From assembly GCF_009914755.1 (NCBI RefSeq), contig NC_060943.1: a DNA stretch of 64,000 nt; one strand, given 5' to 3'. The notes below the pieces were generated by a model, which made no database searches, was not told where the DNA came from, and worked only from the letters and a program-made list of their open reading frames with translations. Position numbers and translations under genes: made by a program. Source of the stretch: the human T2T-CHM13v2.0 reference genome, Homo sapiens. Numbering within the stretch: position 1 is the first letter of the stretch; each line of letters opens with the position of its first letter. This document shows positions 1 through 64,000 of this stretch, in pieces.

Positions 1-900
1 TCATTTTACTTTATCTTTCTCAGTCTAAATTCATTTTATCTTCTTGCCTAACTTTCATGGCTTGAACCGCCAATGCTATCTTGAATAGAGTGGTAAGAGT
101 GGATATACTTGTCTTGTCCCTGATATTAGGGGGAAAGTATTCAATCTTTCACAATTAAGTATGATGTTAGCTATGAGTTTATTGTAGATGCTCTTTAACA
201 GGTTGAGGAAACTCTCTTCTATTCCTAGTTTGTTCTTTGTATTTTATCATGAAAGAGTGTAGATTTTGTCAAATGCTCTTTCAGTATCATTTGAGAGAAT
301 TACGTGTCTCCCTCCTATAGTCTAGTAAGGTGGTGTATTATATTAATTGATTTTCATATGTTGAACCAACTTTGCATCCGTGGGATAAATCCACTTGGTC
401 ATGGCGTATCGTTCTTTATATATGCTGCTGGATTTGGTTTGCTATGTTTTGTTGAGGATTTTTGAACTTATATTCATAAGAGATGTTGGTCTGTAGTTTT
501 TTTTCCTTGTGATGTCTTTGTCTGGTTTCGGTATCAGGGTAATACAGGCCTCAGAATAGACTGGAAAGTTGTGTTTGGTTTTTTTGAAAAGTTTGTGAAT
601 GATTGGTATTAAGCCTTCTTTAATTGTTTTGTAAAATTCACCATCTGGGTCTGGATGGGCATTTCCCGTGTATGGGTATTCCCCTTTCTCTGCATCCTTG
701 CCAGCATCTGTTATTTCTTGTCTTTTTGATAAAAGCCATTTTAACTGAGATGAGGTATCTTATTGTGGTTTTGATTTGCATTTCCCTAATGTAAGTAATG
801 TTGAACATTTTTTCATATACTTTTTTCATATACTTGAGTGTTTGTATGTCTTCTTTTGAGAACTAGGTATTCAGATCTTTTGCCCCTTTTAAAATCAGAT
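1..900 (-). mobile_element. Old L1 (L1M-type) ORF2 fragments
   Basis: Minus-strand ORF with [13 protein letters not shown]...NNRCWQGC, the L1 ORF2 C-terminal motif; T-rich L1 antisense sequence. Confidence 0.8.
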
Positions 901-1207
901 TCTTTATTTTTCCCAGCAATACAATTATGTACATATTGTTTTATGCCATTACTTTTAAGACCAGTTAAGAGAAGAAAGGATAAGAAATAAGCAATTATAC
1001 TGTTTTAATAAGTAGTTACAAGTTATATAATTGCTTATATAATTACACAATTCTATTTTATTAGTGCTCTCCAGAGGGTGCAGCCTTGGGCATGAGTGCT
1101 GGATCGCTAACTACTCCAGATAATTATGGTTTTAGCTGGGTTCTTTTTTTGGGGTAGCTTTTGCCTTTTTATTACAAATTATATATGTGTATATATATAT
1201 ATATATA

Positions 1208-1548
1208 TATTTTTTTTTTACTTTAAGTTCTGGGATTCATGTGCTGAACATGCAGGTTTGTTACATGTGCCATGGTGGTTTGTTTCACCTATCAACCCGT
1301 CATCTAGGTTTTAAGCCCCGCATGCATTAGGTATTTGTCCTAATGTGCTGCTTCCCTTTTCCCCCAAGACCCTGACAGGCCCCTGGGTGTGATGTTCCCC
1401 TCCCTGTGTCCATGTGTTCTCACAGTTCAACTCTCACTTCTGAGTGAGAACATGTGTTGTTTGGTTTTCTGTTCCTGTGTTAGTTTGCTGAGGATGATGG
1501 TTTCCAGCTTCATCCATGTCCCTGCAAAGGACAGGAACTCATTCTTTT
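1208..1548 (-). mobile_element. L1PA 3' end fragment
   Basis: TACTTTAAGTTCTGGGAT...GTGAGAACATG...CATCCATGTCCCTGCAAAGGACA is the L1PA 3' UTR antisense, preceded by (TA)n/poly-T tail. Confidence 0.85.
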
Positions 1549-1776
1549 TTTACTATTTTTTCCTGATGTTTCTGTTAAGCTTCTGGCCCGTCTGCCTCTG
1601 TTGGTATCACTTGCATCTGTTAGACTCCTCTAATTGTTAATTGATTGCTCTTTTCTTTTTAATAGGCCTGTGGGCTGCTTAATGTCTAACCCTTTTGCCA
1701 AGACAAAGTGTTGCCAGGGTTTGAGGCTGTCTCTGACCCCAGGAGGAGGGCCCTTCTTAGTTATCTCTTTTTCTGA

Positions 1777-2120
<344 letters not shown>

Positions 2121-2999
2121 GGTCTTTTTGTTTCTTGTTACTACTGTCATGGAATTACCACCCTCTTCTTGGTTTTTTAGCACCAGAATTTCAGATATTT
2201 TTGTACGGTGTTCTTAGGCATGAACTTCTCCACACTCTTTTCAAGAAAAGCCAGTTTTAGGGAGACTTGTGGAGCTCTCTGTTCTGATGGCCTCCCTCTC
2301 CCCCGGGCAGAACCGCTGAGCCACTGGACTGGAGCTGGTGTCAGGGACAGCAGCTAGCTTCTCCTGCAGCGATGTCTTTCCTCTACAGCTAGAACACTGG
2401 GAGGGGGTGGTAGCTGCTCCTCTTCTCGGTTTGCCCTTTCTTGTGTGGAACCTCTGCCCCATGAGTGAACTCAGGCAGGATCAGTGAAGCCCAGTGTGCT
2501 TCACCTGCTAAACTTGGCATGGAACTTCCATGCTAGGAGGAGGGGCTGGATGGGAGAAGGAGCCCCGGTGCTGTAAGCCACAATTTCTAACTAATATAGC
2601 ACATCCGCAACATGGAGACAGTAGGATAAAAGATGCTGGTGCACTGCCCTTTCTGAACTGAAACTGTAGCCCTAGGCTGGGAGCTGGGGAGAGGTGGAGT
2701 CCCATTTTCTTGTCCGTGACTACCCAGCATAGAGCTTCAATTACACAGAGTTGGCTGGGGATGTGGGGAATAGGGATAATTTGTGGCTTAAATGCCCTCA
2801 GACTCTCGCTGCTCTATACAGATTGAGTGGAATTTCTTGAATAAACATTTCTTTATTTGCTGTATGCCCTTAGGACAATTTCCTGAGACTTAACTAGTTG
2901 TTTTTATAAAAAAAATAATTTTCATCAGTTAAATGGTTGTTTTGCCGGGAGGAAGGCACCCATGCTCTTCACACTGACTTCTGGAAGTCCTGCTTTATA

Positions 3000-3760
3000 G
3001 TTTGAAATATTTTGCATTTAAGTCTATGATCCATTTCAAATTAATTTTCACATTTTGTGTGAGATAAGGGTCAAGATACATTCCCCCCCAATATAGATAT
3101 CTATTAAAAGGACTAATCTTTGCCTGGTGAGTTGTAGTGGTACAATTGTGATAAATCACTGATTGTCTGTGTGTGGATCTGTATCTGAACTCTGTTTCAT
3201 TCCATTGATAAAATTATTTATCTTTCGCAATACCACGCTCTAAATTATTATAGTTTTATGAAACTTCTTGATCTGTTAGGGTAAGTCGTATAACTTTGTT
3301 TAGTTTCTTCAATATTGTATTGGCTATCTTGTCATTTTCATTTTCTGGTAATTTTTAAAAAAAATATGTATAGAGTCAGGGTGTCACTGTGTTGCCCAGG
3401 CTGGTCTTGAACTCCTGGGATCAAGCAATCCTCTTGCCTCAGCCTCCCAAAGTGCTAGGATTACAGGTGTGAGCCACCGTGCCCAACCATCACTTTCTGA
3501 TAAATTTTAGAATCACTTTGTTAACTTATACAAAACCTTGCTGTAATATTTATTGAATTTGCATTGAATTTATCGATCAATTTGGGGAACACTGACATCT
3601 TTGTTATATTGAGTCTTCCAAAGCATAAACATGGTATGTTTCCCATTTACTTAGGTGTTCTTTAGTATCTTTCAGCAGAGTTTTGCAGAGGTTTCTCACC
3701 TTTCTTTAGATTTAATTCTAGGTATTTGTTATTTTTGATATCATTGTAAATGGTAATGGA
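3000..3760 (-). mobile_element. Old L1 ORF2 fragment with embedded Alu monomer (about 3370-3488)
   Basis: L1 antisense motifs (AAGTCTATGATCCATTT, TTGAGTCTTCC...ATAAACATGGTATG). Confidence 0.7.
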
Positions 3761-3764
3761 GAAT

Positions 3765-6000
3765 TGGCTTCTATCTAGAGCCGTAAAACAAACCTCAACA
3801 AGTTCTAAAGTATTGAAGTTTAACAGAGTAAGTTGTCTGACCATAATTTGATCAAGCTAATGACTACAGAAAGATCTCCAAGCACTTGGCAGCTAAGCAA
3901 CACAACTCTAAATAACTCATGGTTTAAAGATGAGTCTCAAAGATTTTTAAAACTATATTTAACTTAATGAAATGAAAATACAATATATCAAAATTTATGG
4001 AACATATATAAAGCAGTGCTAAGTGTGAAACTTATTGTGCTAAATAGTTGTATTAGAAAAAAGGAAAAATCAATAATCTAAGCTCCCACATCAAGAAGCT
4101 AGGAAAAAATAAAAGAGCAAAATAAACCCAAAGCAAGAAGGAAGGAAATAATAAAGAGGAGAGCAGGAGTCGATAAAATTGAAAACAGAAAAACAGTCTA
4201 GAAAATCAATGAAATAAAGAGTTAATTCTTTGAAAAGATCAATAATCTTTTGATAGTTTTAGCAAAACTCTCAAAAATTCAAAGAGAAGACACAAATTGT
4301 CAGTATCAGGAATGAGACAGGAGATATAGGTTTTGCAGACACTAAAAGAATAATAGTGGAAAACTAGGAATAACTCTACACAATTTGACAACTTAGATGA
4401 AATGGACCACCCATTTAAAAGCACAAATGATCACAACACACCCAATATGAAATACATCATTTTAGTAGCCTTATAACTATTAAGGAAATAGAATTCAGAA
4501 TTTAAAATATCTCCTAAAAAGGAAATCTCCAAGCCCAGATGGTTGCACTTGAGAATCTAACAAATGTTTAAAAAGAAATTGACACCAATTCTGCACAATC
4601 TCATCCAGAGAATAGAATAGGAGGGAATTCAATTCATTTCATAAAATCAGAGTTATTTTGCTACTAAAATCATAAAAAGACAAACAAGAACAATGACAAC
4701 AACAAAGCAATGAAACTATAGACCAATATCCTTCATGCAAAAATCCTTGACAAAATATTTGTAAATTAAATTCAGCAATATAAAAAAATACTTACACATC
4801 ATGCCTATGTAGGGCTTATTCCAGAATGTAAGCCTGGCAGAATATTTCAAAAATCACTCTCAGTGTAATCCATCATATTAACATGCTAAAGAAGAAAAAT
4901 GACATGATCACATCAATTGATGCTGAAAAAGCATCTGATAAAATTTAACACCCATTCGTGATTTTAAAAACTCCCAGAAAAACAGGAATAGGGGGAATTT
5001 CCTCAACTCGATAAAGTCCATCTACAAAAACCCTACAACTAATATAATAAGTAATGGTGAAAAAGTGAATGCTTTCCACCTAAGACTGAGCAAAGGAGAG
5101 GAAGTCTGCTTTCACCATTCTTATTCAGTGTATTGCTGGACATTCTAACCAGGGCAATAAGTCAAGGAAAAAAAGAATTACAATTTATACAGATTGGAAA
5201 GGAAGCAATAAAACTGTTCCTATATTTGTAGGCCACACAACTGTCTATGTAAACAGTCCCAAGGAATCTAAAAATGTACTCCTATAACTAATAAGTGAGT
5301 TTAGCAAGGTTTCAGAATGCAAGATCAACATAGAAAAAATCAATCGTGTTTCTTTATACCAATAATGAACATGTGGACATTGAAATTAATAACAAAATAG
5401 CACCTGCAATTGTTCAAAAATGAAAAAGTTAGGTGTAAATCTAACAAAACATGTACAGGACTTATATGCTGAAAATTACAAAATGCTCCTGAAAGAAATA
5501 AATGGAGAGACATGCCATTTTCATGGATTGTAAAACTCAACTAGTAAAGATGTTAGTTCCCCCCAAATTGATTGCAATTTATATTTTATTTTATTTTGAG
5601 ACAGAGTGTCACTCTGTCACCTAGACAGGAGTGCAGTGGCGCGATCTTGGCTCACTGCAAACCTCCGCCTCCCGGGTTCAAGTGATTCTCCTGCCTCAGG
5701 CCCCCTAGTAGCTGGGATTACAGGTGCGCACTACCATGCCTGGCTAATTTTTTTGTATTTTTAGTAGAGATGGGGTTTCACCCTGTTAGCCAGGACGGTC
5801 TTGATCTCCTGACCTCGTGATCCACCCACCTTGGCCTCCCAAAGTGCTAGGATTACAGGTGTGAGCCACCGCGCCCGGCCTGATTGCAATTTCTATCAAA
5901 ATCCCAGCAAGATTTTATTTTTGGGGGGGCGGGTGGGTATAGACAAGATTCTATATTTATATGGAAAGGCAGAGGAACTAGAATAGCTAAAACAGTTTTG
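3765..6000 (+). mobile_element. Old L1 ORF2 fragment (sense), interrupted by an Alu
   Basis: A-rich degenerate ORF2 RT-region sequence (AAACTATAGACCAATATCC, ATCAATTGATGCTGAAAAAGCAT). Confidence 0.85.
5581..5880 (-). mobile_element. AluS with 12-bp TSD TGATTGCAATTT
   Basis: Full dimer; TSD at 5569-5580 and 5881-5892. Confidence 0.92.
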
Positions 6001-7187
6001 ACACTTGTACCTTTTCTTGTTAATTTCATGTACAACTTTTCTTGAATAACCAAGCTGGCAGGTGAGGCTCATCAAGAATATCCAGATTCTTGATCTTCTT
6101 AGGCTTTGTAAAGGAGGCCAGTACCCTTCAACGTGCATGGGAGGCTAAGAATGGAGCTTGGGAGAGAAGAGCCCTCCCTAAGGTTACTGATGCGGTCAGG
6201 ATGATTAGGAGTAAGGGCTCCCCCACAAGTTGTGGCAGCAGGTGGGGGATGGAGTGTCAGATCAGTTGTCATCACTGAGGGCTGGCTTCCTTACTGCCCG
6301 GGTCCTGCCAGATCTGCTGCCTTCCTCATAGGCATTGGTTTACCTTGTGATTTTGTTTATCTGGGCTGCACTCTCAGGTGCTGTATCACATATCATCTGC
6401 CACTTACTATTATTACTATTATTACAATCTGCACTCTAGAACCACATGCCCTTTGGATCCTCACAACAACTCCATGAAAAAATCGCAGCTGTCACTCTTC
6501 TCTGGTTCTCTTTTGGAGTTTATGGTGCCTGTGCACTTCTGCTAGATCACGTGAAAACTGTGGATATGACTCCAAATAGTTCTCCAGGGAGTAAACAAAG
6601 TGGTTTGGGGCATCATCTTTTGAAACTTCTAAGGATACAGTGCCTGGGAAATATAGAATTAGAAGGTGTTTAGTAGAAGGGGGATTAAAATAGATGGGAA
6701 GAGCCACCTTCTCTAGTTTCATGTTCATTGGTAATGGCCGGTGGTACTGGAGGCCATGAGCTTCCTCAAGCCACAACATGGAGTAGGACTTGGCTGCATT
6801 CACTCTCTGATATGGAGTAGCCCAGGAGAGGAAAAAGGTTATAGTATAAGGGGAACATTTTTCATTTGCAAGTACAGAAGACAAAAACGAACACCCTTCC
6901 TCTTATTTTGCTCACATAATCTCATTGTCACCTGCCTGTACATGCTTTCAAAAGCTGCCTGTACATGTTTTCACCTGCCTGTACATGCTTTCAACCATGG
7001 AATATTTGAACTTGGATCACTATGTTAGTCAGGTGATTGCATCCATAAAAAAACCTTCATATTCCATCATTTTTTTCCATTTCCTTTATCTCTCAACCTT
7101 CACCCACAGTCATGGTGTCAGAAACTGCAAAACAAATGAGGAGAGCCCCAAATTTTAGACCTACTGTCCGTCTCTACAGAAAATAGA

Positions 7188-7368
7188 AAATTACCTGGGC
7201 ATGGTGGCACATGTCTGTAGTCTCACCTACTCAGGAAGCTGAAGTGAGAGGATCGTTTGAGCCCTGGAGTTCAAGGCTGCAGTGAGTCAAGATGGCACCA
7301 CTGCACTCCAGTCTGGGTGACAGAGTAAGACCCTGTCTCAAAAAACAAAAAGCAAACAAACAAAAAAA
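7188..7368 (+). mobile_element. Alu right monomer (FRAM/AluJ-like)
   Basis: Single-arm Alu with A-rich tail. Confidence 0.8.
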
Positions 7369-7786
7369 GACCTACTCAAGCCCAATCCTATCTCCAAGAC
7401 AATCCTGCACCCCAGTTCTCCACTTGCCAATCTTACTCAGCTTCCTTCCTCCTTCCTTATCACCTTAATCTTAACCATGGTTAATCTTTAACAGCTGCTC
7501 CCTCCTTTTTCCAACTGGTAAACTTCAGCATATTCTTAGAATCATAAACGAAGATATTCCAAGAGTTTTCCCTGCATTCTCTTTCCTAGAAGGGTCCATG
7601 CTTCTCTGGCCCTGCTGTCTGGACTCTTAACTGTGTCAGTTAGATCCTATGCAAAGATAGTTCCAAACCCAAGCCTTTAGAGCTAATCTGGAACTAAGCC
7701 TTCCCCACCCTGGCCTGCCCTCCCTGAGATCAACCTAGTGGCCACACTTCCAGCCCCATCCTTAACCTCCTTTCTTTCTCTCCCAG

Positions 7787-7840
7787 CTCCTGCTTATGTG
7801 TCAGTCTGTCTCCTCCTCTTGTGTCCAAGGGAAGTCATCG
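7787..7840 (+). CDS. IGFL2: IGFL2 coding exon 2 (signal peptide; APAYVSVCLLLLCPREVI)
   Basis: Polypyrimidine tract and CAG acceptor (AG 7785-7786), GTGAGT donor at 7841; 54-nt phase-1 exon whose translation matches the recalled IGFL2 N-terminus MVPRIFAPAYVSVCLLLLCPREVIA. First coding exon is outside the window. Confidence 0.95.
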
Positions 7841-7882
7841 GTGAGTACAAGGATGGGCAAGAGTGAAGAGGAAGGAGGCTGA

Positions 7883-8254
<372 letters not shown>

Positions 8255-8441
8255 TAGGGACCCCGTCCCTGGCCAGGGGGTCGGGGGAAGGGAGGTGGAA
8301 ATGAGGAGGGGAGTCTAGATGTCTTCATCACTCCTTTTGAAGAGCCCTGGCCCTGTAGTCTAATCTCTAGCAGTTTCTCAAATATTTTCAGTTATCTCCT
8401 TGTCTGTTATTCGTAATTTCTTGGTTTCTTTTTCTCTGTAG

Positions 8442-8460
8442 CAGAAGACGTTTTCCCTGA
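8442..8460 (+). CDS. IGFL2: IGFL2 last coding exon (S-R-R-R-F-P-stop)
   Basis: Pyrimidine tract and TAG acceptor ending 8441; AG|C AGA AGA CGT TTT CCC TGA completes the recalled C-terminus ...KCESRRRFP. Confidence 0.92.
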
Positions 8461-8519
8461 GAAGACATAGAAAGAAAATCAACTTTCACTAAGGCATCTC
8501 AGAAACATAGGCTAGGGTA

Positions 8520-8690
8520 ATATGTGTACCAGTAGAGAAGCCTGAGGAATTTACAAAATGATGCAGCTCCAAGCCATTGTATGGCCCATGTGGGAGACTG
8601 ATGGGACATGGAGAATGACAGTAGATTATCAGGAAATAAATAAAGTGGTTTTTCCAATGTACACACCTGTACCCAATGTCGTCTCCTTTC
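8520..8690 (+). mobile_element. ERV-L-class pol fragment 1 (RT N-terminus)
   Basis: ORF 8558.. reads IVWPMWETDGTWRMTVDYQEINKVVFPMYTPVPNVVSFL, matching the class III retroviral RT motif VWPV.K.DG.WRMTVDYR.LN.V. Confidence 0.8.
8635..8644 (+). terminator. IGFL2: IGFL2 polyadenylation signal (overlapping AATAAATAAA)
   Basis: Two overlapping AATAAA about 175 nt after the stop codon, followed by GT/T-rich sequence. Confidence 0.75.
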
Positions 8691-8809
8691 TTTTTTTTTT
8701 TTTTTTTTGGATTGAAATAGGCAAGGAAGACTATTCAAGACTATTGCAATGGAGGAAAGAGATTGAACTCAGTTCTGCTGAAACAAAAGGCTGGAGAGAG
8801 TTTTTAAGT

Positions 8810-11800
8810 ACACTATTATTGTGTGGGAGTCTAAGTCTCTTTGAAGGTCTTTAAGAGTTTCCTCTATTAATCTATGTGCTTCTCTGTTGGTTGCAAATAT
8901 ATTTAGGATAATTAGGTCTTCTTGTTGAATTGAACCCTTTACCATTATGTGATGCCCTTCTTTTTTTATCTTCATTGGTTTAATGTCTTTGTCTGAAATT
9001 AGGATTGCAACTCCTGCTTTTTTCTGTTTTCCATTTGCTTAGTAGATTTTCCTCCATTCCTTTATTTTGAGCCTATGAGTGCCATTAAGTGTGAGATGGG
9101 CTTCTTGAAGACAGCATACCATTGGGTCTTGCTTTTTTATCCAGCTTACTAGTCTGTGTCTTTTAAGTGAGGCCTTTAGCCTGTTTACATTAAAGGTTAG
9201 TATTGATATATGTGGATTTGATCCTGTCATTGTGCTGTTAGCTGGTTATTATGTTGGCTTGTTTGTGTGGTTGCTTTATAGTGACACTGGTCTGTGTGTT
9301 TAAGTGTGTTTTTGTATTAGCTGGTTGTGGTCTTTCCTTCTATATTTAGTGCTCCTTTCAAAATCTCTTGTAAGGCAGAGCTGGTGGTAATGAATTCCCT
9401 CAACATTTGCTTATCTGAAAAGGATCTTAGGAAGCATAGTTTGGCTGGATATAAAATTCTTGGTTGAAGACTTTTTCTTTGAGAATGTTGAATATAGATC
9501 CCCAATCTCTTCTGGCTTGTGCTGAGAAGTCTGCTGTTAGCCTGATGGGGTTCTCTTTGTAGGTGACCTGCCTTTTCGCTCTAGGTGCCTTTAACATTCT
9601 TTCTTTCATTTCAACCTTGGAAAATCTGATGATTATGTGTCTTGGGGATGATCTCCTTGTGTAGAATCTTGCAAGAGTTCTCTGTATTTCCTGAATTTGT
9701 GTGTTGGCTTCTCTAGCAAGGTTGAGAAAGTTTTCATGGACAATATCCTGAAGTATGTTTTCCAAGTTGTTTGCTTTCTCCCTCTCCCTTTCAGGGATGC
9801 CAGTGATTCATAAATTTAGCCTGTTTACATAATCCCATACTTCTTGGAGGTTTGGTCATTTCTTTTTATTTTTTATTTTTCTTTATTTTTGTCTGACTCT
9901 CTTATTTCAAAGAACCAGTCTTCAAGTTCTGAGATTCTTTCCTCAGCTTGGTTTATTCTACTGTTAATACTTGTGATTGCATTGTGAAATTCTTGTGTTG
10001 TGTTATTCAGCTCTGCCAGACCTGTTAGGTTCTTTTTTATACCAGCTATTTTGTCCTTTGGTTCTTGTATCACTTTATTGTGACTCTTGTTTTCCTTGGA
10101 TTGGGTTTTGCCATCCTCCTGAATTTCAGTGATCTTTGTTTCTATCTGTATTCTGAATTCTACTTCTGTCATTTCAGCTAGTTCAGCATGGTTCATAACT
10201 CTTGTTGCAGAACTAGTGTGGTCGTTTGGAGGACATATGACCCTCTGGCCATTTGAGTTACTGGAGTTCTTGCATTGCTTCTTTCTCATCTCTGTGTGTG
10301 GGTGTTTCTTTAACCACAGTGTAGATTAAGTACAGTCAATAGACTTCTTTTCTGGATGTTTTCCCTGGGCTGAGGCTTTGTGTGGGGTCTTTATTTGAAA
10401 CTGACTTCTTGTCTCTGGTTTCAGAGGCCGGATATGTTAGTAAGGTATTATTTATGTTGACGCTTTGGGGTGTGATCCAGCAGGTGGCACTTAGGCTTAT
10501 TGGTCAGTTGTATGGCTCCCCTATGTTTCCTCACAGTTGCAGCTGTGTTTTCTCACAATGCTCTGAAAGTGTGGGTTCCTCTCCCTCTTGAGTGCTGGCT
10601 GTGATTATGACTTGGGACTCCTGGGCTGCCCACTGCAGCTCTGGGGTGATCTCAGTGTTTATGTTCCTTCCTCAAGTTGGAAGCAGCAGAGGAAGGGATC
10701 TTATTAGTGGTTGTGGCCAAGGGTTGTTTGCTTGTCTCCTGGGGGCTCCATTCCAGAGAGATGAAGGTCAGCAGCCACTCAGTGCAGTCAGCTCAAGGTG
10801 GAGCATCTGTGCCGTGGGTCCATGCCAGGGGTTCCCTGCCTGGTGATGAGCAGTGGGAGAGGGAGTATGGGACCCATGGGAAACAGACTGATCTCCTCTC
10901 CTTGGGTTGACTGCAGCTTGTTGGAGGTGTGAATAAAGCGCTTAGGGCCTTTGCTCCTTTGTTAGTCTGAGGGTGGCAAGGACAGTTCCACTGCAGAGGC
11001 AGTGGCAGAGGGGCTTTCAGATGGCGCTGGAGGCTCTGTTCATGGAGTTGCTGAGTTGCTACTGGCTTCATAGCTCTGGCAGGGGGTGGCTGGAGGCCTA
11101 GGCTTGGAGAATCTGCCTGATGAGGAGACATGGGAATGGGCACCAATGTAACAGTCTGTCCTCTTTTCTGTAGGGCTGCTGTGGTATTCTGGGGGCCTGC
11201 TCCAGTCCTTAGTTGCCTCAGATAGTCCAGTACCTGGAGGTATCACCAGTGAAGACTGTGAAACAGCAAAAATAGCAGCAGTCCCTCCCTGAAGCTTCAT
11301 CCCAGGATGGTACAGGCTTGTTGCCAATGCAAAGGCACCTGTAGGAGGTGGCTGAAGACCCCATTTGGGAGGTCCTGCCCAGTGAGGAGGAATGGGATCA
11401 GGGACCTGCTTAAAGAAACAGTCTGGCCATGTTTTGGTAGAGCAGCTGTGCTGTGCTGGGGGTCCATGTCAGCCCCTGGTTCCTCAGATACTCTGAGGCC
11501 TGAAGGCTGGAACAGCTAAGTCATCTAAATGGCAAAGATAGTGGCCCGTCTCTCCCTCTGGGAGCTCTGTCCCAGGGTGGTTACAAATCTCTGTAGGATG
11601 GAGAACACAAACAGGGGTGACTGTAGGTCCTGGTTGGGACATTCCACCCAGTGAGGAGGAACGGGATCAGGGACCCATTTAAAGAAGAAGTCTGACCACC
11701 TTTTGGTGGAGCAGCTGTGCTGTGCTGGGGGACCTCTTCTGCCCCCAGTCAGCTCAGACTCTCCAATACCCAAAGGCTGAAACAGCTAAGTCACCCAAAC

Positions 11801-11905
11801 AGCAAAGATGGCAGCCCACCCCTCCCTCTGGGGGTTCCATCCCAGGGAGAATTCAAACCTCTGTCAGCTGGAGAACATCAGCAGGGGTGGCTGGAGGCCC
11901 CAGTT
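8810..11905 (-). mobile_element. L1PB-like element, 5' UTR + ORF1 + start of ORF2
   Basis: ORF1 relics (9873..10289 INSRINQAEERISELED; 9427..9765 ENFLNLAREANTQIQEIQRT...RHIIIRFSK); ORF2 start MTGSNPHISILTFNVN at 9230; duplicated monomer in the 5' UTR. Confidence 0.92.
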
Positions 11906-13538
11906 GATCACCTGCTTCCTGATGAGGATAGGAGAAGCACTTGGTACATACCATTTTATCAATTTAGCCAGTGTCTTCTGCAGCATCCCCATTTCCTCAG
12001 AGGGTCAAGACCAATTTACAGTCACCTGGTAAAGGAGAACAATAGACCTTTACGTCTTGCGTGAGGGATATTTACATAACCTTATAGTGGCTGCTGACCT
12101 GAGTAGATGGAGTGCGCTGGAGAAGGCACGTGTTTTCCATTACATTGATGATATCACTAACTTCTGAGTCTTTTTTCAGCTTACAAACTGCAGGCCCCAC
12201 CTTGCTGTCTCACTTCGTGAACAGAGGATGGGTGGTCAATGTAGACAAAGTTCAGGGTCCAGGCTTATCAAATACTTGAGTGTCGTCTGGTCAGGTAAGA
12301 CTAAAGTTGTTCCATCTGTCATTATAGATATGGTGTAGGCCTAACTGTGTCCTACCACACCAAAGCAGTTGCAGACCTTCTTAGGCCTTCTAGGGTATTG
12401 GTGTCTTTTTATTCCCCATGTGGCCCAACTTGTTAGGCCCTTGTACTGCTTAGTCAAGAAAGGGGCCCACTGGGACTGGTCCACAAAGGAGGATGATGCC
12501 TTTGGACAAGCTAAACTCACAGTGAAGTGAATACAAACCTTGGGTGTTCTAGGGCAGGGACGGCCTTGTAAATTTGACGTAGCCAGTTACTCCAAGAGGT
12601 TAGGGCGCAGCCTGTGGCAAAGGTGAGGACACAGATATGTGCCTGTAGTATTCCGGTCCCAACTATGGAAGGGTGCTGAAGTTATCTGTAGAATCATGGA
12701 TCAACAATGCTACACTACATATCATGCCTTACAGCAAAGGGAGGATGTTACAAAGGGGGTCCCATTCTAGTCTGCAGCCAGCACCCCATAGCAGGTTGGC
12801 TGAAGGACACCTTCCAGAAACCAAAGTCTGGGAATGCCCAGACACAGAGTGTGGCCAAATAGCATGCATGCTTGCACAGAGGAGCACATTAACTAGCACA
12901 GGGAGCACATTAACTAGCACAGGGCTCCATTTGGTGCGTGGCCCTGTCACCTACATGACAGCTGAAGGAGGGCCTTTGACACAGACACTGAGCCTCCGCA
13001 AATTACCTCCTCATGCAAGAGGGACAGGGCCCGATTTCTGACCAGGCCTGGTACAGAGGTGGCTTGTCACGAGGCAATGCCTGCACTTGGATAGCCATGG
13101 TCATCCAGCCATCCACTGATAGTATCTGGCTTGATACAGGCAAAGGACATAATAGCCAATGGGCTGAGCTGTGAGCCGCCTGGGTTGTCTCTTCTGTGAG
13201 CCGGACCCAATAGTCCTGTGCATCAATAGCTGGTCCATCTTTAAGGGACTTACCATGTGGCTACTACAGTGGGAAACACCGGATTGGATGGTAGCTGGCC
13301 GCCCCCTTTGGGGAGGCTGACATGTGGAAGGACATTCTCCATTGTATCTCGGACATGCATATAATGGCCTAGCATGTGGATGCCTGCACAGCACCTGCAC
13401 CACCTGGAAATCAGCAGGTGGACTAGCTATCCCACATTCATCTACTGGAGGAAGTTCTGTTTCTAACTTCCAAAAAGGTGTTAGAAACAGAAGATGTGGC
13501 CCACTGGCTAACAAAGAGGACATTAAGAACAAGATACC
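11906..13538 (+). mobile_element. ERV-L-class pol fragment 2 (RT, RNase H, start of integrase)
   Basis: INLASVFCSIPISSEGQDQFTVTW resembles DLANAFFSIP...QDQFAFTW; catalytic YIDD codons TAC ATT GAT GAT at 12141-12152; many stops and frameshifts. Confidence 0.85.
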
Positions 13539-14611
13539 TATCGGGGGACCTGCCCCGATAATCACATAGGTTCTTTTCTATTTTCCTAAGCGTCAGCTGG
13601 CTTGAGAAATAAAGGGACAGAGTACAAAAGAGAGAAATTTTAAAGCTGGGCGTCTGGGCGAGACATCACACATTGGTAGGATCCTTGATGCCCCACAAGC
13701 CACAAAAACCAGCAAGTTTTTATTAGGGATTTTCAAAAGGGAAGGGAGTGTATGAATAGGTGTGGGTGACAGACATCAAGTATTTAACAGGGTAATAGAA
13801 TATCACAAGGCAGGTGGAGGCAGGGCGAGATCACAGGGCCACAGGACTGAGGCGAAATTAAAATTGCTAATGAAGTTTTAGGCACCACTGTCATTGATAA
13901 CATCTTATCAGGAGACAGGGTTTTGAGATCAACCGGTCTGACCAAAATTTATTAGGCGGGAATTTCCTCTTCCTAATAAGCCTGGGAGCGCTATGGGAGA
14001 CTGGAGTTTATTTCATCTCTGCAATCTCGACCATAAGAGACAGGTACGCCCCGGAGGGGTGGCCAGTTCAGAGACGTACCCCTAGGTGCGCATTCTCTTT
14101 CTCAGGGACGTTCCATGCTGAGAAAAAGAATTCAGCGATATTTCTCCCATTTGCTTTTGAAAGAAGAGAAATATGGCTCTGTTCTGCCCGGCTCACCGGC
14201 GGTCAGAGTTTAAGGTTATCTCTCTTATTCGCTGAATAATTGCTGTTATCCTGTTCTTTTTTCAGGGTGCCCACATTTCATATTGCTCAAACACACATGC
14301 TTTACAATTTTTGTAGTTAACACAATTATTACAGGGTCCTGGAATGATATACATCCTCCTCAACTGACAGGATTAAGAGATTAAAGTAAAGACAGGCATA
14401 GGAAATCACAAGGGTATTGATTGGGGAAGTGGTAAGTGTCCATGAAATCTTTACAATTTATGTTTAGAGATTGCAGTGAAGATAGGCATTAGAAATTACA
14501 GAAGTATTAATTTGGGGAACTAATAAATGTCCCTAAAATCTTCACAATCCACGTTCTTCTGTCATGGCTTCAGCCGTTCCCTCCGTTTGGGGTCCCTGAC
14601 TTCCCGCAACA
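13539..14611 (-). mobile_element. MER11 solo LTR (HERV-K11/HML-8)
   Basis: Minus strand starts TGTTGCGGGAAGTCAGGGACCCC and ends CCCCCGATA; near-perfect 6-bp TSD GATACC/GGTACC. Confidence 0.9.
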
Positions 14612-14990
14612 GGTACCCTTTGGGCCACAGTGAAGAACTGGTGCCCACCACTATGACATAAAGACATAGTACACATCTGTCAATAATGTCCTGCGTGTGT
14701 GCAGGAGAGCCGCAGCCCCTTGCTGCATGATACTGGGCAGATCAGCCAGGGTCGGAGCCTGGCTCCGTGGTGGCAGGTAGACTATATAGGACCTTTGCCC
14801 GTATCTGATGGCTGCTGCTATGCCTTGACTTGTGCAGACCCCTACAATGGGGCTAATGCAGGCATATCCCAGCAAGCGTGCCACCCAGAAAACCACCATA
14901 AAAAGACTAGAGCAGCTGTGTGCAACATATGGCATCCCCTTCCGATATGGACGGGGACCAGGGCTCACACTTTACTGGACAAAAATACAT
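14612..14990 (+). mobile_element. ERV-L-class pol fragment 3 (integrase core)
   Basis: ORF 14699.. contains WQVDYIGPLPVSDGCCYALTCAD, the class III integrase motif. Confidence 0.85.
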
Positions 14991-14995
14991 TATCT

Positions 14996-15370
14996 ATTAT
15001 GGACTGAATGTTTATGTCTTCCCCAGAATTTGTATGTTGAAGCCCTGAAACCCACTGTAGCTGTAATTGAATGTGGAGCCTCTAAGGAAGTGCTTGAGGT
15101 CATAAGGGTAGGGCCCTGATCTGATAGGATTGGTGTCCTTATAAGAAGAGCCACCAGAGAGCTTGTACTCTCCCTGCACACACAAAAGAAGAGGCCATGT
15201 CAGCACACAGTGAGAGGGCGGCTGTCTGCAGGCCAGAAAGAGAGCCCTCAACAGAAACGGCATTGACCAGCACCTTGATCTTAGACTTCCAGCCTCCAGA
15301 GTGTGAGAAAATTAACTTCTGTTGTTTAAGCCACCCAGTCTGTGGTATTTTGTTATGGCAGCCTAAGTGT
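14996..15370 (+). mobile_element. MaLR LTR (MLT1A-like)
   Basis: TATGGACTGAATGTTTATGTC start, GATTGGTGTCCTTATAAGAAGAG, ends TGTTATGGCAGCC. Confidence 0.8.
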
Positions 15371-15747
15371 CCTACTATGATATCTTAATATGTATTATCT
15401 AGAAGGAGGAAAGGCTAAAACAAAGTCAAAGCCGTGAATACCGAGGACTACGGGCACATACCACCATGCCAGCTAATTTTTGTATTTTTTTAGAGACTAG
15501 GTCTCGCTGTGTTGCCCATCTTGGTCTCAAACTCCTGGCCTCAAATGATTCTCTTGCCTGGGCCTCCCAAAGCACTGAGATTACAGGCATGAGCTGCCAA
15601 TACCCAGACAAGGATTACATGATTGTTTTGAAAAACATTATCGTTGGTTAAAAAGATTAATAACAAGGGTGGCATCAGTTTTGAGTTTGGACAGGCAGTT
15701 GCTGGGCAAATGTCTGGTCTTATTTAAAGCATTTCACTCTTATGTTT

Positions 15748-16200
15748 TTGAGAAAAGAACTTTTATCTAAGGAATGAAAATATTTTCAATTTTCAGGCCC
15801 AGAGAGGCATTAAAATGAGACATCCAATCATGTCATACTCCTCCCTTTGAGCTATATCTTCATCTCTGGAAACTGCTTGCTATTGCCACAAGTAGCTATA
15901 AATTAACCTAATAATGCCACACCTGACACTATAACCCACACCCTATAACTTAATAATATGTAGCCAGTCACTAACCAGTGCCATTTCTGTAAACCCATGA
16001 AAACTGACAAACAACTTTGTATCAACCCCACTGCTTGTCCCCCTTTTTTTGCCTTTAAACATCCACTTGTAACTGCTGCTAAGCAGAGTGTGCATTCAGT
16101 GCAACTTGCATCCATGATCCCAGGTTGCAGTTCTCAAGCTTGGCCCAAATAAAGTTCTACTTATATAATTTTGCTTCAGCTTCTTCCTTTAAGGTTGGCA
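15748..16200 (+). mobile_element. ERV1/MER4-group solo LTR (LTR54-like)
   Basis: TGAGAAAAGAACTTTTATCT start; AATAAA and ...AAGGTTGGCA end. Subfamily from memory. Confidence 0.6.
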
Positions 16201-16272
16201 TATCCTACATGCTGTAATTTTTTTCCCTGTTTTTTTCTGTACTTATTTTTCCTGAATAGATCAGTAGATTGA

Positions 16273-16284
16273 GTGTGTGTGTGT

Positions 16285-16326
<42 letters not shown>
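16273..16326. repeat. (TG)n microsatellite
   Basis: Directly visible. Confidence 0.95.
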
Positions 16327-16327
<1 letters not shown>

Positions 16328-16974
16328 CCTTTTTTCTCCACTAAGATTATTTGGAAACTATGTGTTTGTTTGCCCACTGGTTGCTATATCCAACATAGTG
16401 GGACCCTAGCTCCACAAATTTTTCTTTTTTAATTAGCCAGGTCTGGTGGCATGTACCTGTAGTCCTAGCTTCTCAGAAGGCTGAGGCTGAAAGATCACTT
16501 GAGCCAGGAGGTCAAGGCTGCAGTGAGCTATGATTGCACCAGTGCACTCCAGTCTGGGCAACAGAGCATGACTCTATCTCTAAAAAATAAAATAAATTAA
16601 AAATGTTTTCAGAAATCTTTAAGACCTTAAAAATAGAATTGCCCAATCCAATATAAATTGAATTTCAGTGGACTAAATTAGGTGAATCAACCTGAAGACA
16701 GTAGAAATATCAAGATTGTTTCAATTGAATGCAGTGATAGAGAAAGAACAATGACCATAAAAATACAAAGTAAAATAAAGGCCATACACTCTAAAGCAAA
16801 AATAATGCCACTCAAAAGAAGAAAGTGGAGAGAGAGAGTGAATAGATGTTTTCAAGGTGGATAAATAAATAAATCTGTATTGGTGATAGTGTTGGAGACC
16901 TAATGAGAACAAAACTAGGAGTAATTGTATGAGAATATGGGTGAGCAAAGAATAATGCCTTTATTTAAATAAAG

Positions 16975-17240
16975 TACTTTGGGAGGCCAAGGTGGGCGGA
17001 TCACCTGAGGTCAGGAGTTCAAAACCACCCTGGCCAACAAGGAGAAACCCTGTCTCTACTAAAAATACAAAAATCAACCAGGTGTGGTGGTGGGTGCCTG
17101 TAATCCCAGCTACTCAGAAGGCTGAGGCAGGAGAATTGCTTGAACCCGGGAGTCAGAGGTTACAGTGAGCTGAGATCATGCCATTGCACTGCAGTCTAGG
17201 CAACAGAGTGAGACTCTGTCTCAAAAAAAAAAAAAAAAAA
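16975..17240 (+). mobile_element. AluSx-like, 5'-truncated
   Basis: GGATCACCTGAGGTCAGGAG, poly-A tail. Confidence 0.88.
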
Positions 17241-17609
17241 TGGAGATAACACCCTAGAATTGCCAGAATTTAATCTTTTCAAGTATTTGTATGATTTGCT
17301 TTCAAATAAATGGTACCTAGTGAGATCTTTGCTAATGTCCTGCAAGAAACATTCCAAATTGATCTCAGATTTTCTGCCCAAGTAGTAGAAATTGAATGAC
17401 TAGCTCAGTTTCTGAACATTCTGGGTGGCTAGAAGGGGGATGCAAGGGCTCCATGGCACCATATGGGAGATATGAAAAATAAAATAGGGATAGCTAAATG
17501 ACATGTCCAGGGTAGCTTACTAAGTGGGTGCACCGAGAGAGAGTAAGAATCGGGCTCTCAAGCTTGAGACTCACTGTGTTGGTGTCACTCACTGTTGTGT
17601 ATCAGTGAT

Positions 17610-18640
17610 TGTTGTGGGAAGTCAGGGAACCCGAATGGAGGGACCTGCTGAAGCCGTAACAGAAGAACATAAATTGTGAAGATTTCATGGACATTTATCA
17701 CTTCCCCAATCAATACTCTTATAATTTCCTATGCCTATCTTTAATCTCTTAATCCCATCATCTTCATAAGCTGAGGATGTATGCTGCCTCAGGACCCTGT
17801 GATGATTGCATTAACTGCACAAATTGTTCGTAAAGCATGTGTGTTTGAACAGTTTGAAATCTGGGCACCTTAAGAACAGGATAACAGTGATTTTCAGGGA
17901 ACAAGGGAGATAACCTTAAAGTCTGGCTGCCTGTGGGCTGGGCAGGACAGAGCCATATTTCTCTTATTACGGAAAACAGGTAAGAGAAATATTGCTGAAT
18001 TCTTTTCCCAGTAAGGAATATTAATAATTAACAGCCCTGGGAAAATAATGCCTTCCCAGGGGGGCCTCTAAAATGGCCACTCTGGGGGTGTCTGCCTTAT
18101 GCAGTTGCAGATAAGGGATGAAACACGCTCTGGCCTCCTGCAGCACCCCCAGGCTTGCTAGGATTAGGAAATTCCAGCCTGGCGAATTCTAGTCAGACCA
18201 GTTCTCTGCTCTTGAACCCTGTTAAGATGTTTATCAATGACAATGTGTGCACGGCGGGACATGAAACTTCATTAGTGATTTTAGTTTCACCCTGACCTTG
18301 TGATCTCGCCCTGACCTTCTGCCCTTGTGATCTTTTGTCGCCCTTGAAGCATGTGATCTCTGTGACCCACACCCTATTCGTACACTCCTTCCCCTTTGAA
18401 AATTGCTAATAAAACCCTATTTGTACACTCCCTCCCCTTTGAAAATTGCTAATAAAAACTTGCTGGTTTTATGGCTCAGGGGGCATCATGGAACCTGCCG
18501 ACCTGTGATGTCTTCCCCAGACACCAAGCTTTACCATTTCTTTCTTTTGTACTCTTTCGCTTTATTTCTCAGACTGGCCGACACTTAGGGAAAACAGAAA
18601 AGAACCTACGTTGAATTATCGGGGGCTGCTTCCCCCGATA
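17610..18640 (+). mobile_element. MER11 solo LTR (HERV-K11/HML-8)
   Basis: TGTTGTGGGAAGTCAGGGA...TTCCCCCGATA with perfect 6-bp TSD AGTGAT (17604-17609, 18641-18646). Confidence 0.92.
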
Positions 18641-20749
18641 AGTGATAGCCTGAATGAGTCACTTTCTGGGTCAAGAGCCAGGAGCTAAGTCAAGGGGAGT
18701 CAGCCAGAGGGAGGTGCTATTCAAGACCAGATTATGGGTGGGGTTCAGATTGACAGAGAGAAGAAGCTATTGGGCAAGAGTGGTGACTTGCTCACTCAGA
18801 TGAGTTCGAAGATAATCTCTACTGATAAAACAATCAAACTTAGACCATACCATTCATGGAATGACATGGAGATGCACATTTCAGAGTATTGTGTCTTATT
18901 TTTCTCTATCTCCATTTTCTGTCAGGGCAAATTAACTCTGAGTACAATTTACAACTGCCTTCTCTTCCTTGGACTCAGCATAGCTCTCAGCAGTCTCCTG
19001 TCTTATAGGGACAGCCTGCTGTTTCTCATATTCCATAGGTCTAGTCTATTGTTGACTTACCCAACCTCTCAAGGAGAAAATGCGAGTACACTTACTTTAT
19101 CTTTTGATAACTCCCTTCTTGAACTCCCCATCAGTATGAAGCTCACCCTGTTGAATGGCCTAGATGGAGGATATTACAAGGAACCAAAAGGACATTCAGG
19201 AAAAGTGAGAATTTTTTTTACCAAGTGATAAGTTTTATAAGAATGAAAAGTGGGTGCCGTACAGGTAAAATTGGTGCAAATAATATATTGTTACACCAGA
19301 AGGAATTTGAAGCTCTGAAGAACTTTCACCAGGAATCTGAATTGCAAAAAAAAAATTATGTGTGATGAAGATTAATGATAGAAACATCCCTAATTCAAAA
19401 GGTCTTATTTTTGCTTTGGATTAAGCATGCAAAAATCTGGAGTAGTCCTTGGCAGGAAGTGTTCTTGCTGTTGACTCCAGAGATACGGACTTTGGAAGTG
19501 GAAGCCATTAACCTGGATGTAACTGAATGGTTATATAGTCTAAGGTAGAAGAAATCGTGTAAAGCCTGATAGTAAAAAGTGGCAAATTGTCCTGATTATC
19601 AAGGGGGGAATTGGGTAGTTACTACACAATCGGCAGAAGAGAGTATAACTATACCACTCACACAAGGCATTCTGTGGGATGCCTCTTAGAACTCCCACGT
19701 CCCATTGTAAAACATGGGAAAATGATAATAATCCATTACAGGAAGGACTCCTGAGGGAATGTATACTTCATGAAGACGTGAGTAACTTCACCAGGTTAAA
19801 AAATCACAGCCAGTTGAGGTGTTTGCTGAGAGCATAGGGATTATGGAATGGATAGTGGAAGAAATTTTTTTTCAGGTGGAGTTCTGTTACGTTCCCCAGG
19901 CTGGTCTTGAACTCCGGAACTCAAATGAGCCTCCCACCTCAGCCACCTGAGTAGCTGGGATTACAGGCATGTGCCACTGTGTCTAACTTGAAAGAGGAAA
20001 TTTTTAAATGCCAGCTTTAGCCTCAAGGCCAGCTGCTGAAACAAGGACTAAGTTAGATATTTATATAATCTTCCTCACTTTGATGTGTATATATATATAT
20101 ATTTTTTCAGACAAGGTCTCGCTCTGTCATGTAGACTGGAGTGCAGTGGTGCGATCTTGGCTCACTGTAACCTTCACTTTCCAGGTTCATGCAATCCTAC
20201 CACCTCAGCCCTCTGAGTAGCTCTACAGACATGTGCCACCATGCCCAGCTGATGTGAATATAGTTTCTGTATTAACTGAGTCCTCTGCTTTTTGTCTCAG
20301 TGCCTTCATACCCCTCTATGTAATATAGGTTTATATTGGTTGATCCTTGGTATTTATAGCATGAAAGAGCAAAAGGGGTTGTTAGTCATCTGGGAGACGG
20401 ACTAGCATTTTCAAATATCTCTTCCATAGAGAAGATTAAAGGTCTTTGGGTTGTAAAATGAATAGTTGCATCACATTAGGTGGAAAATAGTATTGTTGCT
20501 GCTTTTATTTGGAAGTTGAAAATGTCTACAGATGCTTATTTTTGAATGGGGTGGACTGTGCTAGACTTTCTGTTGTCAACGTGTCCCCAACACCACTGTT
20601 CCTTCTGAAGTGGGAACCACGTTTTCCAGAATCACTTCCCCTATATGGAGCCCAGAAGGTGAATTGTATGATGTGGAAAATTCAGGAATAACAAGCACTA
20701 TCGTATCCTCATGTGATTCACGTTCTGACCCATTATAAAGCAGACTACC

Positions 20750-21152
20750 TCTGTTGGTCCATTTCCATTGCTATAAATGAATACCTGAGGCTTGGCAATT
20801 TATAAGGAAAAGAGATTTAATTGGCTCACGGTTCTATAAGCTGTACAGGAAGCATGGTGCCAGCATCTGATTCTGGTGAGGGCCTTGGGAAGCTTACAAT
20901 ATGGCAGAAGGCAAAGGAGGAGCAGTCACGTCACATGGCAAGACAGAGAACAGGAGAGATGTCAGACTCAAGTCACCAGCTCTTGCACAAAGTAACAGGG
21001 TGAGAACTCACTTATTACTGTGAGGAGGGCACCAAGACATTTGTGAGGAATCTCCTCCCATGACCAAAACACCTCCCCAGGCCTCACCTCCAACATTGGG
21101 GATCACACTTTAACATGAGAGTTGGAGGGGACACACATCCAAACTGTATCAC
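20750..21152 (-). mobile_element. MaLR LTR (MSTA/MSTB-like)
   Basis: GGCTCACGGTTCT...GAAGCTTACAAT...CACCTCCAACATTGGGGAT...CCAAACTGTATCA. Confidence 0.82.
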
Positions 21153-22919
21153 AGACAAGGGCAGGAAATTGTAAACTTTCATAACCAGAGCTAGATTGTG
21201 CCCCAACCACAGATGCTGTGCCAGATGTTGTGTCTTTATTGGGGCAAATCAAAACAGAGTTTGATACTTGGTATGCAATTATTGATCTGGCAGTTGTGTT
21301 CTTACCAAAACCCTGCAGCCTCAAGTGTGTCTGGGCAAAGATGGAGCTGGGGTAAAGTCCTTTGGACTGGGTATGAGCCCATGGACGAGAACATGCATAT
21401 GGAGTCAAGTCCTGGGAAGGCCACCTAGAGGAGGGAGCAGAAACAGGACAGATGAGCAGGTAGCACCCCTGCCTGCCTGGGCTGAGAAAGGACTTAGCAC
21501 TGGCGAATACAGACCCACCTTTTCCTCACCCAGAAAAGCACAAGTGAGCTATCACAGGACCTGGAGTCGAGGTAGGACCGACCACAGAATTTTCAGGGCT
21601 CAGTGCAAAGTGAACATGCAGCGCTGCTTGTTCAATATGTGTTTTGGATTTCAACACAGTGACAGCAGAGCATAAAACCAACACCGGGCCCTTGTAAGTG
21701 CAGGGGACCCGCCCTTGTGGCTGGCTCTGGAGATCCACATCCTGAGATCTGACACGAGATTACAATTATGTAAGAACTCTTCCTCCCTGTTTTTCCAGAA
21801 CAAAAACTACATAGAGGGAGGAGGAATAAAATATCAGGTGGGAAAGAAAGAAGTGGCTGGTAACACCCTCAGCATAGCTGAAAGTTTCCCAATCATGGAA
21901 AAACTGGATGTTGGTGGGAAAACATTGAGGACTCGTCCTCAATTTTCCCTAGTGACAAGTAAAGGCACCTCCATATAATAAATGTATGAGGAGTGGGTAG
22001 GGCAATAGGAAAGACGTTTCCCCAGTGCTCCTCACACTTGATATCCTCTGACATTTATGCTTCTAACCCTGGGGTTGGGAGCTGTCAAAAATGCAGCCCA
22101 GTCTCTCAGACCCTCTTTGGAACTGGCAGGTGACTCCAACCAAATTCCCAGATTAACTCTCTAAATTCCCATCCTCTTCTGGAATGTGGCTCGGTAATTG
22201 CTCATTACTTTGTTAGGTCATTGATGCTTTTAAGATGTTTTTGTATTTTGTTCAGCTTCTTTTATTGTCTTTAGCAAAAGGATTGATCCAAATTACCAGG
22301 TCTGATATTACTACAAACCAAGACCAATTATCTGAATTTTAAAATCTTTAAAGCTTGCTTGTCAAGAATCTGGGTGTTCAAATATTGTGATATTTGAAGT
22401 CTGAGAAGTACAAGAATGATAGAAGAGTTTTTAAAAATTAGTAAATTATTAATAACTTGGTCTATATATTCCTCCCAGAGAAGTAATATATTAATACATG
22501 AATCTGTCTCTGAAAACTAATAATGTCTAACACTTATCGAGCACATAATATATCCAAAATATTACCCTAATTTTCTTATATGTATTACCTTATTTTATTC
22601 TCCCAGCACATTTATCTGTTAATACTAATTCCTATTTCAAACTTACAGATAATAAAATTGAATAATTCACAGTGAGGTTAAGCAGCTGACTCAGGACTAC
22701 AAAGATAGTAAGAATCAGAATCAGCATTTGAACCCAAAGTATCTAACTGTAGAGCCCAGGTTCTTAAACATCACTCTACAATGCCTCCATGCAGGGCAGG
22801 GAATAGAGTTGAATGAGAGAGGTATACATCTCTGGTGCAAAATTTAAGAGGGTGTCAAAAAATGAGTAAGGTAATACTTTGTGCCAAAAAATGAATAAGA
22901 TAAGTAATACTTTGTGCAA

Positions 22920-23528
<609 letters not shown>

Positions 23529-25174
23529 CACTATTTTTAAAAATCAAAATTAAAGCCAAAAAAAAAAAAAGAAAAGAAAACTGGAGAAGGATCCAATTGG
23601 ATGACTAGATGCAGGTAGTATGTGCCTCTTCCACAGAGAGGAACAAAAACAGGAAGTAGATATTCACATTTTGAATATATTGTTTAGGAGAGAATTCTAG
23701 CATTGACCAGGCAAGAGACAGGAAACAGCAGAAGTAAGTAACAAGAGGGTTTGAGGCCACTCGCCCACTTGGGGACACACTGAGAGCTGGAGATGCTCTA
23801 GGATGCAGGAAAACAGTGAGAGAGAAACCCGCAGGGATCCAAAATGAGCTTTTATAATCTTGACTCTGGGAGAAACCCTCAACCACTAAGGCCACAGGCC
23901 TGACATACAGAGCTGCCTAAAGATTGCACAGGGCCATTGCTGCAGAAAGGGAGCCCTCACAGAAGCCCACAGGCATCTGAACCTGGAATAACCTCAACTG
24001 GGAGCCATTTGAGAGCCCAGATGCCAGGGATCTACACATGTGGGTGCTGCTCCTAGGGGGAAGTGGGGATCCTAGGGGCTGTCATTCACCCCTGGGAGGG
24101 TCCCTGCCACCCTGCAGCAGGCTGCTGTTGAGACTGCGATGTGACCGGACCACACTCCCCCCAGCCTGTTGCCCATGCTGCTTGCCTGAGATGCGCCCCA
24201 TCCTCTCTGGTCCAAGGCTGAAAGCACCATTTTCAGTTTATCACTGGGCTGCACCCCACATTCAGGCCAAGTTGGAGGCAATGTGACTGAATCTATTGCC
24301 CAGTTGGGAGAAGAAAAGGGGAGTCCAAGCTCTTCTAAGCACACGCATTACCCTACCCACTGCCCTTATCACTTTATGTGGTTCCAGATATCTTGAAGGT
24401 TTTGCTCATTCTTCATTCTTTTTTAGCCCTTAATTTTGTTTGACTGGATTGTTTCAAAAGATCTGTCCTCTACTAAAAAAAAAAAATAGCTGGGCATGGT
24501 GGTGCAAACCTGTAGTTACAGCTACTCGGGAGGCTGGGGTGGCAGGATTGCTTGAGGTGGAGTTCGAGACCAGCCTGGCCAACATGGTGAAACCCTGTCT
24601 CTACTGAAAATACAAAAATTAGCGGTGTGGTGGTGGGCACCTATAATCCCAGCTAATGGGGAGGCTGAGGTGGGAGGATCACTTGAGCCTGGGAGGCAGA
24701 GGTTGTAGTGAGCTGAGATCGTACCACTACCCTCCAGCTTGGATGATAGAGTGAGACTCCGTCTCAAAACAATATACAGATAGTTTACTTAATCCTTTAT
24801 CAAATGTGTACTGAACTAGGAATCAGGCAATGTAATATATATATACATATATATATACGCATTATATATAAAATACTCCACATAAGAATAAAAAAAGATG
24901 TAATTATGCACATCAGGCCATCAAAGAATGAGAAAGAATGAGAAAACTCTTGGGGACATGGTCCAAGGTAGTCAAGAGCCCCAACATTTTAGGGTCCAGG
25001 GACCCTTCCAGATCCCTTTGGAGAGTCCTCCTACCCCTCACTCCCTGCTGTCCTGTGATTCCACCCCCACCTGGACACAGGAGGGTGAGGATGGAGGCTG
25101 CAGCTGGGGGAGATGAGGGGCACTGCAGATGGGCTGGGAGATGCAGTGGGGCAGTGAGAGACCAGGAGGAGCTC

Positions 25175-26365
<1,191 letters not shown>

Positions 26366-26439
26366 CAGTGAGTAGAGCAGAGAGAAGAGGCAGAGAGAGA
26401 AGACCAGGGTGGGAGAGACGAGGATAGGTGAGGAGAGGA

Positions 26440-26825
26440 GGAGAAAGAGGCAGGGCTGCAGGGGTCCGGGCAGATCTGGTTGTGGGGTGGGGGGTCTGTG
26501 AGAGGCAGGGATGCAGGGGTCTGGGCAGAACTAGTTGTGGGGTGCAGAGTCTGTGAGAGGCAGGACTGCAGGGTGAGCTCTGAGCAGAGCTGGTCATGGG
26601 GTGGGGAGTCTGTGAGAGGCAGGGGTGCAGGAGTCTGAGCAGAGCTGGTTGTGGGGTGCGGGGTCTGTGAGAGGCAGGGCTGCAGAGGTGCAGGTGTCTG
26701 AGCAGAGCTGGTCATAGGGTGGGGGGGGTCTGTGAGAGGCAGGGGTGCAGGAGTCTGAGCAGAGCTGGTTGTGGTGTGCGGGGTCTGTGAGAGGCAGGGG
26801 TTTGCAGGAGGGGAAGGATCTGAGC
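26440..26825. repeat. G-rich minisatellite, about 6 copies of a 54-66 bp unit
   Basis: Recurrent GTCTGTGAGAGGCAGG...TGCAG...TCTGAGCAGAGCTGGT...GGGGTG. Confidence 0.9.
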
Positions 26826-27000
26826 AGCCTGACTTGGGCTCGGGTGGGGTCCTCCTTACTTGACGTGCAGCTGCTGGTCTCCACTCTGCTCAGTCAGGCT
26901 TCACATCGGGTCTGATGAATCCGAGCACAGCAGGAAAGAGGGTAGAATGGAAGAGCATTTATGAGGATGGGTGGATCGTTTACTGAACAGTGGCATCTCA

Positions 27001-27849
<849 letters not shown>

Positions 27850-27894
27850 CAGTATTTTGATAATTTTAAAATAGCCTTTTATATTTACTACATT

Positions 27895-28460
27895 TGTATT
27901 AGTCAAGGTTCTCTAGAGGACACAACTAATAGGATATATGTATATATGAAAGGGAGTTTATTAAGGAGAATTGACTCACATGACTGTAAGGTGAAGTCCC
28001 ACAATAGGCATCTGCAAGCTGAGGAGCAAGGAAGCCAGCAGTGGCTCAGTCTGAGTCCCAAAACCTGAAAAATATGACAGTGAAGCTGACGGTGCAGGCT
28101 TCAGTCTGTGGCGGAAGCCCTGAGAGCACCTGGCAAACCACTGGTGTAAGTCCAAGGGTCCAAAAGTCAAAGAACCTGAAGTCTTGATGTTCAAGAGCAG
28201 GGAAGCATCCAGCACAGAAGAAAGATGAAGGCCTGGACGACTCAGCAAGTTGACTCATTCCGTTTTCTTTGGCCTACTTTTCCTAGCTGGGCTGGCAGCC
28301 GATTGGATGGTGCCCCCCCAGATTGAGGGTGGGTCTGCTGCTCCCAGTGCACTGACTCAGATGTGAATCTCCTCTGGCAATGCCCTCTCAGACACACCTA
28401 GCAACAATATTTTGCATTCTTGTATTCAATCAAGTTGATACTTAATATTTGCCATCCCAA
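27895..28460 (-). mobile_element. MLT2 (HERV-L) solo LTR
   Basis: TGTATTAGTCAAGGTTCTCTAGAGG...GCATCCAGCACAG...CAATCAAGTTGA. Confidence 0.85.
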
Positions 28461-28463
28461 CAT

Positions 28464-29241
28464 TGAAACCTCCTTTGCAGAATTATAAGTAAGGAGAGAA
28501 ATCAAACATGACTGACTCCATCTTGCTTCCAGCCTCACTGCTACATTTGGTTGTGTGTTGTGTGTTTTCTGTTTTATTTATTTATTTATTTCTTATTCCA
28601 GCACAGAGACCAAGATAACTATGAGAGGAATTTAACTTATAGTTCAACTTGCAGACAAGGGAAACTGACCCTCCTTCTTGTCCAGAGATTGAAGCCACAT
28701 TCATAAGGTGAGTTTAAAATTATGGAAGGGGACTTGAATTTTGCTAAAGAATAGGCGTGGTCAAACAATGACCTGCCATCACTTAACTTGTTTTTCTATA
28801 AGTTGCTTCCTGCCCCAGAGTCACATAACAGGGGGTTGCAAGATTTATAACTTCCCCAACTACCTCTGTAGATCACATCACTATTGTGAAACCTAAAGCA
28901 CTGATCTTTGAGAGAGTTTTCAGATTTAGCACTTCGGCAGACCCAGGGCTGCCGCCTGGTCCTGAGACTCCCTCCCAGGAACTGACTCAGCTGCGTAAAG
29001 ACAGCTTTAGACGTCCCTGTGATGTCATCAACTGTTTCAGTTTCCCAGCTCCCTGCCTGTCAAAGGATCCTTAAAAAGCCCTGGCCCCCAAATTCTTGGA
29101 GAGACGGGTTTGAGGAGTTTCTCTCTGTTTTCCTTGCTTGGCTAGCCATGAAATAACAAAAGTCTTTGCAACAATACTGGTTGTTCTCAGTATATTTGGC
29201 TCTCTGGGCAGTGGGCAAGGTGAACTTGTAGGATTGTTACA
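28464..29241 (+). mobile_element. ERV1 solo LTR (LTR26/LTR8-like)
   Basis: TGAAACCTCCTTTGCAGAATTAT...GACTCCATCTTGCTTC start; GGGCAAGGTGAACTTGTAGGATTGTTACA end. Confidence 0.7.
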
Positions 29242-29451
29242 ACCTGATTACCTTCCCAGTACCTCTCCTTTCTCCCTCCAGATCTGGTCTCCAGTCAGAC
29301 ATCATTTTCTTTCATTAGGAAGAACTTTCTTTTTAGCATCTCCTATAATACATGTTCACTGGCAACAATTTCCCTGAACTTTTGTGTGCATAAAAATATA
29401 CTCATTTTATATCATTATTTTTGAATGGTATTTTCAGTGGATAAAGAATTC

Positions 29452-29828
<377 letters not shown>

Positions 29829-30352
29829 TTATATTGAGATCTTAACATAATTTCTATTTGCTAAAAGAAAACTTGAGCCAAGTACAAGAAAAAACTTATA
29901 ATGTCACAGGCATAGCTTAAGTCCTTTTTTGTTAGCTGAGTTGATTGAGGCATAATGTACATACAGTAAACTCCATCCGTTCCGTGCACTGAACTTGTTG
30001 TGTGAGTTGGAGATTGGATCCTTTCTTTCTCGATGCACGTGTCAGCCACGGTGTTGCATGTGTCAGATCGTCCCTTTTCATTGCCGAGCAGGACTTTGCT
30101 GATGACTGTACTGCCGTTAGTTTCTCCATCCACCTGCTGAAGGACATTGGGTCAGTGTGGCCCTGCCTTTCCCTGCCTCCTCTCCCTACACTCCTGCCCT
30201 CTGTCTTGTGGTTTCTCCCCATCTCTCCTGCCTCTCTCTGTCATCTCTCTTGTCTCTCCTCACATTCTCTAGTCTCTCCTCACCTCACCCCTTTCTCCCT
30301 TTCTCCTCATACTCTTCTCAATGCTTCCCACTTCTCCCCATCTCTCCCAGAC

Positions 30353-31249
<897 letters not shown>

Positions 31250-31624
31250 TAATTCCTCAGTCCCATCACTCCCATGCTTCTCTAATTTCTCCAGCCTTCT
31301 AGGTTTTCAGCATTTTTTCCCCTTCTAGTTGCATCGGTTTTTGCCCCCAAAATTGGTTATTTCCTTTTTGAGTTCCTATTTGATTTAAGGGATATCTGTC
31401 AGCATATTTCTTAACTTTCCAGTGATGATGGAGATCACGTTTTCTCATTATTTAATTCTAATTTTATTGGACACACTTCTAATTTTGTTCTGGTAAGGTT
31501 TTCATTGCATTCAACACATGTATAATTTTGCTTGTGGGTCATAATCAACCACAAAATGCATGGTGTCTACTTGGGTAGTTCAAAATTATATGTGCCTCTC
31601 TCTTTCTTTCAATGTCACTGCTTT

Positions 31625-32592
31625 CCTTTTTCTTTTTTTTTCTTTTTTAATTATACTTTAAGTTCTGAGGTACATGTGCAGAATGTGCAGGTTTGTTACA
31701 TAAGTATACATGTGCCATGGTGGTTTCCTGCACCCATCAACCCGTCATCTACATTAGGTATTTCTCCTAATGCTATCCCTCCCCCAGTCCCCCACCCCCG
31801 ACAGGCTCCGGTGTGTGATGTTCCCCTCCTTGTGTTCATGTGTTGTCATTGTTCAACTCCCACTTATGAGTGAGAACATGCAGTGTTTAGTTTTCTGTTC
31901 TTCTGTTAGTTTGCTGAGAATGATGGTTTCCAGCTTCATCCATGTCCCTGCAAAGCCTTTTTTTGTGGCTACATAGTATTCCATGGTATGTATGTGCCAC
32001 ATTTTCTTTATCCAGTCCATCACTGATGGGCATTTGGGTTGGTTCCAAGTCTTTGCTATTGTGAACAGTGCCACAATAAACATACATGTGCATGTGTGTT
32101 TATAGTAGAATGATTTATAATCCTTTGGGTATATACCCAGTAATGGGATTGCTGGGTCAAATAGTATTTCTAGTTCTAGATCCTTGAGGAATCGCCACAT
32201 TGTCTTCCACAATGGGTGAACTAATTTATACTCCCACCAACAGTGTAAAAGCATTCCTATTTCTCCACATCTTCTGTTGTTTCCTGACTTTTTAATGATT
32301 GCCGTTCTAGCTGGCGTCAGATGGTATCTCATTGTGGTTTTGATTTGCATTTCTCTGATGACTAGTGATGATGAGCATTTTTCCATGTGTCTGTTGGCTG
32401 CATAAATGTCTTCTTTTGAGAAGTGTCTGTACATGTCCTTTGCCTACTTTTTGATGGGGTTTTTGGTTTTTTTTCTTGTAAATTTGTTTAAGTTCTTTGT
32501 AGATTCTGGATATTAGCTCTTTGTCAGATGGATAGATTGCAAAATTTTTCTCCCACTCTGTAGGTTGTCTGTTCACTCTGCTGATAGTTTCT
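31625..32592 (-). mobile_element. L1PA 3' end, 5'-truncated, with an internal deletion
   Basis: ORF 31853..32434 is the L1 ORF2 C-terminus ([14 protein letters not shown]...[20 protein letters not shown]...WIKKMWHI); poly-T tail near 31625-31648. Confidence 0.93.
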
Positions 32593-34485
32593 TCCTTTTT
32601 TCTACCCCCCTCCCTCTCAGTTCCTCTCTTCTTCTCTGGGCAGCTGCTCCTCTCTCTGCCTGCCAGCTCAGTTTCCTTGTGTCTACTACCCTTCCTTAGG
32701 GTGGGCCATGCCTCCAGTCCAGCCTGGGGAAGGGCCACTGTGGGTGCTCAGAATCAGAGACATGGGGAGGAGGCAATGATGGGGAGATTTAGGCACCCGC
32801 CTTCACTCCTGCTCCCTTAGAAAATCCAGATAGCAGCTGCCAAGTCAAGGAACCTGGGCTCTTCCCTCTACTGGATAAAGGTGGGGGCTCTAGAGTGGTG
32901 TGGGAGTCTAGCAGTCACACAGCGTGGTCAGAGCCAATACTGGGCACCTCTCTTTCTAAAAGTTGGATGTGAGGAGACCTGGTCCTTAATTTCTTCTGAA
33001 GAGAAGCCTGTTTATTCCTAGAGCTTTGAAAATACCGGACCTGGTTAATACACCCAGTCTATACAGTGAGCTTGGATCATTGAGGTCGTTTTATTATTAT
33101 TGTTGTTATTATTACTGATGTTTATTGTTGTTATAACCTTGACTAAAGTTTATCCATGAAATGGGTTTGATTTACTGAAGTTGTCGACAGAGGGTCCCCT
33201 ACACACACCTCGCACCCCGGCCTCCCAAGGTCATGTACATGCCAGGCAGGCAGTCCTATGAGCCCCGGGAAATTTTTAAGACTCCCTCTGAAGGAAGGGA
33301 CAGATCAGTGATGGCCTGAGAGGGCTATGGTGGGCGTCATCGGCCCGGCCTCCGTCCCATCTGGTGCTGGGTAGTCTTTATGAGACTCTAGGAAAATTTC
33401 CTAATCGTTCTCCAGGTCTCGGGAACCTCCTGTTCCAGCCAGGAAGTCTCGAGGTGAGTGTGTCCTTTGCTTGGCAGGGCCCAGTGATCACAGGAGGCTC
33501 GCCCCAAATTTCCCCAAGACTCCCTACTGGGGCCGGGCTGATTGCGTGCCGGCAGCCCTGGGTGAAGAAACTCCGTCCAAGGGGCACCAGGAAACGGCCG
33601 TGGATCAGGCCGCAGGCAGGGCACCCCCGCCGACCTGAAGACCCAGATCAGACCTGGTGCCGTCCATGCCACTTGTCGGGCGCCACCTGGCAGTCACTTT
33701 TAGAGGGTTTTCTCTGGCGCTCCGGAGAATTTTGGATGGGATATTACCCAGCTGCGGTGTCCACAGAAGCGTTCCAGGACCCTGGCAGCGGTGGCAGGCT
33801 CTTATCGGTGTTGACCCCATGCTATTGTGGAATAAATTCCTTGACCTTGTTCCTGCAGGGAAAGAGTGCTACGGCCTGGATATGGTCCCACATGGAGGCT
33901 GCTTATCAGATTCACTGTCCACAAGTTTATCAAAGCCCAGCTGATAAAATGAACATCACATCCCGTTTCTCCTAGTCACTTGTCCTCCTTCCCCAGGAAA
34001 CCTCTATCCAGTTGATAGTCTGGCCTTCCAGAAGATATTACAAGAAGGAAGGCTTTTCAGCACAGCATAGATTTGATGGCTGCAGGGACAGATATGGGGT
34101 GTTAATTAGCAAATTAGGCGTCTCTTTTCTACCCTTCCCTAAAGTGTACAATTGAAAAACACTGAAGTCCGCTGCTACGTGTCAGGCATTGTTTAGGGGC
34201 ACAGGGAGTCCCTGGCTAACAGGAAAGACAAGATGCCTGCTCTCTTAACGAGCCTGCTCTTCAGTGTGAAAGAAAAAAATAACCTAAGTTTATTTAAGCT
34301 TTGCTCTCAGATCACACGATTATAAAACAGGAGGAACCTGGTAGATAGTGTAAAGTATTTCACAGTGGGGAGACATTAGAAAGGGGGGTTTCCTAAGGAT
34401 GAGCACTTGCTTATAGGGAGACCAGACCTGGCTTTTCTTTAGCACTTGAAAGATGTCAGACCTGCTGGTGGTTGGACCCAGTCGA

Positions 34486-35433
34486 TGCTGCTGGTATGTG
34501 CTACCTGATCAGAGATGGTGAGCATTAACCCGTTTAAACCTGAGGTTGTGCTGCTGGTGTGTGCTACCTGATCAGAGATGGTGAGCATTAACCCGTTTAA
34601 ACCTGAGGTTGTGCTGCTGGTGTGTGCTACCTGATCAGAGATGGTGAGCATTTACCCATTTATACCTGAGGTTGTGCTGCTGGTGTGTGCTACCTGATCA
34701 GAGACGGTGAGCATTAACCCGTTTAAACCTGAGGTTGTGCTGCTGGTGTGTGCTACCTGATCAGAGACGGTGAGCATTAACCCATTTAAACCTGAGATTG
34801 TGCTGCTGGTGTGTGCTACCTGATCAGAGACGGTAAGCATTAACCCGTTTAAACCTGAGGTTGTGCTGCTGGTGTGTGCTACCTGATCAGAGATGGTGAG
34901 CATTAACCCGTTTAAACCTGAGGTTGTGCTGCTGGTGTGTGCTACCTGATCAGAGATGGTGAGCATTAACCCGTTTAAACCTGAGGTTGTGCTGCTGGTG
35001 TGTGCTACCTGATCAGAGATGGTGAGCATTAACCCGTTTAAGCCTGAGGTTGTGCTGCTGGTGTGTGCTACCTGATCAGAGACGGTGAGCATTAACCCAT
35101 TTATACCTGAGGTTGTGCTGCTGGTGCTACCTGATCAGAGATGGTGAGCATTAACCCGTTTAAACCTGAGGTTGTGCTGCTGGTGTGTGCTACGTGCTAC
35201 CTGATCAGAGATGGTGAGCATTAACCCGTTTAAACCTGAGGTTGTGCTGCTGGTGTGTGCTACCTGATCAGAGACGGTGAGCATTAACCCATTTATACCT
35301 GAGGTTGTGCTGCTGGTGTGTGCTACCTGATCAGAGATGGTGAGCATTAACCCGTTTAAACCTGAGATCGTGTTGCTGGTGTGTGCTACTTGATCAGAGA
35401 CGGTGAGCATTAACCCATTTGTATCTGAGGTTA
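34486..35433. repeat. 63-bp unit tandem repeat (VNTR-like), 15 copies
   Basis: Unit TGCTGCTGGTGTGTGCTACCTGATCAGAGA(T/C)GGTGAGCATTAACCC(G/A)TTTA(A/T)ACCTGAGGTTG; one unit is 59 bp and one is 70 bp. Confidence 0.97.
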
Positions 35434-35543
35434 CAGTTTTTAAATTTGAAAAATCGGACCTTGGTGATGACCTTGAGCAATAGGATATAAATAATTCCCA
35501 CATTCTTAGCATTCCAATAATGGAACACTAGGCATAAATGGGG
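35414..35543 (-). mobile_element. MER85 (non-autonomous piggyBac/PGBD3 element)
   Basis: 130 bp flanked by TTAA at 35410-35413 and 35544-35547; minus strand begins CCCATTTATGCCTAGTGTTCCATTATTGGAA, the MER85 TIR plus internal palindrome; other end CCCATTTGTATCTGAGGTT. Confidence 0.9.
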
Positions 35544-36369
35544 TTAATGCTTTCTTGAATAATTTATGAGAGTCTCCAAAAGTTCCAGTTTCACCCTCCC
35601 CCAATACCTATTTCTCCCTATCTTTACCTGTTCCAGATCGGTCCTTGGTCCAGCCCCCAGAAAGGCAGGTAACCCCAGGGCATCTTGTGCATGTCAGGGT
35701 TAGTGGGGGGCCCAGTGTGTGTACTGTAGACACCCATTTATTTGTTTTGTGGTGGAGCAGTTCATCATGAATCTTGCTGTTTGCACATGATCAGCTAAGT
35801 GAAAGGTCCATCCCCAGCCACCGTGACGCTCATTCCTGTGACCGCCCCCCCCACTCTCCTCTATATTGCCTTTGTGATTATAATTTGTGTGGACCAACTC
35901 CCATGCAGGATAATTTTGGACTATCAACATAAAGCAGCACAGCCTTGATAATGGGTGATCAGAAGCTCAGTGTGTTCCTCTCTCTATACTGAGGCTTACA
36001 ATAGACCTCCTGGGTCTTTGTGAACCCATAGTGTTCCCCGTGGGTTCTGTGTTCCATGACCAATGGTTTTCAGATGCTCAGTGTCCTTCCTGGTTGTTGG
36101 GGACCCATACCCAGCTGGCCCCTATGGCCATCTGACAGCACTTCAGATGTATGGCTGGTGGGAGGCACCTCACTCCTTGTTTGTCCTCTGATGCCCACAT
36201 ATTTCCTACCCTTGCCTGACAGCTCATTTGCCTCCCAGCATATGGCCAGAGGCACACCTTTAGCAACTCGGACAGAGCCCCCATTCATCCTGGGGCAGGT
36301 GGCCAGCTCTTTGTGGGAGCATGGCAGGCAACTGCGAAGTCTTCCACAGTGGGATAGAGAGTCCTGGGA

Positions 36370-37363
36370 TGTAGGGACCAGCCCTACAGGGTCTGTGGGT
36401 TTTTCTCCCCATGTGCGGAGACGAGAGATCATAGAAATAAAGACACAAGACCAAGAGATAAAAGAAAAAACAGCTGGGCCCGGGGAACCACTACCACCAA
36501 GACACAGTGACCAGTAGTGGCCCCGAATGCCAGGCTGCGCTGTTATTTATTGGATACAAGACAAGGGGGCAGGGTGAGCAGTGTGAGCCATCTCCAATGA
36601 TAGGTAAGGTCATGTGGGTCATGTATCCACTGGACAGGCGGCCCTTCCCTGTTTGGCAGCTGAGGTGGAGAGAAAGGAGACAGCTTATGCCTTTATTTTT
36701 GCATTTCAGAGACTTTTAGTACTTTCACTAATTCTGCTACTACCTAGAAGGCAGAGCCAGGTGTACAGGATGGAACATGTAAGCGGACCAGGAGCGTGAC
36801 TGCTCTGAAGCACAGCATCACAGGGAGACAGGCCTCTGGATAACTGCGGGCAGGCCTGACGGATGTCAGGCCCTCCACAAGAGGTGGTGGAGCAGAGTCT
36901 TCTCTAACTCCCCCGGGGAAAGGGACACTCCTTTTCCCAGTCTGCTAAGTAGTGGGTGCTTTTCCTGGGCACTGACGCTACCGCTAGACCAAAGTCGGCT
37001 AGGTAACGGGCATCTTCCCGGGCACTGGCATTAACGCTAGACTAAGGAGCCCTCTAGTGGCCCTGTCGGGGCATAATAGAAGGCTCACACTCTTGTCTTC
37101 TGGTCATTTCTCACTGTGTCCGTTCAGCTCCTATCTCTGTATGGCCTGGTTTCTCTTAAGTTATAATTGTAGAGAGAAGATTATTATTATAATGGAATAA
37201 AGAGTAATTGCTACAGACTAATGATTAGTAATATTCATATATAATCATATCTACGATCTATATCTAGTATAACTATTCTTATTTTATATGTTTTCTTTAT
37301 TATACTGGAACAGCTTGTGCCCTCGGTCTCTTGCCTCGGCACCTGGGTGGCTTGCTGCCCACA
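36370..37363 (-). mobile_element. LTR13 solo LTR (HERV-K13/HML-4)
   Basis: Minus strand TGTGGGCAGCAAGCCACCCAGGTGCCGAGGCAAGAGACCG...GGGCTGGTCCCTACA; perfect TSD CTGGGA (36364-36369, 37364-37369); minus-strand AATAAA at 36546-36551. Confidence 0.88.
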
Positions 37364-37499
37364 CTGGGAAATGTGTAAGTAACACGTCCTGGGTTGACAG
37401 GGTAGAATCTGAGTAATAAATTTGTGAATGAGCCCTTGGGGCTGAAATCAGGAACTCTGCAGGGACCCCAAAGCCCAGAACCCAATATTAAACACGGTG

Positions 37500-38065
37500 T
37501 TATGTGTCAGTTTGCTGGTGCTGCAGAATCAACGACCTCTACATTCAGTGTCATGGAACAACCACATCATGATTGCTCCTGAGTCCATAGGTCATCTCGT
37601 GATTCTGTTGATCTGGGCCAGGCTCAGTTGACCTTGATGGGGGGGTTGCTCACATGTCTGTGCTCAGCAGGTAGATAGACTGGATTCTGGTTCATCTACA
37701 AAGAACTCATTCACCTGTCCTCAGTTGTCTGGAAATAGGCTTTTCTGGGATGTCCTCAGCTGGGACATCAGGGCTCTGTCTCCTCCATGTGGTCTCTCAC
37801 CCTCCAACAGGCTGGCCAGAGGGTGTTCACATTGCTTTAATTTCCTGAGAAAGTGGAAGTACCAGAGTCCTTGAGCAAAGTCTTAACTCAAAACTGGCAC
37901 ATGATCGATCACTCCACAGTGTCCTATAGACCACAAATTCCACAGGGTGCAGACAGTCAAGGGAATGGGGACATGGATACCAAATCTTAATAGACGTAAA
38001 GTCATATTTTGCAAGTGTGTGAATGAGGAAGGAGAGATAATCAGGACTGTATCTGCAGCCTACCA
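37500..38065 (-). mobile_element. Old MaLR LTR (MLT1-type)
   Basis: CTCCATGTGGTCTCTCACCCTCCAACAGGCTGGCC and other MLT1-like segments. Confidence 0.6.
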
Positions 38066-39609
38066 CAGACCCTCCCAGCCCTCTTTGCCAAGGCTGAGGA
38101 TATTTATCACGCCCCCTGGTAATCCCCCAACCCTCTCCTGTGGGGCAAAGAGCCTTGCATCATTCCTTCCCCCATGGGGGGTGGGGGTTGACTTTGAAGA
38201 GACCAAAAATGCATGTGGCTTTAGGGTATTCTGCAAAATCACGGACCTGGATCTTTTTACCATCAAAAAGAAAAATTCAGAAAAGACAATCCCTGAGACT
38301 CTGGCCCTCGCCCTCAGAAGAAGGGTTGACTATTCGGGAGTCCCGCTGAGTCATCTGTGGTGCTAGGAACACCAGGAATGATTGAGCCTCCAGTCCAAGC
38401 TCCATCTCCCCTCAGGCCCCTCAGTATGCACCATCCCCACAATGCCAGCATTTCTCAATGGACTGGACCTCAAAGTGGGGGAGAAGCAGGTATGTTTTTC
38501 TGAGGCATGTCAAGAAAGACTTCATTCTAGATATGTTAGAGATATCTCACCTTCCTTTCTAAATTTAACAAAAAAGTTATTAAATATAGAATTAATAAAG
38601 GAAAAATCATACTTCTAGTATAATTTCAAGAGCCCACAGAAAACAGATACTACAAAACTCAGCCCAGAAAGGGAAGACGCAGGGCCATAATGGGAGGGAG
38701 AGGAGAAAAGAGACTGATTTGGGGTTGGGAGGCCGATGTAGACTCCAGGGTATGCCTCACTGGAAGGAATGCTATTCCTCACTGAATTTTCCCTCCCAGG
38801 GCGGGGTGAGGGTCAGATTCAAGTTTGGCCTCAACCTGAGCTGGGCTAAAGAGAAGATCAGGAAGTGAGGATGAGGATGAAGGAAGGTGGACAGGACTAG
38901 GTGGTGGTGGGAACAAGTAAACGTTGCCAGAGTGGATAGGTGCATCCTGGGAAAGAAAGCTCTGAGCTCTGAGGTGTGTCTTTATGTCATACTTTGGATT
39001 GAGTTCTCAATCTCACCACCTGCAAGGAACAGGGAGGGCAAGAGACATGAGGGCCCTTTTCTCTCTCCTTTTTTTCTCCAAAAGAAAGCATGTTTTTGGA
39101 GAGCCGCAGGTCATCACAGACTCAGGGGCCTTGTGAAATTATGCTGGGAAGCAGAAATGAGCAAACCGGCTTCTCATGTTTGTTACTTTGTCTCACAGTG
39201 ACCACCATAATTTCATTAAATATTAGCTCTCTTCTCCCCCCATCATTTGATTACTCTTTTTGTAAAATATGGGATTTTTACATAGTTTGACTAAAAGTAT
39301 CTGATTTTCTTTTGTAATCTTATTTACTATTTTATTTGTAATCATTGAATTTTTGATTCATACTTTTCTTCTTGGCATAGCTTGTTTTCCATTATTTTAT
39401 ACATGTGAGAGGTGTTCTTTTAAAACTTCATCAGCACAGCAATAAAGTGAAAACCAAAGCTCCTTTTCCACTCTAAGCCCTTGTCTTTCTCCTTGGAGTG
39501 ATTCACTGTCCTCTCTGGTGAGAACTCAGGGTTCCAAACGTGCCTAGAAGAGCACACCCACAGGGACACAACAGTGGGCAGCAGGGGCTGGGGTGCAGGT
39601 GCCCTGTGG

Positions 39610-40148
<539 letters not shown>

Positions 40149-40243
40149 TCTTTTGCTTTTTAAATAGAATTATTTGAAGTATTTTTGAAGAACAAAGCAT
40201 GGAGTCATCCCAGCCTTTCTAGTGGCTGAGTATTATTGTGGTA

Positions 40244-41190
<947 letters not shown>

Positions 41191-41969
41191 ATCTTGGATG
41201 TCTCCCTTCGATGTAATGATGCTGCTCTGTCCAGCAGACACCGCTCTCGGGTCTAGGCTGCTATCAGTTCAGGAAGAGATGGGTATTTCTGGTCAGAGTA
41301 TTACCACAGTGTGTTGGCTCAGCCTCTCTGTTTCCACCAGAGCCCAACAACATGTTAATAGCTCCTTCAGAAAAGGTGCATGATGAGTGGCCATTTCTGG
41401 GAGCCTAGAAGTCCAGAAACTTTGCGGTCATCAGACTCTGATGGCTTTTCCTTTTGGTCAGATTCCAGTCTTCCTCATCTCCTAGCACTGAAACTTGTCA
41501 TTCAAATGGGGAGCTGGGCTCTACGGGACACAGGGGCCTGAGTAACTGCCTGAGGTAGGGCCTGGAGTGCATTGTACTCCCTGGACCCCCACTGGGGGTC
41601 CCTGGAAAGCAGCTATGTCTCTGGTTATCTGGTGCAGGGGGACCACCAGAATGCCCAGATGGAGTCTATGTTGTCTTTAATATCCAAAATACCCAGTGAG
41701 GCGTTGACTCCACGGTCTGCAAGGGCCTCTCTCTGCCTGGTACCAGATATCAGATGTGGAAAGGCTGTCAATCTCTTTGTTAGAAACCTCCTGTGGTATC
41801 AGCCAGGCACCCAGAGGCTGCCTCTGGCACAAGCGCTTGGGTTTAGAGTCTTCTGACTTTGTTTATTTTAACTTTCATCACTCATTGGGTCTGATCCCAT
41901 TCTGCTGCAGAAAGCAGTAAAGCTTTTCAATGGCTTCACCAGGGACAATGCAAGCAAAAACCAATCAAG

Positions 41970-42974
<1,005 letters not shown>

Positions 42975-43664
42975 CACGCAAAGACAGAGGAGTCTAAATG
43001 TATGTATTTATTTAGAGACAGGGTCTCACTCCATTTTCTGGACAGGAGTAAAATCCACTCCACTTGCACCCCCAGGGCCGGGCAGGTGACGCTTTGGCCC
43101 CTACCTGGGAGACACTAGAGCTCACACTGTGGGCACCTCTGGAGCTGACTGGGGAGATTCTCCTGAATCCTCGGCTCCCGCTGGGTCTGGACACCCTGTG
43201 GCTCCCCGATCACAGGATGGCTTCACACCTCTTCCGCTGTCCTGGGCCCTTGCACTGATTCACATCTAGAAGGGGACCAGGTCATGGAGCAACCCTCAGT
43301 CCGTGTCTCGACTCTAGACTCACAGGGTCAGCTGTAACATTGTGGCTGTGTGAGTGTGGGAGGGTGAGGACGACCCCAGGAGTGTCCTGCAATTTCCTAT
43401 TTGCCAAAGAAGCCTCCATTCTGGAGGAGAGAGGGACCGAGGGTGGAGGGAGCATCGGTCCTCTCCTGGCTCTCAAAGGACCTGGCATCAAATCCACCAT
43501 GACACATACCCTGTCTGGGACCTGTCTCGCTCCAGGGCCCAGCATGTCTCTGCAGGAAGGCAGGGCATCCCACGATATCACCAGCTCCTCTAGGAGTATA
43601 GGAGCCAAGGAGCTGCTGAGACCTGCTGATCACCCACTCACTCCCCTCCAGCCACCCCAGAGCC

Positions 43665-44999
<1,335 letters not shown>

Positions 45000-45000
<1 letters not shown>

Positions 45001-45845
45001 CAGACTGGAGGGCAGTGGCTCAATCACAGCTCACTGCAGCCTCAACCTCCCAGACTCAAGCGATCCTCACACCTCAGCCTTTAGAGTAGCTGGGACCACA
45101 GGTGTGCACCACTGTGCCCAGCTAATTTTTGTATTTTTTGGACAGACGGGGTTTCAGCATGTTGTTCAGGCTGGTCTTAAACTCTTGGGTTCAAACGATC
45201 CTCCCTCCTCATCCTCCCAAAGTCCTGGGATTAAAGGTGTGAGTCACTGTGCCTGGCCAGGACAGGAGCCCTGGACTGGCCCTGGCTGCCCTCCTCCCAT
45301 CACAGATGGGGTTTTGTCATGTTGCCCAGGCTTGTCTTGAACTCCTGAGCTTAAGTGACCTGCCTGCATTGGCCTCCCAAAGTGCTGGGATACAAGTGTG
45401 AGCAACCACACCTGGCCCCTCCCCTCCCCCTCCCTCCCTCCCTCCCTCCCTCCCTCCCTTCCTTCCTTCCTGCCTTCCTTCCTTCCTTCCTTTCCTTCCT
45501 TCCTTCCTTCCTTCCTTTCTTTTTCCTTTCTTTCCCCCCTTCCTCCCTTCTTTTTTGTTTTTCAGGGTCTCACTCTGTTGCCCAGGCTGGAGTGCAGTGG
45601 TCTGATCATAGCTAATTGCAGCCTGGAACTCTTGAGCTCAAGCAATCCTCCTGCCACAGCCTCCCAAGTAGTTGGGACCACAGGTGTGTGCCACCATGCC
45701 CAGCAATTAAAAAAATTTTTTTTTTGTAAAGACTGGATTTTGCCATGTTGTCCAGGCTGGTCTGGGATTCCTGGCCTCAAGCAATTCTTCCTCCTCGGCC
45801 TCCCTAAGTGCTGGGATTACAGGCATGAGCCACCATACCTGGCCA
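45000..45845 (-). mobile_element. AluJ-type cluster with (CCCT/CCTT)n microsatellite at about 45417-45550
   Basis: Antisense Alu segments 45000-45258, 45305-45416, 45560-45843. Confidence 0.85.
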
Positions 45846-45952
45846 CTTCTTCATTCTTGTTGGCTTTGCGTCCCTGGAAAAAAAAATAAATTCTGCCTCG
45901 GTATGTGGCTTACCAGAGTCATGAACGAAGGTTTCACTACAAGGCAGTTTCA

Positions 45953-46093
45953 TATATAGAAATGAAACCATAAGTTTCTGGGTGCTGGCTCCAATTTTTG
46001 GAGTTGGTGTTTCTGGGTGGGCTATCCTCAACATTCGTGCTGGAATAAACTCTCTTTAAATTAGATTCTGACCATTTTGATCACCAGGTTGAC
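45953..46093 (+). mobile_element. MER34-like LTR, downstream part (TATA to terminal TGACA)
   Basis: TATATAGAAATGAAACC...TTTGGAGTTGGTGTTTCTGGGTGGGCTATCCTCAA...GAATAAACTCT...GGTTGACA. Confidence 0.6.
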
Positions 46094-47309
46094 ACCATCC
46101 AGTCTTTGGTCACCAAAGCCCCTTTGCAAGGAGAGAGAGATCAGCCCCTTCAATTCTGATAACTATGCTCGGAGAAAATGAGTGACACAGCTTCCTCATC
46201 AGCCAGCAAAGAGAGGTGTTTAGGCTGGAGAGCTTCCGTCCCTCCTGTACACACATGCAATGCCACCCCATCCCTGCCTATCCCCTGGGAGGGGCTCCTT
46301 GAGGCCAGATGGAACTAACACCACAAAGATGCCAGGTGGAAGAGTCATTCTATTTATTCCTGGACAAAAGAGCAAGTGAAGAGAGAGCCTTTGAGAGTGG
46401 GAAATGTCAAGGCCCCCACGGTTTCACATTCCAGGAGCCCAGCTCTGCCAGCCCCACCGAGGAACCCTGGGAATGTCAGATTTGGGTCTCATCCAGGGAT
46501 ATCTGTGACCAAGGCCTGCCTCCCCTTCCCAGAGGGGCTGGGCCAGCAGAGGCAGGGTAGGGCAGCAGTTGGAGGCCTGTGGACTGGAGTTCAGGAGACC
46601 TGGGCTCTGGTCCAGCCTGTGTCTGTGACCAGCAGTGGGTCCTCGGACCGTGTCTTGCTTGGATTAGAAAGTGAGACGGGAGAATTAAACAAATGTCTGT
46701 CTGAGGTCAGGATCTTGCCCTTACTTGTCAGAAAAACAACCTCCTTTCACCGTGGGTAGAGGTAGAGTTCCAACCCCTGAGGATCAGTTCCACCAAGGCA
46801 GAGCTGGGCTCCAGTGCCGAAGACAGACCTGTCCCCAGACAATGGATTGGATAGGGTTGGGGACTCCACGGGGCTGGCGGAGGCATTGGACAGCTCTGTG
46901 TGCAAAGGCTTTTTTGACACCTGGAGAAGGGGCAGAGACAGGAGCACTGGACTAGCCCTGGCCACCCTCCCCGCTTCCCAGCCTCTGAGAGCCCCCTGCG
47001 CTGTCATGATCTCCCTCCACTGTCTCACCCCAGGCCTGACTCAGCCACCCTGAGAGATCAGGCTCAGGCCAAGGAGGGTCAGCTAGACTCCTCTCTCCTC
47101 GGGACACAATCCTAATCCTGACCCAAGAAACCTGCTTTCTCCCACCAGCGTCTAGGCCTCTACCTGCCTCGAGCCATCCCAGGAAATGCCTGGAACCATG
47201 GTTTGAGAGATGAAGCCCGTTATTGGGAGATGTGTTGGGACATCTAAGTCAGCAGCACTTAGGCAAGAAGGAAGCCAGGCCATGCCTGCACCCTTCTTCA
47301 TTCCTTTTT

Positions 47310-48268
47310 AAATTTTTTTTTTAATTGAGACGGAGTCTCGCTCTGTAGCCAGGCTGGAGTGCAGTGGCACGATCTCGGCTCACTGCAACCTCTGACTCCC
47401 TGGTTCAAGCGATTCTCCTGCCTCAGCCTCCCGAGTAGCTGGGATTACAAGCACACGCCACCACGCCTGGCTAATTTTTGTATTTTTAGTAGAGATGGGG
47501 TTTCACCATCCTGACCTTGTGATCTGTCCACCTCGGCCTCCCAAAGTGCTGGGATTACAGGTGTGAGCCACCGCACCTGCCCTAATTTTTTTTAATTTTT
47601 ATTTTATTTTATTTTTTGAGACAAGATCTCGTTCTGTCACCCAGGCTGCAGTGCAGTGGTGTGATCTCAGCTCACTGAAACTTCCACTTCTCAGGCTCAG
47701 GAAATTCTCCTGCCTCAGCCCCTGAGTAGCTGGGTCTACAGGCCCATGACATTATGCCCGGCTAATTTTAATTTCTGTATTTTTTGTAGATATGGGGTTT
47801 TGTCATGTTACCCGGGCTGGTCTTGAACTCCTGAGCTTAGGTGACCCACCTGAGTTGGCCTGTCAAAGTGCTGGGATTACAGGTGTGAGCCACCACACCT
47901 GGCCCTTTTCTTTTCTTTTCTTTTCTTTTCTTTTCTTTTCTTTTCTTTTCTTTTCTCTTTTCTTTTCTTTTCTTTCTTTCGTTCAGGGTCTCACTCTGTT
48001 GCCCAGGCTGGAGTGCAGTGGTCTTATCATGACTAATTTCAACCTGGAACTCTTGAGCTCAAGCGTTCCTCCTGCTACAGCCTCCCAAATAGCTGAGACC
48101 ACAGGTGTGTGCCACCATGCCCAGCTTTTAAAAAAAAAAAAACTTTTGTAAAGACTGGATTTTGCCATGTTGCCCAGGTTGGTCTTGAACTCCTGGCCTC
48201 AAGCAATTCTTCCTCATCAGCCTCCCTAAGTGCTGAGATTACAGGCAGGAGCCACCATACCTGACCAC
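47310..48268 (-). mobile_element. Three antisense Alus with (TTTTC)n tail at about 47905-47980
   Basis: AluS 47310-47582, AluJ-like 47590-47903 and 47983-48268. Confidence 0.85.
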
Positions 48269-49082
48269 TTCATTCTTGTTGGTTTTGCTTCGCTGGAAAA
48301 AATATAAATTCTCCCTCAATATGTGACTTACCACAGTCATGAAGGAAGATTTCACTATAAGGCAGTTCATAAAAATCTGTGCAGTGTACACTAACCCATT
48401 TTTGTGTCTGTTTCTTGAATTAAAAAAATAATATCTATGACATACTCAAGCAGTTATACCACCCAACAAAATGTTGCCACCCTTAGTATGGAGGACACTA
48501 CTCTTTCCTGAACTGCAAATGGAGAAGCCAGGGGAGCAGAGAGCAATGGAGAAGGAGAACACGCTGTCCCCTCTCCACAAGGGAGGAGGAAGACTGCAGG
48601 CCCCTCGTGATTGCACCATTACCCAGCTCCAGACTCAACCCTCCTCTCCACCCTCCTCACAAGAGAGATACAGGGATGTTCTACAACCATAAATCTGGTC
48701 ACTTCCATCCCCTGCTTAGGCCTGGGCCATGGTCAGTGCCCTCAGGATAGACTGGAGTTCTCCAAGGGCCCATAAAAATGCCCCAGCCTTGCTGCCCACT
48801 CCAGTCTCCTCTTCCTGCCTTGCATTCTGGCCTCTGGGTTCAGCTTTGTCGAAACAGGCACAGTTCTCATTCATTCTTGAAATAGTAGCTCAAATGTCTT
48901 CTTCTCCTAGAAGACATCGCTGGCCTTCCAGGCTGGGTGAGGCAACCACTGTGGGCTCCCAAGCCTTTACGCGTCCCCAACCCAGCCCTGACTCTCTGAG
49001 TCATCAAGGCCTGAGGACAATCTGTGTTCCCAGTGATGGCACATGGCCCGCTATTATGTCTCTGCTGTGTCCTCTGCAGCAC

Positions 49083-50412
49083 GTCGGGGTAAGGATGATT
49101 AGGTTTTAATGGGATAGTAACGGGCGTGTGATTGGTTGCCAGGGAGGGAGTAAAAGTGTCCCATACTTGTGGGTTAAGGTTGGGGGATACAAGAGGAAGA
49201 CGTGAAGGAGGCTTTAGGTTGGGGAGAAGGGCGGCACTGAGATGTGGCTGTAGTCCAGGAATAGTCAGGGTAGTGGATAATTTTGTTAAGATGTAAAGGA
49301 TCATTAACCTTGACTCTGCCTTCAGCTCCAGCCACCTCTCTAAGAGGAAATTGTTGGGGAGGGCTAGTCACGGAACAAAACTGTAAGCTGGACCGGTTGT
49401 GAGTGGGGGAGGCGATAGAAGGATTATAGGGTGGGAGAGTGGAAGCTGAGGAAGAACTGGGACCTCGCTTGGCCTGGTGAGGAGCAGTGTGGGGAGGAGG
49501 GGAGAGGTCGGATGAGTTCACAGAAAAAGAAGATTTAAAGGACTCAGAGCTTGGGGTGGAGACTGAAGGAACAGACAGGAGAGAAAGAAGAAAGATCTGG
49601 AATGAGTCACATTGGGAGCAGAGACTAGGGAGGAACTGATGTGTAAAAGGATGCCTGGACATCAGGCACCTCAGACCATTTGCCCATTTTTTGACAAAAT
49701 TATCTAGATCTTGTAGGATGGGGAAATCGAAAGTGCCATTTTCTGGCCATTTAGAACAATTGTTAAGTTTGTATTGGGGTCAAATGCTGTTGCAGAAGAA
49801 AATAAGATGCTTAGGTTTTGGGTCAGGTGAGAGTTGAAGAGGTTTTAAGTTTTTTAGAACACAGGCTAAGGGAGAAGAAGGAGGAATGGAGGGTGGAAGG
49901 TTGCCCATAGTAAAAAGGTAAGTTTAGAGAAAAGAGAGGGTAGAGACATGGAGAGGGGGGTTGGTACTTGCCATCCAGGGGAGGTGGTACTTGCCACCAA
50001 GGTGAAGGATCAAGGCAGGCGTCCCTGCAGTGGTCAGACACCTCTGGAATGTGGGTGAATAATCAGACATGCATCCCCACAGTGATTAGACACCAAGGGA
50101 AGACTGTCTTCCCGAGTCTGTGACCAGCAGCAGAATTTTGAGTTCATGGACAAAACGTGTCTCCTCTGTCTCTACCAGAAACGGAAAGGAACCAAAATTA
50201 AGGGAGGGAGAGATTAAAGAGTGGAGGGATATCTAGCAAGAGAGGTTGGAGAAGAGAATGAAAAGAGGCTACTTACCCGATTTAAAATTGGTGAGAAGTT
50301 CCTTCGGCTGGGCTGAGGACCCGAGGTCATGGGTGGATCTCATGGAGAGAGGGCGAGGACAGGGGACCGGTCTCCCAAAGGAGTCCTCCTGTCTCAGGTC
50401 TTCGGCACCAAA
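49083..50412 (-). mobile_element. HERV-H internal 5' region (PBS, leader, deleted gag/pro-pol), 3'-truncated
   Basis: Minus ORFs QQFPLREVAGAEG.VKV (gag) and LVSPNLNPQVWDTFTPSLATNHTPVTIPLKPNHPYP (HERV-H pol start); splice donor CGG|GTAAGT at 50276; no 3' LTR in view. Confidence 0.88.
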
Positions 50413-50823
50413 TGTCACATGAGTCCATATGAAGAGAGTCCACCAACAGGCTTTGTGTGAGCAACAAGACTGTTTATTTTACTTGGGTGCAACTGGGCTG
50501 AATCTGAAAAGAGAGTCAGCAAAGGGAGATAGGGGTACAGCAGTTTTATAGGATTTGGGTAGGTAGTGGAAAATTACAGTTAAAGGTGGTTATCTCTTGT
50601 GGGCAGGGATGGGGATCACAAGGTGCAGGGTGGGGAGATCATGAGACTCATTGTCTAGGGGAGGAATGTCACAAGGTTGATGGATTAGTTGGGGTGGGGC
50701 AGGAGCAAATCACAATGATGGAATGTCATCTTTTGTGGTTCTTCAGTTGCTCCAGGCCCTCTAGATGTATACGTGCAGGTCACAGGGGTTATGATGGCTT
50801 AGCTTGGGCTCAGAGGCCTGACA
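50413..50823 (-). mobile_element. HERV-H 5' LTR (LTR7 family, LTR7C-like)
   Basis: Minus strand TGTCAGGCCTCTGAGCCCAAGCTAAGCCATC...GCTCACACAAAGCCTGTTGGTGGACTCTCTTCA...GTGACA followed by TT TGGTGCCG. Confidence 0.9.
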
Positions 50824-51142
50824 CCAGAGAGTTGGCCAACACCCCGGTACAGTTGGCCAGCTGCACTAGAGCTGCTTTGTTCTCCTGATTTGAATTTCAG
50901 TGGTTTCTTACAGTTTTTGCTGCTGCTGTAGAGCATTTAAGCAGGAAGGGATCCAGTTCAGCCATCCAGGGACTGGCACCCAAGTTCTTGTTGCAGGTAG
51001 CAGGGACCAGCTTGCAAGCTTGAAGTGTGCAGATGGAACACAGAGCACTCCAGCCACCCAGGCAGATATCAGAGGATGGGCCCTCAGGCACTGGTGAGGC
51101 CCAGTCCTCTCCCTCAGTGACATCTGCATTCCTAGCATTCTG

Positions 51143-51454
<312 letters not shown>

Positions 51455-52179
51455 TAACATTATTTTTGAACATCTGAAATTTCACCAGATTCCTGTCTGT
51501 CACCTGGGAGAGGCTCCCTGAGGCCAGGTGGAAATCATACCCGGATGCCACCAGAATGATGATTCAGCCCTTTCCGTGCTTGTTCCAGAGGGGAAGCCCA
51601 TGAAAGGAGGACAGCCAGTGCTCTCCTGTGTGCCACGTTCCAGAAGCTCAGGTCTCCCACCAGCAGCTGGGGTTGTGGGAAAGTCTTCCCTGAGGCCAGC
51701 CCCCGGGTGCCTGGGATCAGGGCCTGCTTGCCTTTCTGGACGAGCTGGGCCTGGGACTGGGGGGGGGTTGCTGGGCTGAGACAGGGGTACCTGGGTCCAG
51801 TCTAGATGGTGTCTGTGACCTGCAGGGGCCCCTCATGCCAGGGTGCTCTTTACATAGAGGGAATAGGGTGAGAAAATATGACCAACAGATGTTGGAGTTT
51901 ACTGTTATTTCCCAGGAAGCCATGAGAATCCTGTGACCCTGGAAAGAGACAGGGTTCCCAATAACTAGGGACATGGCAGTGAGTGATGCAGCCCTGCTCC
52001 CTGTCCTCAAACAGCTCTAGGTCCACTGTCCCTAAACAGTGACAACACAGAGTGGGCAGCTTTGGGATGTGGAATGCACAGGCGGCTGCTTCGGGAATTT
52101 TGATATGGGGTTTTAGCAGCTCCTGCTGCTTGCTGGGAAAAATCCCTCAGGGAATTGTAATGGACTTCAGGAGAAATGA

Positions 52180-52525
<346 letters not shown>

Positions 52526-52558
52526 TGAAATAAATTTTATAACCTGAATAGGACCCGG

Positions 52559-53191
52559 TAATATAGGAGTTAAGAAGAAATTATTTTAGGCAGATAGTGA
52601 AGGTAAGAAAGTCCTTGGTAAGGTTTTTCTTTTAATGAAAAGCGCCCTCCAAATCATATACTTTTCCAACAAACAGCAGCCATTAAAATCAAGCCACAGA
52701 CATAGAAAGGCAGGCTAGAAGCTTCCACAGGTGAATGCCAGCATTTGTGCCAATAGGAAAAGGCTACCTGGGACTAGGCATTTTCAAAATGGCAGCTCCA
52801 TCTTCCCTTTTCCTTTCCAACCACATGCACAGTAGAAAGCAGATAACATGGCATCCACCAAGTGGAAAGTCCATTTGCATAATAAGATTAGGGTGGGGTG
52901 GTCAGCTTCTTCCAGCACTATGTAAATGTCACAGCTGATCCAACCAATCTGTGGGCCCTATGGAAATCAGATACCACCTCTTCAAACCCGTCTATAAAAT
53001 CCAGTGCACTCTGCTGTAGGCTGGAAGTCCCATTCAGGTGCTGAGAGAGAGAGAGAGAGCTGTTCTTCTTTCTCTCTCTTTTGCCTATTAAACCCCTGCT
53101 CCTAAACCCACTTCTTGTGTCCATGTACTCGATTTTCTTGGTTTGAGACAATGAACCTTGTGTATTTACCCCAGATGATGACGCCACATTA
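52559..53191 (+). mobile_element. LTR9-like solo LTR (ERV1)
   Basis: TAATATAGGAGTTAAGAAGAAATTATTTTAGGCAGATAGTGAAGG start, TATAAAA, ATTAAA, CCCAGATGATGACGCCACATTA end. Confidence 0.75.
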
Positions 53192-54539
53192 CCAGTGTCA
53201 GCACTCCCCAAGAAGAAGGATTGAGGCTTGGTCCAGTGTGAAGCAAGTGGGCCGTTAAACACGTGGCTTTGGCTAGTTTTTGAGCATGGGGCTATGGTGA
53301 GGGTTGCTGCATGTGGGCTGGGGCTTGAGTGGTTTGAACGTCCTTCTGCTGCCAAGACAGAAAGCACATGGTGTGCCCAGATGTGCATTGGAGGTGACTG
53401 AGGAAGGGCTGGGAAGCTGACAATATCCAAAAATCTAATGTTGTTGTCATACAGGGAGATAAACAGGGCTACTAGAAAATAGCTTATCTGACCCTTTGAG
53501 AAAATGTAGAGAGAAGAGTCCAACCCAGGGCTGTTTGACCACAAAGTCTCAGGATTGCTGAGAGAGGGACTCTTGCATCCACAGAGCCCTGGCCCTGCCC
53601 CACTGCCCTCCCTCGAACCCAGCTTCTGACACCCCCTGCCCCGTCATCATCACCCACTGCTGTTTTCTCTACCCAGCCTGACTCAGCTGCCCTGACAGAT
53701 GGGGACCAAGGCCAAGGAGGGCCAGCTGGGCTCCTCTCTTCCAAGAGATGGCAACTCCAGCCCTGCCCTCAGGAATGTGCTTTTCTCCCTGGCACTGGCT
53801 GCTCTCCAGGCCTAAATTCAACCCTGTTTTTAGCACAGAAAACCAGGCCAAATGCCACACCCAGTCTCAGCATACGAAGCACCTAGAACTGACACTGTGA
53901 GCTCTGAACTCTTTGTGTGTGTGGGGCGGGGTGAGGGGGAGCAACATGCCCGGACAGGTAGTCAGTGATTTTTAAGAAAGATGGAGGCGAGCTTATACCC
54001 AGAGGATTTTTCCTTCCAGTGTTTAGTAACTGTTTGGCTGTGACTTGCTAGGAAGCACTCATATTACATCAGTCCAAAAGAAAGTTTAATTGAACACTGA
54101 TGAATAAGACACTGTGCCATGCACACTCTTCTATTTCTTTTGATTCTAGTTGAATGTATAAGATACCCATGTTGATGAATAAATTGATTCACAACCTGAG
54201 AGTGTCACAACCCCCATGTTGGAGATCACTGCTCTACCCTGCAGCTTCAGGAGAGGGGAGGCCAGAAGGCAGAATGAGAAATGGGGTCGGGGGTGTGAGT
54301 GCTTATCTCATCCACCCATGACAGCGAGTGGGCCTGCAGGACTCTGGAAATTGCATGAGAATTTCTGCTCCATCAGCTTCCTGCCTGGTCTCATGCTCCC
54401 ATCTCAATCCTCTCACCCACCCTCCTCCCAGCAGAAGGACACACGGATTTTCCTGAATCACAATCTGATCACTTCTATCCCCTGCTTAAGACCTGTCTGT
54501 AGCTTGAGTACACTGAGAAGAACAGTTCTCACCAAGGCT

Positions 54540-55235
<696 letters not shown>

Positions 55236-55399
55236 ACAAGAGTCAAAGAACAAACATTTTCATGTTATAGCACACCCAGTAAGCCATGGGTTCATCAGAT
55301 TGGACTCTCTTTGCTCTGCCAAATTGGCAGCATTTGTGAGTTACCAATCCCAAGGGAGGACTCCCACTGCAGGGAGGATGGCAAAGGTCACCACTGCGC

Positions 55400-55985
55400 T
55401 AACCACCCGGAATAGGGGTCTGAACACTTCAGCCACCGCATCTTGGGCTGCACTCTGACTACACTGAGCGTGGTGAACAGAACACCCACAGCCACAGCCA
55501 GTTCGACAAAGCAGGTTAATTACTTACAGACAGGCAGCGAGGGACAGCGGAAGCCTAGGCTGCATGACTGTTCATCTCTCTGTACGACAAGAACATTCAA
55601 TTTTTGGATATTGTCAGCTTCCCAGCCCTTCCTCAGTCACATCCAGTGCACATCTGGGCATACCATGTGCTTTCTGTCTTGGCAGCAGAAGGACATTCAA
55701 ACTGGTCTCCCGGGGCTCAGGAGCACTGCCCAGGGCAGATAGAGTCTCCCATGCCTGCCCCACTTGCACCACAGCTGAGGACTCAGCAGTGAGCTCTGGG
55801 TTTTAGATGTGGTGGACACGCCCTGGGCTAGTGTGGCAGGACACCCCCTCTAGGAGGGATGGGAATGAGGCCAGGGCTGTCCTGGGCAGTTTCTCTTTAG
55901 CTCAAGGTGTTGCATTCTCTCGGAGGAATAGAAACCAAGCTTGGGCACTTTCAGGCAGTTCCTCCTTACTCAGGATGGTGCATTC
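55400..55985 (-). mobile_element. Old ERV LTR fragment (family uncertain) containing a 135-bp foreign insert
   Basis: LTR-like antisense U5/R sequence GGTTAATTACTTACAGACAGGCAGCGAGGGACAGCGGAAGCCTAGG continuing after 55703. Confidence 0.45.
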
Positions 55986-55987
55986 TT

Positions 55988-56348
55988 ATATAATTTGGCT
56001 CTGTCTTGCCACACAAATCTCATCTCACATTGTAATCCCCATGTGTCAGGGGAAGGATCTGGTAGGTGATTGGATCATGGGGGCAGTTTTTTCCATGCTG
56101 TTCTCCTGATAGTGGGGGAGTTCTCAGGAGATCTGATGGTTTAAAAGTGTGTAGAAGTTCCCGGCTCGCTCTCTTTCTCTCCTGCCACCATGGAAGGCGT
56201 GCCTTGCTTTTCCTTCACCCTCCAGCATGATTGTACATTTCCTGAGGCCACCTTGGCGTGCAGAACTATGAGTCAATTAAACCTCTTTCCTTTATAAATT
56301 ACCCAGTCTCAGGTAGTTTTTTTTAGCAGTGTGAAAATGGACTAATAC
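55988..56348 (+). mobile_element. MaLR LTR (MSTA-like)
   Basis: TTTGGCTCTGTC...CAAATCTCATCT...TTATAAATTACCCAGTCTCAGGTA...GGACTAATACA. Confidence 0.88.
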
Positions 56349-57840
56349 ACATTTCTACTGTATTCTACAGTGATTCTGGGAACTGTGGGCAAGAAGAGAG
56401 GCGGGAAAGCCAGAGCCATCCAATGCTTGTCTTCTGGTGCCCTCCTCCAGGAAGCCATTCCTGGTGCCCTGGGCGCTGCTCCCAGCCTTGCTCACCCTGG
56501 GTCATCACCGTTTTTGGAGGGGTCTGTGTCCTCCCCAGACTATAAGAACCCAGAAAAGCAGGGCCTGGAGCTAAGTCACAGTCGTGTCCCCAGCATCCAC
56601 TGACACAGAGTAAGTGCATAGTGTGTGCTAAATGAATGAAAGAAAAGTGAAAGCATGATGAAAGCCCTGTGTTCAGGGTGTGTCTCACTCAACCTGTCTG
56701 TCCTGTCATGGTGACTTGGTGAGAATTGTTGCCTGAAGGTCTTTAAAGCTCTCTCCCTTCCAGGGCTTCCGCATGGAGCTGCTTCTCAGCTGTGCCCTAT
56801 GGGGTCAGATGCACTGGGGAAGAACTAAGGCTCTTCTCCACAGCCCACCTTTTGTCCCCTTAGCCCTCCCAACATAGGACACACCATGTCCAGGGCTGCA
56901 GGAGCCCAGGCTGTCAACAGCATCAGCATCCTGCTAGAAGAGGGTAGGGATGGCTGGTACTCAGAAGAGCCTTCTAGATTCCTAAGTTTATTAATCCTTT
57001 CTTTCACTGCAACTACTAAGAAAAATAGGTGTGACATTATTACTGGGTTACACACAGTCACACACACACACAAAAAGCGAAAGCAAAAATTGTCAAGAAT
57101 ATGTCAGCTTCCCTCAGGGGAGTGGCTTCTTCAACTTTGATCCCAAATGACTTATTTCAGAGGAAACCTCTCCCCTCTCCTCAGAACAAACACATTCACA
57201 CAGGAAGGGATTAAATTCCTGCAAAGAAGAAGAAGGAAAACCTTCCACTGGTCCTTTGGTCTTAACTATCCTGGGCCATAATGTATTTGAGAGTCCAGTA
57301 ATGACTGTGGATTTTTTTGCTCAAAATATCACAGATGATTGCCAAACATTGTGAAATGCCATTGAATTGCACACTTGAAAACATACACATACACATGAAA
57401 ACTTAAGTAAACGCATATACTTAATTGTGGGGGCTGCAGGGGGGGAGCGGAAAGAAACATCCAGACATCTGGTGGTAAATATTCTGCTCTGGTTCAGCTA
57501 AAAATAAAGCCCTTTATCAGTTTGGTCACTGGAAGGACTTGTTCCCTTCTTGTTGATGATCAGAAACCTTAGCAGGAACTAATTCTCAAGTGTCTGCCTT
57601 AACAGAAAAGCCACAAAGAAACATGGTAAGAGCGTGGCAGATAACATCCACGGTGCTATCGGGAGGTGACAGGTGACTGACCTCAGCCTTGGTGTTCAAG
57701 AAGATTCCAGAAGGTGGGTGACATTTAAGGGAAAAATGAAAAATGAAGAGGGATGGGAGAATTGGAGGCAGAAGCCAGAGAGACATTGTGGTTCTTCCAA
57801 GGAACTGTGCTAAGTCGAGGGCAGTGAGAGCCAGGGAAGG

Positions 57841-58280
57841 TGTATTAATCAGGGTTCTCTAGAGGGACACAATTAATAGGGTTCTTTAGAGGGACACAAT
57901 TTATATATATATATGAGTTTATTAAGTAGTATTAACTCACACAATCACAAGGTCCCACAATAGGCCATCTGCAAGCTGAGGAGCAAGGAAGCCAGTCCAT
58001 GTCCCAAAGCTGAAGAACGTGGAGTCTGATGTTCGAGGGAAGGAAGCATCCAGCACGGGAGAAAGACGTAGGCTGGAAGCTAAGCCAGTCTAGCCTTTTC
58101 ACGTTTTTCTTCCTGCTTTATATTCTGGCTCTGCTGGCAGCTGATTAGACAGTGTCCACCCACGTTAAGGGTGGGTCTGCCTTTCCCAGCCCACTAATGC
58201 AAAAGTTAATCTCCTTTGGCAACACCCCTACAGACACACCCAGGATCAATACTTTGCATCCTTCAATCCAATCAAGTTGA
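57841..58280 (-). mobile_element. MLT2A (HERV-L) solo LTR
   Basis: TGTATTAATCAGGGTTCTCTAGAGGGAC...CAATCAAGTTGACACTCAGTACTAACCATCACA. Confidence 0.88.
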
Positions 58281-60149
58281 CACTCAGTACTAACCATCAC
58301 AGAGGGTGTGCATGATGTGGAGGTGGACACTTGGCATCCAGCCAACTTCTTCAGGACTTTCTGGTCTGCAGAGGCTGGAAGCTTCACACTTTCCTTCCCA
58401 GAGGGCCTTGCAGGTGGGGTTCTGGATACATTTGAATCTCTGGTAGCACAGTCATTGTGTCTCTGGGTGTATCCACAGTAACATCTCACATCCAAGCAAT
58501 AGCTCTGAATGGCTGAAAGGCTGTTCCAGACACAGAAATGGCACCTGAATCTTGAGTCTCAGCTCAGCAGATTGTTCTAGCTTCATTCCTGGTTGGCAAA
58601 CCCTGGGGCCTCTCCTCCAGCCTCTCCTATGACATGGAGGCTCTTAATTCACTGGTCTGCATCATACGAAGGATCCTGCCAGAGCAGGGATTAGGCTTTG
58701 GTCAACAGAAGCCACCTTGCAGGGAGCTTCTGAAATCCCAACATAGTGTTTGGAGAAAATGACTCACACAGACTCCTCCTTGTCAGCCAGCAGCGGACAG
58801 GCCTCTGGCCTGGGGAAACCCGGCCTTCCTTCTACATACCTGACATACCTGCACACCTGAAATTCCACCTCATTCCTGCCTGTTTCCTAGCAGGGCTTCC
58901 CTGAGGGCAGATGGAAAGGCCACTCCAAATCTGCCAGGAGGGAGATTCCTTCTATTTTTTCCTGGCATAAAAGGGCAAGCAGTGGGGGAGCTGCTGACAG
59001 CTGGAAATGCCAACGTCCTCCGGGGTTTCACATTCCGGGTTTCACATTCCAGAAGCCAAGATCTGCCAGCCCTGCCTGTTCTCTCACCCCACTTCCTGGA
59101 TCCAAGCAAGACACGGGCTGAGGTACTGCTGCTGGTCAGTGACGCAGGCCAGGCAAGAACCCAGGTCTCCTGACCTCTCACCCATGGGCTTCCCAACTCC
59201 CCAGGCCTGGTCTCTCTGAGAAAGGAAGACAGGCCCTGTTCACAGACACTCCTGAATGATACCCAGGTTCTCGGGCCAGGCTGGCAGATTTTGGTTCCTG
59301 GAATGTGAAACCTCTGAGGACTTGGCATTTCCTGCTGTCAGCAGCTTCCCTACTTCTATTGTACAATAGTATAATATGATCGAATGATAGAATGATATTC
59401 TACCATTACGTGGAATACACACAGTTCCAATAAGAGTGTCATAAACAATCTAGCACAGCATTCTGGTTAGGGCACACTGTCCCATTTCTTAATCCATTTT
59501 TTTTTCAATTAAAAAATAACATTGCTTATGCCCAACTGATGGTTTTCCATGTTATCAGCACGTCCTAATCTGTGTCCTGGAAAACAACACTCTACCCCAC
59601 AGCAACAAGGCATGGAGGCCAATGGAGAAGACAGGGAGATGGTGCTGGAAGCAGGGTCTGCTCTTCCCCTGGGGAAGGTGCGTGCTGAGCACTCTGGTAT
59701 TTATCATGAGATCATTTCTGCTGCAGCCTCTTCCCTTGTCGCCTGCCTCCAGAGAGAAGCCCCTGTCCATGCTCCCCAGAAAGATACAGGATCTTCCACA
59801 CACACAGATCTGACCACATACATCCCCTGCTGGGAATAACCCTGGGGAGAATGGCTTGTCCATACCAGGTGTGGCCTGTGAACTCACAAACTGAGGAAAT
59901 CCTGCAGAAGCTGGGAGGGGCCCACAGAACTGACCCAAGACAGCTTCTTCCCCTCTGTTTTTTCGTCCTGACCCCAAGATGGCTCTTCTGTGGGGAAATC
60001 ACACACCCGACCCTCTGAAAAAGCACGTTAAGGAAAAATGTCCTTGAAAATCTCAGGAGGGCTGTGGAATTTCTCCACCAGAACTTCACAGTGACAATGA
60101 CACCAAACACAAGAACGACAATAACCAAAATCAGGAGTTTTATTCTCCT

Positions 60150-60185
<36 letters not shown>

Positions 60186-60902
60186 CACTGTCATGAACGT
60201 CACGAAGACACTGACTTTGCATTTTCTACTCAGCACTGCATCACCAGTGTCTGACACAAAGCCTGGGACATGTGGGCTTCCAAGTGGACCTCTCCTGGAT
60301 AAATGACCATTAATGAAACAGAGAAGGAGTTGAAGAGCCCCCAGAGGAGTGTGAGTCCCAGGGGTCCCGCCAGCTCCACTCCCACCTTCCAAACCTGTGA
60401 AAGTCAGGTGCCTGAGTCGCACAGTCTCTCCCACCCGAATGCCATGAGCTGCAGGTGAGTGAGCAGTTACTGCATCCTGGGCCATGGGCTTGGGTTGTGA
60501 AGTTAGGACCTGATTAGAGGATGTCAGGGGTTAGCAATGTACCAAGGAAAGTGGAGAAAGTCATAGCTCAATGGGATCCTGTGGAATCACTGTGTGGCTG
60601 TGTGAGTGGGGGAGGGCGGTAACTATAGGAGCATGCTGCACCTTCCTGTTTGCCAAAGAGGGGGCATGTAGGACACAGAAGCGGAGGGTGCACCACTTCT
60701 CCCTGGGTTCTCAAAGTGTCTGAGATCAAATCTACTATGACACATACCCTGCCTGGCTCCTTTACTGCCCAGCGACCCAGCCTGTCTCTGCAGGAGGGCC
60801 AGACATGCCGTGACATCACCAGCTCCTCTAGGAATATGGGATACAAGGAGTGGCTGAGATCGGCTGATCACCAGCTCACTCCGCTGCAGCCGCCCCAGAG
60901 CA

Positions 60903-61262
60903 GTGGCTCCCCGAAGCCGTGTTCTGGGTAAGGAGGGGAGGACCCCATTCCCAACCGAACCCATCTCCCATCTCAGCCACCACCAGGGCTCGCTCCCCAC
61001 CCCAAACTCCCTGTTCCCTCATTCTTGTTCCCATGCCCAGCCAAATCTCCAGGCGTGAATTGCTCACAGCAATTCCCCATCCACAGCGCCCGGGTCAGCC
61101 CCATCCACAGCCCTGTTTCAGTTTCTGAACTGCCCAAAGCCATACCGAGCCCTGGTTCCACCCAATCTTCTTCTAAATGTCAGTGCCAGTCGTATCTGTG
61201 GCTGTCCACTCACCCCATCTTCCCCTTCCCTCTCCCACAGCTGTCTTGGCCGCTTTCTGTTT
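60903..61262 (+). pseudogene. IGFL1P2: Truncated IGFL1-like pseudogene (probably IGFL1P2): exon 1 60903-60927 with ATG>GTG, start of exon 2 at 61241
   Basis: 60590-61260 aligns by eye with 43340-44300 (promoter, exon 1, intron 1, CCCACAG|CTGTCTTGGC acceptor); GTG GCT CCC CGA AGC CGT GTT CTG G|GTAAGG; homology stops about 20 nt into exon 2; no exon 3 seen. Confidence 0.8.
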
Positions 61263-61384
61263 GTGACTCTCCCTGCCTCCACTCCCCCCACCACCCCATG
61301 AAATGATCTCATTTGGTCATTTAAACGGAAAACTAAAAAGTTTTAAGTGACTCTAGGAGAGCAGGAGAGAGGCAGGTCTCCCAG

Positions 61385-61470
61385 CTCAGACCCCGCCCCG
61401 GGACGGCCCCACGGAAGATGCACATCTGGATGTAGGCGCTCAAGGCACCGCGCGTGCGCCGAGTGGCCTT
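61385..61470. promoter_or_regulatory. Small CpG-rich promoter-like motif cluster
   Basis: GC box CCCCGCCCC 61391-61399, ETS core CGGAAG 61412-61417, NRF1-like GCGCGTGCGC 61450-61459. Confidence 0.45.
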
Positions 61471-62916
61471 GCTCAGCTCCGTCCTTCTGAAACCCGGAAT
61501 CCTCATGTGTCTGGGTCCCGCCCCATCCTGGCCTCCTACACCACTGGTCCAGATCCTCCACCTTCCCCCAACGCGAGGTATTGACATCAAAGCATCACCT
61601 CATCTGGCACAAGAATCTGAAACACAGACCGCACCTTACACCAACGTAGTGAATCCCTCCTTGGACCTGAGTTCAACAAGCCCAGAGTCGGGGCTCTGGG
61701 TTCCCGCCCAAATGCCACGCATGCACACAGATGGCACCTGGCGTCTCCTCAAAGGGACAGGAATCCCGGGCTTCCCAGAATCACCAGGTCGATTTAAATG
61801 GCATCAGATGAACTGGAAAAGAATGAAAGTGCTATTGCCTAAAGTGATGAAATTTTCAGAGGATGTATCGGTCCTGTCTGGTGGACAGACGGCCACCAGA
61901 GGGAATGAACCAGTCTTCTCTGAACATCCATGAGGATGAAGAACAGTCACTGAGGTGACGGTACCAAGTCACCGGCCACCTCCCAGGGATCCTCTCATCC
62001 GGTCCTCACAGCAGCGCTGCATGGTCGGACCTCATCACCCACATTCCACCAAGAGGAAGCTGAAGCCCGGGGCCTTCATCCACTCATGTCCTCCAGACCC
62101 CTGGCACCCATCCTGGGCCCCACCCCATCATCCAGGCCTTGGGCCTTCGACCTGGGGAGAGTCCCTGTCTCCTCCATGAGCCGTCCAGGGCCTGAAGAGG
62201 TATCCAATAAACAAGAAAGCAGAACACAAAGAGCTGTGATGGAGTGGATCTTATGTAGTAAGAATAAAATTATTTTGAGAAATTACTGGGTCACGTATTT
62301 ACCCACAGAAAAACAGAAGCAAACACACGCGTGCGCACACACACACACACACACACACCACACAGGCTGTCACGTGTCCTCAGCACAAAGTGCCTTGAGC
62401 AAGGCCATTGCTGGCCCCACACTTATCCTGACTGTGATCTTGCTGTGATCAGCACATCCCATCAGTGTGGCAACAGGTGTGGCCAGAGTGGGAACCAGGC
62501 CTTTTCTTCAGATTTGCTCTTTGTTCCTGAATAGCCACCGTCAGAACAGACACCCTCCTAGGAGTCACTTGATTAAAAATTTCCTTTTGGATATTTAGGT
62601 TGATGTTTTATCCATCGGTTAAAGTATAAATGTATATTTATTATAAAAGTGTAATTATGGCTCTAATTAATGATTATGGTGAATTTTACTAACTATAGCT
62701 ATGAAAATATTCCAATAGATAAAAACAGTGCTAAAAATGTACAGTTAATCCAAGAGTGGTAACTTTAAGTCTTGTAATTTTTGATCTAATAAATCTTCAT
62801 AAAATATACATGATCATGAAGTACATCAGTAGAATTAATCCTAATATTTACAGCAATACTTGGCGTGCTGTCTCTCATAAAAAATAACATTAATAGTAAA
62901 AAAAAAAGAAGAAATC

Positions 62917-63275
<359 letters not shown>

Positions 63276-63322
63276 TCATTTGGGGCATGACTATGTGAAG
63301 TAATAAATTTTGTTTGGGCATT

Positions 63323-63702
63323 AATATGGGATGACCTATGTCTCCCCCTAAATTCATGTGTTGAGGTCCTAACCCCAGTATCTCAGAATATAACTGTATT
63401 TGGAGATAAGGCCTTTGAAAAGGTGATTACAGTAAAAGGTCATATGAGCAGGACCTAATCCAAGCTGACTGGTGTCCTTATAAGAAGAGGAGATTAGGGC
63501 ACAGACACACACTCAGCGGCCATGTGAAGACACAGGGAGGAATTGGCCATGGATAAACCAAGGGATAGACCCTCAGAAAAAACCATCCTGCCAACACTTT
63601 GATCTCATGCTTCTGCCTTCCAGAACTGTGAGGAACTGAATTTCTCCTGTTCAAGCCACCCCTCTGGTGCCCTTGATTATGGCAGTCCTGGGGGATTAAC
63701 AC
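63323..63702 (+). mobile_element. MaLR LTR (MLT1B/C-like)
   Basis: CCCCCTAAATTCATGTGTTGAGGTCCTAACCCC...GACTGGTGTCCTTATAAGAAGAGGAGATTAGG. Confidence 0.82.
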
Positions 63703-64000
63703 AGGCAGAAGGAAAATGAAGGATGCAAGAGTCAGAGAAAGGAAGAAAATGAAATGTAATTTCTCCTCAAACAATTTTCAAAATAATGGACTTTGGGAAA
63801 ACACTTTCAGGAAATTATTCTAAACTGGGTGTTTGACGTTTTATTCTAAACTGGGTGTTTAGTGTTTTAAGTGTTTTGAAGTTTTTACTATTAATAGAAC
63901 TATTTGAATAGTTGAAGAGGAAACATATTTGAAACCTGATGATATTATGACTCCTGGCTAAGGTTCTGTAACCAATGGAAAGTCTTGACTGTGAGTTGTC

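What the first reader, a model, noticed from the sequence alone, without database searches (positions are those of the whole stretch)
34486..35547. Tandem array of 15 piggyBac transposon ends: VNTR unit = flank + TTAA + MER85 terminal repeat
Seen: the 63-bp array runs directly into an intact TTAA-flanked MER85 (35414-35543). Each unit holds about 40 bp of the original flank, the TTAA site and the first ~20 bp of the element end (CCC[A/G]TTTA[T/A]ACCTGAGGTTG versus recalled consensus CCCATTTATGCCTGAGGTTG). So one intact MER85 end faces 15 nested copies of the other end (one copy has TTTA instead of TTAA). Some units keep the more consensus-like ATTTATAC, most carry GTTTAAAC. Known: MER85 is the non-autonomous partner of PGBD3, and the domesticated CSB-PGBD3 (ERCC6-PGBD3) fusion binds MER85 mainly via the palindrome GTTCCATTATTGGAAC near the 5' TIR; that palindrome is present once here (about 35511-35526) and is not amplified. 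Inference: the array may be a copy-number-variable docking platform or recombination substrate for piggyBac-derived proteins, or a length-variable regulator between IGFL2 and the IGFL1-like copies.
Basis: partly seen in the sequence, partly recalled or inferred. Interest (0 to 1): 0.8.

Follow-up and report, generated by a model that had tools for sequence, protein, structure and literature searches.

The report
Minisatellite made from MER85 transposon junction
A 63-base unit made of 39 bases of unique flank, the TTAA target site and the first 20 bases of an old MER85 (piggyBac-type) element is repeated 15 times in an IGFL2 intron; the structure is real, but it is most likely an ordinary neutral transposon-derived minisatellite, and it lacks the sequence that the PGBD3 protein is known to bind.

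Summary
Tandem Repeats Finder (TRF) gives a 63-bp x 15.0 array at 34486-35432. It runs into a TTAA-flanked 130-bp MER85 at 35414-35543. Each unit is 39 bp of single-copy flank, then TTAA, then the first 20 bp of the element. Fourteen units keep TTAA and unit 3 has TTTA.

Two corrections. The amplified end is the 3' end as defined by Gray et al. 2012, which carries no palindrome. The 16-bp palindrome at 35511-35526 is a 15/16 C>T variant.

The functional reading is not supported. In that paper (passages) the TIR alone did not bind PGBD3 and no MER85 without the palindrome was bound. Only 6 of 199 C>T-variant elements were bound. No unit carries the palindrome.

Best reading: one 63-bp duplication across the transposon/flank junction, then expansion and homogenisation by unequal exchange. 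This is a transposon-derived minisatellite, a known kind. Two other MER85 loci carry the two-copy form. Three loci is about what chance predicts. Copy-number polymorphism, ape orthologues, ChIP occupancy and expression effects could not be tested here. Interest is low.

The parts
34486..35370 (+). 14 extra tandem units (units 1-14). Each is 39 bp of flank + TTAA (TTTA in unit 3) + 20 bp of the MER85 3' end. Unit 11 is 59 bp and unit 12 is 70 bp.
   Evidence: TRF; unit split and alignment; motif scan.
35371..35433 (+). Unit 15, the resident original junction: flank 35371-35409, TTAA 35410-35413, first 20 bp of the MER85 35414-35433. It is the most diverged unit, with 5-10 differences from the others.
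   Evidence: Three of its 20 MER85 bases are private derived changes against the 29-copy majority.
34651..34654 (+). Degenerate target-site copy (TTTA) in unit 3.
35410..35413 (.). TTAA target-site duplication at the 3' end of the element (left in the window).
35414..35543 (-). MER85 non-autonomous piggyBac-type element, 130 bp. Minus-strand orientation by the Gray et al. convention (palindrome end = 5' end, at the right).
   Evidence: 862 first-look candidates and 85-89% identity to the other scored copies; alignment with sharp boundaries at TTAA; 15 of 129 aligned bases (11.6%) differ from the 29-copy majority.
35511..35526 (-). The only copy in the window of the 16-bp PGBD3-binding palindrome, as a 15/16 C>T variant. 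It lies 3 bp inside the 5' TIR.
   Evidence: the definition of the palindrome comes from PMC3459987 passages.
35544..35547 (.). TTAA target-site duplication at the 5' end of the element (right in the window).

Best explanation
This is a single-locus minisatellite that arose from a MER85 insertion junction and does nothing in particular.

Sequence of events:
1. A MER85 inserted at a TTAA in unique DNA (shown).
2. Later, one 63-bp tandem duplication spanned 39 bp of flank, the TTAA and the first 20 bp of the element's 3' end. This is inferred from all units sharing the same two breakpoints.
3. The two-copy state was expanded and kept homogeneous by unequal exchange, gene conversion or replication slippage. 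This is inferred from identical interior units, a diverged edge unit and a three-unit block pattern.

The extra TTAA+TIR copies are passengers of that process. They are not products of transposase action and not binding sites selected for a host protein. The array is expected to vary in length between people, as most arrays of this size and purity do (inference; not tested).
For: - All 15 units share one flank start and one breakpoint inside the element (position 20). That points to one founding event, not repeated transposon-end events.
- Units 2, 7 and 8 are identical. Units 10 and 13 are identical. Units 11 and 12 equal the consensus apart from a 4-bp deletion and a 7-bp insertion. Units 8-10 and 11-13 repeat the same type order. 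This fits block duplication by unequal exchange.
- The resident edge unit is the most diverged. Three of its 20 MER85 bases are private changes, while interior units keep the family-majority base at those sites. This is the usual minisatellite picture of a homogenised interior and decaying edges. It also suggests an old origin.
- The unit and both 600-bp flanks are single-copy in the genome.
- The two-copy precursor form exists at two other MER85 loci. L038 is 54 bp x 2: flank + TTAA + 18 bp of the 3' end. L039 is 62 bp x 2: flank + TTAA + 43 bp of the 5' end.
- Three loci in all is about the chance expectation. I get roughly 2.6 for about 1,800 MER85 ends if about 0.15% of the genome lies in such repeats. 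This is my own rough estimate from the 31,472 minisatellites and the 1.05 Mb in 7,276 transposon-derived ones given by Ahmed & Liang 2012.
- Transposon-derived tandem repeats are common: 23% of human minisatellites/satellites (PMC3389668, abstract and passages).
- There is no unusual single-strand folding (z -0.79, -0.55, 0.04), no Rfam match, and no exon or RefSeq functional element over the array (hub table).
Against: - Neutrality is a default and was not shown. I had no population data, no ape orthologues and no ChIP or expression data.
- Junction-spanning duplications were found at the terminal 12-mer in 3 MER85 loci, against 0, 0 and 0 for three internal 12-mer controls. The two 3'-end events break at nearly the same place (positions 18 and 20). 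This hints weakly that the ends are prone to duplication.
- The test is underpowered. With exposure 2:3, P is about 0.06 counting the ascertained case and about 0.16 without it.
- I saw no direct repeat or microhomology at the array boundaries that would explain the founding duplication.
Confidence: 0.85

Rival explanations
1. The array is a copy-number-variable docking platform for CSB-PGBD3/PGBD3. The 14 extra TTAA+TIR ends recruit the domesticated transposase in proportion to copy number.
For: Each unit carries the TTAA and the 13-bp TIR of the element that PGBD3 once mobilised. CSB-PGBD3 binds 363 of 889 MER85s in vivo (PMC3459987 passages).
Against: In the same paper: only fragments with the 5'-most 42 bp shifted; the TIR is 'not sufficient'; no element lacking the palindrome was bound; some elements lacking TIRs were still bound. 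The palindrome is absent from the array at up to 3 mismatches. The amplified end is the 3' end. In 9 of the 15 units the TIR has 3 of 13 mismatches. The one resident palindrome is the C>T variant, bound in 6 of 199 cases.
Confidence: 0.03
2. The array is a substrate or fragile site for PGBD5 or another piggyBac-derived nuclease. Many nested TTAA+TIR ends face one opposite end, giving alternative excision or breakage points.
For: A 2025 preprint (PMC12324416; abstract and passages) reports PGBD5-dependent integration of MER85-flanked cassettes. It also reports PGBD5 ChIP peaks overlapping MER85 and tandem or inverted repeats.
Against: The same preprint says canonical transposition was not supported for MER85. 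It found the MER85 overlap in one of three cell lines (T98G) and ties binding to subterminal inverted repeats. The units lack these, and no unusual folding was found. The authors themselves describe PGBD5 activity as controversial. Unit uniformity points to unequal exchange and not to repeated cutting.
Confidence: 0.04
3. The array is a length-dependent cis-regulatory VNTR for IGFL2, IGFL2-AS1 or the IGFL1-like copies.
For: Position only. It lies in an intron of the long IGFL2 transcripts, about 0.9 kb beyond the 3' end of IGFL2-AS1 and about 9 kb from IGFL1P1 (hub table). From recall, a minority of human VNTRs are expression QTLs.
Against: No RefSeq enhancer or silencer overlaps it; the nearest is 37462-37756 (hub table). 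No paper holds IGFL2 together with VNTR (0 papers). The 13 papers with IGFL2 and 'tandem repeat' appear unrelated: the 10 listed are cancer and drug-resistance papers, each with a single occurrence of the phrase, and I did not open them.
Confidence: 0.07
4. The founding 63-bp duplication, though not the later expansion, was a by-product of transposase action or of a protein-bound end. Examples are repair of a nick or hairpin at the TTAA/TIR, or fork stalling at the inner edge of a bound TIR.
For: Three MER85 loci have junction-spanning duplications, against none for three internal controls. The two 3'-end events break at positions 18 and 20, just inside the 13-bp TIR. No microhomology explains the founding event.
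Against: The counts are tiny, not significant, and match my rough chance expectation. A scan allowing 2 mismatches added no further cases: 59 hits against 40 in the reversed-pattern control. The third case (L039) breaks 43 bp inside the other end. piggyBac excision is normally precise (established knowledge).
Confidence: 0.08

Closest known systems
Transposon-derived minisatellites of the human genome (Ahmed & Liang 2012, PMC3389668; abstract and passages read)
   Same: A tandem array whose unit contains part of a transposable element. It began after insertion and was expanded by local duplication. Like most of their cases (6,817 of 7,276), its start is explained neither by flanking direct repeats nor by an incomplete terminal unit.
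   Different: The unit straddles the insertion junction, so only 20 bp plus the TTAA come from the element and 39 bp are unique flank. The source is a DNA transposon, and 15 copies is many, since most of their cases have two units. In the passages I read I saw no mention of MER85 or of junction-spanning units; their supplements were not opened.
MER85 / PGBD3 system and CSB-PGBD3 binding (Gray et al. 2012, PMC3459987; passages read)
   Same: The resident element is a typical MER85, with TTAA duplications, 13-bp TIRs and the internal palindrome 3 bp inside the 5' TIR.
   Different: What is amplified is the end without the palindrome, which did not bind PGBD3 in their gel shifts. [quoted passage not shown] I could not open their Table S1, so I do not know how this copy is listed or whether it was bound.
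Satellite DNAs born from transposons and MITEs (for example McGurk & Barbash 2018, PMC5932611, and reviews PMC9659126 and PMC12628747; search listing and abstract openings only)
   Same: Transposon sequence is turned into a tandem array by local duplication and unequal exchange.
   Different: Those cases mostly involve whole elements, internal repeats or double insertions, and can reach large multi-locus arrays. This is one 0.95-kb locus, unique in the genome, made from a junction fragment.
Two-copy junction duplications at other MER85 loci in the same genome (L038, L039)
   Same: Flank + TTAA + element end duplicated head to tail next to the intact element.
   Different: They have two copies only. 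L039 duplicates the 5' end including the palindrome, while L038 duplicates 18 bp of the 3' end.

Membership tests
MER85 (non-autonomous piggyBac-type element, partner of PGBD3) | Full-length similarity to the dispersed genomic family | tested here: met
862 first-look candidates, 40 scored; apart from the query's own locus they are 85-89% identical over about 130-138 bp. 11.6% divergence from the 29-copy majority. No Dfam or RepeatMasker run was possible.
MER85 (non-autonomous piggyBac-type element, partner of PGBD3) | TTAA target-site duplication on both sides | tested here: met
   TTAA at 35410-35413 and 35544-35547.
MER85 (non-autonomous piggyBac-type element, partner of PGBD3) | 13-bp terminal inverted repeats | tested here: met
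   The left TIR matches 10 of 13 to the majority. The right TIR is intact with one extra G.
MER85 (non-autonomous piggyBac-type element, partner of PGBD3) | 16-bp imperfect palindrome 3 bp inside the 5' TIR | tested here: met
   35511-35526, minus strand, 15 of 16 (the C>T variant).
Minisatellite / VNTR | Head-to-tail units of 10-100 bp | tested here: met
   63 bp x 15.0, 93% matches.
Minisatellite / VNTR | Copy number varies between individuals | not testable with these tools
   Only one human assembly is held. No paper was found on this array.
Transposon-derived tandem repeat (sense of Ahmed & Liang 2012) | The unit overlaps or resembles an annotated transposable element | tested here: met
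   20 of 63 bp plus the TTAA match the MER85 end with 1-5 mismatches over 24 positions.
CSB-PGBD3 / PGBD3 binding site | Presence of the 16-bp palindrome, which is required for binding in vitro and in vivo | tested here: not met
   No match in the array at up to 3 mismatches. The only copy is in the resident element.
CSB-PGBD3 / PGBD3 binding site | Occupancy in ChIP-seq | not testable with these tools
   Tables S1 and S2 of PMC3459987 could not be opened.
Functional piggyBac transposon end (excision substrate) | TTAA + TIR + subterminal internal repeat or palindrome, with an active cognate transposase | tested here: not met
   The units have TTAA + TIR only, with no subterminal repeat. PGBD3 carries a change of the catalytic aspartate D352 to asparagine.

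The most novel reading that the evidence does not exclude
The 13 extra TTAA+TIR ends (and one TTTA copy) are recognised by a piggyBac-derived protein. PGBD5 is the most plausible, given the reported ChIP overlap with MER85 and with tandem repeats. The array would then be a copy-number-variable site of binding or DNA breakage. Together with the two-copy cases at two other MER85 loci, it could also mark a class of junction duplications triggered at protein-bound transposon ends.
Probability: 0.04. Interest if true: 0.6.

Novelty: new member of a known kind. Interest (0 to 1): 0.15.

Why it matters
As it stands, not much. It is a clean, datable example of how a minisatellite can start from a duplication across a DNA-transposon insertion junction, and the precursor two-copy state is preserved at two other MER85 loci.

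It would matter more in two cases:
- If the array proved to be bound or cut by a domesticated piggyBac protein. It would then be a natural multi-copy TTAA+TIR substrate in the human genome, useful for the disputed question of what PGBD5 and PGBD3 recognise.
- If its length affected expression in the IGFL cluster.

Both are testable with existing long-read and ChIP data that I could not reach.

Tried and rejected
- Supplementary Table S1/S2 of Gray et al. 2012, to see whether this MER85 was bound or listed as expanded.
- Earlier findings of the scan.
- Literature on this array. IGFL2 + VNTR gave 0 papers. MER85 + minisatellite gave 0. IGFL2 + 'tandem repeat' gave 13, of which 10 were listed; all are cancer or drug-resistance papers with a single occurrence of the phrase, and I did not open them. 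MER85 + tandem gave 4, none on an array.
- Other copies of the unit in the genome. None outside this locus. Paralogous empty site: none, because both flanks are single-copy.
- More junction duplications at other spacings. Gaps of 10-40 gave 2 hits, neither a MER85. Gaps of 70-100 gave 0. Allowing 2 mismatches gave 59 hits against 40 in the reversed control, with nothing new of MER85 type. L040 turned out to look like an L1 ORF2 internal repeat, which is my reading of the sequence.
- Hairpin-driven instability. The folding energies of two units on either strand, and of the element, are within shuffles.
- A recalled degenerate 13-mer recombination-hotspot motif. There are 8 in the window, none within 5 kb of the array.
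- Coding potential. A minus-strand frame stays open over several units (70, 160 and 130 aa stretches) only because 63 is a multiple of 3. It is broken repeatedly and there is no reason to think it is coding.
- RNA families. No Rfam match in 33500-36500.
- Palindromic target site as a family feature. My script was too strict: only 2 of 29 other copies had both TTAA junctions intact by its pattern, so it was uninformative.

Full report
**1. What is there**

TRF finds a 63-bp period, 15.0 copies, 93% matches and score 1621 at 34486-35432. It is the strongest tandem repeat in the window by a wide margin.

The array ends inside a 130-bp element at 35414-35543 flanked by TTAA on both sides. An 11-nt inverted repeat, AGCATTAACCC / GGGTTAATGCT, joins the two junctions.

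**2. The element is a MER85-type element, and the unit contains its end**

The stretch 35410-35547 has 862 first-look candidates in the window's own genome. Forty were scored; apart from the query's own locus they are 85-89% identical over nearly the full length. That number fits the 889 and 905 MER85 copies counted in two papers (passages).

I aligned 30 copies with 45 bp of flank on each side. The flanks are unrelated, and homology starts immediately after TTAA.

Scanning the whole window, both strands, for this 24-mer at up to 5 mismatches gives 15 hits. All are in the array, one per unit, with 1-5 mismatches.

The unit is therefore 39 bp of flank + TTAA + the first 20 bp of the element. 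The 126-bp two-unit query finds no other locus in the genome. The 600 bp on either side are single-copy.

**3. Which end is amplified**

Gray et al. 2012 (PMC3459987; passages) orient MER85 by the PGBD3 reading frame. They place a 16-bp imperfect palindrome 3 bp inside the 5' TIR.

In the window that palindrome occurs once, at 35511-35526 on the minus strand, with one mismatch. The element is therefore on the minus strand. Its 5' end is at the right, and the array multiplies the 3' end, which has no palindrome.

The mismatch is the C>T change that the paper discusses. It barely reduced binding in vitro, yet only 6 of the 199 elements that carry it were bound in ChIP-seq.

**4. Anatomy of the array**

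- There are 15 units: thirteen of 63 bp, one of 59 bp (4-bp deletion) and one of 70 bp (7-bp insertion).
- Fourteen keep TTAA. Unit 3 has TTTA.
- There are two main unit types. A consensus-like type carries ATTTATAC and, in units 10 and 13, GACGG (units 3, 10, 13; 1-2 mismatches to the family 24-mer). A derived type carries GTTTAAAC and mostly GATGG (3 mismatches).
- Units 2, 7 and 8 are identical, and so are units 10 and 13.
- Units 8-10 and 11-13 show the same order of types, as a three-unit block duplication would give.
- The resident junction (unit 15) is the most diverged, with 5-10 differences from the others.
- In its 20 MER85 bases, three changes (positions 8, 11 and 20) are private, while interior units keep the family-majority base. 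One change (position 10) is shared by the resident and 13 of the 14 extra units, so it predates the duplication; unit 9 alone carries the family-majority base there.
- The whole resident element differs from the 29-copy majority at 15 of 129 aligned positions. Four of these are a variant shared with several other copies. The 29 copies were the best matches to this one, so they are a biased sample.

I infer that the founding duplication is old, a sizeable part of the element's residence time. The burst of MER85 copying ended about 35 million years ago. The interior has kept turning over since.

**5. Mechanism**

All units share the same two breakpoints, so there was one founding 63-bp duplication. 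Expansion by unequal exchange, conversion or slippage followed. This step is inferred, not shown.

I see no direct repeat or microhomology at the boundaries. That is also true of most transposon-derived tandem repeats in Ahmed & Liang 2012: 6,817 of 7,276 were unexplained by the two classical models. Single-strand folding of two units or of the element is no better than shuffles.

**6. Is a transposon end special?**

A whole-genome pattern scan looked for two copies of the terminal 12-mer 40-70 bp apart. It finds the window array and three other places.

- L038 is a MER85 with a 54-bp x 2 duplication of flank + TTAA + 18 bp of the 3' end.
- L039 is a MER85 with a 62-bp x 2 duplication of flank + TTAA + 43 bp of the 5' end, palindrome included.
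- L040 looks like an L1 ORF2 internal repeat, so it is a chance match (my reading of the sequence).

Other spacings add nothing of MER85 type. Allowing 2 mismatches adds nothing either: 59 hits against 40 in the control.

Three internal 12-mers of the element gave 0, 0 and 0. Three against none is suggestive. With exposure 2:3 it gives P of about 0.06, or 0.16 once the ascertained case is dropped.

Three junctions is also about what I expect if roughly 0.15% of the genome lies in such repeats. That is my rough estimate from the figures. I do not claim an excess.

**7. The functional proposal**

For PGBD3, the published data speak against the array as a docking site:
- Only 5' fragments shifted in gel shifts.
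- The TIR was 'not sufficient'.
- No palindrome-less element was bound in cells.
- Elements without TIRs could still be bound.

The array has no palindrome at up to 3 mismatches. Most of its TIR copies carry 3 of 13 mismatches. PGBD3 itself has lost a catalytic aspartate according to the same paper.

For PGBD5, I read the abstract and passages of a 2025 preprint (PMC12324416).
- It reports PGBD5-dependent integration of MER85-flanked cassettes.
- It reports ChIP overlap with MER85 in one of three cell lines.
- It states that canonical transposition was not supported for MER85.
- It links binding to subterminal inverted repeats, which the units lack.

An earlier paper only raises the possibility that PGBD5 might act on such elements (PMC4625184, passages).

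For regulation, the only support is position. No RefSeq functional element or exon overlaps the array (hub table), and there is no Rfam match.

**8. What remains open**

Copy-number polymorphism, age in other primates, protein occupancy and expression effects could not be tested. They may show whether this MER85 was bound.

I found no paper describing this array. It must appear in any TRF-based repeat track (inference). Its junction origin may simply never have been remarked upon.

**9. Verdict**

The structural interpretation is correct. The functional interpretation is unsupported and, for PGBD3, contradicted by published binding rules.

This is a new example of a known kind, a transposon-derived minisatellite. 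It is unusual only because its unit spans a DNA-transposon insertion junction and has reached 15 copies. Interest is low (0.15). The boldest reading still allowed is recognition by a piggyBac-derived protein. I give it about 4%.

Noticed in passing
L039:1486-1610 (G000:C6:61550969-61551042 region): A MER85 whose 5' end has been duplicated once (62 bp x 2.0, 98% matches), together with 15 bp of flank and the TTAA. The locus therefore carries two copies of the PGBD3-binding palindrome, one perfect and one with a single change. This makes it a natural two-site MER85.
   Followed up: partly
L038:1469-1590 (G000:C2:83941850-83941915 region): A MER85 with a 54-bp x 2 duplication of flank + TTAA + the first 18 bp of its 3' end. 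The design is the same, and the breakpoint nearly the same, as the founding unit of the window array (position 18 against 20).
   Followed up: partly
window 35406-35416 and 35541-35551: The inverted repeat at the two junctions extends 4 nt beyond each TTAA (AGCA / TGCT). The pre-insertion target would therefore have been a perfect 12-bp palindrome, AGCATTAATGCT. The chance of this is about 1 in 256. My check across other copies was uninformative.
   Followed up: partly
window 26446-26851: A second, G-rich minisatellite with period 55/114/120, about 3-6 copies and 79-87% matches. It ends about 10 bp upstream of exon 26860-26911 of the lncRNA LOC105372424.
   Followed up: no
L040:1448-1725 (G000:C10:87158435 region): A 70-bp x 4.0 tandem repeat inside what looks like the start of an L1 ORF2. 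It was picked up only because its unit contains a chance match to the piggyBac-type terminal 12-mer.
   Followed up: no
window 34525-35370 (type B units): Two substitutions in the amplified TIR (A to G and T to A) created a perfect 8-bp palindrome, GTTTAAAC, now present in 9 units. The flank part of every unit holds another 8-bp palindrome, CTGATCAG. No unusual folding resulted.
   Followed up: partly
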